Shown in pieces: positions 1 through 64,000 of a DNA stretch of 64,000 nt. This DNA comes from a virus. The stretch lies in IMG/VR virus record IMGVR_UViG_3300021180_000006, positions 22,799 to 86,798 of that record. One strand, given 5' to 3'. The notes under the pieces are model-generated. The model was not told the origin of the DNA and made no database searches. It worked only from the letters and a program-made list of their open reading frames with translations. The first letter of the stretch is position 1; each line of letters starts with the position of its first letter. Made by a program: the position numbers and the translations under genes.

Positions 1-1
1 C

Positions 2-271
2 CAGCGGGCGATCGACGACGCGGTGGCGGATTGGCCGCAGCGTTTCACGACCGCCAGCCTGCGCCAGGCGATTCACCGGGCAGCCGACAAGGCCGGCGTG
101 CCGCGCTGGAATCCCAACCAGCTCCGCCATGCCAGGGCAACACTATTGCGCAAGCTCAAAGGGATCGAGGCGGCCCGGGTGCAGCTTGGCCACGCCGCGG
201 TCAAGACCACGGAAATCTACGCCGAGCGCGATCTGGAGGCGGCGATGCGCTTGGCACTGGAGTTTGGATGA
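2..271 (+). CDS. Tyrosine recombinase/integrase, C-terminal part (5' partial)
   Basis: NQLRH, LGH and TTEIYA catalytic motifs; frame is open to the window start. Confidence 0.9.
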   Translation, partial: QRAIDDAVADWPQRFTTASLRQAIHRAADKAGVPRWNPNQLRHARATLLRKLKGIEAARVQLGHAAVKTTEIYAERDLEAAMRLALEFG

Positions 272-537
272 ACGAGCCAGATGACATGAGCGACACTGAG
301 AAGAAGGCAATCACGCGAGAATTCATCGATCGGGCGATCCGCGCCATCCGCAGCAGCCCGGATGATCTCCGCGCCAAGGGCTTAGCCGTGGCCGTGCACA
401 ACGATTACCGCGTCGATAACAGGCCGCACACCTTCTGGTTGATGACGGACGATAGTGATGGCGCATTCTTCAAAGGCGAGGGCGAAACCGACGCCGAGGC
501 GCTGGACCAGATTCGGAAACAGGTTGGGGCGTTGTAA
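268..537 (+). CDS. Hypothetical phage protein
   Basis: ATGA overlap with the integrase stop. Confidence 0.7.
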   Translation: MNEPDDMSDTEKKAITREFIDRAIRAIRSSPDDLRAKGLAVAVHNDYRVDNRPHTFWLMTDDSDGAFFKGEGETDAEALDQIRKQVGAL

Positions 538-608
538 GCCATGGGTTCGTTCCGGGCGGGAGAGAAAAGCAATTTTGCTTACGTTGTTGTGAAGATGGAG
601 AAGTTCCA

Positions 609-902
609 ATGAGCATCAAAACCGCCCCGACAACCTCCGCCGGATTCGCCATCCAGTCGCGTCAGTGCGCCACCTGCATCTACCGCAAGGATTTGCCCTG
701 GGACATCAAACGCTTGGAAGGGCAGATCGCCGACCCGAAGATGGCGGGTTTCTTCAAAAGCTATCGCGTCTGTCATCACGCCCGACGACTGACCTGCTGC
801 GCGGGATTCTGGGCGCGGCACAAAAACGATTTCACTTTGGGACAGCTCGCCCAGCGGCTGGGGCTCGTTCGTTTTGTGAAGGACGAAAGCAGGAGCGCAT
901 GA
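609..902 (+). CDS. Hypothetical Cys/His protein
   Basis: CATC, CHH and CC motifs; GGAG upstream. Confidence 0.65.
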   Translation: MSIKTAPTTSAGFAIQSRQCATCIYRKDLPWDIKRLEGQIADPKMAGFFKSYRVCHHARRLTCCAGFWARHKNDFTLGQLAQRLGLVRFVKDESRSA

Positions 903-1927
903 GCACGAATTCATCCATCGAATGGACGCGGGGCGACGACGGGACGCCCGGCTGCACCTGGAACCCGGTGGCGGGCTGCACTCTGAAAAGCCCCGGCTGC
1001 AAGAACTGCTACGCCATGCGGATGGCGGCGCGGCTGGAAGCGATGGGGCAGGAGAAATATGCCGGGCTGACGAAGAAGGTCAACGGGCGTTACGTCTGGA
1101 CGGGGAAGATCCACCTCGATGAAGAATCGCTCTCGGCCCCGCTGGGCTGGAAGAAACCCCGCCGCGTGTTCGTCAACTCGATGAGCGATTTGTTTCACCC
1201 GGACGTGTCGTTCGAGTTCATCGACAAAGTGTTCGCGGTGATGGCGCTTTGCCCACAGCACGCCTTCCAGGTTCTGACGAAACGGCCGGAGCGGATGGCG
1301 CAATACCTCTCAAACGACAATGTGGGGGCGGCGCGTGATGGCGCGACACGGCGGCGAATCGTCTTGGAGATGCACAGATACAACGCTCCGCCAGCCCCTC
1401 AAGAATGGCGAGAGTGCAGCGCCCGAGTGCATTACGGCCACGGTTGGCCCCTCCCCAACATCTGGCTGGGTTGCTCGACCGAGGACCAAACCCGCGCCGA
1501 CGAGCGAATCCCGCACCTGCTCAAATGCCCGGCGGCTGTGCGCTTCCTCTCATGCGAGCCGCTGCTGGGGACGATTGATTTATCGCGATGGTTCTTCACT
1601 TCCAAACCAGCGCCTCCAAGAGAAGCGATTTACGACGACAGGCAGACTTGGGACGAGAGCGGAATTCATTGGGTGATCGTCGGCGGTGAAAGCGGACCCA
1701 ACGCCCGCCCCATGGTCCTGGGCTGGGCCAAAGACATCGTCCGCCAGTGCCAGTCTGCCGGCGTCCCCGTGTTCGTGAAGCAACTCGGCGCCCATCCCGT
1801 CAATCGCGAGGGCCAGCGCTGCCCGAAGATCAAAGACCGCAAAGGGGCCGATCCCGCAGAATGGCCGGCCGAACTTCGCGTGCGAGAATTTCCCCAGGCC
1901 CGAGCCATGCACGAAGGAGCGCCATGA
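899..1927 (+). CDS. DUF5131 (phage Gp37/Gp68) family protein
   Basis: SSIEWT, WNPVAGC..SPGCKNCYA, VFVNSMSDLFH, LSCEPLL, WVIVGGESG. Confidence 0.93.
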   Translation: MSTNSSIEWTRGDDGTPGCTWNPVAGCTLKSPGCKNCYAMRMAARLEAMGQEKYAGLTKKVNGRYVWTGKIHLDEESLSAPLGWKKPRRVFVNSMSDLFHPDVSFEFIDKVFAVMALCPQHAFQVLTKRPERMAQYLSNDNVGAARDGATRRRIVLEMHRYNAPPAPQEWRECSARVHYGHGWPLPNIWLGCSTEDQTRADERIPHLLKCPAAVRFLSCEPLLGTIDLSRWFFTSKPAPPREAIYDDRQTWDESGIHWVIVGGESGPNARPMVLGWAKDIVRQCQSAGVPVFVKQLGAHPVNREGQRCPKIKDRKGADPAEWPAELRVREFPQARAMHEGAP

Positions 1928-2349
1928 GCGAAGATCGATCGACTTCAGATCAACCGACGCCGGCGCAGGAGACCCCGGCGCTAGAAGCTCCGCCGCCGCC
2001 GCGCGCCATGAAGACCGACGACGAACTCAAAGCGCTGGCCCGCGACATCTATCAGGGCAGAGTCTTCACCAGCAGCCATATCGCCGACCCGCGCGACGTG
2101 GGGTTGGTGTTCATGGTGCTTTCGCTCGGTGCGAAAATCCCGCCCGACACCGCGTTCGTCTACGAATATCTGGACAAGGCCGGCGAGCGCAGCATCAACG
2201 GATACCCAACGTTCTTTAGCTGCAAGCTGCTGAACCAGGCCGAAACCGAAAAGCTGATCGGCTATTTCAACGCCATCAAAAACGCGGTCGAACAGGCGAT
2301 ATCACCTGCGCTGTCGCCTGCGCCATCAGCGCCGATCGAGGGCACATGA
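1924..2349 (+). CDS. Hypothetical phage protein
   Basis: AAGGAG SD and ATGA overlap. Confidence 0.7.
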   Translation: MSEDRSTSDQPTPAQETPALEAPPPPRAMKTDDELKALARDIYQGRVFTSSHIADPRDVGLVFMVLSLGAKIPPDTAFVYEYLDKAGERSINGYPTFFSCKLLNQAETEKLIGYFNAIKNAVEQAISPALSPAPSAPIEGT

Positions 2350-2362
2350 AAGGAGAGCAACC

Positions 2363-2695
2363 ATGGGCGGTCAATACCAAGACACGTTGAGCAAAGCGGA
2401 GGCGGCGGGAGACGTTGCCGTCAACGACATCCGGATTCACAAGAGCGGCGATGAGGTCCATCTGCACGATGACCAGGCGGGTTTGAAAGTCGCGGTCCCG
2501 GCGCCGGCGTTCAAAGACCAGCTTGCCAATCTGGACGATCCCGACACGCCCTTCGTCACCTTCAGCGATCCCAAGCTGCACACGACGGCGAAGATCGCCA
2601 AGGACGCCAGCGGCGGCGACGTGACGGTCACGATCGAGAAGACCCGGCCATCGGGCCTGTGGGGCAAGCTGAAAGACTTCGCGGGCAAACTGTGA
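2363..2695 (+). CDS. Hypothetical protein
   Basis: Strong AGGAG SD; coding-like codon use. Confidence 0.75.
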   Translation: MGGQYQDTLSKAEAAGDVAVNDIRIHKSGDEVHLHDDQAGLKVAVPAPAFKDQLANLDDPDTPFVTFSDPKLHTTAKIAKDASGGDVTVTIEKTRPSGLWGKLKDFAGKL

Positions 2696-2706
2696 GGAGG
2701 TCGCCC

Positions 2707-3081
2707 ATGGACCAGCGCTATCAGGAGTTCTATTGCCGGCAAGCCGGCGGCGGCTGTGGGGGATACATCCTGCTGCCGGTGACCAACGCGGGCACATACA
2801 AATTGAAGTTCATCTGCCCCAAGTGCAAACACGTTCACGACCGGGCGGTGTTTAACGGCGAGATCGTCAATCGCACCGTGGCGGACAGCCACACCATCGA
2901 GCTGTTGCCCACGCTCTCCGCCTGGTCGCCCGAGCCGCGGACGCGGAGCATGCGGGCGATGCACCTGCGACGGCTGCGCGCCCACAAACGGGACTGGCTT
3001 CAACAGGGAGCGACCCTCGCCAGCAAACCGCGGCATTTCCTCGACGAATCGTGGTTCAATACCCAGGGAGTTCAAGCATGA
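2707..3081 (+). CDS. Zn-ribbon hypothetical protein
   Basis: CRQAGGGC and CPKC motifs; GAGGAGG SD. Confidence 0.7.
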   Translation: MDQRYQEFYCRQAGGGCGGYILLPVTNAGTYKLKFICPKCKHVHDRAVFNGEIVNRTVADSHTIELLPTLSAWSPEPRTRSMRAMHLRRLRAHKRDWLQQGATLASKPRHFLDESWFNTQGVQA

Positions 3082-3515
3082 GCGCCGCCGTCCCGCGAAC
3101 CAGCAGGGGTGTCACCTGTTTCGGCAACGTCGATGTCCCGGTCCCCGAATCGCTCCGCCTGATCGAAGATGGCCAGAAGCGCCAGCGGAAAAAGGGAGAC
3201 GTGATCTTCTGCATCCTCACGCCGCACGATGGGGACAAGCGGATCGTCTGGAACCGTTTCCGGCTCGATGAGGTCAACGACGCCCGCCAGATGTTCGACG
3301 ATCTTCTGGCCCAGGGGATGATCGCCCACCGCGTCAAGCGCAACGGCGAACCCAGCGCCGAGGTGCTGTCCAGCTTCGATCCGCTCCTGGAGGAGGTGAG
3401 TTTCCTGGACACGGCCGAGGAGCAGCAAACCTTCCCCGGCAGCCGGCTGGCACGCCGAATCGCCGCCGGTGAGGAAGTGGTTTTCCTGCCCCGCAAACAG
3501 ATTGTGGGAGGATGA
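3078..3515 (+). CDS. Hypothetical protein ending in Gly-Gly
   Basis: ATGA-coupled; C-terminus QIVGG. Confidence 0.75.
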   Translation: MSAAVPRTSRGVTCFGNVDVPVPESLRLIEDGQKRQRKKGDVIFCILTPHDGDKRIVWNRFRLDEVNDARQMFDDLLAQGMIAHRVKRNGEPSAEVLSSFDPLLEEVSFLDTAEEQQTFPGSRLARRIAAGEEVVFLPRKQIVGG

Positions 3516-4303
3516 CCATGGCAATCACCATCGATTACGGCGGGATGAGTTGCGGGCAGACGGGTTATGCCGGAGTGTGGGTCGATCTCTGCGATGGGAC
3601 GACCGCCGCTTCCTGTCCGAGCTGGCAGCCGATCGGCACACAGACGCAGATCCTCTACGACAAATACAAGCCGCAGTTCATCAACCCCTACGCCACCAGC
3701 AACGCGATGACCGTCACGATCGGCGGCAATGAGTGTGAACAATGGCTGCGGCAGAACATGCACCTCTGGTATCGCAACTTTTACACGGGAAACTGGACGC
3801 AAACATGGACGCAAATCACCGCTCCGCAGAAAACGCCCGGTGAGCGTCTCCGCGAGATCATCCGCGCCCGCCAGGCCCCGCTGCATCTACCCTCGCACCG
3901 CAAGCTGCTTTTGCCCACCGATGACGCCCGCGAACTCCGCGCCCGCGCCAGCTTCCGCAGAATTGTCGGAGAGCACAACTGGCGCAGCTACTGCGCCCGA
4001 GGTTATGTCTCCGTCCGGGGCAAGAGCGGAAGGGTCTATCAGATTTTCGCCGGCCACGATGTCACCCGCGTCTATGAAGGCGGCCGATTGATCGAGCGCT
4101 TGTGCATCGTGCTTTCGGGGCACTACCCGCCGACCGATTCCATCCTCATGCGCTACGTGATGGTGCTGAGCGACGAGGCGGGATTCTGTAAACAGGCCAA
4201 CCGCACGGTCTGCCACGGTGAAAATCCCGCCGTCGTCAGCGAACGCGAAGTCAAAAACGATCTCCTCACCGAATGGCAGCGGATCAAAGGACGGGCAGCA
4301 TGA
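3512..4303 (+). CDS. Hypothetical phage protein
   Basis: ATGA-coupled; C-terminal domain VRGKSGRVYQI..LCIV..P.TD..DEAGF..AN. Confidence 0.75.
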   Translation: MTMAITIDYGGMSCGQTGYAGVWVDLCDGTTAASCPSWQPIGTQTQILYDKYKPQFINPYATSNAMTVTIGGNECEQWLRQNMHLWYRNFYTGNWTQTWTQITAPQKTPGERLREIIRARQAPLHLPSHRKLLLPTDDARELRARASFRRIVGEHNWRSYCARGYVSVRGKSGRVYQIFAGHDVTRVYEGGRLIERLCIVLSGHYPPTDSILMRYVMVLSDEAGFCKQANRTVCHGENPAVVSEREVKNDLLTEWQRIKGRAA

Positions 4304-4965
4304 TCGAATTCACAGACGGCGAAACCCAAGAACTGAAAAACGCCCAGGAAGGCGCCGATCCCGAGGCCAGGGAACTATTCAGACGGCATTTCGACCGGAG
4401 TAATTATCTTCAAAAGTTGCGCGATCAAAGGGGGATCAGGATCGCGTGGGATATGTGGTCGGTATTGCGTTGGTGGTCGGTTGGCGTCTATTTGGGACGC
4501 CGGGATTTTGCGGCATGGAGGATTGGCGCAGCCGCCATCGAGGCGAGTTGCAGACGGGCCGGCGTCATCCGGTCCGCCGAAGTCGAAGCCGGAAGATTTG
4601 GAGCGGCCGTGGAATCCGCGGTCGGAGAATGCGGAGAATCAGACATGAAGAAGATGAAAACGACAACGGTGCGCGGACAGCGAATCGAAGCTGATGACCT
4701 GGTGGTGGGGCTGATCGACCTGCTGCTTAAAACCGAACGGTCGCTGGAATCGGTGAAGAAGGAACTCGACGCGCATCTGGAAATGATCGCGGAACTCCAG
4801 CCGAAACTGAATCCAGACGGCACGATTACGGTCCTCGCCATGCGGGTCGATGGAGATTCCGCAGACGAGCACCGGGTTACATTGATGCCCATTAAACCCC
4901 TACCTGAAAAGGACAAGAGGCATGAAGAAGATGATGCCCAAGGTGATTTACGCGATGTGGGATAA
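4300..4965 (+). CDS. Hypothetical ORF, possibly chimeric; the real gene may start at 4645
   Basis: Open frame that crosses one copy of the 64-bp repeat. Confidence 0.4.
   Translation: MIEFTDGETQELKNAQEGADPEARELFRRHFDRSNYLQKLRDQRGIRIAWDMWSVLRWWSVGVYLGRRDFAAWRIGAAAIEASCRRAGVIRSAEVEAGRFGAAVESAVGECGESDMKKMKTTTVRGQRIEADDLVVGLIDLLLKTERSLESVKKELDAHLEMIAELQPKLNPDGTITVLAMRVDGDSADEHRVTLMPIKPLPEKDKRHEEDDAQGDLRDVG
4514..4577 (+). repeat. 64-bp perfect direct repeat, copy 1
   Basis: catggaggattggcgc...catccggtccgc identical to 5519-5582. Confidence 0.95.
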
Positions 4966-5128
4966 TGAAGGAACGCGCGACGAGTTTTTGCATACCTCGG
5001 AGGACGCCTCGGAACTAAACGGAATGGACCAATCCTCGAAGGTCGGCGTGTATGAATTCGTCGGCTTCGCTCAGGTGCAGAACGCGACAACGGTGATTCC
5101 GCCGAAATCCAAGCGGGGAAAGCGCTGA
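4922..5128 (+). CDS. Hypothetical protein
   Basis: 68-aa ORF with AGAGG upstream. Confidence 0.55.
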   Translation: MKKMMPKVIYAMWDNEGTRDEFLHTSEDASELNGMDQSSKVGVYEFVGFAQVQNATTVIPPKSKRGKR

Positions 5129-5345
5129 ACTTCAATGACCCCCTCCCTCCGCCAAAACCCCGCCCGCCGCAGTGTGGTGTTTTAACGGAGCCAAGCCACC
5201 AACGGAGCACGAGGCATGACCGACCTGCCAACTCCCATTTCCGAGCGCGGTCCGCCGGGACGCTTCCTCTTTTCTCCGTGGCAGATGGGCCAAACGAGAT
5301 GGGCACACTCTTTAATGGCGGCACCGGAGGCCGCGGACCAGGACA

Positions 5346-5621
5346 ATGCAGATCACCAACGACGACAAGCGCGCAGCCTGCGCGTTACCGGACGAACCGA
5401 CAAGTCTTTTACCCGATGACTACCTGATCGAACGCGAGCAGTGGATCGCCCGATTGGAGTCCATCCACCGGCTCAAGAGAGGAATCTGGCGACGACTTCG
5501 CGACCAGCATGTTCCGCTCATGGAGGATTGGCGCAGCCGCCATCGAGGCGAGTTGCAGACGGGCCGGCGTCATCCGGTCCGCAACGCCGCTTTTAACGTC
5601 GAACCGACCGAAAGGACTTGA
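5346..5621 (+). CDS. Hypothetical protein
   Basis: AGGA SD; contains repeat copy 2. Confidence 0.55.
   Translation: MQITNDDKRAACALPDEPTSLLPDDYLIEREQWIARLESIHRLKRGIWRRLRDQHVPLMEDWRSRHRGELQTGRRHPVRNAAFNVEPTERT
5519..5582 (+). repeat. 64-bp perfect direct repeat, copy 2
   Basis: Identical to 4514-4577. Confidence 0.95.
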
Positions 5622-5624
5622 TCG

Positions 5625-6686
5625 GTGCCACGACGCGCTTCGCCGCAGATCGATTTTCATGCGCTCGATTGGGTCGATGACTCGTTCGAGCTTTGCGGGT
5701 TTCAGTTGCAGATGCGCCTTTTAATGCTCAACCCGGACCGTCCCGGCTACCTGCCGACCCACCGTTGCGCTGACAACGACGAATTCGTGGCCCGAAAATT
5801 CGGGACCGACGTCGCCACGGTCGCAGCCCAGGTTCGCGCACTAAGTCAACGGGGCCTACTGGCGTTCAGCGACACTGGCCTTCTGCACGATCCGCAGATC
5901 CTCGCCCAGTTCATCGGGCAACAGAGGATTGATCGGGATCGAGACGCCGTCGCCGCCCGCGTCCGCCGCCATCGCGAAAACAAAGCGTTACGTAACGCGT
6001 TACATCCACCGTTACGTAACGCGTTACATGCGGCGCAACGTCCCCCGCCCCCTGGCCCTTTCCCCCCCCCCACTCCCCCCTTACCCCAAACCCCTTCCCC
6101 CGAGGTTGCTGCGCAACCTTGCGTCGGCGTTCCGCCGATCGCGGGAAACGCGCAAACGCCAGCCGCGGAAGGGCAAAAGCCGCAAACCAGATCGCGAGCG
6201 GCGATCGGGGCGATGCACCGCAAACTCGATGGCGAGGTGAGCGAATACCGCACGTTGACCGACCACTGGTGTCTGCGCAAGCGCGAGCGGATTCCCGGTT
6301 ATGTCTTCACCAAACGCGACGGCGCAATTTTTGCGCAGATCTGGGAGCGGATCGGCGGCAAGACGGCGGCGCGGCCGGCGGAAAACCAGATGGCGTTGCC
6401 GGTGGGCAAGCTGCTGATCGACCTGTTCTTCGGCGATTCCATGCTCCGCGGCCACGACATCCGCACTCTCGCGCACGATCTGGATCATTATCTCGAACGG
6501 GCCTCGCGCCCGGATGGAGCGAAGCATGTCCTCAATGCCCGAGCAAAACCGACCGCCGCCCAGCGCGGAGAATACGCCAGCGATGTCCCCATCATCGTCC
6601 ACGGCTATGGAGGTCAACGTGCAGCGTCCGAGCCTCAAGGAAAGACTGCGGCGGCTGATCGCGCAAAAGACCGAGCGACCGCCTGA
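5625..6686 (+). CDS. Phage replication initiator (replisome organizer-like)
   Basis: RVRRHRE motif followed by internal repeats and a Pro-rich linker; directly upstream of a DnaC-like ATPase. Confidence 0.75.
   Translation: MPRRASPQIDFHALDWVDDSFELCGFQLQMRLLMLNPDRPGYLPTHRCADNDEFVARKFGTDVATVAAQVRALSQRGLLAFSDTGLLHDPQILAQFIGQQRIDRDRDAVAARVRRHRENKALRNALHPPLRNALHAAQRPPPPGPFPPPTPPLPQTPSPEVAAQPCVGVPPIAGNAQTPAAEGQKPQTRSRAAIGAMHRKLDGEVSEYRTLTDHWCLRKRERIPGYVFTKRDGAIFAQIWERIGGKTAARPAENQMALPVGKLLIDLFFGDSMLRGHDIRTLAHDLDHYLERASRPDGAKHVLNARAKPTAAQRGEYASDVPIIVHGYGGQRAASEPQGKTAAADRAKDRATA
5986..6029. promoter_or_regulatory. Probable replication-origin iterons inside the initiator gene
   Basis: Two copies of cgttacgtaacgcgttacat (5986, 6010), each with the palindrome CGTTACGTAACG; C-rich tract follows. 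Confidence 0.65.
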
Positions 6687-7290
6687 ATCGGATGATCTCC
6701 GTCGCGAGCGCGAAGCCCGGCGGCGCATTGATGCACTGGCCCTGCGGCGCGCCAGCGGTATCGAACAGGAGAAAATGTTTCGCGAGGCCGAACTGCGACA
6801 CCTCGATATCCGGTTGCCGGCGGAATTCCGGGCGCTGGCGGCGCGGCTTCATTCGCTGCTGGACCAGCCGGAATTGATCGCCATTGCCGGCGATCGCGGA
6901 CGCGGCAAGACGTGGCTGGGCTGCGGATTGATAAACGCCTTCTGCGATGCCCTGCGCCCGGCCATCTATCGGCGGACAGCGCGATTCTTCGAGGAGCTTT
7001 CGACCGCAGACTGGTCGGATAAGGAATGGGTCAGACGGAATTACGTGACGCCTGAATTACTGGTGCTGGACGAGGTTCAGGTGCGCGATGCCGATCGGGT
7101 TTGGCAGGACAACGAATTGACGACGTTGATCGACCGCCGCTATGCCCGCTGCTCCGCGACGCTTCTGCTGAGCAACTTCACCCCGGAAATGCTGGCCAAC
7201 AATCTTGGTGAGAGCATTCAGCGCCGGTTGAGCGAATCGGGCGGCACCTGGCCGACGCCGTGGCCCAGGATCAAGGAGATTCTGACGTGA
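6514..7290 (+). CDS. DnaC/IstB-like AAA+ helicase loader (start uncertain, possibly 6607)
   Basis: Walker A GDRGRGKT, Walker B LLVLDE, IDRRY, LLSN. Confidence 0.88.
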
Positions 7291-7399
7291 TCAACCTTCG
7301 GCGTCGGTTGCGCCGGACCCGCCGGTGCGTGGGAGGCACTCCCGGTCCCAACCGGTGCTCTCCCGCGTACCCGGCGGCGTTTTTGAAAGGAGTCGCCTC

Positions 7400-7657
7400 A
7401 TGCTAGTCCTTTCCCGACAGCGCGACGAGAAGATCATGATCGGCGACGACATCACCATCACGATCGTCGATATCCGTGGCGACAAGGTGCGCCTGGGCAT
7501 CGAGGCCCCCAAGCACCTGCCGGTCCATCGCCTGGAGGTGTACCTTGAGATTCAGAGAGAAGAACGTCAACGCCAACGCGATGAACGCCAACAACAATCG
7601 TCCGCGCCTCCGACACCGGCGGATGCGCCGCGCGATCCTCCGTCGGGGAGTCCCTGA
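7400..7657 (+). CDS. csrA: Carbon storage regulator CsrA
   Basis: [44 protein letters not shown] signature; AAGGAG SD. Confidence 0.95.
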
Positions 7658-7658
7658 G

Positions 7659-8054
7659 ATGGGCCGGCGCCGCACGCCACACCGTTTCGATCCCGATCTG
7701 TTCAACCGATCCGGTGAACGACTTCCCCGTCCGCTCGATCTGGAGGGCGCGTTCATCTGCCCGCTTCCCAAGAACCCGGCGGAGCAGAAGCAAATCCCGG
7801 CGGTAAAGGCGATCAGGCTGGAGGACAAGCTCTGGGTGGTCGAGAGCGCCGCCTGGCGCAAGGATGGCAGCGTGAAGGCGATCCTGCGAAAGCTCCAGGA
7901 GAGGGGGAGATCAGGGGAGGGGGCGAAAGGGAGAGAAGACGAACCTTGGACCGGGTGCCGGGTGAAGGTCGGGAAGAAGGTGATGGTGATCGGGCCGGTG
8001 GGGGAGAGCAGAAGTGTGGTGTTTTCAAATGCAAAGGAGTCCATCCATGAGTGA
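7659..8054 (+). CDS. Hypothetical protein
   Basis: ORF within the operon; contains a G/A-rich in-frame tract. Confidence 0.55.
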   Translation: MGRRRTPHRFDPDLFNRSGERLPRPLDLEGAFICPLPKNPAEQKQIPAVKAIRLEDKLWVVESAAWRKDGSVKAILRKLQERGRSGEGAKGREDEPWTGCRVKVGKKVMVIGPVGESRSVVFSNAKESIHE

Positions 8055-8258
8055 ATCCGGATTTGGCCGTCGCCCCAGCAGCGTTGCATCGGGCAATTCC
8101 CGCGCCCGCGCCCTCACCTCGCGGGCCGCGGCGCAGCTCGGCGCGGAGCAGTTCAGCGACCAGAAAACCGACCATGAAGCCCATCCCCGGCGCAAGCCCT
8201 ACGCCCCCGAGGACGTGTTCCGCGTCGAGGGAACGGGAATCCGATTCGTGGTGCCATC

Positions 8259-8495
8259 ATGACGAATTCAGGGATCGCCCCGGCCCACGTGAAACGCGAA
8301 CGCGATGCGCGCGGGCTGGAGAATGACACGATCTACCTCACGGAATTCTGGGCAGGCGTCAACCACGACGGGTCGGTCACGATTTGCCGCCAGCGCGAAG
8401 GGGAATCGCACACGGAGCTCATCCACATTCCCCGCCGGGCCTTCGCCAGGATCGTCGAGTGGTATCACAAGCCGCAATCTCGCGCGGAGGACTGA
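8259..8495 (+). CDS. Hypothetical protein
   Basis: ORF within the operon. Confidence 0.55.
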   Translation: MTNSGIAPAHVKRERDARGLENDTIYLTEFWAGVNHDGSVTICRQREGESHTELIHIPRRAFARIVEWYHKPQSRAED

Positions 8496-8849
8496 ATGCT
8501 CTACCGCGAACAGCTCGACTCCCTGCCCTGCGCCCACTGCGGCGAGGTCCATCCCGGTCCGCGCTATCTCCATGCCCAGTGCCATCCCCAAGCCGGCGTC
8601 CGCGTCGTCCTGGTCATGCACAATCAGCGCGCCCGAATCGAGTGCGCCCAGTGCGGACGGGGCGTGGCCGAGATCGGCGTGTCTTTTGCAGGCGCGACGG
8701 TGGCCGTGCTGCCGCAATGTCATCGGCGCTCGCCCCATGAAGCGCGCTACGAGGACGGGACACTGCACGTCGTCTGCCACGTCTGCAAAAGCGAACTGGC
8801 CAAGTTGCCGGTAAGGTCGATTCGGACGCGGGCGCTGGAGGAAACGTGA
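8496..8849 (+). CDS. Zn-finger hypothetical protein
   Basis: CAHC, CAQC and CHVC motifs; internal duplication; GGAGG SD. Confidence 0.7.
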   Translation: MLYREQLDSLPCAHCGEVHPGPRYLHAQCHPQAGVRVVLVMHNQRARIECAQCGRGVAEIGVSFAGATVAVLPQCHRRSPHEARYEDGTLHVVCHVCKSELAKLPVRSIRTRALEET

Positions 8850-9073
8850 ACGAGAAGAAATACATCGCGATCGTCATCGGCCTGCGCGTGGAGATCACCA
8901 AGGCGCTGCCGCGCAGGACGAAGAAGCGGTTGACGCGATCGCAGAAGTTCCTGTTGTCGGCCGCCGGGCGGGGCGCGGGCTGCGAGCTGGACGTTTCCCA
9001 CATGGCGGACCTGGCGACGTGTCTGGAGCAGATCGAATCCATCATCCGCCGGGCGCGGGCGACCGTTCGATGA
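8846..9073 (+). CDS. Hypothetical protein
   Basis: GTGA-coupled ORF. Confidence 0.55.
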   Translation: MNEKKYIAIVIGLRVEITKALPRRTKKRLTRSQKFLLSAAGRGAGCELDVSHMADLATCLEQIESIIRRARATVR

Positions 9074-9390
9074 CGCCGAAGTATCCCATCCCGCTCGATG
9101 AAGCGCTGCGCCGGCTGGCCGATGGCGATCCCGTGGAATGCATGTTTCAGCCCCATGTCGGCAACGTCAACGAGATTCGGCGCTGCACCCGCCAATTGGC
9201 GATCCGCACGCTCTCCCGCTGGCGATGGATCGAGGAATCCGGGCCGGAGGCGCAGGCGATGGACTTCGGGATTCACGTCACCGGTTACTTTGAAGTGTTC
9301 GGAGCCGGATTGCTCTTTTTCAAAACGAAACCGGAACGCCGCGTGAGCGAAGCGCGATTACGGGCGCGGGAAGCGGCGGAGGAATCCTGA
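9070..9390 (+). CDS. Hypothetical protein, last gene of the plus arm
   Basis: ATGA-coupled ORF. Confidence 0.6.
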   Translation: MTPKYPIPLDEALRRLADGDPVECMFQPHVGNVNEIRRCTRQLAIRTLSRWRWIEESGPEAQAMDFGIHVTGYFEVFGAGLLFFKTKPERRVSEARLRAREAAEES

Positions 9391-9397
9391 ATGCATG

Positions 9398-9427
9398 AAA
9401 AAACCGGAGCGCCACAAAGCGCCCCGG
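9398..9427 (-). terminator. Rho-independent terminator of the late (minus) arm
   Basis: Minus strand reads CCGGGGCGC-TTTGTG-GCGCTCCGG-TTTTTT, between convergent arms. Confidence 0.75.
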
Positions 9428-9482
9428 CGTCTTTCAGGAAACCCCCAACCCCGAATCGGGGGCTGGGAGATGGGATTGTATC

Positions 9483-10751
9483 TCAGGCTGTGGGCTCGGC
9501 CACCAGAAACGTCCCCCGCTCGATCCACGAATAACCCTCCCCCAGGGCCGTCTGGAGTTGTTCCAGGGTCGGCCAGTCGCCGGCATCGTGATGCACGTGG
9601 AACTTGCGTCCCTCCCAGCGCTCAGGGAAGTAAATATCGGAGTTGGTCACGATCACCCGCGCCCCCGTTTCGCGCAGGGCGGCCAGCTCCTCCAGCACCG
9701 GACAGGCCGGCAAGCCGTTCTGAGCCCGGTCGAAATTGGCGTCCAGCAGCACCGTCAGCGCCGTCGGACCCATCGGCGACCCCTCCGGCCCCCGCGGAAA
9801 GAGAAACTTGCGGCTGTCTTGAGACAGGATCACCGCCGCGACGCCAAAAATATTCGCGGCCTCTTGGGCGAGCTTGCCGTCCTGCTCGATCCCTATGACC
9901 TCTTTGAATCCCGCCAGCAATGCCGTCTTGAGGTTGCGCCCTTTGCCGCAGCCGGTTTCGATGAAGGTGTCGGCCAGGAGGGATGAAAGCTCGCGGTCGA
10001 AGCGCAGGCGCGCATCTACACTGCGCCATTTGCCCCCTTTGGACCAGTCGATTTCCGCCCAGCCGTCCTCGCCCTCGAACAGCGGGATGCCTACATCGCG
10101 GGCGAACTGCGCCGCCGATTTGCGGTTGTGCAGCGAGATGGGATGCTTGCGGTGCGTCTCCCACCAGGCCGGGCCGTGATCCTCGTGGTAGACCAGGCGG
10201 CGTGAGATGCCGCCGCGATCGGGGGCGTGACTGTCGCGCTCGATCAGCTTGGTCAGACAGGCGTCGAAGGCTTCGGCGGCGATCAGGAAATCCGGCACCT
10301 CGCGATGGACTCTGCGCCACCAGTGCGGCCGGAAGGCGATCAAGTCCGTGCCTGCGGTCGGATCGTCGAAAGCGAACACATAGGACGGGGGGACGTTGCT
10401 GGCGTCGACGACGTTGATCCGCCCGGAATAACAGGCGTCGTTCTTGCCCTCCGCCATCGTCTGGCGCACCGCTTCGTAGGCGTCGGGAACCAGGCAGGCG
10501 TCGCAGTTGGTCCAGACAACGATCGTTTCCTCGGGTTCGCCCCAGCAGCCATAATCGAAGATGTCTTTCAGGTAGGGAACGCGGCGGGCATCGTCGCCGA
10601 AGGCGCGCCGTGGCGCGATCGGCTTGAGCGTCACCCGTTCTTCGTTGCCCCAGGTCTTGACCGCGTTGTCGTTGCGGCGCCGCTCATCGTCGCTCTTGGG
10701 GGAGTGCTCATGGAAGATGTGAACGATTCGTTCCACGGCTATTCGTTCCAT
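9483..10751 (-). CDS. Glycosyltransferase-like + methyltransferase-like fusion
   Basis: N-terminal WTNCD and YHEDH (GT-A-like); C-terminal FIETGCGKG, IGIE, LLDA (SAM-MTase-like). Confidence 0.65.
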   Translation of the reverse strand: MERIAVERIVHIFHEHSPKSDDERRRNDNAVKTWGNEERVTLKPIAPRRAFGDDARRVPYLKDIFDYGCWGEPEETIVVWTNCDACLVPDAYEAVRQTMAEGKNDACYSGRINVVDASNVPPSYVFAFDDPTAGTDLIAFRPHWWRRVHREVPDFLIAAEAFDACLTKLIERDSHAPDRGGISRRLVYHEDHGPAWWETHRKHPISLHNRKSAAQFARDVGIPLFEGEDGWAEIDWSKGGKWRSVDARLRFDRELSSLLADTFIETGCGKGRNLKTALLAGFKEVIGIEQDGKLAQEAANIFGVAAVILSQDSRKFLFPRGPEGSPMGPTALTVLLDANFDRAQNGLPACPVLEELAALRETGARVIVTNSDIYFPERWEGRKFHVHHDAGDWPTLEQLQTALGEGYSWIERGTFLVAEPTA

Positions 10752-12022
10752 ACATCGACCCCGTACTGCTGGCGCAACAACTCGATCGCCCGCTCGCCGT
10801 GGAAGCCGAAGGTCAGCCGGCGATCCTCCGGCCAGGGGTGCGGCGGCGGCTGATGACACTCGAAGCTGAACCGCGCCGCCACCGTCACCGGGGCAAAGCG
10901 AATTCCCGCCGCCTCCATCGTGGTACGGCAGAACACGCAACTGAACCAGTCCTCGCAGTGCTCAGCCGGCGGGACCGGCGTGTCGGGATGCTCCATGCGC
11001 CCGTAGCCGAGTTTCGCTGTCTCCTGAAGGAACCTGCGGCTGCGCAGGGAGAAGCCGCCGTTACCGACGATCCATTGATCCTGCCAGTGCCACGGACTGC
11101 CGACGTAATCGTAGTCGAGGAACGCCCGGCTCCAGGTCGAGGGATTCCGCGCGAAGCCGTCGCTCTGCACGATCAGGCAGTGCGGCGCGTCGATGAAGCG
11201 GTGCAGCTCCTCGAGAACGAAGCGGGAATAGTCGTAGACGCTGGCGAACGGCTCGATCTTCACATAGGCGGCATCGACGGGCAGCGCCTTCGGGCGCCGC
11301 GGGGCAAGGAACATCACCTTATCGACCTGGCAGTGCCGCAGGGTGCGATTGACCGCGGCGCAGCCCTGCTCGGGATGATTGGTGTCGATGCAAACCAGCG
11401 TGACCCCGCTCAGGTCGGCCTTGGGGCTGTCCCATCCGCCGGGCCGCAGTTCATCGGGATCGCGCAGGATTCCCGCCGGCCGCTCGCCCAAATCGACCCC
11501 CAGCGTCAAGAGGGCGCGGCGCAGGCTGGAATAGTCGTAGATGATCTGCTCGTAGGTGAGCAGGAGCCAGGGTAGGGGAGGAGGGGGAGAAGGGGAGAGG
11601 GGACGAGGGGAGGATGGGGACTCGACAAATTCGCTGATTCGGCGCAGGGCCGAGGCGAGGTTGGCCAGTCCCTCCGATTTGTCCTGAACGTACTGGCGGC
11701 GCAACTGCGACTGCACCGTCGATTCGCCTGACCGCAGAAGCACCAATAGCGCGACGGCGTATCCCGCCGCTTCCAGCTCGCCACGCAGCACGGGTAAATC
11801 CGGCCAGCCGCGCTGGTCGCCCACGCCGTAGGGCAGGCTGCGCTTAACGACGATCTGCCGGCCCATCTCCGAGAGCGGAACATCATGGCGCGGGTCGCCG
11901 GTGTTCCACGACTGCCAGCCAGCCGCTTCCAGGAGACGGTTCAAGAGCGTCGAGCCGCTGCCCTCGGGACAGACGATCAGCAGTGCCCGTTTAGTTGCGC
12001 CCGCAAAATGTTCTGTATCCAT
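10739..12022 (-). CDS. Sulfotransferase-like domain + DUF5672 (glycosyltransferase-like) fusion
   Basis: PEGSGSTLL, LLRS and LTYE; then LIVQSDG, YDYVGSPW, GNGGFSLRS, EDW, FGFHG. Confidence 0.8.
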   Translation of the reverse strand: MDTEHFAGATKRALLIVCPEGSGSTLLNRLLEAAGWQSWNTGDPRHDVPLSEMGRQIVVKRSLPYGVGDQRGWPDLPVLRGELEAAGYAVALLVLLRSGESTVQSQLRRQYVQDKSEGLANLASALRRISEFVESPSSPRPLSPSPPPPLPWLLLTYEQIIYDYSSLRRALLTLGVDLGERPAGILRDPDELRPGGWDSPKADLSGVTLVCIDTNHPEQGCAAVNRTLRHCQVDKVMFLAPRRPKALPVDAAYVKIEPFASVYDYSRFVLEELHRFIDAPHCLIVQSDGFARNPSTWSRAFLDYDYVGSPWHWQDQWIVGNGGFSLRSRRFLQETAKLGYGRMEHPDTPVPPAEHCEDWFSCVFCRTTMEAAGIRFAPVTVAARFSFECHQPPPHPWPEDRRLTFGFHGERAIELLRQQYGVDVWNE

Positions 12023-13050
12023 GCGAATCCGCCGGGTTGGGCGGCTTCCTCGTAGGTCAGTCTCTCGATCCAGTGCGGGTATCTTCGCGAGGCGCGGAGC
12101 GGGTCATCCAGCACCAGCGCGATGGTGGGGACCTGCGTCACCCGGCCCAGGTGCAGGATGCCGTTGTCGCTGGCGACCAGAACCCCCCCAGACTCCGTCG
12201 CGCGCTCGAACAAACCCAGCAGATCATACATCCGCGGGGCCCGGAACGAGCCCAGGTCGAGCCACAGCAGCGCGGGGAACTGTTTCTGGAGAAAGGCAAA
12301 TAGGGCCTCACCGCGGGCGAATCCGGCGGGCCGGCCGGCGCTGCGGAAGTGGGTGCAATTGAACAGGGCCAGGGGAAGGGGAGACGCGGGGGCGTATTTT
12401 TCCACGATCTGCCGCTCCTCGGGATCGCGGCATTCGTGTACGTCCAGCGGCAAGGTGTCGATGAACGACAGCGGGCAGCCGGTCCGGTCCCATTGCACGG
12501 TGATGAAATCGCGCAGGTCGCGGCGGTCCCAGGCGTTGGTGGTGATCCGCACCTCGTCGAAGCGGCCGAACTCGCCCTCGACGGCGCGGTGGAAAAGCGG
12601 CATCGGGCCGCCGGTCCAGTCGCAGACGACTTGCTTCATCCACGCGAAGCGCTCGCACATCTGCACATAAGGCTCATCCACCAGCAGCGTGATGCGGCGG
12701 TGGGCCTGTTCGGTGAGCCAGCGAAATGCGGGGATCAGCGTCAGCAGGTCGCCGGCCCGCCCGGGCTGGAGAATCGCAGTCTTGACCGTGGCAACCTCTT
12801 CGCCGCAGCAGCCTTTGCTCCCCGGTGGAGATGGGGCAGGCGGCGCCGGCCAGCTCCAGGAATCTTCGCCGGTGTCCTCGAGCGCTCGGGCGGCCGCGTC
12901 GTATTTGCCCTTGGGGCATTGGCCGCTTTGGGCGTGGATCGTCAGATCGATGCCATCGACCGTGCAGGCGCAGGCTCCGAAGCAGGGGCGCTGGGCGAAT
13001 GGGCAGGTGTGGCAGAGGGACAGGCGATCGTCTTCGGTCTGGGACTTCAT
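11977..13050 (-). CDS. GT9 (heptosyltransferase-like) glycosyltransferase with an N-terminal Cys cluster
   Basis: GRAGDLLTLIP and VASDNGILHL..VPTIAL; N-terminal CxxC..CPKGK. Confidence 0.75.
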   Translation of the reverse strand: MKSQTEDDRLSLCHTCPFAQRPCFGACACTVDGIDLTIHAQSGQCPKGKYDAAARALEDTGEDSWSWPAPPAPSPPGSKGCCGEEVATVKTAILQPGRAGDLLTLIPAFRWLTEQAHRRITLLVDEPYVQMCERFAWMKQVVCDWTGGPMPLFHRAVEGEFGRFDEVRITTNAWDRRDLRDFITVQWDRTGCPLSFIDTLPLDVHECRDPEERQIVEKYAPASPLPLALFNCTHFRSAGRPAGFARGEALFAFLQKQFPALLWLDLGSFRAPRMYDLLGLFERATESGGVLVASDNGILHLGRVTQVPTIALVLDDPLRASRRYPHWIERLTYEEAAQPGGFAWIQNILRAQLNGHC

Positions 13051-13056
13051 CGCGTA

Positions 13057-13848
13057 CTAGGCGTCCGTCACCACGAATTTACCGCCGAAGAAGCCGCCGG
13101 GCGGAATCGAGAAGCCGCCAAAACCGCCGAAGTTGTCGTTGGGTCCGGTCGGCGGATTATTGGAGACAGCGACGATCGAACCGCCGCAGGGCAGGGGAGG
13201 CCCCAAGGTCATGTAAGGAATGAACGGGGCACCGCTGCCGCCGTAATCTTCGCCAGCGACGATCGCGCCCTGACCGTTGCCGTTGAGCACAGGAGGAATC
13301 CCAATGAGCGGCGCGGCCGGGTTGGTCAGATAGACGATCAGACCGGTGAATCCATCAAAGTCGGGCGATGGCGGAACGATCACCAGCTCAAAGTGGAGCA
13401 CTGAGCAGTGGAACTGGAGCACGCCGGAGCATCCGAGCCCGACCCATTGGTCCGATGAAGCCGGGATGTCCAAACCGTAGTAACAAGCGACGGTGGTGCC
13501 GAAGCTGCGATATTGTGCCCGCAGGGTGAGCGTGAAGGTGCCGTTGACGGGTACGGAATTGAAGCGGTAGGAGAAAAGACCGCCGAAGACCGTCCAGCAG
13601 GTTCCCAAGGCTGCGGCAATGTTGACATTGCTGATGGTCAGCGTCTTGGTTGTCTTGTAGCTCCCGGTGCTGCCCGAGCCGCCGATCGAGGGACAGTTGC
13701 AACAGCAGGGGCACGGTGAGTTGGACGGCGGCAGCGGGCCGGGCGTGAAGGGATAATCGCCCAGCCCCGGATTGCCAGGCACCGTCGCGCCCAGATAGAG
13801 CGCGCCTTTGCTGCCGAACAACCAGCCATCTGCGCCGAACAGGGCCAT
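13057..13848 (-). CDS. Putative tail-tip protein, Cys-rich
   Basis: Position after the tail genes; CPCCCNCP; beta-rich. Confidence 0.5.
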   Translation of the reverse strand: MALFGADGWLFGSKGALYLGATVPGNPGLGDYPFTPGPLPPSNSPCPCCCNCPSIGGSGSTGSYKTTKTLTISNVNIAAALGTCWTVFGGLFSYRFNSVPVNGTFTLTLRAQYRSFGTTVACYYGLDIPASSDQWVGLGCSGVLQFHCSVLHFELVIVPPSPDFDGFTGLIVYLTNPAAPLIGIPPVLNGNGQGAIVAGEDYGGSGAPFIPYMTLGPPLPCGGSIVAVSNNPPTGPNDNFGGFGGFSIPPGGFFGGKFVVTDA

Positions 13849-13899
13849 GGGAGAGAAGAAGACACGGGGACGGGGAGACGCGGGGACGCGGAGAAGGGA

Positions 13900-14652
13900 T
13901 CATGAGGATGGCGGGACGCAGGATCCGACATCAATGACCTCGTTCGTAATCAGCAGGTGGGGTTTGAACATATTGGCTTGGGAATCCGGGTAATACAGCC
14001 CGCGCGTCCCCAGGCCGGCGTCGCTGACATGGCCGGGAAAGCGCCAATCGACCGGCACGTTGTCGGCGATTTTCACCCCGTCAAGCGCCGTGATGGTGTA
14101 GGTGAGGGTGGCCGCCACCGGCGGAAGGCTGGTTCCGCGCGAGCCCATGGGATTGCTCAAGGTCACTGGCACGCCCAGCCAGAGCTGCTGGCTTTCGCAG
14201 ATCACCAGCGGGCGGACGGCGAGCGAGGAGCTGGAGCTGGTCTGCCCCGCCAGGTATCCCCAGACGAAGCGGGTGCCGTTGACGTTGAGATCATGGCCCA
14301 TGGGGGCGAAATCGTTCTCGTTGATGTTGGCGATCCAGCAGTCGTCGCTGGTGTTGACGTCCTGAAACAGGTTCTCCAGCTTCATGTCCTGCGCCGGATC
14401 GATGCCGTTGCCGTTGTTGAGCGTTTGCTGTCGGCCCCCGTAAAATCCCCGTCCGCAGCCGGCGCTGGAGGTGATGCGGGCGACGGTCGGATTGAAGACA
14501 TCCGATGAGACCGAGCGCGCTTGCCGCTGTTGCATGATGCGGATGCGCTGTCCGTCGTTGACCACGCCGTCGCCGGAGATGGTCGAGACGGTCTGGCGCA
14601 GATCGCGCAACCACTGGATATCCGCGGCGGTGAGATAGTAGCGGTCGGGCAT
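13900..14652 (-). CDS. Putative tail protein
   Basis: Position downstream of the distal tail gene. Confidence 0.5.
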   Translation of the reverse strand: MPDRYYLTAADIQWLRDLRQTVSTISGDGVVNDGQRIRIMQQRQARSVSSDVFNPTVARITSSAGCGRGFYGGRQQTLNNGNGIDPAQDMKLENLFQDVNTSDDCWIANINENDFAPMGHDLNVNGTRFVWGYLAGQTSSSSSLAVRPLVICESQQLWLGVPVTLSNPMGSRGTSLPPVAATLTYTITALDGVKIADNVPVDWRFPGHVSDAGLGTRGLYYPDSQANMFKPHLLITNEVIDVGSCVPPSS

Positions 14653-14685
14653 GGGGCGTTAGAATGTGGCCGTTCGGAGTTTGGA

Positions 14686-14895
14686 ATGAAGAAATGCTCG
14701 TTGCCGGCTTTGGAAACTCCATGCGCGCATTGCGGAGGTAAGGGATGGTATTGGCCGGAGGACCGCGATAAGGCGCTGCGTTGCGAGGCTTGCGGGGGCG
14801 CGGGGTATATTCCTACCGGCGATGGCGAGCGAATCCTTGACTTAATGCGCCATTCAGTCCGGGCATGGGTTGAGGATATCCCCCCGGCCGGTTGA
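14686..14895 (+). CDS. Anti-TRAP-like small zinc-finger protein
   Basis: LETPCAHCGGKG..CEACGGAGYIPTGDGERILDLMRH follows the RtpA/anti-TRAP pattern; TAGAAT upstream. Confidence 0.6.
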   Translation: MKKCSLPALETPCAHCGGKGWYWPEDRDKALRCEACGGAGYIPTGDGERILDLMRHSVRAWVEDIPPAG

Positions 14896-15074
14896 CATAC
14901 TTCAAGCGATGCGCAGCTTTACGGCGCTGTCTGCCCCGTCGCACGCTCACTTCCGAATACGCGCGATTCCCAAAGGCGCTACTGTGTTTGAAGTATGGGA
15001 ACCATCACACCGGCAGCTTTAACGACCAACGACCCGAGTTTCGCCAAGCGTCGTTGATCGAGCAAAATGGCAAA

Positions 15075-15323
15075 ATGGATCGCCAAAATAAAACTCGTGC
15101 CCTCCCGGCATATACAGAACTTGACGTACTCAGGCGACACGCCGCAAGGGCGGCCGTTGCCGCGGCCGAACTGCTGAAAGATACGGATGGCGAACCGAAT
15201 CCGGTGGTTCTTGAGATTGGATCGGAGAGGCTCAAGAGAATCGAAGCGGCGGCGGAAAAACTCCGCGACGAGAGCGTACTTTCCTGGCTTGCCGCAATGA
15301 AAGTGTCCCGTGACGCGGATTGA
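15075..15323 (+). CDS. Hypothetical inserted gene
   Basis: Lower-GC ORF antisense to the late arm. Confidence 0.45.
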   Translation: MDRQNKTRALPAYTELDVLRRHAARAAVAAAELLKDTDGEPNPVVLEIGSERLKRIEAAAEKLRDESVLSWLAAMKVSRDAD

Positions 15324-15326
15324 ATC

Positions 15327-15599
15327 TCATTGCTTTTCGTGGGGCGTGAGATGCTCGGTCAACATCGCGTAGTATCCGATCCAAGTCGCGAATAGGTCCA
15401 ACGTCGCGATTGGGTTCCCACGCATGTCCGCCTTCCGCTCTGCCTCAATTTGCTTCGCGCACCGCGCGAGCCTTCGGGCCTCCAAAAGTTCCGTAGCGAG
15501 ATCCCTTACCGCATTATCAACGCCATCGCCGCAGTCTCCCGAAAATCCGACCTTGGCGTATCGTTCCAGGTCTTCGTTATTTATCACGTCGCACATCAC
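15327..15599 (-). CDS. Hypothetical protein
   Basis: Lower-GC ORF. Confidence 0.5.
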   Translation of the reverse strand: MMCDVINNEDLERYAKVGFSGDCGDGVDNAVRDLATELLEARRLARCAKQIEAERKADMRGNPIATLDLFATWIGYYAMLTEHLTPHEKQ

Positions 15600-15602
15600 A
15601 CA

Positions 15603-16658
15603 TCATAACAGATTCGCATACGGGATCGGCTTCAAGCGCCGCCAGTGTCCGACATAAATCTGGCCGGTAGGGACCGATGGAGCCTGGAGCGTTTCCCAGA
15701 AGAAGTCCGGCCCTTCCACCATCGGCGTCGGATTGGCGACGGGAGTAGCGAGCTGGTGCCCGACCTTGAAGCTGGCGGTATCCAACGGGAGTCCCGTCTT
15801 GTCGAGATAAACGATCGCTTCCGTGACTCTGGTCGGCGGCTGCTCGCCCACGTAATAAAACGGGGCCATCTGCGGGGTGGGGGCCTCTGTGTCGGGCGTC
15901 ATCGATTGTGCGGGCGTCGATGGTTGGAACCAACCGACCGAGCCCTTGTTGATTTCCCGAACGTCCCAGGCATCGCTCAATCCATCCGGTCCGGTAGCGC
16001 TGAACGTGGGTCGGATTTCAAAGGTCCATCTGACTTTCACGAAATACGCCTGTAGCGAGTATTCGCCGATCGGCACGATGTTTTTAACCCGCGCCTGTCC
16101 GGGCTGCACCGCCGCGTTCATCACCTTGCCCTTGATCACGAAGTTGTCTTTATTCATCGTCCCCATCAGCCGGGTTGCCGCCGCCGGATCGTAAAACGGC
16201 TGGTAGCGCGTGTAGACGAGGTTCATCGTCGGCAGATCGGTCTGCGCCGGCGGATCGTAAGGTTGTCCTGCCGCGGTCTGCACCGGCGTACCCTGGATGG
16301 TGTGGCTGAAATCGACGCTCTGAAGCGCCGGCTCCCAAGCCATCATGGGCGGCTGACTCAGAGGATCGGCGCTGGCTGGCGCTTCGCCGCCATCAGGGAC
16401 GCCGTATTCAGCGTGAACCCGGTAGACGGAGTAGAGGGATTTGTCGGCGCTGATGCTCAGACAGCGCAGGGTCGAGGAGAGATTGTGGGGTGCGTTGTAA
16501 TCCACCGCGAACTGCGCCGAGCAGGCCGCGATCGCGTCCACCTCGTCGACGGCGTAGGCCACGTCGAACTCGCGGTGGGCGGTCCACTTGAGCAGGTCGA
16601 CGTTGAAGTTGAGCCGCTGGTTTTCCCAGCGCTCGCTGGCTTGGGCGATGGTGGACAT
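15603..16658 (-). CDS. Putative distal tail/tail-tip structural protein
   Basis: Immediately after the tape measure; TAAGQPYDPP motif. Confidence 0.6.
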   Translation of the reverse strand: MSTIAQASERWENQRLNFNVDLLKWTAHREFDVAYAVDEVDAIAACSAQFAVDYNAPHNLSSTLRCLSISADKSLYSVYRVHAEYGVPDGGEAPASADPLSQPPMMAWEPALQSVDFSHTIQGTPVQTAAGQPYDPPAQTDLPTMNLVYTRYQPFYDPAAATRLMGTMNKDNFVIKGKVMNAAVQPGQARVKNIVPIGEYSLQAYFVKVRWTFEIRPTFSATGPDGLSDAWDVREINKGSVGWFQPSTPAQSMTPDTEAPTPQMAPFYYVGEQPPTRVTEAIVYLDKTGLPLDTASFKVGHQLATPVANPTPMVEGPDFFWETLQAPSVPTGQIYVGHWRRLKPIPYANLL

Positions 16659-16668
16659 GGGAGTTGAG

Positions 16669-18285
16669 TCAAAGACCGGCTGGAGCCATTGCGTCTTTGA
16701 GGAATTGACGGGCCATTTCGATCAGATGCTGGAGGTGGGTATTGGAGGCGTTCTGGGCGTCGAGCTGCTTTTGCCAGATGGCGCGTGCCGTCTGTTCCGC
16801 CTGCCGGGCATTGGCGGCAAACGCTTCCCGCCCTGCATCCTGGCCGAATTTCAATTCCGGCGACTGGGCAAATGGTGAGCTGAACGGCCCGAATTCCGGC
16901 ATGCCGGCCCGCGCGATCGCGGCCTTTTCGACGCCGACCGTCGCATCCCGCGCCGCCTCGATTTGCTTGCGTTCATCAGCGGTGAGGTCCTGGCCCTCGC
17001 GGAGCAGCTTGTTGAACTCCTCGCGTTTTTCGTTGAACTTCTCGTGAATCTCCAGGATCGTCGCCGCCTTCTTGGCCTGATTGCTGCCCAACTCCGCTTC
17101 CTCGTGCAACATTTCCAGGCCGGCTGACATCACGGCTCGTCGGCGCTCCTCGCGCTCATCCTGAATCTGGTTCTGGTGTTCGATCGTGGCTCGGTGATCG
17201 GCTTCTGTTTTCTGCGCATCAATGGCCTTCTGGGTTTGATCGTGCTGCCGATAAGCGCGCTCCCTTTCGGCGGCATCGTTGAGGGGAGGCTGGCCCGCGT
17301 CCTTTCGCTTCTGGGCCTCGTCGCGGATGCGATTCAGATCGTCATTGAGCTTCAAGTCGGCGCGGCGTTTTTCTTCCTCGTATTGATTATCGCGCAGCAC
17401 CTGCTCGGCCTCGAAACTTTCGTTCAACCCGTGCAGTTCTTCGGCGTCAGCTTCGGCGGCAAGACGCCTCAGCTTTATTTCATGCTCGGCGTCGTCGGAC
17501 TCCAATCGCTCGTTGTGCGCGGCGTTGCGGTCGCGCTCCTCACGGCGAAATTTATCGTGGATGTTCTCTATCTCAATCTGCGCAGCCTTGGTGGTATCCT
17601 CGATCGCGGAATCCTTCTGGGCGATGACCCCTTTCTCCAACTCGGTCGGATTGAAGTGGTGTTTCTTGTATTCTTCAAGTTCCTTCCGCAGGTCCGCGAT
17701 GCGATCGGCTGCCGCCCGCGCCGCGTTTCCGACCGCCGCCCCCTCCGCGCTCATACCCGGTCGTTGCTGAGCCCGCGCCTCCGCCAGTTCATTCAGGGCC
17801 GATCGCTGCTCGTGATAGGCGCGGGTGGTTTCTTCCAGCTTCTCGTGCAGATATTTCAGGGTGCCGGCGTCCGAGCGGGCGCGGTCGATCACCTTGTCTG
17901 AAGCGCCGGCCTCTTTGAGTTGTTCTGCGTGCAAGTCTTTGTAAGCATCGACGACCCGATCGAGGGCACCGACCAGCGGGTCGATTGACGACACCACATC
18001 AAGCATGCCTTGAACCTTGGCCTTGTGCAGGTCTTCGGCATCCGTCGCCTCCGAGACTCTTTCCGTGTAGGCCCGCATCCCCTCTGCCGCTCGATTCAAC
18101 CCTTCGGCCAAAAGGGCGACCACAATCCCGGCACCGCCGAGCTTCAAGCCATGCTCCAGCAGGCGCGCTCCTCCACGGCTTTCGTGGATAAAGTTTTCCA
18201 GCTTTTCCTTTGCCGACTTATAAGCCTCGGCAGTCATGTCCTTTGCGCGGAGCCAGAAAGTGATTTGTTCGGTGCGCTCGGCCAT
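16669..18285 (-). CDS. Tail tape measure protein (538 aa)
   Basis: N-terminal LRAKD.T; long Ala/Glu helical coiled coil; position. Confidence 0.75.
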   Translation of the reverse strand: MAERTEQITFWLRAKDMTAEAYKSAKEKLENFIHESRGGARLLEHGLKLGGAGIVVALLAEGLNRAAEGMRAYTERVSEATDAEDLHKAKVQGMLDVVSSIDPLVGALDRVVDAYKDLHAEQLKEAGASDKVIDRARSDAGTLKYLHEKLEETTRAYHEQRSALNELAEARAQQRPGMSAEGAAVGNAARAAADRIADLRKELEEYKKHHFNPTELEKGVIAQKDSAIEDTTKAAQIEIENIHDKFRREERDRNAAHNERLESDDAEHEIKLRRLAAEADAEELHGLNESFEAEQVLRDNQYEEEKRRADLKLNDDLNRIRDEAQKRKDAGQPPLNDAAERERAYRQHDQTQKAIDAQKTEADHRATIEHQNQIQDEREERRRAVMSAGLEMLHEEAELGSNQAKKAATILEIHEKFNEKREEFNKLLREGQDLTADERKQIEAARDATVGVEKAAIARAGMPEFGPFSSPFAQSPELKFGQDAGREAFAANARQAEQTARAIWQKQLDAQNASNTHLQHLIEMARQFLKDAMAPAGL

Positions 18286-18358
18286 GGGGAGATTCGTAAA
18301 GGGGTTGCGTGGTCGCTAGGGTATCGCGGTACGGGGGAACATTTCGGGAGTCCCGCCC

Positions 18359-19288
18359 ATGAAAACGTCAATCGCGGTTCTGCTGGTCCTGTTGTGTGCC
18401 GCCGGTCCACAGCCGACGCGCCCGGCCTGGGACGGGAAAACCTGGCAGCTTGGCTGGGCCCACGGCACGGCGCAGCAGGTGGCGGATCAGATCAACGGCG
18501 ACGTTCTGCGTCTGGGTCGCCGCTGCGCCGAAGCGCGCTCGAGCATCGCCGATGAACGGGTGCGCTTGGGCAAACTGCACGATGCCCGGTTGGCCACGCT
18601 GCACGCCACAGACGCGGCGGGCAAGATCGCCCAGATCGCCGACCTCACACAGCGCCTCAACCAGGCGCGGGCCGATCACGATTCAGCCGCGGCCATCGCC
18701 CTCAGCTCGCAACTGAATCACGACCGCCAGGACCTGGCCGGGATGGAGACGGCGGCCATCGCCGGCGACGATTCCCTCAACCGTTCGCAGGCGCTCTTGC
18801 GCGATCAGGAGGTCCAGCTTGCGGCGCTGGCGAATTCATTGTCCGATGCCCGAGCGTGGCGCGGGCAGATGCTCGATGCCATGCGGAACTCATTTCAACT
18901 CGCCTGGCCGCTGCACAAGGGCGACGTCGGACTTCTGGGGCCGACCAAAAGCACCGATCCGCTGCGCGATCTGGTCCGAAAGACGCACGGGGCGCGGGTG
19001 TCCGCGATGATCTTCGACAACACCCGCCTGGCCTACGCCACCGAATGGCGCGAACAGACCGAGGAGCACGAATCGATCACCACCAACAAGGTGGTGCAGC
19101 ATCCCTTCCTGGTCCAGCCCGACGGCGCGATGCCCGAGGCGGATACCGTCGTGGAGATTGCCGTGCTCGATGAAGACCCGCCCGCCGCCACGGCGATCGG
19201 CCAGGCGGTCGAATTGGCGGTGATCGCGCCGCGGCCGGATCACCCGTTCAGCCAGTTGATGAAGGCGATCGACGACGGGATCAAGTAG
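18359..19288 (+). CDS. Secreted/periplasmic coiled-coil moron protein
   Basis: Signal peptide MKTSIAVLLVLLCAA; antisense to the late arm. Confidence 0.7.
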   Translation: MKTSIAVLLVLLCAAGPQPTRPAWDGKTWQLGWAHGTAQQVADQINGDVLRLGRRCAEARSSIADERVRLGKLHDARLATLHATDAAGKIAQIADLTQRLNQARADHDSAAAIALSSQLNHDRQDLAGMETAAIAGDDSLNRSQALLRDQEVQLAALANSLSDARAWRGQMLDAMRNSFQLAWPLHKGDVGLLGPTKSTDPLRDLVRKTHGARVSAMIFDNTRLAYATEWREQTEEHESITTNKVVQHPFLVQPDGAMPEADTVVEIAVLDEDPPAATAIGQAVELAVIAPRPDHPFSQLMKAIDDGIK

Positions 19289-19415
19289 GAGACGCGAAGT
19301 CCCCGAGCCGCCGAGCGCCAGTTCTTCCCTGCCTTTTGTTGGCCGAGTCGTAAGCCTCGCCGGTTTCGTCCTTTGCGCGGAGCTTAAACGTGATCTGTTC
19401 GGTGCGGTCGGCCAT
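19281..19415 (-). pseudogene. Truncated second copy of the tape-measure 5' end
   Basis: MADRTEQITFKLRAKDETGEAYDSANK vs MAERTEQITFWLRAKDMTAEAYKSAKE; stops after 44 codons. Confidence 0.85.
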
Positions 19416-19434
19416 GGTCTTTACTATTTGCTGT

Positions 19435-19600
19435 TTGACTTGCCCGGCTCACCAAGGGCATGATGGCTTCCGCTGTCCAAAAAACGTGATTCCCCCCGCG
19501 TCACAAACGGAATCACCACGAAACGCATCCGCCTCAGCGCCAAACTCGCCTCGCGCGTTATTTGGACAGCCGCTGTGTGCGGATGCTTGCGCTACGGAGA
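19435..19600 (+). promoter_or_regulatory. Promoter plus structured leader (X...stem[X'] type)
   Basis: TTGACT..CATGAT; gctgtccaaaaaacg (19472) pairs with cgttatttggacagc (19556-19570) inside the stem gcatccgc/gcggatgc. Confidence 0.65.
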
Positions 19601-19606
19601 GCAAAC

Positions 19607-19810
19607 ATGAAACGCCTTTTTGAATTGATCGTCTGCCTGGCGATCGTCGCAGTGATGGTCGTCATCGCCGAGCGCCGCTACGCGAGGCCGACGATTCCCG
19701 AGGTCCCCGACAACCTCGCCCGCTCAATGGACTCGCTCCGGGCCGAAGTCGGACCGCATACTTACCGCGGGCAGGTTTTGCCACAGCAGTCGCCCCAGCC
19801 CCAGCACTAG
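19607..19810 (+). CDS. Small membrane protein
   Basis: GGAG SD; N-terminal TM helix. Confidence 0.6.
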   Translation: MKRLFELIVCLAIVAVMVVIAERRYARPTIPEVPDNLARSMDSLRAEVGPHTYRGQVLPQQSPQPQH

Positions 19811-19819
19811 GAGATCACC

Positions 19820-21046
19820 ATGAACGCAGGACGCACATCGAACTCACTCGCACGACGCGGTTTTTCCTTCACCGAGATTCTGTTCGCCATCATGATCCTG
19901 GGCATCGGCTTCATTCTGGTGGCTTCCATGTTCCCGGTGGCCATCAAACAGGCAGATACCAGCAAGTCAGAGACGGTCGGCGCTCAACTCGCCCGCACCG
20001 GCGTCTCGTTCGTTCAGCAGATGGGGAGCACGAGCTTCTACCAGATTTCGCCCACGGCCGTTCCTGCTGGCGACAAGCTCTGCGTTCTGCGGCCGACCGT
20101 GCAATTTCCCGGCACTCATCTTTTCACGGATCAGGACTTGTATAACGCCATCAAGCCCGGCAGCGCTGTTGATCCAACGAACGCATTGCCGCCCTACACG
20201 GTGCCGGGAACTTACATCGTGCCTGGTGAGGTGTGGGACTTCATGCCGATCAGCCCAACCGGATTCGGCGCTGAGCCGGTCGCGGCGGTGGCTTCCGGCA
20301 GTGGTTCCGTGCCCACCAGCACGAATCTGAGTGCGCTGCTATGCTCGATGATTTCTGAGAACATGGTGCAGACCGCCGACCCGAAATACGGGTGGGTGGC
20401 ATTCTACAAGCGCGACATGATCGAAACGGTGATTGCCCCGCCCGGCGGCGCCATCACGCGATCGCTGGCTTACGCGCCGTCTGCTCAGATCATCGTTGTT
20501 GCCGTTGCCGACCGCAACGCCACGTCCTACACCACTTCCATCAACCCCAGCGGAACGCCGGCCCTTGATGTGCCCGCCGTTCCCTCATCGCCCACGCCGC
20601 CTGCGGTTGTCACTCAGCCGCCATCCCTGCAAGCGTCCCGATCCGCACCCGGTTCCCCGGCCACGATCATCCCGCCCGATGCGAATAGCCTGGACGCCAC
20701 CATTAGCTTCTCCGATCCAATTCAGAACCAGCGGGCCGACGAAGGCGCGTTTGTCATTGTCGCGGCCGACGCCCAGGGGACGATGCCGCTGAGCAGCCCG
20801 TTTCATGGATTGCTGAATGGGCGAATCTACCGGCTTGGGGCATTCGACGCAGGATCGTCGCAGTGGAAGTTCGCGCCGGGGTACGGGCCATCAACCTCCG
20901 ACATCACGGCGATGGCCGGCCACAACAGATTTTCCGTCTACCTGATCGGCCGAGGGCTCAACCCGGACGGCTCAACGCCGGTCTATTCGGGGCTGGCGCA
21001 GGACGTGGCCGCCTACAGCACGTTCGTTTCCTGTCCGATCAATTGA
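19820..21046 (+). CDS. Prepilin-type N-methylation domain protein (type IV minor pilin/pseudopilin-like)
   Basis: RRG/FSFTEILFAIMILGIG class III signal peptide with E5. Confidence 0.88.
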   Translation: MNAGRTSNSLARRGFSFTEILFAIMILGIGFILVASMFPVAIKQADTSKSETVGAQLARTGVSFVQQMGSTSFYQISPTAVPAGDKLCVLRPTVQFPGTHLFTDQDLYNAIKPGSAVDPTNALPPYTVPGTYIVPGEVWDFMPISPTGFGAEPVAAVASGSGSVPTSTNLSALLCSMISENMVQTADPKYGWVAFYKRDMIETVIAPPGGAITRSLAYAPSAQIIVVAVADRNATSYTTSINPSGTPALDVPAVPSSPTPPAVVTQPPSLQASRSAPGSPATIIPPDANSLDATISFSDPIQNQRADEGAFVIVAADAQGTMPLSSPFHGLLNGRIYRLGAFDAGSSQWKFAPGYGPSTSDITAMAGHNRFSVYLIGRGLNPDGSTPVYSGLAQDVAAYSTFVSCPIN

Positions 21047-21051
21047 AGCGG

Positions 21052-21684
21052 TCATCGTCCCGCTTTGAGCCGGTCGATCTGCGATTCGATGTTCTTGGAC
21101 AAACTCCCCTGCAACTCGGTCTGAATGGACTCGATGCGCGAGGGATTGTTGGCCAATACGCCGATCGCCGTCGGGCCGTACAACTCGCGGATGGGCAGGG
21201 CGGGGCGCTTCTGCACCAGCGCCTTGCGCTTGCCCTTGACCATTTGCAATCCGGCGCCCGGTTTGCGCTTGAAGACGCCCTGATGTCCTTCGCGCTGCTG
21301 ACTGCCGCGCAGGGGCATGGTGGCGATGAAGGCCCCGCGGATCAACTGACTTCCCCCGCCCTTGCGCACCGACACCCTCACGCCCTGCCGCGTCTGCACG
21401 GGATGGTATTCCCCCATGGGCACTTCGTCGTGCGAGACGTTGATGCTGCCGGCGAGCACTTGCGGCGTCGAACGGTGCAGTCTCAGCGCCCGCAATGCCG
21501 CCTTCTGGCTGATGTTCAATTCCTCGGTGATGGTTTTCTTCAAGAGGGTGCGGCCGTGCTCCAGCGTCTTGTTGATCGCCCCCGACAGAGCGCGGCGGGC
21601 GCCGTTGGGGATCGAGGAGAGCATCTTCTTGACGCGGGCCTCCTCAACCGGATCGATCACCAGCTCGAAATGGATATCGGGCAT
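21052..21684 (-). CDS. Minor tail protein Z-like (tail completion)
   Basis: ALSGAINKT, GAFIA and LPIRELYGP motifs. Confidence 0.8.
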   Translation of the reverse strand: MPDIHFELVIDPVEEARVKKMLSSIPNGARRALSGAINKTLEHGRTLLKKTITEELNISQKAALRALRLHRSTPQVLAGSINVSHDEVPMGEYHPVQTRQGVRVSVRKGGGSQLIRGAFIATMPLRGSQQREGHQGVFKRKPGAGLQMVKGKRKALVQKRPALPIRELYGPTAIGVLANNPSRIESIQTELQGSLSKNIESQIDRLKAGR

Positions 21685-21687
21685 AAT

Positions 21688-22491
21688 ATGCGTCCGATGA
21701 GTTCAACCCTCGCCAAGTCGCGCTACCGCGAAGCCCGCCAAGTGTGGACGATGGCGCAAGCGGTTGCAGCCTGGCAAGCGCATTTCCCGGCGATCCGCCA
21801 GCGCGCGGCCGTGATGGGCCAAATTTCGCGCAATATCGATCAGTCGCTCGGATCGCAATGGCGCGAAGTGGATGTGGAAGCGTTCTTGGCCGAATTTGAT
21901 CCCTCACGCTCTTATTCGCGAAAGTGGTGGGAACAGAAACTCGGCAGCGCGGGATTCGCACGCGAGATCGAGATCGACCACTACATGATCGTGCGCGAGG
22001 CCTTCGCCCACACGTTTTCCTTTACCATCCCCTCGACCGAAGCATTAAACGCGATCCGGTCATTCATCGGCGATGCGCCGGTCATCGAATATTTCGCCGG
22101 TCGAGGCTATTGGGCTTATCTGCTCAACCGGGAGTTTGGCGTGCAGATCACCGCCACCGACCGCAATCAGGTCCAGGGTGAACACAGCTTTGACTGCTCG
22201 GGTGGCGGAAGCTTCATGCCCGTCGATCCCCTGGACATCGGCGGAGCGCGCCTTCCCAATGGGTTTGTCGCCATGATCGCGTGGATTCCTTATCTGAGCA
22301 CGGCCGCCGATCGATTCCTCAAGCGCATGCAGCCGGGTGAAAAACTGATCCTGATCGGCGAATGGGGCGGTTGCTGCGCCGCCGATTCGACCTTCGACAT
22401 TCTGGAAAAGCATTTCGAGCAGGTCAGTGAGTTCGCCGTCCCGCAGTTCTACGGCCTGCACGATCGCGGCTGTTTTCTGGAGCGGCGCTAG
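21688..22491 (+). CDS. SAM-dependent methyltransferase-like moron
   Basis: IEYFAGRGYWAYLL motif I; ATD; LIGE.GGC. Confidence 0.65.
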   Translation: MRPMSSTLAKSRYREARQVWTMAQAVAAWQAHFPAIRQRAAVMGQISRNIDQSLGSQWREVDVEAFLAEFDPSRSYSRKWWEQKLGSAGFAREIEIDHYMIVREAFAHTFSFTIPSTEALNAIRSFIGDAPVIEYFAGRGYWAYLLNREFGVQITATDRNQVQGEHSFDCSGGGSFMPVDPLDIGGARLPNGFVAMIAWIPYLSTAADRFLKRMQPGEKLILIGEWGGCCAADSTFDILEKHFEQVSEFAVPQFYGLHDRGCFLERR

Positions 22492-22927
22492 AACTCCTCC
22501 TCCTCCCCATCGATCTTCACCGGCGCGCCGCGGGCGAGCTTGTGCATCTGCTCCTGCTGTCTGACAAACTCGATCGCCTCAAGAAAAATAGCGGCCTGGT
22601 CGTACAGGCCGCCGGCCGCCGGATAGCGTCCGGCTTTGAAATCGGGCAGGAGGTTGAGGATCTCCCATACGTCCGGGGTGACGAAATCCAGCGGGCAAGC
22701 CGTCAATCGCTCGGCCTCGAAGCGCCGGCCTCCGCAGCGCGGGCAGACGCGCTCGCCGTTCTGATCGAAGCCGCTGGTGCCCTGGCCGCCGCACTCCAGG
22801 CAGGGGATGTTCAAGCCGTCGGCGTCGCAGGTGGGTTTGAAGCACTTTCGCTTGGTGCGGCAGGGGGGATCGGTGAGGCAGAGTTTGCCCCAGCGGATTG
22901 CCGCTCCAATAGCAAGGCTTTTTTTTT
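22488..22927 (-). CDS. Tail chaperone T segment (read via -1 frameshift)
   Basis: The -1 frame is open from the A9 run to the stop at 22488; PAAGGLYDQ motif. Confidence 0.8.
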
Positions 22928-23302
22928 GTCTACGTGCATCCTGATGGCGTTCTCCGTGCCCAGATCGAGCAGCTCGTACTTGTCCACCAGATCGATGATG
23001 TCGTCGAAGTTCGGGATGCCGTTCTCGTCGCGCTTGAACTCGACCGGCTTGCCTTCGCGGTCGGTGAGGTTCTTCCAGCCCATGTAGATGATGCCCAGGG
23101 CCTCGTCGAGCTTGGCCTCGGATTCTTCATTGCTCAGGCGCGCACTCTGGGAGCGCAGTTCTTCTTCCAGCTTCTGAATCCGCTTGGCCTCGCGGCGGGT
23201 GACGAAGCGGGCGAGAAACGTCGGGCGCGTTTCCTCGGGCTTGGCCTGGTCGGTAATCAGAACCACGGGGAAGGTTTCGGTGGGATCGCAGCTCAAAGGC
23301 AT
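22811..23302 (-). CDS. Tail assembly chaperone G
   Basis: GWKNL.D..GKPVEF motif; lies between tail tube and tape measure. Confidence 0.8.
   Translation of the reverse strand: MPLSCDPTETFPVVLITDQAKPEETRPTFLARFVTRREAKRIQKLEEELRSQSARLSNEESEAKLDEALGIIYMGWKNLTDREGKPVEFKRDENGIPNFDDIIDLVDKYELLDLGTENAIRMHVDKKKALLLERQSAGANSASPIPPAAPSESASNPPATPTA
22919..22927 (-). promoter_or_regulatory. Programmed -1 frameshift slippery site (A9)
   Basis: GAC AAA AAA AAA GCC near the end of G; -1 frame open. Confidence 0.8.
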
Positions 23303-23305
23303 AGG

Positions 23306-23995
23306 TCATTTTTCCTTACGGGGAATCCGACGCACGGGACCGTCTTCAATCTTGTGGCATCCGTTGCAAAGCCATCGCACGTCCAGGCGATGCTTGCGCG
23401 CGTAACCCTTGTGGTGATGGGCGGTGAGCCGTCGTCGTTTCCCGCAGCGTTGACAACGTTCCGGTTTTTGCAATCGTCCATCGCGCAGCGCATTTGCGAC
23501 GTGGTAACGGGCGGCGATTTTTCCCGCGTGGTGTTGTTTCTCGCGGGCATGGGCGGCTGCGAAAACCCGTTTGCCGCGGGCGGTTTCCCGGTACTGCTTT
23601 TGGTACTCGATCAGCTCGTCGCGGTGCTGGCGATAATATCGATGCGCACGTTTTTTTATTCGCGACTTCACCTCCGGTCGCGATCGATATTCCGCACTTT
23701 CTGCTAAATAGCGCTCGCGGTAGCGCAGGTAACGGGCACGCTGTTGCGCAGCCACTTTCTCAGGATTTTCCAAACGGTAGCGCCGCACTGCCGCCAGTCG
23801 TTCCTTGCGATGACGCCGATAGTGTTCGCGGGACCGCTTTCGCAGTTCATCTCCCTTGGCGATCGTCCGAGCCTTCATGTAGGCGGATACGCACTTCTTA
23901 CACTTGGCTTGGCGACCATCTTTAGACCGCGCATTTTTGCTGAATGATGAAAGAAAAAGGTAACGGCGACATTTCTGACAGCGCTTTTTTGCCAT
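23306..23995 (-). CDS. HNH-like endonuclease
   Basis: CQKC..F.KN..SKDG..CKKC; CQRC..AHH..Y...VRWLC..CH. Confidence 0.8.
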   Translation of the reverse strand: MAKKRCQKCRRYLFLSSFSKNARSKDGRQAKCKKCVSAYMKARTIAKGDELRKRSREHYRRHRKERLAAVRRYRLENPEKVAAQQRARYLRYRERYLAESAEYRSRPEVKSRIKKRAHRYYRQHRDELIEYQKQYRETARGKRVFAAAHAREKQHHAGKIAARYHVANALRDGRLQKPERCQRCGKRRRLTAHHHKGYARKHRLDVRWLCNGCHKIEDGPVRRIPRKEK

Positions 23996-24040
23996 CCCCG
24001 GACAATACCCGAATGGCATCGCGTTTACTATTACATTCTG

Positions 24041-25003
24041 CTAATTAAAAGTTAATGAATAGTCATCGTCTCCAGAAGTCCGGGTCGCAATAAACTCCAA
24101 CGTGTCCGCCATCACGCCCTCGCGGTCCTCATCCTGCGGCGGGTTATTCAACTGCGCCTTGGGGGCGGAGAACTGGAGTTGGTTGCCCGCCGGGCCAGCG
24201 GTGAAGGCGAAGTTGTAGGTGGTCTGCGCGGTATGGGCCGCGAAAAAGTCCAGCGTCGAGAGCAGGTAGCTTTCCGGGGCAATACGGATTAGAGGCTCGC
24301 GATCGGTGACGATGCCGCCGCGGAATCCGGTGCCGACCGGGGTGGAAGCGCTATCGACGGCGGATTGGTCCTGTCTCAGATAGAGCTTATTTCCCGAATG
24401 AAACTCGAAATTGGGGAAGCGCATCGACTGGCCGCCCACCGTGACCGTCACTCCCGCGAAGCGCGGCGGAATCGTCGTCGGATAGGTAATGCCGCCGGGG
24501 ATGGCCGTCGTCGAAGGGCTCTGCCAGACGCCGTCGAAAGTCCACTCGAAATAGATTGGGTTCCCCGCCTGCGCCCGGATGACGAAGTCGCCAGCGCAAC
24601 CGGCCAGGAGCTTCAAGCGCCCGGCCTGGAACAAACCGATCGAGATGGTGTTGATCGGGCTGGCCGGGGTGGGGGTGAAGGGAGAGAAGGGGCTGCTGGT
24701 GCCGGGACCCAAACCGCAAGCCGGCAGAAGCAAGCTGGCCCAGGCCGGGGCGCCGGCAGTGGAGAAGAACTCGGTGCGGAACGTCGCCTTGCCGGCGCGG
24801 GCGCCGGGGATGGTGAGCAGCTTGGAAAGATACTGCTGTCCCTGGCGGACATTGGGCTTGATGTCCGGGGTGATCTTGGGATCGAAGACGGCGCTGAACA
24901 GTTGGCAGTCGGAGCTGCCGGGCGTGACGACGACGCCGGTCGTAGCCTCGAGTTTTGCGCCGAAAACTCGGTTGCGTACTAACAAGTTTGGGTCGAACGC
25001 CAT
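24041..25003 (-). CDS. Major tail tube protein
   Basis: AKLEAT.G N-terminus; GNQL.F.APKAQ..DEDREG C-terminus; position. Confidence 0.8.
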   Translation of the reverse strand: MAFDPNLLVRNRVFGAKLEATTGVVVTPGSSDCQLFSAVFDPKITPDIKPNVRQGQQYLSKLLTIPGARAGKATFRTEFFSTAGAPAWASLLLPACGLGPGTSSPFSPFTPTPASPINTISIGLFQAGRLKLLAGCAGDFVIRAQAGNPIYFEWTFDGVWQSPSTTAIPGGITYPTTIPPRFAGVTVTVGGQSMRFPNFEFHSGNKLYLRQDQSAVDSASTPVGTGFRGGIVTDREPLIRIAPESYLLSTLDFFAAHTAQTTYNFAFTAGPAGNQLQFSAPKAQLNNPPQDEDREGVMADTLEFIATRTSGDDDYSLTFN

Positions 25004-25061
25004 TTGGGTTTACCTCGGGTGAATTGTCGGGGGAGAGTCGAAGGGATTAGGATCGTTGCCC

Positions 25062-25337
25062 ATGCAGTGGCCGATGCAGCCGTTTCAGATGCCGAGCTTT
25101 TTCGCGCCAGTGGGTGGCCCGCCAACTCCACCGACAGAAGAAGAAAAACTCGCGCGGCAAATCCGCATATGGCTCAAGTTCGAGCCGGGGATGAAACTGC
25201 GACGCATCGCGCGGAACTCTTGGATTTACGGGCGCGCCGCTAAACCGCTGGAAATCGAGGAGGTCTTAGTGCAGTTGATCCGGGAGGGCGTCGTGGTCAT
25301 GTCCAATGGCGGGTTCCGTCTGGTCGATGCGCGCTAA
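25062..25337 (+). CDS. Small winged-helix-like inserted gene
   Basis: IEEVLVQLIREGVV..GGFRL. Confidence 0.45.
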   Translation: MQWPMQPFQMPSFFAPVGGPPTPPTEEEKLARQIRIWLKFEPGMKLRRIARNSWIYGRAAKPLEIEEVLVQLIREGVVVMSNGGFRLVDAR

Positions 25338-25568
25338 CGGAGCGGAGACGTTGACGGTCGGCGCTTCCATGGTACGGCCGTGGTCGATCGCCTTCTGTGG
25401 CGTCTCGAACTCGATCCGATGGCCATCCTCGGTGATCAGGTAATACAGCGGCGGGCGCGAAGGCGAGAAGCTGACCCACACGTCAAAGTGCAGATCGCTA
25501 TGCACCGGCTGGCCCGGATGTTCACCACCTCGAGCGCCCGCGAAATCATGGAATTGTTTGAATGGCAT
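25266..25568 (-). CDS. Hypothetical protein
   Basis: ORF after the heptamer hairpin. Confidence 0.4.
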   Translation of the reverse strand: MPFKQFHDFAGARGGEHPGQPVHSDLHFDVWVSFSPSRPPLYYLITEDGHRIEFETPQKAIDHGRTMEAPTVNVSAPLARIDQTEPAIGHDHDALPDQLH

Positions 25569-25574
25569 GATGTT

Positions 25575-25660
25575 TGGTCATTTGTCACTGGTCACTGGTC
25601 ATTGGTCACTTGCCCGAGCCGCGCGGCAAAACAAATGACCAGTGGCAAATGACCAGTGAC
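25575..25660. repeat. Inverted heptamer array (GGTCACT/GGTCATT vs AATGACC/AGTGAC)
   Basis: Tandem 7-mers on both arms form a hairpin. Confidence 0.85.
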
Positions 25661-25670
25661 GCCGGGCGCT

Positions 25671-27596
25671 TCACGCCCGGAAGCTGTACGGATCGTTCCA
25701 GTTGGTTCGGTATTCGACGTAGACGCGCGTGATGACCCCTTCGTGCTCGCCCGCCTCGCGCTCGAACCACGACGGCGGCGCCGGCAGCGTATTGGCCGCC
25801 AGACCGCCGCGGTGGGGATCGAGCTGGAGCGCCTTCTCGATGTCGGCGCGGACGATCAGGACCAGTTGATCGGCGGGGATGGGCGGTGAACCGCTCGGTC
25901 CTGGCTCGGGCTGGGCGCAGGTGGCGATGATCTCGAATTCCTGAATCCAGCATTGGATGTTGTTGCACTGGAGTTCGCGGTTCCACTGCGCTCCGCCGAG
26001 TTGCACGTCGGCGACGACGGTGATGCCGTCCGTCCCCACTTCACCCAAGCGATCGGGCTCGGTCGAATAGCAGTTGCACTGGTAGCCTTGCTCGACCGAG
26101 ATGTCTCCGACGACCTGGAGGATGTTCTGGCGGATGCGCTCGATCAGGGGGAGATTGCCGCCCAGGAGTGTGGCGCCGGCGGTGACGATGCTGAACGAGT
26201 GCTGATGGAAGAACGAGCCGGTGGCGAATACGTCGTTGGCCTGGACCGTGAAGGTGCTGCTGCCGGCGGTGGTGGGCGTGCCGGAAATCGTCCCCGTCGA
26301 AGCATTCAGAGTGAGGCCGGCCGGAAGGCTCCCGGATGCGATGCTGAAATTCTGGCTGGTTCCCTGCGTCTTGGCGATCTGGAGGGCCTGAGAATAAACC
26401 TGGCCCACGACCGCACTGGCGACTGAGGCGGTGGTGATGTTGATCAGGTCAAACTCGACGACGCGGTATTTGAAACTTTCGTAACCATAGAGGACGTTGT
26501 TGACGGGATCGAAGGCGTGACCCGGCTCCAGTCCGGTGAAGGCGCTTTGCGAAGTTCCCGCATTGCTGCTGACCCAATCGGCGGCGTTGAGGTTCTGGCT
26601 GGCGTTGGCGCCGTTGAAACTGGAGGTCGCGCTGTTGGGAACGATAAACTCGACGATGCGGACGTTACTGGAGTCGCAAGCCCAGAGCCGGTTCGCCGTC
26701 GAATCGTAATTCAGATCGTCGGGACCGTTCAATCCGTTCTGCGTATAGGTGCTGCCGGCGTAGTGGGTGAAGTCGGCTTGCCCGAGCACGAAGGTCGCGT
26801 TCTCACCGTTGATGCCGCTGCCTGATCCGGGGGGCGCGCTAAAGCACAAGATACGGTTGTTGGCCGAATCGGAGACGAACACGCGGGCATTGACCGGATC
26901 GTATGCGATCCCAAAGGGGCTGGTCATCCCCGCTTGTCCGTTGCCTGCGACCTTGGCGGTGAAACTCGATTGACCCAGGACGAACGAGGCGGCCGGGTTG
27001 CTGGCGCTGGAATCGTAGACGCCGTTGGCGACCGGGAAGCACATGACCCGGTTGTTGCCCGAGTCGCTCACAAACAATCTTCCGTTGACCGCGTCATAAT
27101 CGATGTCGTCCGGTCCGGCCAGTCCGGTTTGGGTTGTGGCCGATCCGTTGTGAGTAAAGTCGGTCTGCCCGATGACAAAAACCGCTGCGGCAAAATCGGT
27201 CAGATTCCCCGGCCGGCAATCGAAACAGAGGACGCGACGGAGGCCGCTATCGCTGAGGAACAAGCGGGCGTTGGCGTTGTCATAGCAGAGATTGCAAAAA
27301 CGAAAAGTCTGTGACGTGGTCGCCCCGCTGCCGACGACGTTGAAATTGGCGGCGCCCAGCACGTGAATGGGAAGGATGGGCATCGTTCCCGGCACGCGAT
27401 TGTTGTTGTCCAGTTGGAAAACCAGGACGCGGTTGTTTACGTCGTCCGCCACAAACAGGCGGTGCTGAACGGTATCGAGCGCGATGCTGGTGGTCTGATT
27501 GACTCCCTGCGAAGTGGTACTGCCGCTGGGCGAGTTCACGACGTTGGCCGTGAAGCTGGTCTGACCCAGGACGATGGAACAGTTCAGGATGGCCAT
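25671..27596 (-). CDS. NHL beta-propeller + Ig domain + tail terminator-like fusion
   Basis: Repeats RLFV.D..NNRV and VLGQ.DF; SGSLPAGLTLNASTGTISGTP; C-terminal DIEKAL..D..RGGLA..VEYRT..DPY. Confidence 0.75.
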   Translation of the reverse strand: MAILNCSIVLGQTSFTANVVNSPSGSTTSQGVNQTTSIALDTVQHRLFVADDVNNRVLVFQLDNNNRVPGTMPILPIHVLGAANFNVVGSGATTSQTFRFCNLCYDNANARLFLSDSGLRRVLCFDCRPGNLTDFAAAVFVIGQTDFTHNGSATTQTGLAGPDDIDYDAVNGRLFVSDSGNNRVMCFPVANGVYDSSASNPAASFVLGQSSFTAKVAGNGQAGMTSPFGIAYDPVNARVFVSDSANNRILCFSAPPGSGSGINGENATFVLGQADFTHYAGSTYTQNGLNGPDDLNYDSTANRLWACDSSNVRIVEFIVPNSATSSFNGANASQNLNAADWVSSNAGTSQSAFTGLEPGHAFDPVNNVLYGYESFKYRVVEFDLINITTASVASAVVGQVYSQALQIAKTQGTSQNFSIASGSLPAGLTLNASTGTISGTPTTAGSSTFTVQANDVFATGSFFHQHSFSIVTAGATLLGGNLPLIERIRQNILQVVGDISVEQGYQCNCYSTEPDRLGEVGTDGITVVADVQLGGAQWNRELQCNNIQCWIQEFEIIATCAQPEPGPSGSPPIPADQLVLIVRADIEKALQLDPHRGGLAANTLPAPPSWFEREAGEHEGVITRVYVEYRTNWNDPYSFRA

Positions 27597-27600
27597 GGTT

Positions 27601-27710
27601 CGAGGAGGAGGGGGTGAGGGGGGAGGAGGAGGGGGTGAGGGGGAGAAGGGGCGAGGGGGTGAAGGACAGAAGCTCTCCCCCTCGCCCCCTCACCCACTCT
27701 CCCCCTCTCT
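27601..27710. repeat. G/A-rich and C/T-rich inverted octamer-like array
   Basis: ggggtgag/gggggagg tracts followed by their complements. Confidence 0.75.
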
Positions 27711-28637
27711 TCACGAATTTTGCCCGCTCCAGGCGTTGGCGGCGTTGAAGTCGGGGCTGATCCCGTTGGTGAAGACGATCTGCGTATCGCTGACCGTCTT
27801 GAATCGTCCGTTGCGCAGGCTGGTCGAGGTGATGGTGAAGCTCTCCCCGCTCTGGCTCAGATCGAGCAGTCCGCCGTTGCGCAGGTTCAGTTGCGTGATG
27901 CAGGCCGCGCCGGCGTTGCGGTGCAGGCAGTGGATGGTGCCGCCGTCACAGGTTGCCGTGGGGACGAGGTAGGTGCCGCGGGTGAACAGGTCTCCAGCGA
28001 AACAGATCAGGGCCGTGACCGGGGTCGAGTTGACCAGAACCTGGCCGCCGTCGTTGACCACGTTGCTGTAGGTGACGCCCGAGCCCAGATTGCAGACGCC
28101 GCCGGTGACGTTGACGTTTCCGACCGTGGTGGTGTCGGTGTAGTTGTCGGTGGCGATGCCGATGCCGCCTGATCCGCCCAGGACGTTGATATCGCAGGCG
28201 GCGTTGTTGGCGCGGATGCGGACGGTTTCCTTGCCGGTGTCGATGGCGCGGGGATTGGCCTGGAAGACGTTGACGATCGGCGACGTCGTCCCCAGATCGA
28301 GGTTGATGCGCTGGCAGCCGACTTGGGTAGAGCTACTGGCGGCGGCGGCGGGGAGGTTGATGCCGACTTGGTTGCCGTTGGTGACGTTGAGCTTGAGGGG
28401 CGTGCCGTTGCTTCCGAACAGGATGGTCCCCGGTGAGGAGGAGCCGAAGGTGCCGTAGATGGTCAAGGTGTTGAAGACGACCCCGCCACCGGTTTGATCG
28501 GAGCCGTTGATGGCGCTGACGGCGGTGGCATCGAAGATCAGATCGTCACCGTTGCCGGGCACGCCGGAGGGGGACCAGTTGCCCGAGGTGGCGAAGTTGA
28601 AATCGCCGATGGTGCCGGACCATGTTTTCTTAGCCAT
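27711..28637 (-). CDS. Putative virion beta-helix protein
   Basis: W.G....F...GNWSPSGVP..GDDL.F start; G/N/T-rich. Confidence 0.6.
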   Translation of the reverse strand: MAKKTWSGTIGDFNFATSGNWSPSGVPGNGDDLIFDATAVSAINGSDQTGGGVVFNTLTIYGTFGSSSPGTILFGSNGTPLKLNVTNGNQVGINLPAAAASSSTQVGCQRINLDLGTTSPIVNVFQANPRAIDTGKETVRIRANNAACDINVLGGSGGIGIATDNYTDTTTVGNVNVTGGVCNLGSGVTYSNVVNDGGQVLVNSTPVTALICFAGDLFTRGTYLVPTATCDGGTIHCLHRNAGAACITQLNLRNGGLLDLSQSGESFTITSTSLRNGRFKTVSDTQIVFTNGISPDFNAANAWSGQNS

Positions 28638-28708
28638 GATGGTTCAGGGGGGTGAGGGAGAGGGAGAGGGTGAGGCAGAGCAGCGGCCCCGATAGCGCCC
28701 GGATCGCT

Positions 28709-28927
28709 TCAACGGTCGTTTGCTGATGGCGCTGAAATCAGGGCAAATCGTTCGCTGAACAGGGTTTGCCCGTCGCCCCGGTACAGATGAACCGCGACCG
28801 GCTTTCCCGTCTCCCTGTCCACTTCGAGGCCGTTGAGGACGCGGTTTCCGGCGTAGCTCAGGATGCGATCATCGAATCGCCAGATGGGCGTGGGCAATCT
28901 GTCGGCAGGGATTTTTTTGTTTGACAC
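28709..28927 (-). CDS. Hypothetical protein (possible portal-like fragment)
   Basis: NGLEVD..GKPVAVHL resembles lambda-type portal motifs. Confidence 0.35.
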   Translation of the reverse strand: MSNKKIPADRLPTPIWRFDDRILSYAGNRVLNGLEVDRETGKPVAVHLYRGDGQTLFSERFALISAPSANDR

Positions 28928-29045
28928 GGGCCGGGAGTTGTTAGAGTCGCGGGCGTTGATCGCTGGTTTCTAATCGCACAAGTACGATTCTCACGCCGCT
29001 CCCGCGAGACGCCTTTCCGGCGATCAACACTCGCGCCGGGGCGGC
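28921..29045 (+). promoter_or_regulatory. Promoter plus conserved structured leader, homologous to 52144-52247
   Basis: TTGACA..TGtTAGAGT; 28955-28966 pairs with 29017-29028 inside the stem 28995-29008/29030-29045. Confidence 0.75.
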
Positions 29046-29067
29046 ATGCGCTTCGGAACTTCGGAAG

Positions 29068-30096
29068 ATGAAGAAGAAATGCTGCGTTTGCGGTGATTTT
29101 TTCACGGCATCGAAATTCACGCCGAACGTTCAAATTCTCTGCGCATCTCCGGAATGCAAATCCAAACATAAGCGGAAGCTTGCCGGCTCGGAGTCGAGGG
29201 GGAGCAAAAAGGCATGCGTGATATGCGGGCTGCAATTCAGTTGTTGGACCCGTCTTCAACTGGCATGCTCTTCAAAAAAATGCCAACGAAGTCTACAGGA
29301 TTCTCGCCGAAGAAGCAGAACAGGGCTCATATTAGCGAACAGTAAATGCTCGATTTGCGGTCGGGACTTCAAGACGGCGTCCAAAAATCGCGTGACCTGC
29401 GGCGCCCTGCGGTGCCGGCGTCAATCCGCAATCCGAAGAAGCCGCCTTCTTTCCGGTTGGATTGCCAAAGAACGGCGCTGCGAATCTTGCGGACGCAGTT
29501 TCCATCCTCGCCACCGCGCACATATTTGCTGTAGCAAAGTCTGCATGAATAAATGCCAAGCCCTTCGCGGTTATCTCTCCCGCGGGTGGCATCCGATGAT
29601 GATGCGGTGTCCGTTTTGCGCTAAAGAATTTATGCCGGACACCCGTCGCCGAGTGACGTGCGGCGCACTCGAATGCAAATCTGCTCTTTCACGCCAGAGG
29701 GCAGGCGTTGAGAAACGAGGGAAAAAAGGAATCTGTCGTTTTTGTGGAAAGGATTTTCTCGCTAGAAATCGTCGGCAGATAACATGCGGTAATACCCCCT
29801 GCCGGCGCAAACTTGACGCCAAGGCGCAGCTTTTCAATTGTTCGATCTGTGGAAGGGCGTTCTGGACATCGCGACATGACCGCATTACATGCGGCGACCC
29901 GAAATGTCAGAAAGAACACTGCCTAGCCCGGCATCGAAATAGAGACCCAATCATCCGGATGAAATTGACGCCGCAGGACTTGGAACGCCGGCGTCAAAAA
30001 GCGTATGACAAATATCACGCGAAACATGATAGAGCGAAGATGGACGAACTCCGACGAATGAAACTCATTTTGAAAGGAGCACTGACCAATGCCTGA
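29068..30096 (+). CDS. Multi-zinc-finger protein (7 CxxC..F..CxxxxC repeats)
   Basis: Seven visible Cys repeats; very basic; lower GC. Confidence 0.75.
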   Translation: MKKKCCVCGDFFTASKFTPNVQILCASPECKSKHKRKLAGSESRGSKKACVICGLQFSCWTRLQLACSSKKCQRSLQDSRRRSRTGLILANSKCSICGRDFKTASKNRVTCGALRCRRQSAIRRSRLLSGWIAKERRCESCGRSFHPRHRAHICCSKVCMNKCQALRGYLSRGWHPMMMRCPFCAKEFMPDTRRRVTCGALECKSALSRQRAGVEKRGKKGICRFCGKDFLARNRRQITCGNTPCRRKLDAKAQLFNCSICGRAFWTSRHDRITCGDPKCQKEHCLARHRNRDPIIRMKLTPQDLERRRQKAYDKYHAKHDRAKMDELRRMKLILKGALTNA

Positions 30097-30715
30097 GACA
30101 AAACTGACGACGCGATCGGCTGGACTTCCGAGCTTGGATGATTTCCTCACCAAGTTCGACCGAATGACAAACGAGCAGATCGCCGGTCGAATCACCGAGC
30201 TGCTCGGCATCGACCGCAATGTCGTTCTCGAAATCGCGGCCGGCATCAAAACGATCGAGCTACGCGACCCTAACTCCGAGGAACTTCAACGAGTGAAGGA
30301 GATGACGGGCCTCTTTGAATACTGCCGCCGCGTTGCATTCGACAATCTGTATCCGGACATCATCGTCCGCTTTCATGGTGAGATGCTCCGCTACGTCGCC
30401 GCGCTCACTCGACCAGATCAGGAAAAGGTCTGCGCCAGCGAACGGATGCTCTACGTCGTCATCGAGAACGGCGAGACCAAGAAGACATGGGTTCCCACGA
30501 TGAAGATGCGGACCCGCCACATCCGCCAGATTTTCAATGATCGCAAGATCAACGACGAAGGCGATCAAATCGCCTACGCCCGCGCGAAAATCCCCAACAC
30601 CGGCAAGACAACCAAACCCTACGAAATCCTCAAAGGCGGGACGATCTGCCGGGTTGCAGCCCAAACGGACTGGAACAAATCCGATCTACTGATGATTCTC
30701 GGGCGGATGAAATAG
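30089..30715 (+). CDS. Hypothetical protein
   Basis: AAGGAG SD; coupled to the previous gene. Confidence 0.75.
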   Translation: MPETKLTTRSAGLPSLDDFLTKFDRMTNEQIAGRITELLGIDRNVVLEIAAGIKTIELRDPNSEELQRVKEMTGLFEYCRRVAFDNLYPDIIVRFHGEMLRYVAALTRPDQEKVCASERMLYVVIENGETKKTWVPTMKMRTRHIRQIFNDRKINDEGDQIAYARAKIPNTGKTTKPYEILKGGTICRVAAQTDWNKSDLLMILGRMK

Positions 30716-31051
30716 AAGCACGTCTTCGACCGCCATTTCGGCGTCCCTGTGAAGCAGCGAAAAGTGCTGCCGGAGGAATTCGTTTATTTCCTGAACGGCG
30801 AGCATCATCTTCAATGCCTGAAACGCCAACCGCGCAATCACCCACGCTTGCCTTTCGTCATTGGCACTTCGTGGCGCGGCTGGCAAAAATGCGCCAGCGC
30901 AAGCCGCAGTTTTCACCCTCTCAAAAAGCCAAGAGAATGCACGCCGTTCGCAGAATTGTTGTATCTCGCTTTCGGCTGCGATTCGGCATCCCACGTTGAA
31001 TGGTTGTTCGCAAACCCTTCGACGGTCATGGTCATTCGGGTGATACATCAT
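30686..31051 (-). CDS. Hypothetical protein
   Basis: ATGA-coupled to the HTH gene. Confidence 0.45.
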   Translation of the reverse strand: MMYHPNDHDRRRVCEQPFNVGCRIAAESEIQQFCERRAFSWLFERVKTAACAGAFLPAAPRSANDERQAWVIARLAFQALKMMLAVQEINEFLRQHFSLLHRDAEMAVEDVLLFHPPENHQ

Positions 31052-31245
31052 TTTCCAGATCGCTTGCCCTTCGGCCCGCGCGGGAGCCTCTTGAACTTGG
31101 CAAGCGACGAAGGATAGATCAGCCAGTCCCGCCCCACCTTCTGGGCCTTCAATCGCTTCTCGTCGATGAACTGGCGGACGCGATGCACCCCCACGCCCAA
31201 GAGCTTCCCCGCCTCCGCCGTCGTCAATGAGGGTTTTTCGCCCAT
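31048..31245 (-). CDS. Excisionase/MerR-like HTH protein
   Basis: LTTAEAGKLLGV...VRQFI...RLKAQKVGRDWLI. Confidence 0.85.
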   Translation of the reverse strand: MGEKPSLTTAEAGKLLGVGVHRVRQFIDEKRLKAQKVGRDWLIYPSSLAKFKRLPRGPKGKRSGK

Positions 31246-31257
31246 CGAGGCCCATTC

Positions 31258-31323
31258 TGACCCATGGGTGAGGAAATTGCCAGCCGTTTATAGTCGAAAG
31301 TATCCTTACCCGTGAGTAAGATA
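31258..31323. promoter_or_regulatory. Candidate operators between divergent genes
   Basis: Imperfect palindromes tgacccatgggtga (31258) and ttacccgtgagtaa (31306). Confidence 0.5.
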
Positions 31324-31353
31324 CGGGCGTAAGCGAACAAAAGGAGCTTTCAA

Positions 31354-31539
31354 ATGACTGAAACCAATCGAATCACTGAACTGGATAACGCCCGCAAGCA
31401 AGCCGACGAAGCCAAAAGCCGCGTGGAAAACGCCCGCTACAGCCAGAGCCGCCGCGATGCCTGGGCGGATTACGAATTCTGGACGAGCAAGACCGCGTTC
31501 CTCACCGCGATCGGCGTTCAGGGACAGACGCGAGCGTGA
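31354..31539 (+). CDS. Small hypothetical protein
   Basis: AAGGAG SD; divergent from the HTH gene. Confidence 0.65.
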   Translation: MTETNRITELDNARKQADEAKSRVENARYSQSRRDAWADYEFWTSKTAFLTAIGVQGQTRA

Positions 31540-31541
31540 GC

Positions 31542-32360
31542 CTATGCCAGTTCATACGTCTTCACCGCCCCCGGCGCAATTCCCTCCTCCATCAACGTCG
31601 GCACGTCCAAGCTGAAATCCGCGGGCTGGCCCTTCTTCGTCCAGGCGTCCAGCGCCACGTCGTTACGGTGATGGGCCACGATGCACAGGGTCTTGCCGGG
31701 ATAGTTCGCGTGGATGTTCGTCATCTCGTCCAGAAACCGGCTCTTGAAATCGTTGAACGATTCGCCGCCGGGAATCTTCTCGTCCGGGTGCTCGATGAAA
31801 TAGCGCAGCTTGGGCAAGACGCTCTTGGATTCCACCCCCTGGAAAATCCCCGCATTCAACGGCCGCAGCGCCTGCGTCGAATAGAGGATCGGCGCCCCGG
31901 TCGCTTGGGCGATTTCCCCTGCCGTTTCGCGGGCTCGCCCCAGATCGGAGCTGATGATCCCGTCCAGAGGCGTATCCGCAAGCTGCTGACCCACGGCGAT
32001 GGCCGCGGCTTTGCCCTTGGGCGAAAGCGGAACGTCCACCCAGCCGCGAATCTTGTCCCCGTCCTCGTTCAGTTGAGTATCGCCATGACGGACGAAGACC
32101 AGCTTGGTGGGTTGCGAGGCAGGGGGGGTCACGGATTCCTCGTTGTGGAGAAGGGCCAATCCCCGCGAGGCTTCGACGGCACGCAGAGTCACCGCCGGAT
32201 CGCTGCGATCGACTAAAGTCCGGTCGCGCTCGAAGTCCGCGCGCCAGATGGAGACGGGGATCATCTCCTGCCTCTGCCGGGCATTCTCAGCCAGGACAGC
32301 GGAGACGGCCGCGGAAACGGCGATGGCGACCACATCGGGATCGAATGGGTTGGGCATCAT
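31542..32360 (-). CDS. Histidine phosphatase (PGM-like)
   Basis: FVRHGDT, DVPLS, SSDL.RA.ETA, PGGES, IVAH. Confidence 0.92.
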   Translation of the reverse strand: MMPNPFDPDVVAIAVSAAVSAVLAENARQRQEMIPVSIWRADFERDRTLVDRSDPAVTLRAVEASRGLALLHNEESVTPPASQPTKLVFVRHGDTQLNEDGDKIRGWVDVPLSPKGKAAAIAVGQQLADTPLDGIISSDLGRARETAGEIAQATGAPILYSTQALRPLNAGIFQGVESKSVLPKLRYFIEHPDEKIPGGESFNDFKSRFLDEMTNIHANYPGKTLCIVAHHRNDVALDAWTKKGQPADFSLDVPTLMEEGIAPGAVKTYELA

Positions 32361-32369
32361 TGATTTCCA

Positions 32370-32430
32370 AAGGTGGCGGGAAGGTGGCGGGGAAGGTGGC
32401 GGAAGGTGGCGGAAGGTGGCGGAAGGTAGC
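32370..32430. repeat. Tandem 10-mer GGAAGGTGGC, about 6 copies
   Basis: Read directly from the sequence. Confidence 0.9.
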
Positions 32431-32432
32431 CT

Positions 32433-32795
32433 TTATCCCATCGCTGCTTCGGCGTGAATCGTCCAGCCCCCCAGGTCCTGACTGATGATGGCGGTGATGC
32501 GGAAAGTCGTCGGGGTATCTTGAATCTGCCAGGGACCGACCAGCTTGTCGCCACGCTCCGGCCGGGTGGTCAATCCTCCGGCGGGACTTGCGGCGATGAA
32601 CATGGAGACCATCTTCACCCGGTACTTCTGCCCCTCTTTGATGACCTCGGGCTGATGGCGATCGACGACCGGAGTGATGTTGATCGAAGGCTGTACGACT
32701 CCCCCGACCGGCTTGGGCGTGTAGACCCAGGGCTCGCCGAAATCCAGGAGCATGGCCGCAGCGTCGGCGCCGAGTGCTGTATCGAGGGAGCCCAT
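32433..32795 (-). CDS. Head-tail joining protein
   Basis: FGEP..YTP, VVDR and GDKL pattern; size and position. Confidence 0.7.
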   Translation of the reverse strand: MGSLDTALGADAAAMLLDFGEPWVYTPKPVGGVVQPSINITPVVDRHQPEVIKEGQKYRVKMVSMFIAASPAGGLTTRPERGDKLVGPWQIQDTPTTFRITAIISQDLGGWTIHAEAAMG

Positions 32796-32865
32796 CAGTT
32801 AAAACTCGAAACTCGAATGACGAATGACGAAACCGGAGCGCTACACGTAGCGCTACACGACGCAT

Positions 32866-33408
32866 CTAACCGTGGTGCCGGAAAAGACTTACGCCGCGGG
32901 CATTTAGCCAGGGGGTGAGCAGGTTCTCGAAGATGTTCCGCTCCAGCCGCCAGCGTTCCGGGCTGCGATTGCCGCCGGCCTTCACCCCGTCAAAGTCCGC
33001 CTCACCCTGCCAGTCGGCACCGAAGACCTCGATGCGCTTGCACCCGATGAACTCGGCATAGACACAGGCGGCGATGGCGGTGAAGACGCGCCACTGCGGA
33101 ACCCCGCCTGCCCCTTGGCAATGAGGATCGAGGCTCTCGAAGCTGGGGAGTACCCGCCAGGGCCAGGGCTTGTCGGTCTGTCTCAGATGCTCGATCGCGC
33201 CTTCGGTGGTCAACAGCTCGGGCATGCCGCGGACGTGGGCGCGTTCGGCTTCGATCAGCGGATAGTCTCCGGCGGCCCAGACATCGGCCGGGAAGAACGC
33301 GCTCGCGCGGTTGACGGCGATCACGATGACATCGGCGCCGAAGCCAATCGGGGACGTGGCAGATAGTGACGTACCGGGGCAGAGGATGGCGGCGGTGGGG
33401 GGGTTCAT
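32866..33408 (-). CDS. Maf/sialyltransferase-like (DUF115-type) protein
   Basis: ILCPGTSL, IAVN, A..IGCKRIEVFGAD. Confidence 0.6.
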   Translation of the reverse strand: MNPPTAAILCPGTSLSATSPIGFGADVIVIAVNRASAFFPADVWAAGDYPLIEAERAHVRGMPELLTTEGAIEHLRQTDKPWPWRVLPSFESLDPHCQGAGGVPQWRVFTAIAACVYAEFIGCKRIEVFGADWQGEADFDGVKAGGNRSPERWRLERNIFENLLTPWLNARGVSLFRHHG

Positions 33409-33980
33409 GGTGCGAAGTAGTGGTAAACCGGCCCCTCCAGAAACACCTCGCTCTTGAGCAGCGGGCGCAATCGGTGCGAGTAATCCCGGTCCTCCCCGTG
33501 CGTCAAAGGCTTGAATCCCGTTGCGATGGCCAGCTCGGTCTTCACCGGGTTCAGATGATTCGGTGGCCGGAAGTAGGTCTTGCTCCCCGGAGGCCCGGTT
33601 TCAAACCAGCGCGAATACTGCATCGAATGAATGAATGTTTCGGGCTTGGCCGGCGCCGGTCGCACGAGAAGACCTTCCAGCCCCACCACATCGGGATTCT
33701 CCTGGAGCGCAGTCAGAATCCGCGGGCAATAGTCGTCGGTCACCAGGTCGTCGTCGTCGATGAACGAGCAGTAGGGGATCGACCATTCTTGCGGACCGCG
33801 GAGCAATTCGTTGCGCTTCTGGCCCACCGGTTTTTCCCCGGCGTCGGTGTGGATGAAGATCGATATCTCGGTGATCGAGCACTGCGCTGAGAGGCGGTCC
33901 ATCAGGCGCTGGAGCTGCCCGACGCGATGGTTCAGATGGCAGATCAGGATCGCCAGGCGGGGCATGCGGGCATGCGCCAA
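33405..33980 (-). CDS. GT2 glycosyltransferase
   Basis: VGQKRN, FIDDDD, PNHLNP, GED. Confidence 0.88.
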   Translation of the reverse strand: MAHARMPRLAILICHLNHRVGQLQRLMDRLSAQCSITEISIFIHTDAGEKPVGQKRNELLRGPQEWSIPYCSFIDDDDLVTDDYCPRILTALQENPDVVGLEGLLVRPAPAKPETFIHSMQYSRWFETGPPGSKTYFRPPNHLNPVKTELAIATGFKPLTHGEDRDYSHRLRPLLKSEVFLEGPVYHYFAP

Positions 33981-33983
33981 AAG

Positions 33984-34562
33984 TCAGAGGGGGAGACGGG
34001 GAGACACGGGGACACGGAGACAGCGTTTGTGTAGCGCCCGGCGCACCATGTCTTTGACGACCGAGGGGTGGACGCAGCCCGGCGGGGAAGGCAGGTGCAG
34101 CTTGCCGTAATCCGCCGCAACTTCGTCCGCGATTTCTTCGATCTGTTCGGCGATTTCAGCCTTTTCTTTTTCGGTCAAGGCCGCGCGTCCGAACTGTTCC
34201 CCCCCGCGGTTGATCGCCTCGCGAATGCCCCGCGTGAAGGCGTCCAGCTCCTCGTAAGGACCGCCGCCGCGTGGGCCTGCGTTGCGGATTTCGGGTTCCA
34301 GCCCGGCGAAATAGTCGAGCGTCTGGCCGTTCCGGCACTGGCAGTCCTTGACGACGATCGTCCCCTGCGGCGGCGTTTGGAGCGTCATGTCGCGGGTGCA
34401 TAACGGCTCGTCCCCATCGCGGAGTGAGTCGTCGATTTCCGGCGGCGATGGGACAACGCCCGGCGCCAGATCGCGCACCTCTCCCGTCCCCGCGCAGCGC
34501 TCGCACTTGCGCGTATGCAACAGCGTGATGGCGCCTTTACCTTGGCAGTCGGGACAGATCAT
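33984..34562 (-). CDS. Hypothetical protein with a DnaJ-type zinc finger
   Basis: CPDCQGKG..CERCAGTG. Confidence 0.6.
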   Translation of the reverse strand: MICPDCQGKGAITLLHTRKCERCAGTGEVRDLAPGVVPSPPEIDDSLRDGDEPLCTRDMTLQTPPQGTIVVKDCQCRNGQTLDYFAGLEPEIRNAGPRGGGPYEELDAFTRGIREAINRGGEQFGRAALTEKEKAEIAEQIEEIADEVAADYGKLHLPSPPGCVHPSVVKDMVRRALHKRCLRVPVSPRLPL

Positions 34563-34823
34563 GACTGATCCTTTCTCGCACACGTTTCATTGTCCACGGC
34601 GCGATCCCCCGTTCGCCCCCGTTGTGTTCGGCCGTCATCAGAATCCAGTGAATCCGCAGCGCCCCGATGGTCATCAAGAGGGAGGCGCGGAGCGCTTGCC
34701 GTCGTGAAATCGTTGACGGTCCCCAAGGCGTTGCGGCGCGAAGAAAACGGTAATGGCTGATCGCGAGTGCCGGCATCCGCAGGATGAAATCGGGCCAGCG
34801 CCGCGGCGTGAGTTTGAACGGCT

Positions 34824-35057
34824 TCATGCGTTCAGTATCTCCAGACAGGTGCGTACCGACACGTGCTCCTCGATCTGGCGCGGTTCGGTCACGGCAAAGC
34901 CGGCCAGGCGGTAATCGTGCAGGCGGCTCGTCAGCGTGCGGAGGGAAATATCCAGGCTCCGCGCCGTCATCGTGCGATGGCCCTCCAGCGCCGCCAGACG
35001 ATCGAGGATCGCCGCCCGTTCGATCTCGGCTAACGTGGGCTCGATCACGGCTGACAT
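34824..35057 (-). CDS. Stand-alone Fis-family HTH protein
   Basis: TLAEIERAAI...GHRT.TA..L.IS.RTL..RL..Y. Confidence 0.85.
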   Translation of the reverse strand: MSAVIEPTLAEIERAAILDRLAALEGHRTMTARSLDISLRTLTSRLHDYRLAGFAVTEPRQIEEHVSVRTCLEILNA

Positions 35058-35815
35058 AGTGCCGCCTCGACGCAGCTCCTGAAAGTCAATTCGCTCGTGA
35101 GTCGCCGGTAGTTCGTCTCCCCATCCCCGTTCTGCATCGCCTCTTTCAACCGCTCCAGGGGATAAACATCGTAGGGATAAAAGTCGTGACAGAACTCCGA
35201 CACCAGCGGCAGTTTCCAGCAGGAGAACAGCGTAAATCTCAGAGGTTCCAGCAGAAACAAATTATCTTGATGGAGGCACAATCCCACCCGTGAAGTCGCA
35301 AGCTGCTCGTCGCGTTCTTTGCCCCAGCAGGCGTTGCCGATGACGATCCCGGCGCGCTGGAGTTCCTGCACGATATGGTCGCGGCGGCCGTAGATGTAGG
35401 CTTGATGGGTGGCGTCGTATTGGAACGTGCTCGAGCGCTCGCCGCCCAGCCCCGCATGACCGCCCATGGGGACGTAGCGGACTCTGGGATTGTCCTTGAA
35501 CTGTCCCGCCAGCCAGCGGTCGCTGATCCATACCTCGTCGAATTTCTCGGGGATGAAACCCGCCAGTCCGTTGATGGGCCGCTCCAGCATCCAGGCGATC
35601 ATGCGGCAGCGCTTGACGCGCCGGGCCGCCGCCACTGCCAGCGCGTTTCCATTCGTCGGAGCCAGGACATAAACCGTCGGGTCCGGAGGGAAGTGATTGA
35701 TCTCCGACATTTCGCAGCGGGGAAAGCCCGACAGGTCGATCAGCTTGTGGTAATCCGAATAGCTGTCATACGTCTTACCCTCGTCGTTGCGGAGTGTGAC
35801 AAAGCGGATGTTCAT
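35045..35815 (-). CDS. GT-B-like glycosyltransferase
   Basis: WG.ERD..L..S...L.LHQ..EPLRF..LPLVSE. Confidence 0.65.
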   Translation of the reverse strand: MNIRFVTLRNDEGKTYDSYSDYHKLIDLSGFPRCEMSEINHFPPDPTVYVLAPTNGNALAVAAARRVKRCRMIAWMLERPINGLAGFIPEKFDEVWISDRWLAGQFKDNPRVRYVPMGGHAGLGGERSSTFQYDATHQAYIYGRRDHIVQELQRAGIVIGNACWGKERDEQLATSRVGLCLHQDNLFLLEPLRFTLFSCWKLPLVSEFCHDFYPYDVYPLERLKEAMQNGDGETNYRRLTSELTFRSCVEAALCQP

Positions 35816-35829
35816 CGGAGTCACTCCCC

Positions 35830-36159
35830 TCATTTGCAGTGTGACAGCACGGACGCCGCTTGTTTCTGAGTCAGGACTTTGCGCTTGAACGCCTTGAGGG
35901 CTTCTTCATTCGTGTCGTAGAAGGACCGGGCCAGGAGCAGATTGTAAGCCTCTTTCTTGTGCTCCAGGGACAGCGGGCGACCGGCCATGTACTCGGTATA
36001 AGCCTTGGCGATCAACTCCCACACATAGATTTCCCCATCGACGCCAAACAGGTCTTTTTTGAAATTGGCGATCACCTGCTCATCGGTGAATCCGTCCACT
36101 TCCGCGAGCTTGGCGTGGAATTGTTTGATGCGGTCTATTTGCGAAACGGTGAGGCTCAT
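35830..36159 (-). CDS. Hypothetical protein
   Basis: ATGA-coupled ORF. Confidence 0.6.
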   Translation of the reverse strand: MSLTVSQIDRIKQFHAKLAEVDGFTDEQVIANFKKDLFGVDGEIYVWELIAKAYTEYMAGRPLSLEHKKEAYNLLLARSFYDTNEEALKAFKRKVLTQKQAASVLSHCK

Positions 36160-36689
36160 TGCTTCTCCGGCCAGCGCATCCACGGATGAAGATAAGTCAC
36201 GATCCCCTCTTTCACCATCTCGTCGATCGCCTTGTGGCAGCCGGCGCAGTAACGGTAGTCATCCACCAGCGCCATGGCGCCCGGGAGCATGCGCTTGGCC
36301 AGCCATTCACAGACGAAGCGGTAGGAGGAATACCAGTCGCAATCGAGATACACGAACGCGAACTTCACCTCAGGGTCGAACTCCGGCAGCGTCTTCTGGA
36401 ACGTCCCTTTGACGCAGATGACGTTGTGATACTCGGCCAGGTGCTCGATCACATGATCGCTCCTGAACTGGCCCGGTGGATTGTCCTGATCCAGCCAGGG
36501 ATCATAAGGGGCGTCATACGGCATGCCCTCGAAGGTGTCGAAGGCGTAGACCGTCCGTCCATAGCCAGCGAGCTGCACCGTCGAGCCGCCTTCAAACACG
36601 CCGAATTCCGCGATCGGTCCCGGCGGCACCTTGGGGATCATCTGCGAGAAATCCGCTGAGTGGGAAATGATCGGCGCGGGGGTGTACAT
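36156..36689 (-). CDS. TylF/MycF-family sugar O-methyltransferase
   Basis: AEFGVFEGGS, FDTFEGMP, FAFVYLDCDWYSS, VDDY. Confidence 0.9.
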   Translation of the reverse strand: MYTPAPIISHSADFSQMIPKVPPGPIAEFGVFEGGSTVQLAGYGRTVYAFDTFEGMPYDAPYDPWLDQDNPPGQFRSDHVIEHLAEYHNVICVKGTFQKTLPEFDPEVKFAFVYLDCDWYSSYRFVCEWLAKRMLPGAMALVDDYRYCAGCHKAIDEMVKEGIVTYLHPWMRWPEKQ

Positions 36690-36694
36690 GGAGG

Positions 36695-36800
36695 AAAGAG
36701 AGAGGGGGAGTGGGTGAGGGGGAGAGGGGGGTGACGGGGGAAAGCCTAGCTTTGCTTTTCTCCCACTCGCCCACTCGCCCCCTCTCCCCCTCCTCCCGCC
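36695..36800. repeat. G/A-rich and C/T-rich inverted octamer-like array
   Basis: Read directly; overlaps the 3' end of a GT gene. Confidence 0.7.
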
Positions 36801-37483
36801 TCCGGCCGCAACGGCTCAAACCCCTCGGGCAGCGCGACATCCGGCGGCGGGGGCAATTCCCGCTCGACTTTCCTGCCCAGGTTCTCCCACTGCCGCTGGA
36901 AGTGATAGGCGTAGGAGCCGATCCGCGCGAAGCGGCAGCCCTCGTTGAAGACCTTCACCTTGAAATCGGCGTCGTTGTCGTGCGGGAACGGGATCTTGTC
37001 GGGCAGCCCGCCCTTCTCGAGAAACCAGCTTTTGCGGAAGGCCGAGGGGCTGTACCAGCCGAAAATGTCCAGCTCGATCGAGGACCGGCCGGCGTTGTCG
37101 ACGGCGCAGAAGTGCTCGAAGCCGGGGCGATCGAAACTCGTGGCGGTGCGGCCGAAGTTGGCCCCGATGTTCGAGCCCGCCACCCCGATGGCGCCGCACT
37201 CGACCAGTCGCAGACAGAGCCAGTCGGCATCGTTGATGTGCCGGCGGATATTCTCGTCCCAGCCGGGGGCATAGACGATATCGGAGTTGTCCCAGAGGAG
37301 AATGTCGTACTTAGCGCGTTTGGCCAGCCAGTTCCATGCCGGATAAACATCATCGGGCGTGGTGCCCACGACGTAGAGCAACTGGTAGGGACAGCAGGTA
37401 TTGTCCGCCAGCATCTGGCGTTTGAGTTCCAGGCAGGCGTTGTTCTCCGGGCTGTCGTGATGGGGGAAGATCAGGGAGATCAT
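36746..37483 (-). CDS. GT2-like glycosyltransferase
   Basis: AWN...AKYD.LL.DNSD; D.DF; YHFQ. Confidence 0.8.
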   Translation of the reverse strand: MISLIFPHHDSPENNACLELKRQMLADNTCCPYQLLYVVGTTPDDVYPAWNWLAKRAKYDILLWDNSDIVYAPGWDENIRRHINDADWLCLRLVECGAIGVAGSNIGANFGRTATSFDRPGFEHFCAVDNAGRSSIELDIFGWYSPSAFRKSWFLEKGGLPDKIPFPHDNDADFKVKVFNEGCRFARIGSYAYHFQRQWENLGRKVERELPPPPDVALPEGFEPLRPEAGGGGEGASGRVGEKQS

Positions 37484-37509
37484 TGTAATAATGGCGATAG
37501 GAGATCGGC

Positions 37510-37986
37510 ATGGTCACAACAGTTACAACGCGAAATCACATCCCGGGCGATTTGGTGGAAGACAAAACCGTGGAAGATCAAGAAGTACTGTTGGATGTCG
37601 ATGACATCACGAACGTCCACTTCATCGCAAGCATGAGCGGTGCCTACTGGCTTTCGGAGATGCGCAACGGGCAGAAATATCTAATCGTGCCCGATGCCGA
37701 CAATCACATTCTCCGGAAAGCGGTGCGAAAATTCATGTCCGATCTGATGATTATGGAGGCCGTCGCGCAAAAAGTTGGCTTCTACCACGTTCGCCAGGAT
37801 GGCATACGATTCACCGGTTGCTTCTGGAGAAAAGACATTGAGCGCCATGACCAACCAAAGGAACTGCCAGCACTTCCGCAATCTGCCTTCGATAAAATCA
37901 GAGACGTTGGGCTCGATGAGGCGTGGCCTGAAATCGAGCCACTCGTTGTCGGCTGGAGGGCCAAGCAACTTCCCGAACGCCCATGA
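37510..37986 (+). CDS. Hypothetical inserted gene
   Basis: AGGAG SD; lower GC; antisense to the late arm. Confidence 0.65.
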   Translation: MVTTVTTRNHIPGDLVEDKTVEDQEVLLDVDDITNVHFIASMSGAYWLSEMRNGQKYLIVPDADNHILRKAVRKFMSDLMIMEAVAQKVGFYHVRQDGIRFTGCFWRKDIERHDQPKELPALPQSAFDKIRDVGLDEAWPEIEPLVVGWRAKQLPERP

Positions 37987-37988
37987 AC

Positions 37989-38579
37989 CTACAGAATCAG
38001 CACTCCGATTCCGCAGCCCGTGTTCGGATCGTCGTGAATGAACTCGATCGTCTTGCCGGGATTCTCCTGTTTCAACTCGTTCCAGTGCTCCGCCGCGCCG
38101 TCGCACATGCGCAGGCCGCAGATGTCATGGAAGGCGATCAGCTTCGGGAGGAGCATCAGGGCGTTGCGGTAATCGCTTTCGATCGAGCGGTAGGAATGAT
38201 CGGCGTCGATCCATACCAGATCGGCCTGGCTCACGGTCGAGTTCATGAACAGCCGGAAATTCACCGACTGGCTGTCGCCGATGAACAGGCGGATGCCCTC
38301 ACCTTTGCCGAAGCCTGGTGCGATTCCGGTAGGAGCGCGGAGGTCGGCGCCGAAGCATTCCCAGGCGAAGGTGTCGTGGAAGAACTGGATCAATCCCCCG
38401 GTGGAGACGCCGATTTCCAGGTAGCGCTTGATCCCGCGGCCTTCCACCCATTGGCAGAAGTTGGCCAGTTCAAGGGGATTCTGCTCGATGGTGTACGGTC
38501 CGGGGAAGGCCGGGTCGATCGCCGGGAGGATTCCGCGGGCGGTGATTTCGGAGAAGTAGTCCAGGATCGGCTCGACTAT
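37989..38579 (-). CDS. Class I SAM methyltransferase (Methyltransf_24-like); start codon unclear
   Basis: YLEIGVSTGG, IGDS, WIDADHSY, FHDI; coding-like frame extends upstream of the GTG at 38447 to an ATA at 38579. Confidence 0.8.
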   Translation of the reverse strand: MVEPILDYFSEITARGILPAIDPAFPGPYTIEQNPLELANFCQWVEGRGIKRYLEIGVSTGGLIQFFHDTFAWECFGADLRAPTGIAPGFGKGEGIRLFIGDSQSVNFRLFMNSTVSQADLVWIDADHSYRSIESDYRNALMLLPKLIAFHDICGLRMCDGAAEHWNELKQENPGKTIEFIHDDPNTGCGIGVLIL

Positions 38580-39175
38580 GAAAGCCGGTTTCGTTCCAAA
38601 AAAACCCCGTAGGGACTGCGAAGTATCCTTCGTCGGGCGGTCTCCATCATCTTTGGGTCGCTATTGAACATCTCGTTGAAGTTGTCGCCTTCAACAGCTT
38701 CGGCAGCGTGCACGCAGACGACGAATCTTTCCCCTCCAGCAGCGGTTCCCCAGATGCTGTCGTAGTTCGCGCCATCGGCCAGGATGGATGTCGCCAGATC
38801 GCAGGCCAACTCGTCTCGGGCCAACTCCGACGCCGATGGGACATACATGCCGTTGCCGTTTTCGTAGAACGCCTGATCTGGAGCACCGGCGGCGCGGTGT
38901 TTGGCGATGCGATCCTTCAAGGTTTGGTCGCCCCATGCGCCCAGCCGCATGGTGCGCTCGGCCTGCTCATTAAGCCATATTCCACGGCGATTAAGCCATG
39001 TTGCACGGCGGACCAATTGAATCTGGAACAGAATGATGCCGAGGTATAAGAAATCACGCCAAGGCCACCATCCCTGCGGCCAAACGACGAGATACACGGC
39101 GCACAGAAGCAATCCAGGCCATAGTGCGGGCTTTGGTTTCAGCGTGTAATGCAGTTTGGCAAGCGGTTCGCTCAT
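38576..39175 (-). CDS. Hypothetical membrane protein
   Basis: Two N-terminal TM segments; lower GC. Confidence 0.6.
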   Translation of the reverse strand: MSEPLAKLHYTLKPKPALWPGLLLCAVYLVVWPQGWWPWRDFLYLGIILFQIQLVRRATWLNRRGIWLNEQAERTMRLGAWGDQTLKDRIAKHRAAGAPDQAFYENGNGMYVPSASELARDELACDLATSILADGANYDSIWGTAAGGERFVVCVHAAEAVEGDNFNEMFNSDPKMMETARRRILRSPYGVFLERNRLS

Positions 39176-39777
39176 CGCCGATAAACAGCATATCCGCAGT
39201 CGCTGGGCGGCTCGAAGAAGATTTCATCCGGCTCGCCCAGCACCTTCTGACATTCGGCGGCCACGGTTTCCTGGCAGGTGCGATGGCAGTAATCGTGCAC
39301 GATGACGGTGCCCCCCTTGGCCACCGGGAAATTCCGCAGCACGTGCTCGGTCGAGCCCCAGGTGTGCGGTCCGTCCTCCAGGAGCAGATCGATCGGGCCG
39401 CCGGCGAAGCGCTCGATCGACGGGCCATCGAGGCTGAACAGATCGACGTTGATGAAGTCGATGAACTGGCGCAGCTCCGGCGGGATCATCTGGCCGGTAT
39501 CGGCGTTGTTGTCGATGGAGAAGACTCGACCGAATTGGTTGTGCTGACAGCCCAGGGCCAGGTGCGAGGTCGAGCAGCCGAACAGACGGCCCACTTCCAC
39601 GATCACCTTGGGGCGCTTCTGCCGCACGGTGTTGTAGAGATAGACGCCCTCGTTCTCGAAACAGGAGCCGCAGGGCCAGTAGGACGGCACCGGGGAACCA
39701 TCGCCCAGGTAGCCGCCAAGTCGATCGACCAGGCCGTCGAGCTTGAGTAATTCGCTGCGCGCTTCATCGGGCGTCAT
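39172..39777 (-). CDS. Class I SAM methyltransferase (Methyltransf_24-like)
   Basis: VEVGRLFGCST, SID, LEDGPH, VHDY. Confidence 0.88.
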   Translation of the reverse strand: MTPDEARSELLKLDGLVDRLGGYLGDGSPVPSYWPCGSCFENEGVYLYNTVRQKRPKVIVEVGRLFGCSTSHLALGCQHNQFGRVFSIDNNADTGQMIPPELRQFIDFINVDLFSLDGPSIERFAGGPIDLLLEDGPHTWGSTEHVLRNFPVAKGGTVIVHDYCHRTCQETVAAECQKVLGEPDEIFFEPPSDCGYAVYRR

Positions 39778-40859
39778 GATCGATCCCGGTAGCTTTCCAT
39801 GAACGAGAGAATCTGTTTCATCCGCGCGTCCCAGGAATGATTGTGGTGCACGTGCCGGCAGCCGGCTTCGGCGATCTTCCGCCGCTCGTCATCATGCTCC
39901 AGATAGTAGTCGATCTGCTGGCAGAGGTGATCGAAGTCATGCGGCTTCCACGTCGCCAGGTGCTCGCCGTCCGTGTATTCATCCTCCATCTTGGGCCAGA
40001 CGTTGGAGATCATAAACGCGCCCGAGCCCATGCCGCGGAGAATGCGGTCGCTGCTGAAACCGGGCACGTCGTCAAAATGATTGTGATTCAATGCAATTTT
40101 GCAGCTTCGATAGGCGGCCGCTTCTTCCTCTTCCAGGAGAAACGGATTGTCCGGACCCCACCCGGTGCCAAAGACAGCGAAGCGCTCGCCATAGCGCTGC
40201 CTCAGATGGGCGACCATCATCTGCCGCTCGTGCGAGCGCGGGAAAACCGAGCCGTAATTTGTGCCGGCAAAGATCACCGGCGGAATCTCCGCCAGCGTCG
40301 GCATCACGTCTGGCACGCGCACGTGGTTCTGGTACGCCTGCTCGATCGCGGTCTTGCGCAGCCGGCGGTTGACCCGATCGCGCAGTTCGCCCTCCAGCCG
40401 CGGTCCATCAGGGCAGAAGGTGTCGGTCGAGAACCCGATATTCAAAAACTCGGCCGGATGGCCTTTGGCCCGAAGGTTCTCCACGTCGCGAAGGTTGGAG
40501 AAACAGTTCAGATCGACGTGACCGGCGACTTCCCATACCCACGTCCGCGTGTCGTTGCGCAGATCGCCGCACCACTGCATCACCCAGGCACCGGTCGAGC
40601 GTGCTTCATCCAAGAGCCGGCCGGGGAGAATCCCTTCGTCCTGTATCTGGCAGAAGACCAGATCGGGCTTGAAGGATCGCACCAGGCCGATAAACCCCTC
40701 GCGGATGGCCGGCCGATCGTTGTCGCGCAGGGGGAACCAGTTGAGTTCCTGGTAGTTCTCCCGCCCCCCCTGCCCGCCGCCCGACAGCTTCTCCAGGGCA
40801 CGGCGCAGTCCCCACTGTGGGCTGGTGGGGGTGATGAGGGCGAAGTGGAGGACTTTCAT
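39774..40859 (-). CDS. CgeB-like GT-B glycosyltransferase
   Basis: Y...KIALN, SDR....G.G, YYLEHDDER.KIA..G..H.W..R. Confidence 0.9.
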   Translation of the reverse strand: MKVLHFALITPTSPQWGLRRALEKLSGGGQGGRENYQELNWFPLRDNDRPAIREGFIGLVRSFKPDLVFCQIQDEGILPGRLLDEARSTGAWVMQWCGDLRNDTRTWVWEVAGHVDLNCFSNLRDVENLRAKGHPAEFLNIGFSTDTFCPDGPRLEGELRDRVNRRLRKTAIEQAYQNHVRVPDVMPTLAEIPPVIFAGTNYGSVFPRSHERQMMVAHLRQRYGERFAVFGTGWGPDNPFLLEEEEAAAYRSCKIALNHNHFDDVPGFSSDRILRGMGSGAFMISNVWPKMEDEYTDGEHLATWKPHDFDHLCQQIDYYLEHDDERRKIAEAGCRHVHHNHSWDARMKQILSFMESYRDRS

Positions 40860-40870
40860 TGGAAGCAAGA

Positions 40871-41509
40871 TCAGTGCGCGAAACGTTCAAAAGTAATCGC
40901 GCCAGTCGTATGAAAACGCAGGATGATGTAGATGATCGGGGCGAGTTTGGCCGGATCATCGAGCTGGCAATAGTCGGGCAGTCCGGCGCCGGAAAGTTCC
41001 AGGATCGCCAGGTCGCCGTCGCAGACGCACAATCGCGCCTTCACGCCAGCGGGCAAACAAAGCAATTCGGCCCAGCGCTCGGCCGTCATCTCTTTAACCA
41101 GATGAGGCGACAGGTTCATCATTTGCAGACTGACGCGGGTGATCGCTCGCTTGTTTACCCTCGGACCAAGGTCGTTCAGGAAATCCGTTCGGGCCGAAGA
41201 AGAATATTCCGCGTCCGGCTTCGCGCTGGCCAACACCGTCCGGATCGATTTCTCAAGCTCCGGGGCTTCCAGCACATACGCGATCGGGGTGTCCTCCAGC
41301 CGTTCTTCTTCATCCCACAGCGCCAGGGCGACGTAGCCGTTGGGCAGCAGATGGTTCTCGCGAAAACCAGCGTCACCGATCTCGGCGAGATTGCGCACGA
41401 TCACGTTGCCCACGTTGAAACGAAATGCATTCGGGTCGTGGCGCAGGGCGCGATAACTCCCCCGCTTGTTGCACGGCTCGGTGATGGTGACGATGAAGGT
41501 TTCAGCCAT
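40871..41509 (-). CDS. Hypothetical protein
   Basis: Coupled ORF with lower GC. Confidence 0.55.
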   Translation of the reverse strand: MAETFIVTITEPCNKRGSYRALRHDPNAFRFNVGNVIVRNLAEIGDAGFRENHLLPNGYVALALWDEEERLEDTPIAYVLEAPELEKSIRTVLASAKPDAEYSSSARTDFLNDLGPRVNKRAITRVSLQMMNLSPHLVKEMTAERWAELLCLPAGVKARLCVCDGDLAILELSGAGLPDYCQLDDPAKLAPIIYIILRFHTTGAITFERFAH

Positions 41510-42116
41510 TGCGTTCCAAAAAGAACAGCGTCTCACTCTGATACTGCGTATTGGTGTCCCAGCTCTCCTCGCGGAAAGTACACCCTGCGGCAGTGAACAG
41601 GTCGGTGAGGTCTTCCCGCTTGAACCCGATGTCCGGTACGCCCATGCTCGGCCAGAAGACGATCTCGTGCGTCTGATCGGCGAACGGGGTGAAGATGATC
41701 AGCACCATCCGCCGGGTAAACGAATCCAGTGCGTTCTGGAGCACCTTGCGCCACTGCCGATTGTGCTCCAGGACGTGACGCATGAGGATGAACTCGGGCT
41801 TGGGGTCCGGCCGGTAGAAGCGCAGGTCGGTCACCAGGTCGCTGAACTTGGTCTGTGTCCCGTCGATGCCCCGGTAGCTGGCGTGATGGACGTAGCGCTT
41901 GGCCCAACAGAGTCCGCAGCCCCAGTCTTCCAGGAGTCCCGGTTGATCGAGGAAGGGGACGGCGATGTCGTAGGTGACTTCCTCACCGATGAAACCCCCT
42001 GCGCCTCCACTCCCGATGGCCGCGTTCTGCGCCTGATAGAACTTCTGCCAGCGTCCCAGCATGCTCTGCGGGTCCAGAGTCCGGGGGTCGACGTCGGTGC
42101 GGGTCATGGTCATCAT
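41502..42116 (-). CDS. Class I SAM methyltransferase
   Basis: EDWGCG, GIDG, RHVLEHN. Confidence 0.85.
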   Translation of the reverse strand: MMTMTRTDVDPRTLDPQSMLGRWQKFYQAQNAAIGSGGAGGFIGEEVTYDIAVPFLDQPGLLEDWGCGLCWAKRYVHHASYRGIDGTQTKFSDLVTDLRFYRPDPKPEFILMRHVLEHNRQWRKVLQNALDSFTRRMVLIIFTPFADQTHEIVFWPSMGVPDIGFKREDLTDLFTAAGCTFREESWDTNTQYQSETLFFLERNG

Positions 42117-42118
42117 TT

Positions 42119-42741
42119 TCACCTCAGACTTTTGCGAAGCTGGTCGCGGGTCTTGCGCTCCCGATCGCACAGCGCTTGTTCGGCGACCCCCAAATCGACC
42201 GGTCCTCTGCGTCCGCCGTCATAGGTGTTCAGTTGAGCGGCGTAGTGCGCCTGCAACCAGACGAGATCGAGGAACAGCTCGCGCGGAATCTTGATGAGGA
42301 CATGGACTTCGTCGCTCATGCGATCACTTTACCATTTACTCCGCCGCGCATCGCTAATCAGATCGATGACGACGGAACCGACGACAAATAGCAGGGTAAA
42401 GAACAATCCGAGCGGCCCCAAGATGCTGGCGATCATCCAAAGCCGGCGGTCCCCGACGGTCCAATGGGTCTCACGCCACCATCCGAACGCACGCATCACC
42501 AGATAAATGCAAGGGCAACAAACGAACCAAACAAGCAGGATCAACGTCACGGGATTTCCATCGGGTATTTGATCGAATGCTTCCTGACGATCTCGTACAG
42601 ATTGCCGAACCTGTCCACGATGCGCCGGTCCACGAGTTCTCCCTCCAAGAGCAGTACGGTGTAATCGCCTTCGCGAAACGCCTTCCTGATCTGATCGGGC
42701 CGCACGATCAAATTGCGTTCGATCTCGATCAGGGGCTTCAT
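42119..42741 (-). CDS. Three small hypothetical genes (42119-42319; 42329-42550, membrane; 42547-42741)
   Basis: Closely packed short ORFs on the operon strand. Confidence 0.45.
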
Positions 42742-42742
42742 T

Positions 42743-43162
42743 TCAGCCCTTACCATACCACACCGCCATAATGGTTGAGGCATTGGCGGCGCAGGGGCGG
42801 ATGGCGCGAATCTCGTCCAGGACAGCATCGAAGCTCTTGCCCTCGCGCTTGGCCAGGCACAACGCGGAAATGTATGGGCTCCGGTTGCAGCCGCCGGCGC
42901 AGTGGATGAAGACCTTGTGACCGGCGGACAGGAGATAATCCAGCAGCGCACACGCCGCGTTGATGCGCGGTTGATCGCCCTGCGCCTGCTCGCTCAGGCC
43001 GGCCTTGCAGATCAAGAGGCCGAAGTCGCGCCCGGCCAGGTCGTTGATCTCGGCGGCCACGTTGAGGATGGCGGTGATGCCGGCGGCGTGCAACTGGCCG
43101 ACGTTCACTGCCATCGCGGGCGAGGAGTCGCCGATCCAAAGGTTGGGGCGGATTTGATTCAA
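42743..43162 (-). CDS. Dual-specificity protein phosphatase
   Basis: LWIG, GITAILNVA, VFIHCAGGCNRS (HCxxGxxRS), IRAIRP. Confidence 0.92.
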   Translation of the reverse strand: MNQIRPNLWIGDSSPAMAVNVGQLHAAGITAILNVAAEINDLAGRDFGLLICKAGLSEQAQGDQPRINAACALLDYLLSAGHKVFIHCAGGCNRSPYISALCLAKREGKSFDAVLDEIRAIRPCAANASTIMAVWYGKG

Positions 43163-43420
43163 GGGATCACGGTTGTAAGACCCATTTCGTTTCGCGTCTC
43201 GCCTTCGACAGAAGGGACTTCATTTCCTCCAGCGATGACGGCGGATAGCTGATCGGTCGGCGCTCTTCTCCGAGCAGCACTTTCCATCCCCGCCCGAATT
43301 CGTCTGAGTAGACGAGCCCGACATAATCGCCGTCACGGAACAGCTTGTGAACATCGGTGTCGAGACGGTCGTCGAACTCGGCAACCCAAACATCGTTCAG
43401 GATTTGATTCAAGGGATCAC
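43150..43420. repeat. 21-bp direct repeat (43150-43170, 43400-43420) flanking a small inserted gene
   Basis: ggatttgattcaagggatcac occurs twice, 250 bp apart. Confidence 0.9.
43167..43412 (-). CDS. Hypothetical inserted gene
   Basis: Starts at the duplicated TTG AAT CAA ATC. Confidence 0.55.
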   Translation of the reverse strand: MNQILNDVWVAEFDDRLDTDVHKLFRDGDYVGLVYSDEFGRGWKVLLGEERRPISYPPSSLEEMKSLLSKARRETKWVLQP

Positions 43421-44164
43421 TTCCAATTCGTACCACGGATGGCGCTTGAGCGAATCGGGCAGCGTGTCTTTGGCAAACGGCTCGACGTTCCACCAGTCAT
43501 AAACGCAAGGGTGAACGTCCTTTTTACGCTCGGGCCACTTACAGAAGATGTCTTCGATCCACCCCGGCCGCAGCTCGCTCTTGTGGCCGTGACAACTCCA
43601 CTTATATCTCATCAGCGCTTCGGGGACGGCGTAACCGAAGTGATAAATCCGTCCGTCAAGAATCTCCTGCGGCGCGCCGGGTCCGCAGCGATCGGGGCGG
43701 AGCAATCGCGTCGGCGTCCACACGTCCCGGCAGCACCAGGCGAAAGAACGCCAGAAGTGAATCCAGGAGGGACCGCGGATGGGGAAGATAGCGGCGGGCG
43801 ATTCGAGGGCGCGGGCGATGGCGCGGGCGAGGGCCTCGGTGTCCCACACTTCATCGCCATCGCACTGCACCACCAGGTCGGCGCCGGCTTCACGGCACAG
43901 GTCATAACCCGCCTGGCGGTGCAATCCTTCGTGCGGGAAGTCGCCGCGGTGCCAGTCCAATTGGCCGGCAGAGCAGTAGGGGGGGTCGAAACAGGCGCGA
44001 AGTTCTTCCTCGCTGTCGGGATTGGGCAGATCGCCGGCCTGGCCGTAGCTGGGCCGCGGGGCGTAGACGACGACGATGCGATCGACGCACGGGGCCAGAG
44101 CTTCAACGGCCTCGCGCAGATACGCTTTGCCGTAATGCAGGGGGAAAAAGCCGGCGACGTTCAT
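43409..44164 (-). CDS. GT2-like glycosyltransferase
   Basis: VDRIVVV, CDGDEVW, YHFGYA. Confidence 0.82.
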   Translation of the reverse strand: MNVAGFFPLHYGKAYLREAVEALAPCVDRIVVVYAPRPSYGQAGDLPNPDSEEELRACFDPPYCSAGQLDWHRGDFPHEGLHRQAGYDLCREAGADLVVQCDGDEVWDTEALARAIARALESPAAIFPIRGPSWIHFWRSFAWCCRDVWTPTRLLRPDRCGPGAPQEILDGRIYHFGYAVPEALMRYKWSCHGHKSELRPGWIEDIFCKWPERKKDVHPCVYDWWNVEPFAKDTLPDSLKRHPWYELEVIP

Positions 44165-44283
44165 CGACGTATCCGGTCCTTCCAAGTCCCGTCGTACCAG
44201 CCCCTTAATTTCCAGCCCCACATGACCATCAGCCCCATCGTCGTGAAGGTCGCGAGGATTTTCCAAAAAAGGATGTCGTTCAT
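44161..44283 (-). CDS. 40-aa membrane peptide
   Basis: MNDILFWKILATFTTMGLMVMWGW...; coupled at both ends. Confidence 0.45.
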   Translation of the reverse strand: MNDILFWKILATFTTMGLMVMWGWKLRGWYDGTWKDRIRR

Positions 44284-44924
44284 CACGCTCGGTATTCCTT
44301 CCGCGGCATCTCCCCCAGCACGTGCGGCGCGATCAAGAGATACGGCTTGGCAACCGCGCCTCTGGGCTCACGATCGTACCGTCGCAGTCCGCTCTCGTGC
44401 AGATGGTGCGCCCGGATGCTCCAGCCTGGGCCGCACACTCCACCGTTCACGCCATCACCGGGATAAAAGTTGTCGAACAGCCACGCCAGGTGATTGTCGC
44501 AGCCGGGGACGCCGGGGCGGAAGTTCAAATGCTGGAGGGGAATCTTGCACGGTCCGCGCCAGATCCAGGCATCGGTGCAGTCGATGGTCGGATGGCCGTC
44601 CTTGCCGTACAGCTCGAAGTGCCGGCTGCCGTCCGAGTGCGTCTGCCATTCCCAGCGCGACAGGAGATACGCGGCGTCTGCGGGCACGTCTTGCGCCAGG
44701 GCGATCGTCTCATCGAAGTAGATGTCCGAGTTGGCAAAGACATTCACGTCATCCGGTCCGCTGCGCTGGTTGATCGAGTCGAAGATTTCCCCGAAGGTGG
44801 GGCGGCCGTCGATACCGTGCACTTCCAGGAGGGGGTTAGACTTGTTCCGGGCCAGGGCCTCCAGCAGCTCGTGATTGCGCTGGGGATCGGGGTCGGTGTA
44901 GAGATTGAGGTAGAGTGAGATCAT
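44283..44924 (-). CDS. GT-A-like protein
   Basis: RPTF, FANSDIYF, LSRW, DAWI, G.PGCDN, HLH. Confidence 0.7.
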   Translation of the reverse strand: MISLYLNLYTDPDPQRNHELLEALARNKSNPLLEVHGIDGRPTFGEIFDSINQRSGPDDVNVFANSDIYFDETIALAQDVPADAAYLLSRWEWQTHSDGSRHFELYGKDGHPTIDCTDAWIWRGPCKIPLQHLNFRPGVPGCDNHLAWLFDNFYPGDGVNGGVCGPGWSIRAHHLHESGLRRYDREPRGAVAKPYLLIAPHVLGEMPRKEYRA

Positions 44925-45637
44925 TGCATGAACTCGATCATCAACAGCAGCCCCGCGCTGGCATGAATCCAGTCGGTCGATTCGATCGCTTCGACGGTGG
45001 TTCGTTCATCGATGCTCAGGTCCATTCCCGAAGTCGCCTGATGCAGTAAGCGCCGGCAGAGGCGCAGGGATCGGATGGCGCTTTTGCGCTGAGCGGGGAT
45101 GGCGAGTTGGCGGATCAGTCCGCGGACGATGAGGCGTTCCCCGGCGCTGATCGGCGCTTCACCCTCGATCAGGGCCAGCACGTCCGCCAGCGAAGGAATC
45201 TGCGGGTTCTGCCCGATCCGGGCCAGCATCGGTGCGATGGCATTGGCCACCGCGGGATCGCGCCAGGCGCTCGGCAGGTCGTGATATTTCCGCGTGTGGT
45301 CGTAGACCAGGGGATTGTCGCCCGGTCCGGCCCATTCGTGGACGAGAATCAGCCCATCGCGCGCCCCCTGCCCCCGCTCCTGGCGGATTTCCGCGTAGAG
45401 CCACCAGGGCGTGTGCGTCAGATCGATGGTGCAGCGGATGCCCAGCTCGCGGTCGTTCTCGTAGAGCCAGACGGAATCGTTCCCGAGTCGGATCGTCGTA
45501 TCGCAGCGGCCGTCGGTGGTGAACAGGTGCAATCGCCCCTGATCGCGGTAGAGCAGAACGTCGTCGGCATTCGTCCCCCCGTGGGAATCGGCGCAGAAGA
45601 TGGAGGTCAGCAGCCCAACAGCGATCCATGTTTTCAT
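44921..45637 (-). CDS. Hypothetical exported protein
   Basis: N-terminal signal-like segment. Confidence 0.55.
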   Translation of the reverse strand: MKTWIAVGLLTSIFCADSHGGTNADDVLLYRDQGRLHLFTTDGRCDTTIRLGNDSVWLYENDRELGIRCTIDLTHTPWWLYAEIRQERGQGARDGLILVHEWAGPGDNPLVYDHTRKYHDLPSAWRDPAVANAIAPMLARIGQNPQIPSLADVLALIEGEAPISAGERLIVRGLIRQLAIPAQRKSAIRSLRLCRRLLHQATSGMDLSIDERTTVEAIESTDWIHASAGLLLMIEFMQ

Positions 45638-46323
45638 GCCGCCAGCGGTTCACACCCCGGAAATCCTCCCGCCTTCCGCGCCAGAAACAGGGCCTGATCG
45701 TGTCCCCACCGCGCCGTCGCCTTGTGCATGTAAAGCGGCTGGGGCTGTCCCGTGCGCGAATAGTGCTCGTGCCGGATGGTCAGGTCCGGGCGCTGCCAGA
45801 GGAGAGGAGAAACGGGAGAGGGGGAGAGGGGGTGAGGGGGCGAGGGGGTGAGGGTGACATCGTGCAATTCCTCATCCGCGAAGTAATGGTTGTATCCCGG
45901 CCAGAACGCTCCAGCGCCGCGGTTGAATCTCAGGATGAACCCGCGGCTCAGCAGGGGCGAACCGCAGATGCGCTCAGAACCCGATTCGCCGGTGCACTGC
46001 ATCACACCTAAAGCCCCGTGGCCAAAATGGGCGGTACACTCATGGGCAATCCGGCAGGCGGGCAGGTCCGGGGGATACATATCGTCGCCGGCACAGCAGA
46101 TCCACTGGAGGTCGAATTCCTCCTCCAAGAGGAAGCGGCACAGGGCGTTGGTCGCTTTGGGATAACCTTCGTAGGCACCCCAGAGGACGTATTCGGCGCC
46201 GACCCGCTCCATGCCTTCATCGCGGAAGACAGCGCACTTCCAGCCCTTGTCCCGCCAGGCACAGAGGACGGGATCGCAGTCCGAGGCGGACTTGGCGCTG
46301 GGGAAAGCGACGAAGGGGGACAC
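45634..46323 (-). CDS. GT2-like glycosyltransferase
   Basis: AGDDMYP, Y.HYFAD.E, HEHY. Confidence 0.75.
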   Translation of the reverse strand: MSPFVAFPSAKSASDCDPVLCAWRDKGWKCAVFRDEGMERVGAEYVLWGAYEGYPKATNALCRFLLEEEFDLQWICCAGDDMYPPDLPACRIAHECTAHFGHGALGVMQCTGESGSERICGSPLLSRGFILRFNRGAGAFWPGYNHYFADEELHDVTLTPSPPHPLSPSPVSPLLWQRPDLTIRHEHYSRTGQPQPLYMHKATARWGHDQALFLARKAGGFPGCEPLAA

Positions 46324-46331
46324 GATTTCTC

Positions 46332-46481
46332 TTGAAGGGCGATTCCGGCGCGGTTATCGTTCGCGCCCAGCGAGGCGCATCCATGTCCAAATCTTCTAAT
46401 TCCGTCTCTGGCCCCCGGCAGCGGTCGCAAGATGCGCCTCGCAGCCTTCCTGCGGTCCTGTCGGGGTCCGGCGACGGGGAG
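46332..46481 (+). promoter_or_regulatory. Promoter plus structured leader (X...stem[X'] type)
   Basis: TTGAAG-17-TATCGT; gcgaggcgcatc (46370-46381) is the perfect complement of 46431-46442, inside the stem 46402-46477. Confidence 0.7.
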
Positions 46482-46488
46482 TGAAAAG

Positions 46489-46710
46489 ATGCTGAGATTG
46501 ATATTCAACAGCCGAATATGGCCCGAGGAGAACTCCGGAGGCATTGTGACGACGTTCAAAACTTTCGATGTCGAACTGCCCGAGATCGAGAGATTCCTTC
46601 GCAAAGTAGACGCCTACCCGCGGCCCGATGATTGCGCGATTGTTGGTATTGAACTCATCCGCACGCCCAAGGATGGGGACAATTCCGGAAACTTTACGGA
46701 GCGCACATGA
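46489..46710 (+). CDS. Hypothetical inserted gene
   Basis: GGGAG SD; antisense to the late arm. Confidence 0.6.
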   Translation: MLRLIFNSRIWPEENSGGIVTTFKTFDVELPEIERFLRKVDAYPRPDDCAIVGIELIRTPKDGDNSGNFTERT

Positions 46711-47060
46711 ATGAGCCAATTGAGGGATTCACGGTCAGACAGCTCATCGACATCGCGAAAAAGGAGGAGCACAGAACGCAGTGGGGCGAATGGAAATTCG
46801 ATCCTTCGCGCTTAACCTTGACTCACGAAGGGGAGGGGTACGAGATCGATCTTGAGCTAATTAATTCCAGCGCCGGGATTCTCGATTGGATCATGCAGAT
46901 AAACGCGAAGGATTGGGGCGATCCGCCGACGATTAAAAACCTGTTGGACGCTTTCGACAATCTTCTCCACCCGCAGGCGAACTATTGCAGCGGCGGATCG
47001 CATATGCGAGTGAACGCTGCCGTCGTTATTAGACGCAATTCGCAGAGGCTGAGCCGATGA
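46707..47060 (+). CDS. Hypothetical inserted gene
   Basis: ATGA-coupled; YEIDLE..LDWI.Q...K.W. Confidence 0.7.
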   Translation: MNEPIEGFTVRQLIDIAKKEEHRTQWGEWKFDPSRLTLTHEGEGYEIDLELINSSAGILDWIMQINAKDWGDPPTIKNLLDAFDNLLHPQANYCSGGSHMRVNAAVVIRRNSQRLSR

Positions 47061-47094
47061 ACGAGAAACCGCCAAGCCGCAGAATTGAAACGGC

Positions 47095-47706
47095 TCAACT
47101 TCCGCGGTACTTCCGACTCGCTTGGAGATGTTCCACTACTGGCGGTCCCATCGACGGCTCGGCATCGAAGATACAGGTATAGGCGGAGGGCAATTGCATC
47201 ACGGCCAGGTGCGGATGTTCCTTGACCACGTTCTCCAGGGAGAGCTGGTCGTAATCATCGGGATGACTCTCGCATCTCTCCCGCCAGTCTTCCACCAGCT
47301 CGATCGACGCCTTCCCTCCTGAGAAATACAGCGTCCCGCTCAAGAGTTCCGTCCCGCCAAGCGGCGCGGGCCTGGCCTTCCAATGCGCCGCAAAGTCCGG
47401 CGCCGGCAGCGGTCCCAGATCGTGCCCCATCTGTTTGAGCGCTTCGCGCTGCGCCCAGATTTCAAACAGCTCGGGATATTTCCGGACCCGTGAATCGGCG
47501 TCGAGCCAGACGACTGGCCGACGGGGATGGGAAAACATCGTCAGCCCCAGGAACCACGCCTTCTGCTGCGTGTTGACCACCCAGCCGCCGCGATCTCCCA
47601 GAGGCAGAACTTCATGCTCCAGCTCGAAGCGCGACAGCGTCTCGATCAGCCCCCCGGCATGGGCCTCGTACAGCGGCGTATAGAAGCTGACGTAAAGCGG
47701 ATGCAA
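47095..47706 (-). CDS. Nucleotide-diphospho-sugar transferase (GT-A)
   Basis: SFYT, W..N...K, VWLDADS, SGTLYF, DQ..L, H.QASR. Confidence 0.82.
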   Translation of the reverse strand: MHPLYVSFYTPLYEAHAGGLIETLSRFELEHEVLPLGDRGGWVVNTQQKAWFLGLTMFSHPRRPVVWLDADSRVRKYPELFEIWAQREALKQMGHDLGPLPAPDFAAHWKARPAPLGGTELLSGTLYFSGGKASIELVEDWRERCESHPDDYDQLSLENVVKEHPHLAVMQLPSAYTCIFDAEPSMGPPVVEHLQASRKYRGS

Positions 47707-47744
47707 CTTGTCTCCGTGTCCCCGCGTCTTCGCGTCACCGCGTC

Positions 47745-48044
47745 TCAAATTTTGACCCACTCGGCAAACCCGAACACGCTGGTCATGTCGCCGTTGACGC
47801 TGGCCTTGATGAGGACGTTGTTGTTGTGCTCCTCCCAGCTCTCGGCGTACTGCGTGATGTTCGCCGTGCTCTTGGGGATGTAGGCCCAGGTGTTGCCCCC
47901 ATCGAGCGAGAAAAACCCGTCGGCGGTCGTGGAGTTGTTCCAGATGATGACGTGGTTGTACATCGCCGAGGAGGACGGCATTTTGATGAGCGTGACCGGG
48001 GTCGCGCCGTTGGAGCTGATGCCGATGGTGCCGCTTGAGTACAT
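47745..48044 (-). CDS. Hypothetical virion protein
   Basis: ORF after the capsid cement gene. Confidence 0.55.
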   Translation of the reverse strand: MYSSGTIGISSNGATPVTLIKMPSSSAMYNHVIIWNNSTTADGFFSLDGGNTWAYIPKSTANITQYAESWEEHNNNVLIKASVNGDMTSVFGFAEWVKI

Positions 48045-48076
48045 GATAAATCTCGGGAGGAGGGGAGGAGGGAGAG

Positions 48077-48155
48077 TCACTTGTCACTTGTCACTGGTCA
48101 CTTGTTGGGCGCGCGCCCTCTGGCAAGTGACCAATGACAAATGACCCATGACCAA
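48077..48155. repeat. Inverted heptamer array
   Basis: GTCACTT repeats vs AATGAC repeats around a GGGCGCGCG core. Confidence 0.85.
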
Positions 48156-48158
48156 TAA

Positions 48159-48518
48159 TCAGGCGTTGAGGATCAGGGCCGCCGTGGTGGCGGCGGAGTT
48201 GAACACGCCGTAGGACCGGCCGCAGCGGGTGTTGGTCCCCGAGGTGCCGGTAAGCCACAGATTGAACGGGTCCCAGTAGAGGATCTGCCCGTCCGTGAAG
48301 GCTTCGCCGACTCTTTTGGCGATGGGGGAGACGACGCGCTCGTCGCCGCCGCCGATGGCCAGCTCGCCCGAGGCCCCGATAGCGATCGAGGTAATGGCGA
48401 TGCCGACAAAGCCGGTGGTGGGACCGGGGGAGAGGATCTGGAGCTGGCTGCTCGCGATCGCCACCCCGGTGTTGTTGGTGTAGGTGTAACGATTGCCACG
48501 TTTGAATCCGACGATCAT
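48159..48518 (-). CDS. DUF2190 capsid cement/decoration protein
   Basis: GIA...IA.GA.G.L, K..GEAF..G..LYWD; follows the capsid gene. Confidence 0.85.
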   Translation of the reverse strand: MIVGFKRGNRYTYTNNTGVAIASSQLQILSPGPTTGFVGIAITSIAIGASGELAIGGGDERVVSPIAKRVGEAFTDGQILYWDPFNLWLTGTSGTNTRCGRSYGVFNSAATTAALILNA

Positions 48519-48560
48519 GACTGTTTCTCGCTTTTTGTGTTTGAGGGAAAGAGGAGGGGA

Positions 48561-48633
48561 GTCACTGGTCACTTGTCATTGGTCACTTGGAATGACCGCT
48601 GACCAATGACAAATGACAAGTGACAAATGACCG
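48561..48633. repeat. Inverted heptamer array
   Basis: Hairpin directly 3' of the capsid gene. Confidence 0.85.
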
Positions 48634-48635
48634 CT

Positions 48636-50429
48636 TTAATGCCCGGCGTTCTTGTAGACGCCGCGGAAGTCGATGGCCTTTCCGGCAACCGTATGGCGCA
48701 CCAGGTATTTCACGTCCTCGGTGTCGAAGTCGGTCTCCTGGCGGATGACGGGCTCGGGCTCGTCGGTCAGGAAGCTGAGTTCGATGGTGTTGACCTGTCC
48801 GTCGCGGAAATCGGCCACCAGGAACCAGGCTTGCGTGTCGGCATCGTCCAGACGGACGCTCCCGACCACCTGGTAGCGGTTGTTGTAGGGGTTGAAATCG
48901 CCCACCGTCTGCGGCACCGCAGCCGACGACGACTGGCTGGCGATCAGGGTCCGGGAACCGATCAGTTCCTTGGTCTGCTCCTCGATCGAGGAGGGGACCA
49001 GGAGGAACTTGGGCTCCAATTCAAGGCGGGCCGCACCGGCCAGACCTTTCTGCTTCTTCATCGCCGTCGAGCCGATTTGAAGCTGGAGCACGCTGGGCAC
49101 GCCGCCCGAACCGGCGGTGGTGAGGTTGCTGTGGGCGGCGGAGAAGATGGCGTTGCCGTCGGCCATGTTGGCGTTGCCGGTGATGACGGCGTAGGCCACG
49201 TCGTCTTCCTTACGGGCGGCGGAATTGGCCTGCGCCCTGGGAATTGCGCTAAAAGCATCCAAGTCGTCGTTAATGATGGCGTTGCGCGTTAAACGGACAC
49301 CAGCTTTGTACGTGACCAGCACGTAGGTCTCTTTCGAGTCCTGGAGCTGGACGTACTGCATTTCGCCGGCTTCGTTGGCCGCGACCATGTTCGGGGCTTC
49401 CGACAGGACAACCCGATTGATGTTCTTGAAGTCCGGGTTGAAGCGCTTCTCCGCCCAGGCGGGCCAGGTCCGCTTGGCGTCCAGATAGTTGAAGCGCAAA
49501 CTTTTGTTGATCGCGTCGAGCGTGATGTTGCCGAAATCCGGGGTGGATTCCGCCAACGCCGCCATGCGCGGGAAGGCTTGCCGCATGCGGCGCGGGCCCA
49601 GGCAATCGGCCAGGCGGGTCTTGGAGTAGCCGTAGACCTCGGTGAATCCAAGGGACGCCAGGTAATGCCGGAACATGTCGAGCATGGACAGCTCGCGCAG
49701 TTCCTTGGCCCGATCGAGGATCTTGCCCTCGTATTTGATGATCTGCTCGGCCGCCAGTCCGGCGCGGAGCACGATGGCCTGCGGCATGGCGGCGCGCAGG
49801 CTGGCGAGGTTCTTGTCCTCGCCCACCTTCACGCTCAGGAGCGGCTTGGCCGACTCGTGCACGTAGCGCAGGATGGCCATCCGGGCCTGCTCGAAGGTGC
49901 CGTTTTCCGCGATCACCGTATTGGCATAGGCATCGGGAACGGCGTGCAGGGCGGCCAGTTTGCGGATGCGGGCCACTCTTTTTGCCTCGAAATCCAATGC
50001 CGCGTTGTCGTTGTCGGCATCGTCCAGCTTGGCGGCGACACCGCCGGCCGCCGGCGCTTGCATGCGCTGGCCCTGGGGGAGTTTGGCGCCGGTGGCGGCG
50101 CCCAGTGCGGCGATCGCGGCCTCGGTGGCCAGCTTGATGATCTGCTCCTGGCTCATGCCGGTGGCGGGGACGGCCACGCCCTGGCCGGGCAATGCGCCAG
50201 CGGCGCCGGAATCGCCGGAGTTGCCGGCGACGGAGGGCTGGCCGGGAACGGGCGGGCCGGCGTGCAGGCCGGTATCGCCGCCGTCGCCGTCCATCATGCG
50301 CGCGAGCTTGGCGTCGATGTCGGCGCGTTTGTCGGCCGACAGGCCGTCGTAATAGGACTTGGCGTCATCATCTGAGGCATCGGCGTCGCAGCCGTTCGCC
50401 ACGAGAAGTGACTTGAGATGGGGGTGCAT
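48636..50429 (-). CDS. Major capsid protein with an N-terminal scaffold-like region
   Basis: ST.DF..I, DFK, TR.AIINDDLDAF, P.FLLVP, IDFRG.YKN; AAGGAG SD before the ATG at 50429. Confidence 0.92.
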   Translation of the reverse strand: MHPHLKSLLVANGCDADASDDDAKSYYDGLSADKRADIDAKLARMMDGDGGDTGLHAGPPVPGQPSVAGNSGDSGAAGALPGQGVAVPATGMSQEQIIKLATEAAIAALGAATGAKLPQGQRMQAPAAGGVAAKLDDADNDNAALDFEAKRVARIRKLAALHAVPDAYANTVIAENGTFEQARMAILRYVHESAKPLLSVKVGEDKNLASLRAAMPQAIVLRAGLAAEQIIKYEGKILDRAKELRELSMLDMFRHYLASLGFTEVYGYSKTRLADCLGPRRMRQAFPRMAALAESTPDFGNITLDAINKSLRFNYLDAKRTWPAWAEKRFNPDFKNINRVVLSEAPNMVAANEAGEMQYVQLQDSKETYVLVTYKAGVRLTRNAIINDDLDAFSAIPRAQANSAARKEDDVAYAVITGNANMADGNAIFSAAHSNLTTAGSGGVPSVLQLQIGSTAMKKQKGLAGAARLELEPKFLLVPSSIEEQTKELIGSRTLIASQSSSAAVPQTVGDFNPYNNRYQVVGSVRLDDADTQAWFLVADFRDGQVNTIELSFLTDEPEPVIRQETDFDTEDVKYLVRHTVAGKAIDFRGVYKNAGH

Positions 50430-50439
50430 ATGCACTCCT

Positions 50440-50890
50440 TCAAAAATGGAGAGGGAGAACGAACTGCGACCCGGCAACGCGCCGAGTCCATGCACCGCCG
50501 TTTTCAAGAGCTGGTGGGGGAGGTCACTCGTCATTGGTCACTGGTCATTTGTTTAGGGTTCCCATCCGCGATCAATCGCGGATGGGAGGCCCTTGGGCGC
50601 GCGGCCCTGGCAAGTGACCAGTGACAAGTGACAAATGACCAGGGGGTTAAAGCGTCGACCGGAGTTTCCTCCGATCGAGCGCTGAAAACGGCGGACGACT
50701 AACGCGCCCAAGCGTCCACCGTTCGTTTCACAAGGGAGCCAATTTAATTTACAGGAGGGATGGTCCCGGCCGGCTTCCACGGGCTCGTTATCACCGGCAG
50801 AATCGTTTCGATTCCGGCTGCACTGCTGGCCATTTAAGGCCCGACTTGCGTTGCATTTACGGGCTTTCACCGTCAGAACCACCATGTCCT
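50440..50890 (-). ncRNA. Candidate structured RNA / leader of the capsid gene
   Basis: Dense hairpins, several with GAAA-type loops; heptamer inverted array at 50522-50641; no credible ORF. Confidence 0.5.
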
Positions 50891-50891
50891 G

Positions 50892-52124
50892 TTATTTCCG
50901 CGGCGTGCTCTGCGCCTGCACGGGATCACCGGGCGAGGGCCAGATGCCGTTGGCGGCCATGGCGGTTTTACCCTTGGGCGTGGCCTCATACCCGGTCGAT
51001 CTTCCGCCGTGGGCCATCACCCGTTTGGCATAGCCGTTGTCCGCCAGCCATTCACAGCCCGCCCGCATCGCTTCCAAGCGTCCGTTGAATCGCGAGGCCA
51101 GAGAGCCCATGGTCTGCATGCCGTGCTTGACGATGTGGCCCAGATAAGCCCCGCGGGTGTCGTGAGGAAAGACGGGCGCCTCAGGCGGCGCTGCGGGCCG
51201 GGGCGGTCGGCCGGCGTCGGAGCTTGGAGGATCAGGGGTGCCGGCGGGGATGGGGGCCTTGGCTTTGTCGGCGGGCTTGGGCTCCTGCCAGCCGGAGGAG
51301 TTGGGTGCGCCCGAGGGCGGCTGAGGGTCGTAGAGGACGGCTGAGGCACTGAGCAGGCCGCGGGGGTTACTCGCTGGTTTGCCCACGAAATCCAGAGCCT
51401 CAAGCCCAACGGGGCGGGCGGGATTAGAAAGTATTGCGCCCCAATTGTCTAAGATCGGTTCGACGGTGTACGGGAAAAAAGCGCTAAGCCCAATTCCGGC
51501 CGCGTCCTCGTTGGCGAAATTCAGCAGGTAGCCGCGCACGTCGCCCATGCCCGGTACTGCACTCGCGTAATCGCCCAAAAACACGTCCCCTCTCCCCTGC
51601 GCCACCGGTTTGCCATCCTGCATCACCGTCGCGATCCTGCCATTCTTGATCCGTCCCACCATGGTCCCGGTGTCGTCCGCCACTTCCTGAATCACGTTGC
51701 CTTCGGGGTCGGTGGAGGTCTTGACGTTGGGATGGCGGAACCGGCACTTGATCCCATCGGCGGAAGCGTTGACCAGGGCGACGATTTGCTCGACGGTGGT
51801 TTTGTCGATGTCGAAGGGCTTGCCCAGGGCGATGCCTTCGGTGATGAGCGCGACGTTCTTGATGATCCCGTTGTCGAAATCGACGGAGACGCCGGAATCG
51901 GAATACGCAGTCGGAGCGCGGAGAGCGGCGAAGGGGCCTTTGAGCGCGGCGGCATTGGCGGCGGCCGCTGCGGGCTTGGCCTTTTTCTTGTTGTGCTTGC
52001 GGAACATCGAATACGCGATAGCCGCGGCCTGGGCCTGGTCCTTGGCGGTGCCATCTTTCAAGAGGATAGGGATTGCCCGAGCCACGAAGGATTTCTCAGA
52101 CTCTCCGGGATTTACGTCTGGCAC
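50892..52124 (-). CDS. Putative prohead protease / head maturation protein
   Basis: Directly upstream of the capsid gene; KCRFRHP, GLS and DFV..PA.N motifs. Confidence 0.7.
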   Translation of the reverse strand: MPDVNPGESEKSFVARAIPILLKDGTAKDQAQAAAIAYSMFRKHNKKKAKPAAAAANAAALKGPFAALRAPTAYSDSGVSVDFDNGIIKNVALITEGIALGKPFDIDKTTVEQIVALVNASADGIKCRFRHPNVKTSTDPEGNVIQEVADDTGTMVGRIKNGRIATVMQDGKPVAQGRGDVFLGDYASAVPGMGDVRGYLLNFANEDAAGIGLSAFFPYTVEPILDNWGAILSNPARPVGLEALDFVGKPASNPRGLLSASAVLYDPQPPSGAPNSSGWQEPKPADKAKAPIPAGTPDPPSSDAGRPPRPAAPPEAPVFPHDTRGAYLGHIVKHGMQTMGSLASRFNGRLEAMRAGCEWLADNGYAKRVMAHGGRSTGYEATPKGKTAMAANGIWPSPGDPVQAQSTPRK

Positions 52125-52143
52125 AGCGAGTTTTCCTTGAAAA

Positions 52144-52247
52144 AGTTGTTAGAATGGCGGCGTCAGTCGCCAGGTTCACGATCCACAATTCACGCCGTCC
52201 CTCGCCGCGAGAAGTCTTTCTGGCGATTGACCTCGCGCGGGGGCGGC
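52144..52247 (+). promoter_or_regulatory. Extended -10 promoter plus conserved structured leader, homologous to 28936-29045
   Basis: TGtTAGAAT; 52162-52173 pairs with 52220-52231 inside the cgcgag/ctcgcg stem. Confidence 0.75.
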
Positions 52248-52273
52248 GCTGCGCCGGACAGGAAGAAAACAAA

Positions 52274-53166
52274 TTGAAGCCCCTCATCAAACTTGGCGAT
52301 CATTTCGGGCGCTTGACCGTCGCGGAATCTCTCGGCTCCAAGCTCATGAACGGCAAACGGCGCAGTCTGTGGCGTTGCACTTGCGAATGCGGTGGAGAAG
52401 CGACGACCATCACGGCATCTCTGAGAAACGGAACAACGCGGAGTTGCGGATGCCTGCGTGGTTCAGCCCATTTCAAACGGGCGACGAATCAAAATGACGA
52501 GGTGCTTCCGACGAAGGATTTGCGCGGCAAGGTCTTCGGGCGACTTCGGGTCATGAAGTTCGATGGCTATCGAAGATTTAAAGGGGGCCAAAATAGACCA
52601 AACGGCGCTTCGCGCGGAATGTGGCTCTGTCAATGCGAATGTGGAAACACCACGATTGTCGAAACGTCGTCGCTGACCACGGGGAACGCTAAAAGCTGCG
52701 GATGCCTCCAGCGCCATCGGGCTTCGGAAGCCAAAACGGGGACGATTCCCAAATCCCGCCTGCGTCTCGGCGAATCGGAAATGCGAAGAACCTTCCGAAA
52801 CTGCCGTCGCACCGCCTTAAAGAAGGGCTTTGCATTCGAGTTGGACGTAGAAACGTTTCACCGGATCACACGGTCGAATTGTCATTACTGTGGCGCGGAA
52901 CCCGCTGGCTTTAGTAAAACCGGAAGGGCTTTCGGACCTTACGTCCACAACGGCATCGATCGCGTGAACAATAATCTCGGCTATCTCATGTCCAATTGCG
53001 TCCGGCCAAACGTCACATGGATGTCTCCACTTTTCTACGCTGGGCGCGGGCCGTCACGATGAACATGGACCGTAAGCGGCACGAATGCCCCGGCCAACTT
53101 AGTCTATTCGAGCCTGTTGCGCAGTCGGTTCAGACCAGCAGCGCCGTCAATTCCTCGTCATCCTGA
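52274..53166 (+). pseudogene. HNH homing endonuclease-like gene with a frameshifting deletion near 53003
   Basis: Two FGRL.V..W.C.C.CG..SCGC repeats; CHYCG; NGIDRVNN..GY...NCV, then AKRHM...FLRW continues in another frame. Confidence 0.75.
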
Positions 53167-53224
53167 TAGCGCCGGGCCAGCAGCGGATCGGCCTCGAAGC
53201 TGCGGGCGGACAGATCGAGCGGGC

Positions 53225-53689
53225 TCAGACCAGCAACAGCAGCTCGTCCTCGCGTTTGAGTCGGGCGATGCGGTCCTCGAAGGAAGTGTCACCGTGCAGA
53301 GCCAGCGCCATTCTCAATCGTGCCGAGCGCCCGAAGGTCCGGGCTCCAGTGATCTGGACCGAGCGTCCGCCGAAGTTGAAGCGCAAGAGCGAAGGCGTGG
53401 CATCGGCGAAATGATCCTGCCGGGGCGATTGCGAACTGGCGGCGGCGCGGAGGGTGAAGGCCAGACGCCCGAGGATGCCGGTATCGTTCTGCTCGGGCTC
53501 CTCGTACCAGCCACCCAGCGCTCCCCCGCCAGCTTGAGGGCGAATTACCGGGACGATGACGGTGACGGTGCCGACGCTGCCGGTGGCGCTGACGCCGCTG
53601 ACGACGACGGTGACATTGCCGCCGACGGAATAGCTGAGGGCGTATTCGCCGAAATACCCGCCGCCGAATGATTCGCTGCCGAAGGCCAT
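53225..53689 (-). CDS. Hypothetical protein
   Basis: MAFG...FG N-terminus; ends EDELLLLV. Confidence 0.6.
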   Translation of the reverse strand: MAFGSESFGGGYFGEYALSYSVGGNVTVVVSGVSATGSVGTVTVIVPVIRPQAGGGALGGWYEEPEQNDTGILGRLAFTLRAAASSQSPRQDHFADATPSLLRFNFGGRSVQITGARTFGRSARLRMALALHGDTSFEDRIARLKREDELLLLV

Positions 53690-53692
53690 TGC

Positions 53693-54010
53693 TCAGTAGC
53701 AGCTTTCAAAACGCGCGATCGGCGGACAGCGGCATTCACCGTCGCGACCGACTTGGCAACCCTCCAGATGGCGCTCGACGACGAGGAAGAATCCTTCGTC
53801 CTCATGCGCTCCCTCCAGCATCTCGGCCCCCAGCGCTTTCAGCTCAGATTGGATACGATTCAATTCGCGGTCTTTGGCGTGCAGCCGCATGAAGCCGCTT
53901 TGGCAGATGTCTTTGGCTTCCCCGGCCAGCCCGCGAATTCGCTCTGCCGCCGTCCCTTCGTGCTTTTCCGGAACGTATTTCAGAGAGCTTTCCCCCGTCC
54001 GAAAATCCAT
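53693..54010 (-). CDS. Hypothetical protein
   Basis: ORF on the operon strand. Confidence 0.45.
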   Translation of the reverse strand: MDFRTGESSLKYVPEKHEGTAAERIRGLAGEAKDICQSGFMRLHAKDRELNRIQSELKALGAEMLEGAHEDEGFFLVVERHLEGCQVGRDGECRCPPIARFESCY

Positions 54011-54369
54011 CTTGCCACGGCGATCAGGCTCACTTTGAACGCCGCCCAGCGCGTTGGCTCAAGTGTGTAGGTGTTCTGGGCCTTGATCGATTCATGGGCG
54101 ACAATGAAATTGTGCAGCAGTTGTTTGAGATTCTTCGGCCCGTCCGGCGTGTCGATCCAGGTATATTCGGGGACCGGCGTCGAGGTGCCATCGGGATGCA
54201 AGTTGACCGCATAGACACCAGCGCGGTGATAGCTCGAATAGGCCGCCGATGATGATGACATGCCGAAGCTCGCGCATTGAACGTCGTAGGGGCCGCTGCT
54301 CGTCCACTGAACGTCATAGGGGCGGCTACTCGCCATCGCAACGTCGTAGGGGCGGCTCGAAACCATCAC
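53980..54369 (-). CDS. Hypothetical protein with three 10-aa repeats
   Basis: SS(R/G)PYDV x3; 30-bp DNA repeats at about 54280-54360. Confidence 0.5.
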   Translation of the reverse strand: MMVSSRPYDVAMASSRPYDVQWTSSGPYDVQCASFGMSSSSAAYSSYHRAGVYAVNLHPDGTSTPVPEYTWIDTPDGPKNLKQLLHNFIVAHESIKAQNTYTLEPTRWAAFKVSLIAVARWIFGRGKAL

Positions 54370-54989
54370 GCCTTCCGGGTAAGAGTCGCGATCGTATCCA
54401 TCGCTGCCCCTTTGTAATTCGCCAACGCGAACTGCTGGTAGTCCTGGTTCCGCACGATCAGGTCCGGGCGCATCGAGTAGCCCCAGGTCGCATCGAAGTC
54501 GCAGTTGAACCCACCGGGAAGGACTTCGGCGTCGCTATGCGGGGCGTTGGCCCGGCGCCATTCGCGGTTCAAATAAAAATACCAGAATTCACTCAGGGGG
54601 GGCCACTGATGGGTTGGGTCTCCATAGGCGCGTTCACTGCACCAGTGCGGGGTGATGATCTGGCACTTGCCGCCGGGGACGAGAATCCGGTACAGCTCGT
54701 TGACGAAGCCGCAGCGCTGCATCGCCGTCAGGTGCTCCAGAAAATGACTGGCATGCGCTTCGGCGACCGAGGCGTCTTTCCACGGCCAGGGGATGATCGT
54801 CAGATCGACCACTTGATCCACGCCGACGAAGGGATGGCGATCGCATCCGGTGAAGCCCTCGCGCTTGTGGGGACCGCAGCCGAAGTCCAATTTGAGCAGC
54901 GGCGCAGCGGCGACGGCGGGAATCGCGGGCGCAATCGGCGGCGCAATACTTGGCGCAATCGGGGCCGGGCGGCGTTTGGATTTCACCAC
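54366..54989 (-). CDS. Class I SAM methyltransferase (Methyltransf_11-like)
   Basis: LDFGCG, SHFLEHL, E.YRILVPGG, DPTH. Confidence 0.9.
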   Translation of the reverse strand: MVKSKRRPAPIAPSIAPPIAPAIPAVAAAPLLKLDFGCGPHKREGFTGCDRHPFVGVDQVVDLTIIPWPWKDASVAEAHASHFLEHLTAMQRCGFVNELYRILVPGGKCQIITPHWCSERAYGDPTHQWPPLSEFWYFYLNREWRRANAPHSDAEVLPGGFNCDFDATWGYSMRPDLIVRNQDYQQFALANYKGAAMDTIATLTRKA

Positions 54990-55741
54990 ATCATGTCCGT
55001 GTTGGAATCAAAATGCCCGACGAGAACGCCGCAATCGACGGCGCATCTATACCCGTACTTCCGCGCTTCCCCCCAGAACGCCAGATCCTGGGTTCCGACA
55101 CCTTCCTTGCTCGCCAGCGTTTTGAACCACGGCCTGCGGAGACGAGCGTCTTTGAACATGGGCAAGCGCCAGAGCGCGAATCCCATCGATAATCCGCAGC
55201 ACTCGACCAGCTCGCCGGGGCGAGGCGGCTGGGGCCGGAAGTTCACCACCGGATCGTTCACGTCGCCCCAAATGTGCGGAGTCCCGACGCCGCCCGGCAG
55301 TCCGCCCCCTTCCCCCTTACACCAGTACAACCCGGAGATCGCCGCCAGTTCGGGATGCTCCTCCATCCGCGCCACCAGCTTCAAAACCCCATCTGACGGC
55401 GGGGCGTTATCGTGCTCCATCGTCAAGAGGTATTCCCACTGGCTCAGTTCCGGATGGGCCAGGATGTCTTCGATGGCCTTGGAATACGCCTGTCCGACTT
55501 CCTCTCCCAGCGCCAGGTGTCGATGCACGCCCTGATTCGGGGGAAAGATGAGGGAGCAGTGGGAGAGGTACACCCGTGAAGGAATCGATTCGGCCGCCGG
55601 GATGATGACCGCGATTCGCTGTTTCTTCCACGTCCCTCCGCGCAGGACACGCTGGGTCGAGGCCGCCAGATCGCCGTTGTGACGGCCGGCCTGGGCGGGG
55701 TCGATGGCATCGATGACGGCGTTTTGCAGGCGGGGTTTCAT
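54983..55741 (-). CDS. GT2-like glycosyltransferase
   Basis: LTMEHDN, MGFALW, TQDL.F, VGHFD. Confidence 0.8.
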   Translation of the reverse strand: MKPRLQNAVIDAIDPAQAGRHNGDLAASTQRVLRGGTWKKQRIAVIIPAAESIPSRVYLSHCSLIFPPNQGVHRHLALGEEVGQAYSKAIEDILAHPELSQWEYLLTMEHDNAPPSDGVLKLVARMEEHPELAAISGLYWCKGEGGGLPGGVGTPHIWGDVNDPVVNFRPQPPRPGELVECCGLSMGFALWRLPMFKDARLRRPWFKTLASKEGVGTQDLAFWGEARKYGYRCAVDCGVLVGHFDSNTDMMW

Positions 55742-56895
55742 CAGGGATGGGTGATGAGGAAGATCGTCGCGGTGCCTTTGGGTCCTCCGACTTTGACCAT
55801 TCCGAACGACCGATTCGGCCGCGTGCGGTACAGTTCCCAGCGCGTTTCCGGGGCATACATATGCTGGGCGAGGGCGAGACCCTGTGACATGATGGCCAAG
55901 GGATCAGCCAGGCCCGGCTGACCCGGATAGCCCACAGACCCAGAAAATCCGTAAAGACGATGATCCGAGATCAGACCCAGAAACGGCGACGACACTCCGT
56001 CATCATCGGACCCGATGAACTGATATACCGCGTTGATCGCAGCTTTTCCCGCATTCTGCGGCGATCCTACGTTGGCTTGACTTTTGGATATGCCGAACGG
56101 CTGTAGCTGGCCGCCGCCCTGGACATCGTTACCGCTGACCGGGCCGAGTTGGCCATCGACGAGGATCACTTGCCACGAATTGTTGTAGCCGCCCGATCCC
56201 GACGTAGAGAACGGCATGTAAAGACCACAGATCAGATGCCACTGGCCATCGTTGACTACTTGGCAGCTTTGCACTCCAAACGGAATAGCGCCGCCCTCGT
56301 TGTTGTCAAACATCGTGGCCGCAGCGTTGGCGGTGTTGACGCCGGAACCATCATAAATCTGCATGATAACGCCCATCGTGTGGCCGGGATAACCGGAGTT
56401 GTCGTTGCGATCGAAGGAATAGATATATGTGTCATGCGGCGTGTCACCAGCGGTGAAGGTGAGCGCTGAGTCGCTGGTGCGTATCCAAGCCGTCGCCATG
56501 TAGGCTTGGCCAAGCACGACGGTATCGGGGATTCCTCCGAAATCCACCGGGTCAACTGAGGTCGCAGATTGATAAGCGTAGGGCCGCGACTGAGATTGGC
56601 CAGAGAATATCCCCGCCATCCCCGCAGGATTGGGAATGCCAAACCAACACGTTCCCATCTGAGGATCGCCGGCGTGAAGCGTGTTCACACTCGGTGTCAT
56701 GTGCAGGCCATAAGGTCCGTAGTCCATCGCACACGGAGCCTTGGCCGCGTTGGACATCGGCTCCCAGATCGGCCACCAAGCGTACAGATTTTTCGCCTGG
56801 AAGCTGTCCTGATTTATGCCGACAAACTCGTCGCGGGAAGGGCGCTGATCCATCCCCTCTGAGAGGCCGACGAACTTTTTCATCAGCGGCGTCAT
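55741..56895 (-). CDS. LamG/concanavalin-like virion protein
   Basis: AWIRT, NDGQWH..G, VDGQ, F.G.ISD.RLY. Confidence 0.7.
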   Translation of the reverse strand: MTPLMKKFVGLSEGMDQRPSRDEFVGINQDSFQAKNLYAWWPIWEPMSNAAKAPCAMDYGPYGLHMTPSVNTLHAGDPQMGTCWFGIPNPAGMAGIFSGQSQSRPYAYQSATSVDPVDFGGIPDTVVLGQAYMATAWIRTSDSALTFTAGDTPHDTYIYSFDRNDNSGYPGHTMGVIMQIYDGSGVNTANAAATMFDNNEGGAIPFGVQSCQVVNDGQWHLICGLYMPFSTSGSGGYNNSWQVILVDGQLGPVSGNDVQGGGQLQPFGISKSQANVGSPQNAGKAAINAVYQFIGSDDDGVSSPFLGLISDHRLYGFSGSVGYPGQPGLADPLAIMSQGLALAQHMYAPETRWELYRTRPNRSFGMVKVGGPKGTATIFLITHP

Positions 56896-56899
56896 GTGG

Positions 56900-57286
56900 T
56901 TACTGGTTGATGATCGCGGTCGTGACTTCCTGAGTCTGAACCTGTACCGTCCACGTCGCAACTGACCCGCCACCGGACAACACTTGTACGGCGTACTGCC
57001 CTGTCTCAAGCCGAAGACTGACCTGCTGCAAACCGCCTGACTGGCGTGGCAATCCCAGAGGTTGAAGCGGCTGCGTATCGAAGGTGTTTCCGCCGTCTGT
57101 CGAGCGATAAGCGAAGACTTGCGGTCCGGCCGAAACGTTGGTGGGGAACTGAACGATGATCGGGATCTTGATCTGCCACGCCTGCGTGATGTTGACGGTG
57201 AATGTGAAGGACGAAGATTGCCCGATGCCGATGCCGGCTTGAATCGTCGCGGTCCAGGTTTCAACAGGTGTTGCGACGGTGCTCAT
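56900..57286 (-). CDS. Hypothetical beta-rich virion protein
   Basis: YRSTDGG.TFD; coupled ORF. Confidence 0.6.
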   Translation of the reverse strand: MSTVATPVETWTATIQAGIGIGQSSSFTFTVNITQAWQIKIPIIVQFPTNVSAGPQVFAYRSTDGGNTFDTQPLQPLGLPRQSGGLQQVSLRLETGQYAVQVLSGGGSVATWTVQVQTQEVTTAIINQ

Positions 57287-57960
57287 CTATACCCCACTGC
57301 CATCTCTGGCTCTTGAAGTTCCACCACATCCGGGTCGTAGTCGGCCAGCGATAGCGCCCGCATTTGCAGGTGATGGCACTCGACGCGCATGGCGCAGACG
57401 GCCTTGATCTTCAGTTTCTTCAGACGCAGGAAAAACGAGTGGTCTTCACCGTAGCCGGAAATACGGGAGAACGGCTGCTCTTTCAATTCATCCTCGATTC
57501 GCTCGAACACGCTCCGCTTGACCCACAGACACCCGGCCCCGGCGGAATCGACCTCCAGGACCTCGACCGACTCATCCCATGCCCCAACCGGATGAAGCCC
57601 TTCGCCCTGCAATCGGAAAACCACCGGAGAGTGCGGCGGGTCTTTGTACTGGTAGACGGCGGTGACGACTTCCGCCCCGGTGCGATCCGCCACGTTGAGC
57701 AGCCGGTAAGCGATGTCCGGGTCGAAAGCATGGTCCGTGTCAAGCATCAGCAGCCAATCGCCCCGCATGTTGTCGGCCATGATGTTGCGGGCAACGTCGT
57801 GGATGCTCACACGCGGCGGTCGCGGGTAGTGGATGCACTCACCGGGCAGGCAGAGGTATTGCGCGTTCCACTGGATCAGGTCGGCAAAGGAATCGACGAA
57901 CGGGGAGAGAACGGCAGGCGTTCCGCCCATTCTTGCCACCGTGCCGATGTATTTGTTCAT
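57283..57960 (-). CDS. GT2-like glycosyltransferase
   Basis: ARN, LMLDTDH, GAGCL...R.VFE, GED. Confidence 0.88.
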   Translation of the reverse strand: MNKYIGTVARMGGTPAVLSPFVDSFADLIQWNAQYLCLPGECIHYPRPPRVSIHDVARNIMADNMRGDWLLMLDTDHAFDPDIAYRLLNVADRTGAEVVTAVYQYKDPPHSPVVFRLQGEGLHPVGAWDESVEVLEVDSAGAGCLWVKRSVFERIEDELKEQPFSRISGYGEDHSFFLRLKKLKIKAVCAMRVECHHLQMRALSLADYDPDVVELQEPEMAVGYR

Positions 57961-59150
57961 CAGGAGCACGCGACTTCCTCCATCACTTCCGCCCACTGCT
58001 CGTACTGGTCCACGATCCGCTCCCAATCGAACTTCGCGCGAGCCCATTCCATCATGGGTCCGCGTATCTGTTCTTGCAGCGACAGATCGCTCGTCAGCCT
58101 GCGGATTTCATGGACGTACTGAGCCATCACCAGCGGCTCGTTGGCGGGATCGCCGTTGATGAAGATGCCGTGCCGCACGTTGTCAGCCAGCGCCCAGAGC
58201 GGATTGGTGATGGGGATTGCCCCGCACGCCTGGGCAGACATGCAGGTAATGCAGGATGTCTCGGTAAACGTCGTCGGATAGACCCAAAGCCCCGCCGACA
58301 GGAACTCGCGGTCGAGCTGCGTCTGCCCGATTCGCCCCAGCCACGTCACGCCCGGCTGTTCCAGTCCCGGCCCGCATTCGGCTTCGACGTTCTGCCAGTA
58401 TTTGCCCTGGTCGTCTATCTCGACTGGCGGCTTTGTCCTGTCGCCGCACGCCCTACGGACGGCCCAATACTTTTTCTTGCACTTCTTGATGTTGTCCCAT
58501 CCGTAGGCAACGGTGAGGGACAGTCGCGGCTCGAACTCGCGGGCACGCCGGAAGATTTTCAGGAGGGACGGGAGGCCGCGGTCGGGGCTGCTAGAGTAGA
58601 TGAGTTTGAAGGGGTCACGTCCTATCTGTTTGATCCCCTCGATTCTCTCGACGTTGATCCCATTGCTCGACAGGTGAATCTTGCCTTCAAGCGTCGGCGA
58701 CCTCTGTACCAAATACTCCGCCTGCGCCTTGCACAATGCGAGACATCGATCCAGCTTCGTAATCCGTTCGGCTGAAATGCCCTGCGGATTGTCCTTCCAT
58801 CCGCTCGCGAAAAACTGATCTGGATAGCACACATCCTGACAGACAAGCCACGTCGTCTGCTCGGGATGGTCCACGGGGAAGTTATCCAGTGCAGACGGGC
58901 AACGTGACAAAACCCACACGCCGGGAGCGGCAAAGTCGGCGGCTTCAAGCGGAAGCCAGCGGGCGTTGCCGTCGTATTCGGGGCAGTTGTCGCGGAGCGG
59001 GGCGTAGACCGTGACGACGTGCCCGCGAGCGGCAAGACGACGGGCCATCTCGACAACCGAAGTCTCAGAGCCGCCTATCCCCGGATTCTCCGGGCTGCGG
59101 TGGTCCCACTTCTCAAAGTGGATCGGGCAGTAGAAATAAAAGGTGCGCAT
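57960..59150 (-). CDS. GT4 glycosyltransferase
   Basis: GGSET, SNGI, YSSSPDRGL, F.ETSCIT...AQA.G; TGATG-coupled to the fibre gene. Confidence 0.92.
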   Translation of the reverse strand: MRTFYFYCPIHFEKWDHRSPENPGIGGSETSVVEMARRLAARGHVVTVYAPLRDNCPEYDGNARWLPLEAADFAAPGVWVLSRCPSALDNFPVDHPEQTTWLVCQDVCYPDQFFASGWKDNPQGISAERITKLDRCLALCKAQAEYLVQRSPTLEGKIHLSSNGINVERIEGIKQIGRDPFKLIYSSSPDRGLPSLLKIFRRAREFEPRLSLTVAYGWDNIKKCKKKYWAVRRACGDRTKPPVEIDDQGKYWQNVEAECGPGLEQPGVTWLGRIGQTQLDREFLSAGLWVYPTTFTETSCITCMSAQACGAIPITNPLWALADNVRHGIFINGDPANEPLVMAQYVHEIRRLTSDLSLQEQIRGPMMEWARAKFDWERIVDQYEQWAEVMEEVACS

Positions 59151-62100
59151 CAGACGCGGTTGTTGGCGAATTCCAGCCAGGTCTTGAACAGGCTCCCGGC
59201 GGTGCTGATCTGAGAGAAGGCGATGGCGCCGTTGGCTTGGCCGGCGTTGTTCAGGTACGTCGAAGCGGGCGAGTAGGTGGCGCTGAACGAACCGTGGCCC
59301 GGCGAAGGTGCCATAGTGGCGGCGCTGCCCTGTCCCATCCGGCCAAGAGAAGACGCGAGCGAATTGGTGAAGCCGACGTAAGTCAACTGGCCGCTGAGCG
59401 TGAGGTTCGAGGCGTTGACCGACAGGGTGAAGGTTCTCCCGGCCGCGCCGCTGGTGCTGGCAGATGAACTGCTCGACGACGTGCTCGACGCCATGTTGAC
59501 GCCGATCCAGTAATCGCCCGGTGAAAGGGAAGATGCGAAGGCGAGAGGCACGATCTTGTTGGAGGCCCAAGCCGTCGTCGCCATCCAGGTTCCGGTCAAC
59601 GAGAAGGAAGACGTGGCGCCGGTCGCCCCAGTGGTGCTGCTGGAGTTGCTGATGCTGCTGGTCCATGATCCGTAGCCGGGCGCCCAGGTGGTGATGGTCG
59701 TCGCCGCGTTGATCGTCGTCATCGTGTTGCTGGTCAACGATGGGAAAGAGACGGTCGCGGCGGCGCTGGAGCTGATGCTGATGGTGCTGTTGGTGACGTT
59801 GAAGGCGTAGGTGTGACCCTCATAGGTAACGAAGGAATTCCGCGTCGAGGCGAAGGTCCACAGTTCATCGGTGAAGCCGCCCGAGCCCCGGCTGAACAGG
59901 TACAGGTCCACCAGGTTGGAGTTGGTGAAAGAGTAGGAGGCGTTGGCGTTGAAGCTGCTCGCCCCGCCGTTGCTGAACGTGACCGTGTTCGCCGCCGAGG
60001 TGCTAGTCAGGCTGGCGCTGGCGATGACGTTGACGACGTTGAAACTGAGGTAATTGTCGAGGCGGAAGGGCTGGAGGAACATCGTCCCCAAACCGCCGCT
60101 GGTCGTCGCCGAGCCGACATTGAATTCGTAAGGCTCGAAATACGAATTGGTGTAAGCGGGGACGCCGATGGAGATGGTGCTGGCATTGACGCTGATGGAG
60201 ACCAGACCCGTGCCGGAGAGTGATGAAGTCTGCGGGACGGAGACGACCCAGCCGGAATTCGAGGCCGCGATCGAGCATGCCCCGCTCCCGGCCATGGAAA
60301 TACTTCGGGCATCATAGCTTCCCGATGAAGTTCCGAAGGTGTTCGAGGAAGCGTAGACGCTGCCGGTTTGATTCGTCTGCGAGGCGGCCGAGATCGTCAC
60401 CGACTGGCCGTTCTGGCTGAGCGTGACGTTGTTCCCGCCCGCCAGAATCGCGGTGCCGCTGGAGATGAGGGCATAGCCAGCGCCGGCTGAGGTCGAGTTC
60501 CCGGCCAGGCTCAGGTCAACGCAGTTCTGGGTTTGCACCGTCTGCGTGAAGGCCGACACGGTGACGGAATTCCCGTTCTGCGAAAGCGTGACATTGTTCC
60601 CACCAGCCAGGACAAGCGTACCGCTGGAGACCAGAACGTAACCGGCCCCGGCTGAGGTCGAGTTTCCCGAGAGCGTGACATCGACGCAATTCTGTGTCTG
60701 CACCGTCTGCGTGAAGGCCGAGACCGTGACCGCGTTGCCGTTCTGGCTCAGGGTGACGTTGTTGCCACCGGCCAGGGTCATCGTGCCCGAGGAGATCAGG
60801 ACATAACCAGCTCCTGCGGAGGTCGAGTTGCCGGCGAGCGTGGCATCGACACAGTTCTGGGTCTGCACGCTCTGCGAAGCGGTTGCGGTGATGGTCGAGC
60901 CGTTGAGGCCGAAGCTGACGTTGTTGGAGTTGGAGAAGACGACGCTGCCGAGATTGCCACTATTAGCGCCCGCTGAGAAATTCACCGGAGCGGCAGCGGC
61001 GTTGGCACCGGAGATGGTGACCGACTGGCCGTTTTGCGAGAGCGTGATGTTGTTGCCGCCCGCCAGGATCGCCGTGCCGCTGGAAATCAGGATGTAACCG
61101 GCGCCGGCGGAAGTCGAGTTGCCCGACAAACTCAAGTCCACGCAATTCTGCGTCTGCACCGTTTGCGTCGGCGCGGAGATGATCCAGCCGGAGTTGGTCG
61201 CCGCGACACTGACCGCGCCGCTGCCGGCGATGCTGATCGACCGCGCATCATACGTCCCCGAGGTGCTGCTGAACGTGTTGCTGGAAGCGTAGAGGTTGCC
61301 GGTCTGATTAGTCTGGGCGACCGCGTTGGCAGCCGAGACCGTGACCGAATTCCCGTTCTGGCTGAGCGTGATATTGTTTCCACCGGCCAGGACCATCGTG
61401 CCACTGGAAATCAGGACATAGCCAGCCCCGGCCGAGGTGGAGTTGCCCGACAGCGTCACATCGACGCAATTCTGGGTCTGGACCGTCTGACTGGCGGCCG
61501 AGACGGTGACCGCGTTGCCGTTCTGGCTTAGGGTGACGTTGTTACCGCCCGCCAGCGTCATCGTGCCCGAGGAAATCAGGGCATAGCCGGCCCCGGCCGA
61601 GGTCGAGTTGCCCGCGAGGGTGGCATCGACACAGTTCTGGGTTTGAACAGTCTGCGCCGGCGCGGAAATCACCCACCCGGAATTCGAGGCCGCCACCGAG
61701 ACTGCGCCACTGCCCGCGATGGAAATGCTCCGGGCGTCGTAGGTGCCCGAAGAAGTGCCGAAGGTATTGCTCGAAGCATAGACGTTGCCCGATTGATTGC
61801 TCTGGGCGGCGAAGCTGGCGGTCGCGGTAATCGTCGAGCCGCTGAGTCCGAAACTGACGTTGTTTGAGTTGGAGAAGGTGACCGCCGAGAGATTGTTCGA
61901 GGTCGCGCCGGCTGACAGGTTGATATTGCTGATCGTGGCGGCATTCGACTGCATTGCCGTCGTCAGATAAGGCCCCGGCGATTGATAGTTGGTCGCGACG
62001 GTCGCCGTCAGCGTTGAGCCAGTCAGCCCGAAGGAGACGCCGTTGGAATTCGAGAACGTAAGAGCCGACAGGTTATTGGAAGTCGCGCCCGCCGAAATGT

Positions 62101-62662
62101 TGACGTTGGAGATCGTCGCCGCGTTCGACTGCATCGCCGTCGTCAGATAGGGCGGCAGATTTACACTGACCCCGCTGGTATTGACGGTGATCGAGCCGCC
62201 GGTGATCGCGCCGTTCACCCCCGCGTAGTTGCTGGAATTCTGCGACAGGTCCGCCGTGGTCAGGTAGGGCGGCAGGTTGACCGACACACCCGAGGTGTTC
62301 ACCGTGATCGAGCCGCCGGTGATCGCGCCGTTCGTCCCGGCAAACGCCGTTTCGATGTCGGTGATCGTCTTGACGGTGATGGTCGCGGCGATCTGATCGC
62401 CCACCACAATCGAGCGGGCCGAGGTTCCTTCCTGGGTTCGGACGATGGTCAGCGTGTCGGTCGAGACGTTGGTGACGCGGACGATCTCGGCATTGCTGGC
62501 CATCGGGATCGAGCCGGTCGGCCAGACGGTGGCATTGAACGGCACCGGGGGGAAAAGGCTGCCGCCACCGGCCGAAACGACCAGGGTGGTGCCGCTGGAC
62601 GCCGGCGCGGGCGCAGTGGCAACCAAGGTATACGCGAGGTTCTTGTGTTGATCGAAGGGCAT
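59150..62662 (-). CDS. Giant S/T/N/G-rich repeat fibre protein (1170 aa)
   Basis: N-terminal EIV.VT..S.DTLTIVR.QEGT.AR fibre-anchor motif; six copies of a 55-aa repeat plus three other repeat types. Confidence 0.8.
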   Translation of the reverse strand: MPFDQHKNLAYTLVATAPAPASSGTTLVVSAGGGSLFPPVPFNATVWPTGSIPMASNAEIVRVTNVSTDTLTIVRTQEGTSARSIVVGDQIAATITVKTITDIETAFAGTNGAITGGSITVNTSGVSVNLPPYLTTADLSQNSSNYAGVNGAITGGSITVNTSGVSVNLPPYLTTAMQSNAATISNVNISAGATSNNLSALTFSNSNGVSFGLTGSTLTATVATNYQSPGPYLTTAMQSNAATISNINLSAGATSNNLSAVTFSNSNNVSFGLSGSTITATASFAAQSNQSGNVYASSNTFGTSSGTYDARSISIAGSGAVSVAASNSGWVISAPAQTVQTQNCVDATLAGNSTSAGAGYALISSGTMTLAGGNNVTLSQNGNAVTVSAASQTVQTQNCVDVTLSGNSTSAGAGYVLISSGTMVLAGGNNITLSQNGNSVTVSAANAVAQTNQTGNLYASSNTFSSTSGTYDARSISIAGSGAVSVAATNSGWIISAPTQTVQTQNCVDLSLSGNSTSAGAGYILISSGTAILAGGNNITLSQNGQSVTISGANAAAAPVNFSAGANSGNLGSVVFSNSNNVSFGLNGSTITATASQSVQTQNCVDATLAGNSTSAGAGYVLISSGTMTLAGGNNVTLSQNGNAVTVSAFTQTVQTQNCVDVTLSGNSTSAGAGYVLVSSGTLVLAGGNNVTLSQNGNSVTVSAFTQTVQTQNCVDLSLAGNSTSAGAGYALISSGTAILAGGNNVTLSQNGQSVTISAASQTNQTGSVYASSNTFGTSSGSYDARSISMAGSGACSIAASNSGWVVSVPQTSSLSGTGLVSISVNASTISIGVPAYTNSYFEPYEFNVGSATTSGGLGTMFLQPFRLDNYLSFNVVNVIASASLTSTSAANTVTFSNGGASSFNANASYSFTNSNLVDLYLFSRGSGGFTDELWTFASTRNSFVTYEGHTYAFNVTNSTISISSSAAATVSFPSLTSNTMTTINAATTITTWAPGYGSWTSSISNSSSTTGATGATSSFSLTGTWMATTAWASNKIVPLAFASSLSPGDYWIGVNMASSTSSSSSSASTSGAAGRTFTLSVNASNLTLSGQLTYVGFTNSLASSLGRMGQGSAATMAPSPGHGSFSATYSPASTYLNNAGQANGAIAFSQISTAGSLFKTWLEFANNRV

Positions 62663-62678
62663 CGCTCAAAGGTGAAAG

Positions 62679-63089
62679 TCAGTTGATGACCACCATTGCA
62701 CTCGCGCCGGCCGGGGGAAGCTGCACGGTGAAATTGGCGGCGCTGACGGCAAAGTCGCTGCCGAAGTTGATGACCGCAATCGCGTTGTTGGAGCGGGTGG
62801 CGTTGTAGATCAAGGCCCCTCGCGCTGTGAACGTCGCCATCGTCCACACGGGATTGTTCCAGCTCAGATAAGCCGAATCGCCTGACAATCCCGCCGCGTA
62901 ACCCGAAAGCGCCATCCCCCCAGCCGTGTAGCCGCTGCCGACCACTTCACCGGCTGAGGTGTAAGCCGTCGTCGTCTTGTCCAGGTTCGCGCTTGAGGTG
63001 TACAGCGCGATCATGTACTGATCGCCCGGCTGGTGCAGCCCGGCCTGGAAATCCTGCTTGGCCTGATCGGTGAACGCGTGGGTGATCAT
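62679..63089 (-). CDS. Virion structural protein
   Basis: IALYT..A.L...TTAY....EV.G.GYTAGG..L, ARGALIYN. Confidence 0.75.
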   Translation of the reverse strand: MITHAFTDQAKQDFQAGLHQPGDQYMIALYTSSANLDKTTTAYTSAGEVVGSGYTAGGMALSGYAAGLSGDSAYLSWNNPVWTMATFTARGALIYNATRSNNAIAVINFGSDFAVSAANFTVQLPPAGASAMVVIN

Positions 63090-63484
63090 TCATCGCCGTC
63101 GTCGTTGTCGCTGCCGCCGATCTGGAGATCGATTTTAATTTGGTGCCCATTGTTCTCCACCTTATATGGGCCGTCACTAAACCGGTGTCCGCCCACGATG
63201 ACATCGCCGCAGCTCACGTAATAGCCGTAGACGTTCTCCGGGGGCTGGGGCGAGGTGGAGCGGAAAATCTGCTGCGGATAAACGATCGCCGGCTCTCCCT
63301 CGTTTTGCACTTCGCGCCAGCGGGCGGGGTCGAGCGGAATCGGCGAGTAGCCCAGGAAATTCGGTTGGGTGAAGAAATTCTCCTCGAAGTCCGGACGCAC
63401 GTCGTTGCCGAACAGGCGCAGGACCAGGTCGTTGCGGGCGGTGAGTCCGCGCAGACAGAGCACGATTGCAGCGCGGGTGAGCAT
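63086..63484 (-). CDS. Putative virion structural protein
   Basis: LRLF.ND, F.GY, VYGYYV motifs. Confidence 0.6.
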   Translation of the reverse strand: MLTRAAIVLCLRGLTARNDLVLRLFGNDVRPDFEENFFTQPNFLGYSPIPLDPARWREVQNEGEPAIVYPQQIFRSTSPQPPENVYGYYVSCGDVIVGGHRFSDGPYKVENNGHQIKIDLQIGGSDNDDGDE

Positions 63485-63487
63485 CGA

Positions 63488-64000
63488 TTACTTTTCCCCG
63501 CCGGACGCCTCATCAGGCGGATTCGGCTCCACGGTAGGTTCGGGAGGCGCCGGGGGGGGCGAGGCGGGAAGAATGGGCGTTGGGTTCTGGGTAGTGATCT
63601 CGTCGCGGAATCCGGTGACCGTTCCATCGGCATCGCGGATGAAATGACGGGTCATTCCCGACGTCTCGTCTTTCACTTCCGAAGTCAATCCATCGGCATC
63701 GCGGACGATCGTATGAATCCCCGGAGCGCGAGGCGGCACGGTGACGTTGACGATCGGCGCTTCCACATTCACCTGCGCGGGAGGTGCCGGCGGCGGAAGG
63801 ACCGGGGCGGCCACGTTGACGATCGGCGCTTCGACGGTGATCTGCGGCGGCTCGGGTGGCTCGGGTGGATCGGGGAGCTGAATGATCGGAGCGAGATTCA
63901 CCACCGGCGCTTCCAGATACACATCGGGCGCAGCTGACGGCGGCGGGGCGTGCAGATGAATGACCGGCGGGTGCACTGTCACCTGCGGCGCGGCAGACGG
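63488..64000 (-). CDS. Pro-rich C-terminus of a head gene, probably portal (5' partial)
   Basis: VEAPIVNV repeats and two RDADG motifs; runs off the window. Confidence 0.5.
   Translation of the reverse strand, partial: PSAAPQVTVHPPVIHLHAPPPSAAPDVYLEAPVVNLAPIIQLPDPPEPPEPPQITVEAPIVNVAAPVLPPPAPPAQVNVEAPIVNVTVPPRAPGIHTIVRDADGLTSEVKDETSGMTRHFIRDADGTVTGFRDEITTQNPTPILPASPPPAPPEPTVEPNPPDEASGGEK

Follow-up and report, generated by a model that had tools for sequence, protein, structure and literature searches.

A candidate family of promoter-proximal structured RNAs carried by unrelated prophage elements of a soil bacterial family

Structured RNAs that are located close to a promoter have been described in a number of phages and prophages, and the closest analogues of the element analyzed here, which are functional analogues and not homologues, are IsrK, HK022 putL and putR, the T4 endonuclease hairpins, and the P4 CI RNA. 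IsrK of the Gifsy-1 prophage is a short RNA that ends at a terminator, which some transcripts pass to read into the downstream genes; alternative structures decide translation, and the same sequence serves as a small RNA and as the 5' portion of an mRNA (PMC4825925). The P4 CI RNA of the seqA-seqB-seqC immunity system is reported to act via complementarity to sequences on its own transcript (PMC4825925). Phage HK022 harbors putL and putR, two homologous structured RNAs of ~70 nt that each follow a promoter, form stem-loops and are cis-acting (PMC9378689). In phage T4, regulatory hairpins were found upstream of the homing-endonuclease genes I-TevI, segB, and mobE (PMC2988022).

The stretch of DNA analyzed here (64,000 nt, referred to as the window) contains two homologous leaders, termed copies A and B. 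Phages of uncultured soil bacteria have scarcely been explored for structured RNAs, and in Rfam 15 no match was obtained for the 64-kb window at the gathering score. At E values of up to 5, none of the matches overlapped the leaders in the two loci that contain them (L001 and L009), and the listed hits were all at positions 147 to 314 of L001, which correspond to a different hairpin. For a third copy described below, E values of up to 1 gave a single match, which was to RF01681 on the opposite strand and fell below the threshold (20.3 bits versus the required 37). The initial annotation of this DNA had named a match to a described Rfam family with a known role as a point against its reading; no family matches, and by these Rfam searches the RNA element is undescribed.

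Two homologous leaders in one prophage

Most of the window is a prophage with its late genes on the minus strand, such as a capsid-protease fusion (48636-50534) and a protease/scaffold-like gene (50892-52124). Both leaders head plus-strand units (29068-30715 and 52274-53166) that are antisense to these late genes. That the two leaders align had been noted before, and the pairwise alignment of copy A (28936-29048) with copy B (52144-52250) bore this out, with 77 of the 103 ungapped columns identical. The differences amount to 26 substitutions, 17 of them transitions, and 14 gap columns (indels of 8, 4, 1, and 1 nt), and the "mean column identity" given by the alignment tool was 83%. Because of these indels there is no shared reading frame; a common leader peptide was considered and rejected, as the indel lengths are not divisible by three and the two copies have no ORF in common.

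The similarity extends further than the initial annotation had placed it, from a weakly similar -35 region (about 28905 in copy A and 52112 in copy B) to the ribosome-binding region (29067 and 52273, respectively). It begins weakly ~40 nt 5' of the common block AGTTGTTAGA and stops at the GGAAG ribosome-binding region before the start codons, and the downstream coding sequences are unrelated (best BLASTP E value, 0.88). Since the similarity spans the promoter-like region to GGAAG, the duplicated unit consists of the promoter-like region and the complete 5' leader. The promoter-like sequences are as follows:

28921-28947, plus strand: promoter-like sequence of copy A, composed of TTGACA (28921-28926), a 15-nt spacer, and TGT-TAGAGT (extended -10-like, 28939-28947)
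52147-52155, plus strand: extended -10-like TGT-TAGAAT of copy B, as read from the sequence

Copies A and B do not differ in the -10-like block AGTTGTTAGA. The upstream TTGA block of copy B lies 8 nt closer than that of copy A, and copy B lacks a -35 element. With a consensus promoter scanner, a sigma-70 site was called at neither of the window copies; that of copy A was missed because its spacer measures 15 nt. The sequence AGTTGTTAGART is not a repeated phage promoter motif, as there were only two exact sites and five further sites with 2 mismatches.

Downstream of the ribosome-binding regions, the ORFs start within 22 to 26 nt of the window copies:

29068-30096, plus strand: cargo gene A1, encoding a 342-aa protein with seven zinc-ribbon-like repeats
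30089-30715, plus strand: cargo gene A2, encoding a 208-aa protein and overlapping the stop of A1
52274-53166, plus strand: cargo gene B, an HNH homing-endonuclease-family gene whose 262-aa frame ends at 53062

Residues 79 to 215 of A1 match phrog_1271 ("HNH endonuclease"; E value, 4.8e-9), and no relatives of A1 were detected in the viral contigs or the protein collection. A2 had no family match, and its look-alikes in the Atlas are hypothetical phage or bacterial proteins. Gene B matches phrog_374 (E value, 1.8e-33), and 76 distant relatives of it were retrieved from viral contigs; its protein contains no Pfam domain at an E value of 0.01 and matches only PHROG homing-endonuclease families. 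Padloc and NCBIfam returned nothing for the cargo proteins. The frame of gene B breaks after ...SNCV (52990-53166), and the PCCxxCN block present in its relatives at loci L013, L014, and L018 is missing, while a C-terminal tail of weak homology (E value of only 0.1) can be followed in a different frame up to 53166. Gene B thus appears to have lost its C-terminal Cys/Asn motif by frameshift or deletion and is probably an inactivated, decaying homing endonuclease gene, although the frame break may be an assembly error.

The cassettes are plus-strand units among minus-strand genes, have PHROG HNH matches, and show a low GC3 (0.54 for A1, 0.72 for A2, and 0.60 for B, compared to about 0.8 for most neighboring late genes). 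These features point to moron-like or free-standing homing-endonuclease-like inserts, antisense in the late region. In three related prophages, with capsids 42 to 45% identical over the aligned part (tblastn; 45 to 49% in another comparison), no cassette was found between the portal-like and protease-capsid genes: the two genes directly abut in L121 and L124 and are separated by small ORFs in L123, and these prophages are too diverged for insertion boundaries.

Parts of the prophage were also detected in environmental libraries. Three soil runs, two of them metatranscriptomic, contain 8 to 19% of the sampled words from 28600-31300, and contigs of soil runs match scattered parts of the prophage at 100% identity. 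Segment 30064-30813, which comprises A2 and its 3' flank, is represented by contigs of 99.7 to 100% identity in two soil metatranscriptome runs from different studies. None of the listed RNA-library contig pieces covers the leader, and as contigs of this kind show neither starts nor strand and may include DNA carry-over, they provide no evidence either way.

Several other features of the window were observed. In long intergenic palindromes at 27601-27715, 36688-36808, and 45790-45862, G-rich units of 8 nt (GGGGGTGA/GGGGGAGA...) precede their C-rich complements; for the first palindrome, many Rfam hits of the miRNA-precursor type were obtained below the threshold on both strands (L001 190-277, corresponding to 27625-27712 of the window). 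Intergenic inverted arrays of 7-nt units (GTCACTT/GTCACTG, then CAAGTGAC/CAATGAC...) occur at 25572-25676, 48071-48154, 48556-48633, and 50518-50641, between late genes and including both flanks of the capsid gene, and soil RNA-library contigs from other organisms share the array unit at 25571-25610. Just past cassette A (31048-31539) there is a divergent pair formed by an HTH_17/excisionase-like gene (31048-31245, minus strand) and a 61-aa ORF (31354-31539, plus strand), to the latter of which a promoter-like site at 31277-31306 belongs; this pair is possibly a regulatory switch inside the structural region.

Pairing within the window copies

The leaders contain two arms that are complementary over 12 bp and a GC-rich hairpin at the 3' end:

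28955-28966, plus strand: 5' arm of copy A, GTTGATCGCTGG, beginning 7 nt past the -10-like hexamer
29017-29028, plus strand: 3' arm of copy A, CCGGCGATCAAC, partner of 28955-28966
52162-52173, plus strand: 5' arm of copy B, GTCAGTCGCCAG, beginning 6 nt past the -10-like hexamer
52220-52231, plus strand: 3' arm of copy B, CTGGCGATTGAC, partner of 52162-52173
28995-29045, plus strand: GC-rich 3' hairpin of copy A, with an outer stem formed by 28995-29002 and 29038-29045 and an apical part that contains the 3' arm
29003-29008 with 29030-29035, plus strand: further pairing of the copy A hairpin, CGCGAG with CTCGCG
52194-52247, plus strand: GC-rich 3' hairpin of copy B, from folding

RNAalifold and pair counting recovered the helix at alignment columns 20 to 31 with 86 to 97. 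Between copies A and B it has undergone three double and two wobble changes, and pairing is kept throughout, including an extension to 16 pairs (32 of 32 cells paired). The five pair changes claimed initially are exactly those found, namely, U-A to C-G, G-C to A-U twice, A-U to G-U, and U-G to C-G. When the 3' partner was slid by 1 to 3 columns, pairing fell to 32 to 56%. The built-in shuffle of two sequences has only eight states and is powerless (66 of 500), and we therefore used our own simulation, in which 26 substitutions of the observed kinds were placed randomly on copy A: a helix of at least 8 bp was kept in both sequences together with at least 3 double changes in 25 of 20,000 trials.

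The second structure, a GCCGC...CGCGAG ... CTCGCG...GGGCGGC hairpin, was chosen by RNAalifold on a trimmed alignment and by single-sequence folding. The long-range helix and the 3-bp inner stem of the hairpin share bases, and the inner stem competes with the helix because the 3' arm of the latter sits in the apical part of the hairpin. In the predicted folds, the helix could coexist with the outer hairpin stems only as a pseudoknot. The fold z-scores were -1.58 and -2.50 on the plus strand and -0.71 and -1.65 on the minus strand.

No U-run follows the hairpins of the window copies, and no terminator-like site was called there. In the minimum-free-energy folds, the ribosome-binding region of copy B (GGAAG) is unpaired with a high unpaired probability, whereas that of copy A takes part only in a weak 5-bp local hairpin; sequestration of the ribosome-binding site is thus not evident in the predicted folds of either copy. 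By eye, a CUUUC loop could pair with GGAAG of the ribosome-binding region, and the C/U-G/A difference that separates copies A and B agrees with such a pairing, which is absent in the third copy.

A third copy in an unrelated integrated element

A covariance model of copies A and B with the hairpin structure (R1) was used to search 141 genomes of the same family and matched contig C144 of genome G134 at 40.2 bits, via the 3' hairpin only. This genome is from another genus of the family that includes the host of the window prophage. The locus (L125/L134) contains, in this order, TTGACA, 18 nt, TATCTT, seven nt, a 12-nt arm, and the perfect complement of this arm inside the hairpin at the homologous place. 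In all three copies, the helix begins 6 to 7 nt past the -10-like hexamer, and from the spacing of sigma-70-type promoters we infer that transcription starts just before the helix.

The G134 copy sits at the edge of a different integrated element, which carries a tape-measure-like gene along with genes for an RHH protein and a small sigma-region-4 protein and which has no protein matches to the window prophage at an E value of 1e-4 save for one 46-residue hit. It is divergent from a minus-strand 240-aa ORF; a direct repeat and a hairpin are found on its 3' side, where a long ORF does not follow immediately. About 210 nt downstream, a 49-nt stretch shares 98% identity with the 3' portion of a tRNA-Pro(CGG) gene, the full version of which is located at G134:C71:151-226, and this stretch is a putative attachment-site duplicate. 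The ORF past it, for which zero family hits were obtained, is read as an integrase-like fragment, and beyond it are host NusG-like and WecG genes. Within positions 7930 to 8135 of L134 (G134:C144), we observed a tandem TTCAGACTTC repeat, a GCGGGG...CCCCGC hairpin, and the 49-nt tRNA-Pro(CGG) duplicate. A 40-codon ORF (L134 7881-8003), not conserved in the window copies, starts directly after the hairpin of the RNA, and the GGAGG of this ORF is located in the 3' strand of the hairpin and pairs with CCUCC.

Inclusion of the third copy (MAFFT alignment) extended the pairing pattern. For the 12-bp helix, 36 of 36 cells are paired and both bases have been replaced in 6 of 12 pairs, in one case by a transversion (G-C to C-G); the 12-nt arms of G134 are perfectly complementary and contribute 3 further double changes. 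None of 500 shuffles reached this covariation, and slid controls paired at 20 to 58%; these statistics are thin, as they are based on three sequences of which two are from one genome. Cognate arm duplexes have energies of -19.6 to -22.2 kcal/mol (-19.6 for copy A and -20.3 for copy B), compared to -9.0 to -13.9 kcal/mol for non-cognate combinations, so that the arms match within each copy and not between copies. For the hairpin, 48 of 48 cells are paired, both bases have been replaced in 2 pairs, and an insertion in G134 is itself paired; as most of the hairpin sequence is conserved, the shuffle control is weak (114 of 500 reached this count), and the alignment used for the count had been fitted to that structure. 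At column 89, G is replaced by A in G134, and this is compensated by C to U changes at columns 28 (helix) and 81 (inner stem of the hairpin), as would be expected if both pairings matter. Nested folding favors the hairpin state by 1.8 (A), 4.5 (B), and 6.5 (G134) kcal/mol, and the predicted states are thus close enough to alternate.

Taken together, the compensatory changes claimed initially are real, are unlikely to have arisen by chance as judged by the simulation, and are extended by an independent third copy; the one further homolog retrieved in the covariance-model search that the initial annotation had proposed does covary. They are best read as the result of selection on pairing in a plus-strand RNA. 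A different origin would be a DNA-level inverted repeat, such as an operator, the repeat of an invertible segment, or a single-stranded DNA hairpin, the arms of which are matched through recombination and not through selection on RNA. The arms do form an inverted repeat beside a promoter, and concerted evolution of recombination repeats can mimic covariation. However, the repeat of each window copy contains a G·T mismatch, and all six G·U cells over both structures fit the plus strand, with zero mismatched cells, whereas the same six cells are C·A mismatches on the minus strand; wobble cells confined to one strand are not favored by a duplex-DNA site. Furthermore, the arms are only 54 columns apart with the promoter-like sequence outside them, the separate 3' hairpin keeps its pairing down to the paired insertion in G134, and one phage would need two different binding specificities. 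We consider a DNA element very improbable.

Further searches yielded a total of three copies in two genomes. In the own genome of the window prophage (7 Mb, 548 contigs), R1 retrieved only copies A and B, which BLASTN on this genome did not link to each other. No match to R1 or R2, a second model, was obtained on 76 loci with relatives of the HNH gene or on the loci surrounding relatives of the capsid (28 viral and 9 genomic). R2 matched none of 150 other genomes of a class sample, and a strict invariant pattern matched none of 400 other genomes of a phylum sample. Three patterns gave no match in viral contigs, two exact-match patterns each gave none in metagenome and genome contigs, and BLASTN gave none in the cultured-phage collection. 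The strength of "not found" in these data is weak because the genome searches scored 26 to 37 pre-filtered candidates per genome (150 in the own genome) and the pattern scans require exact matches; of the pattern scans on viral, metagenome, and genome collections, five fitted both window copies and two fitted copy B only, as the second metagenome/genome pattern required TTCACGCCG and copy A has CTCACGCCG.

Several candidates were discarded. One weak R1 match among ~100 relatives (L010, 27 bits) was rejected, as the central 45 positions are missing and it lies inside a 274-aa ORF. R1 matches of 23 to 29 bits in three of the 141 family genomes (G126, G108, and G132) were not counted, since R2 gave a 12.2-bit partial match (L126) or nothing, and R2 matches of 29 to 31 bits in two family genomes (G179 and G152) were rejected, both being inside ORFs.

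The small number of copies, and their absence from the 150 class genomes, the 400 phylum genomes, the viral contigs, and the pattern-scanned contigs, would agree with a recent duplication of a promoter region that carries a chance inverted repeat and has no function. This explanation fits the data poorly and is highly improbable: every helix cell is paired although 26 of 103 columns differ, and the third copy, in an unrelated element of another genus, keeps both structures.

Possible roles and relation to described systems

The downstream genes are unrelated and the G134 element shares no proteins with the window prophage apart from the one 46-residue hit, so that the promoter and the RNA are the conserved unit; the sole constant partner of the RNA across the copies is its own promoter-like sequence. 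By the three sequences compared, the element is a real structured RNA and represents a new small family of prophage promoter-proximal RNAs in one soil bacterial family. Our main reading, to which we assign a probability of roughly one-half, is that of a portable unit of a sigma-70-type promoter-like sequence and a ~100-nt structured plus-strand RNA that would act both as a cis-acting leader and as a small RNA. This dual reading is the favored one and is modeled by analogy on IsrK of Gifsy-1 (PMC4825925).

According to this main reading, the presumed 5'-terminal nucleotides of the transcript would pair, through the 12-bp helix, with the apical region of the 3' hairpin, and the helix would cap the 5' end. 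Pairing of the first nucleotides protects bacterial RNAs from 5'-end-dependent decay. The helix and hairpin states would alternate, or both may form as a pseudoknot; in the modeled structures, the helix need not disrupt the outer hairpin stem, so that an antiterminator role is no more than possible. In G134, the hairpin is followed by GCTTTTG, as read by eye, and is terminator-like; termination at this hairpin and U-run would give rise to a short RNA, although some transcripts possibly read through. In both copies of the window, where the U-run is gone, the RNA would be a leader that runs into the ribosome-binding region and the cargo gene, and its fold may set the amount of transcript or translation that reaches the cargo.

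The terminator-like end of the G134 copy is also what might be expected of a free-standing, trans-acting prophage small RNA, either of the P4 CI / P1 C4 immunity type or corresponding to IsrK acting in trans. The window copies would then have been fused to genes secondarily, with the helix and hairpin stabilizing the RNA and the exposed loops pairing with targets. The repeats and the att-like tRNA-Pro fragment that come next in G134, together with the conservation of nothing but promoter and RNA, agree with this possibility, as does the action of P4 CI by complementarity to its own transcript (PMC4825925). In contrast, the window copies have no U-run and are followed by a ribosome-binding region and an ORF 22 to 26 nt on, the similarity between copies A and B takes in the ribosome-binding region, and no Rfam small RNA family was matched at the gathering score or, on the plus strand of the three copies, at E values of up to 5 or 1. 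A purely trans-acting RNA is therefore possible but doubtful.

An autonomous, horizontally moving promoter and RNA unit may alternatively correspond to a pseudoknotted or bistable riboswitch-like or factor-binding aptamer that would act as a sensor and gate the expression of accessory or selfish genes of the prophage, or to a prophage immunity or anti-defense RNA, which we regard as rather unlikely. If such a sensor or immunity function applied, the within-copy matching of the arms would give each copy its own specificity.

The initial annotation had linked the leaders to basic zinc-binding proteins, which might use the RNA as a ligand, as a guide, or as a site of autoregulation. The genes downstream of both window copies are indeed related to HNH endonuclease families with zinc-ribbon repeats, and T4 intron endonucleases do autoregulate, but at DNA operators (PMC2988022). 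The link was not supported: the two downstream proteins are unrelated, with the best BLASTP E value given above, the C-terminal metal/catalytic block of gene B seems to have been lost, and no HNH or zinc-ribbon gene is present among the scanned neighbors of the G134 copy. Guide RNAs of the HEARO / IscB omega RNA type are located upstream of a large RuvC+HNH protein, unlike protein B, which has 262 aa and no Pfam domain at the threshold used; an HNH-associated guide RNA is further at odds with the lack of an Rfam match and of an HNH gene among the scanned neighbors in G134. A protein partner of this kind is very unlikely.

The occurrence of the element in two unrelated prophages with different cargo is the signature of a functional, exchangeable regulatory part, and in this compact element compensatory changes support half of the main helix. 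If the RNA controls inserts that are antisense in a late operon, it would show how such inserts stay harmless to the phage. The RNA could also supply a small portable module for expression control, and R1 and R2 may serve as seed models.

Comparison with the described systems shows partial likeness in each case. Like IsrK, the element is prophage-borne and has its own promoter-like sequence, and the two faces of IsrK (PMC4825925) are mirrored here by the terminator-like G134 copy and by the window copies that run into genes; the differences are another host phylum, other cargo genes, and, here, no Rfam gathering match in the window. The P4 CI RNA (PMC4825925) is likewise a prophage leader with long-range complementarity within the transcript that is tied to premature termination, but neither processing signals, a second complementary site, nor downstream replication genes were identified here, and there was no Rfam hit.

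The T4 hairpins resemble the window copies in that a structured RNA is found just 5' of phage homing-endonuclease-family genes, and T4 segD is antisense between capsid genes 23 and 24 just as cassette B is antisense beside the capsid module (PMC2988022). However, the T4 hairpins sequester the ribosome-binding site and contain a late promoter, use of which frees this site (PMC2988022), whereas here the promoter-like hexamers lie 5' of the structure, the ribosome-binding site is predicted to be free in copy B and to be in a weak hairpin in copy A, and the RNA is also found without an endonuclease gene in G134. The resemblance to HK022 put consists in two homologous promoter-proximal structured RNAs in one phage, a comparison that covers only the general layout (PMC9378689). 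The put RNAs bind RNA polymerase and suppress termination over long early operons, whereas the RNAs described here head units of 1 to 2 genes, one copy ends in a terminator-like manner, and the fold differs in that the 5' end is paired into the hairpin loop.
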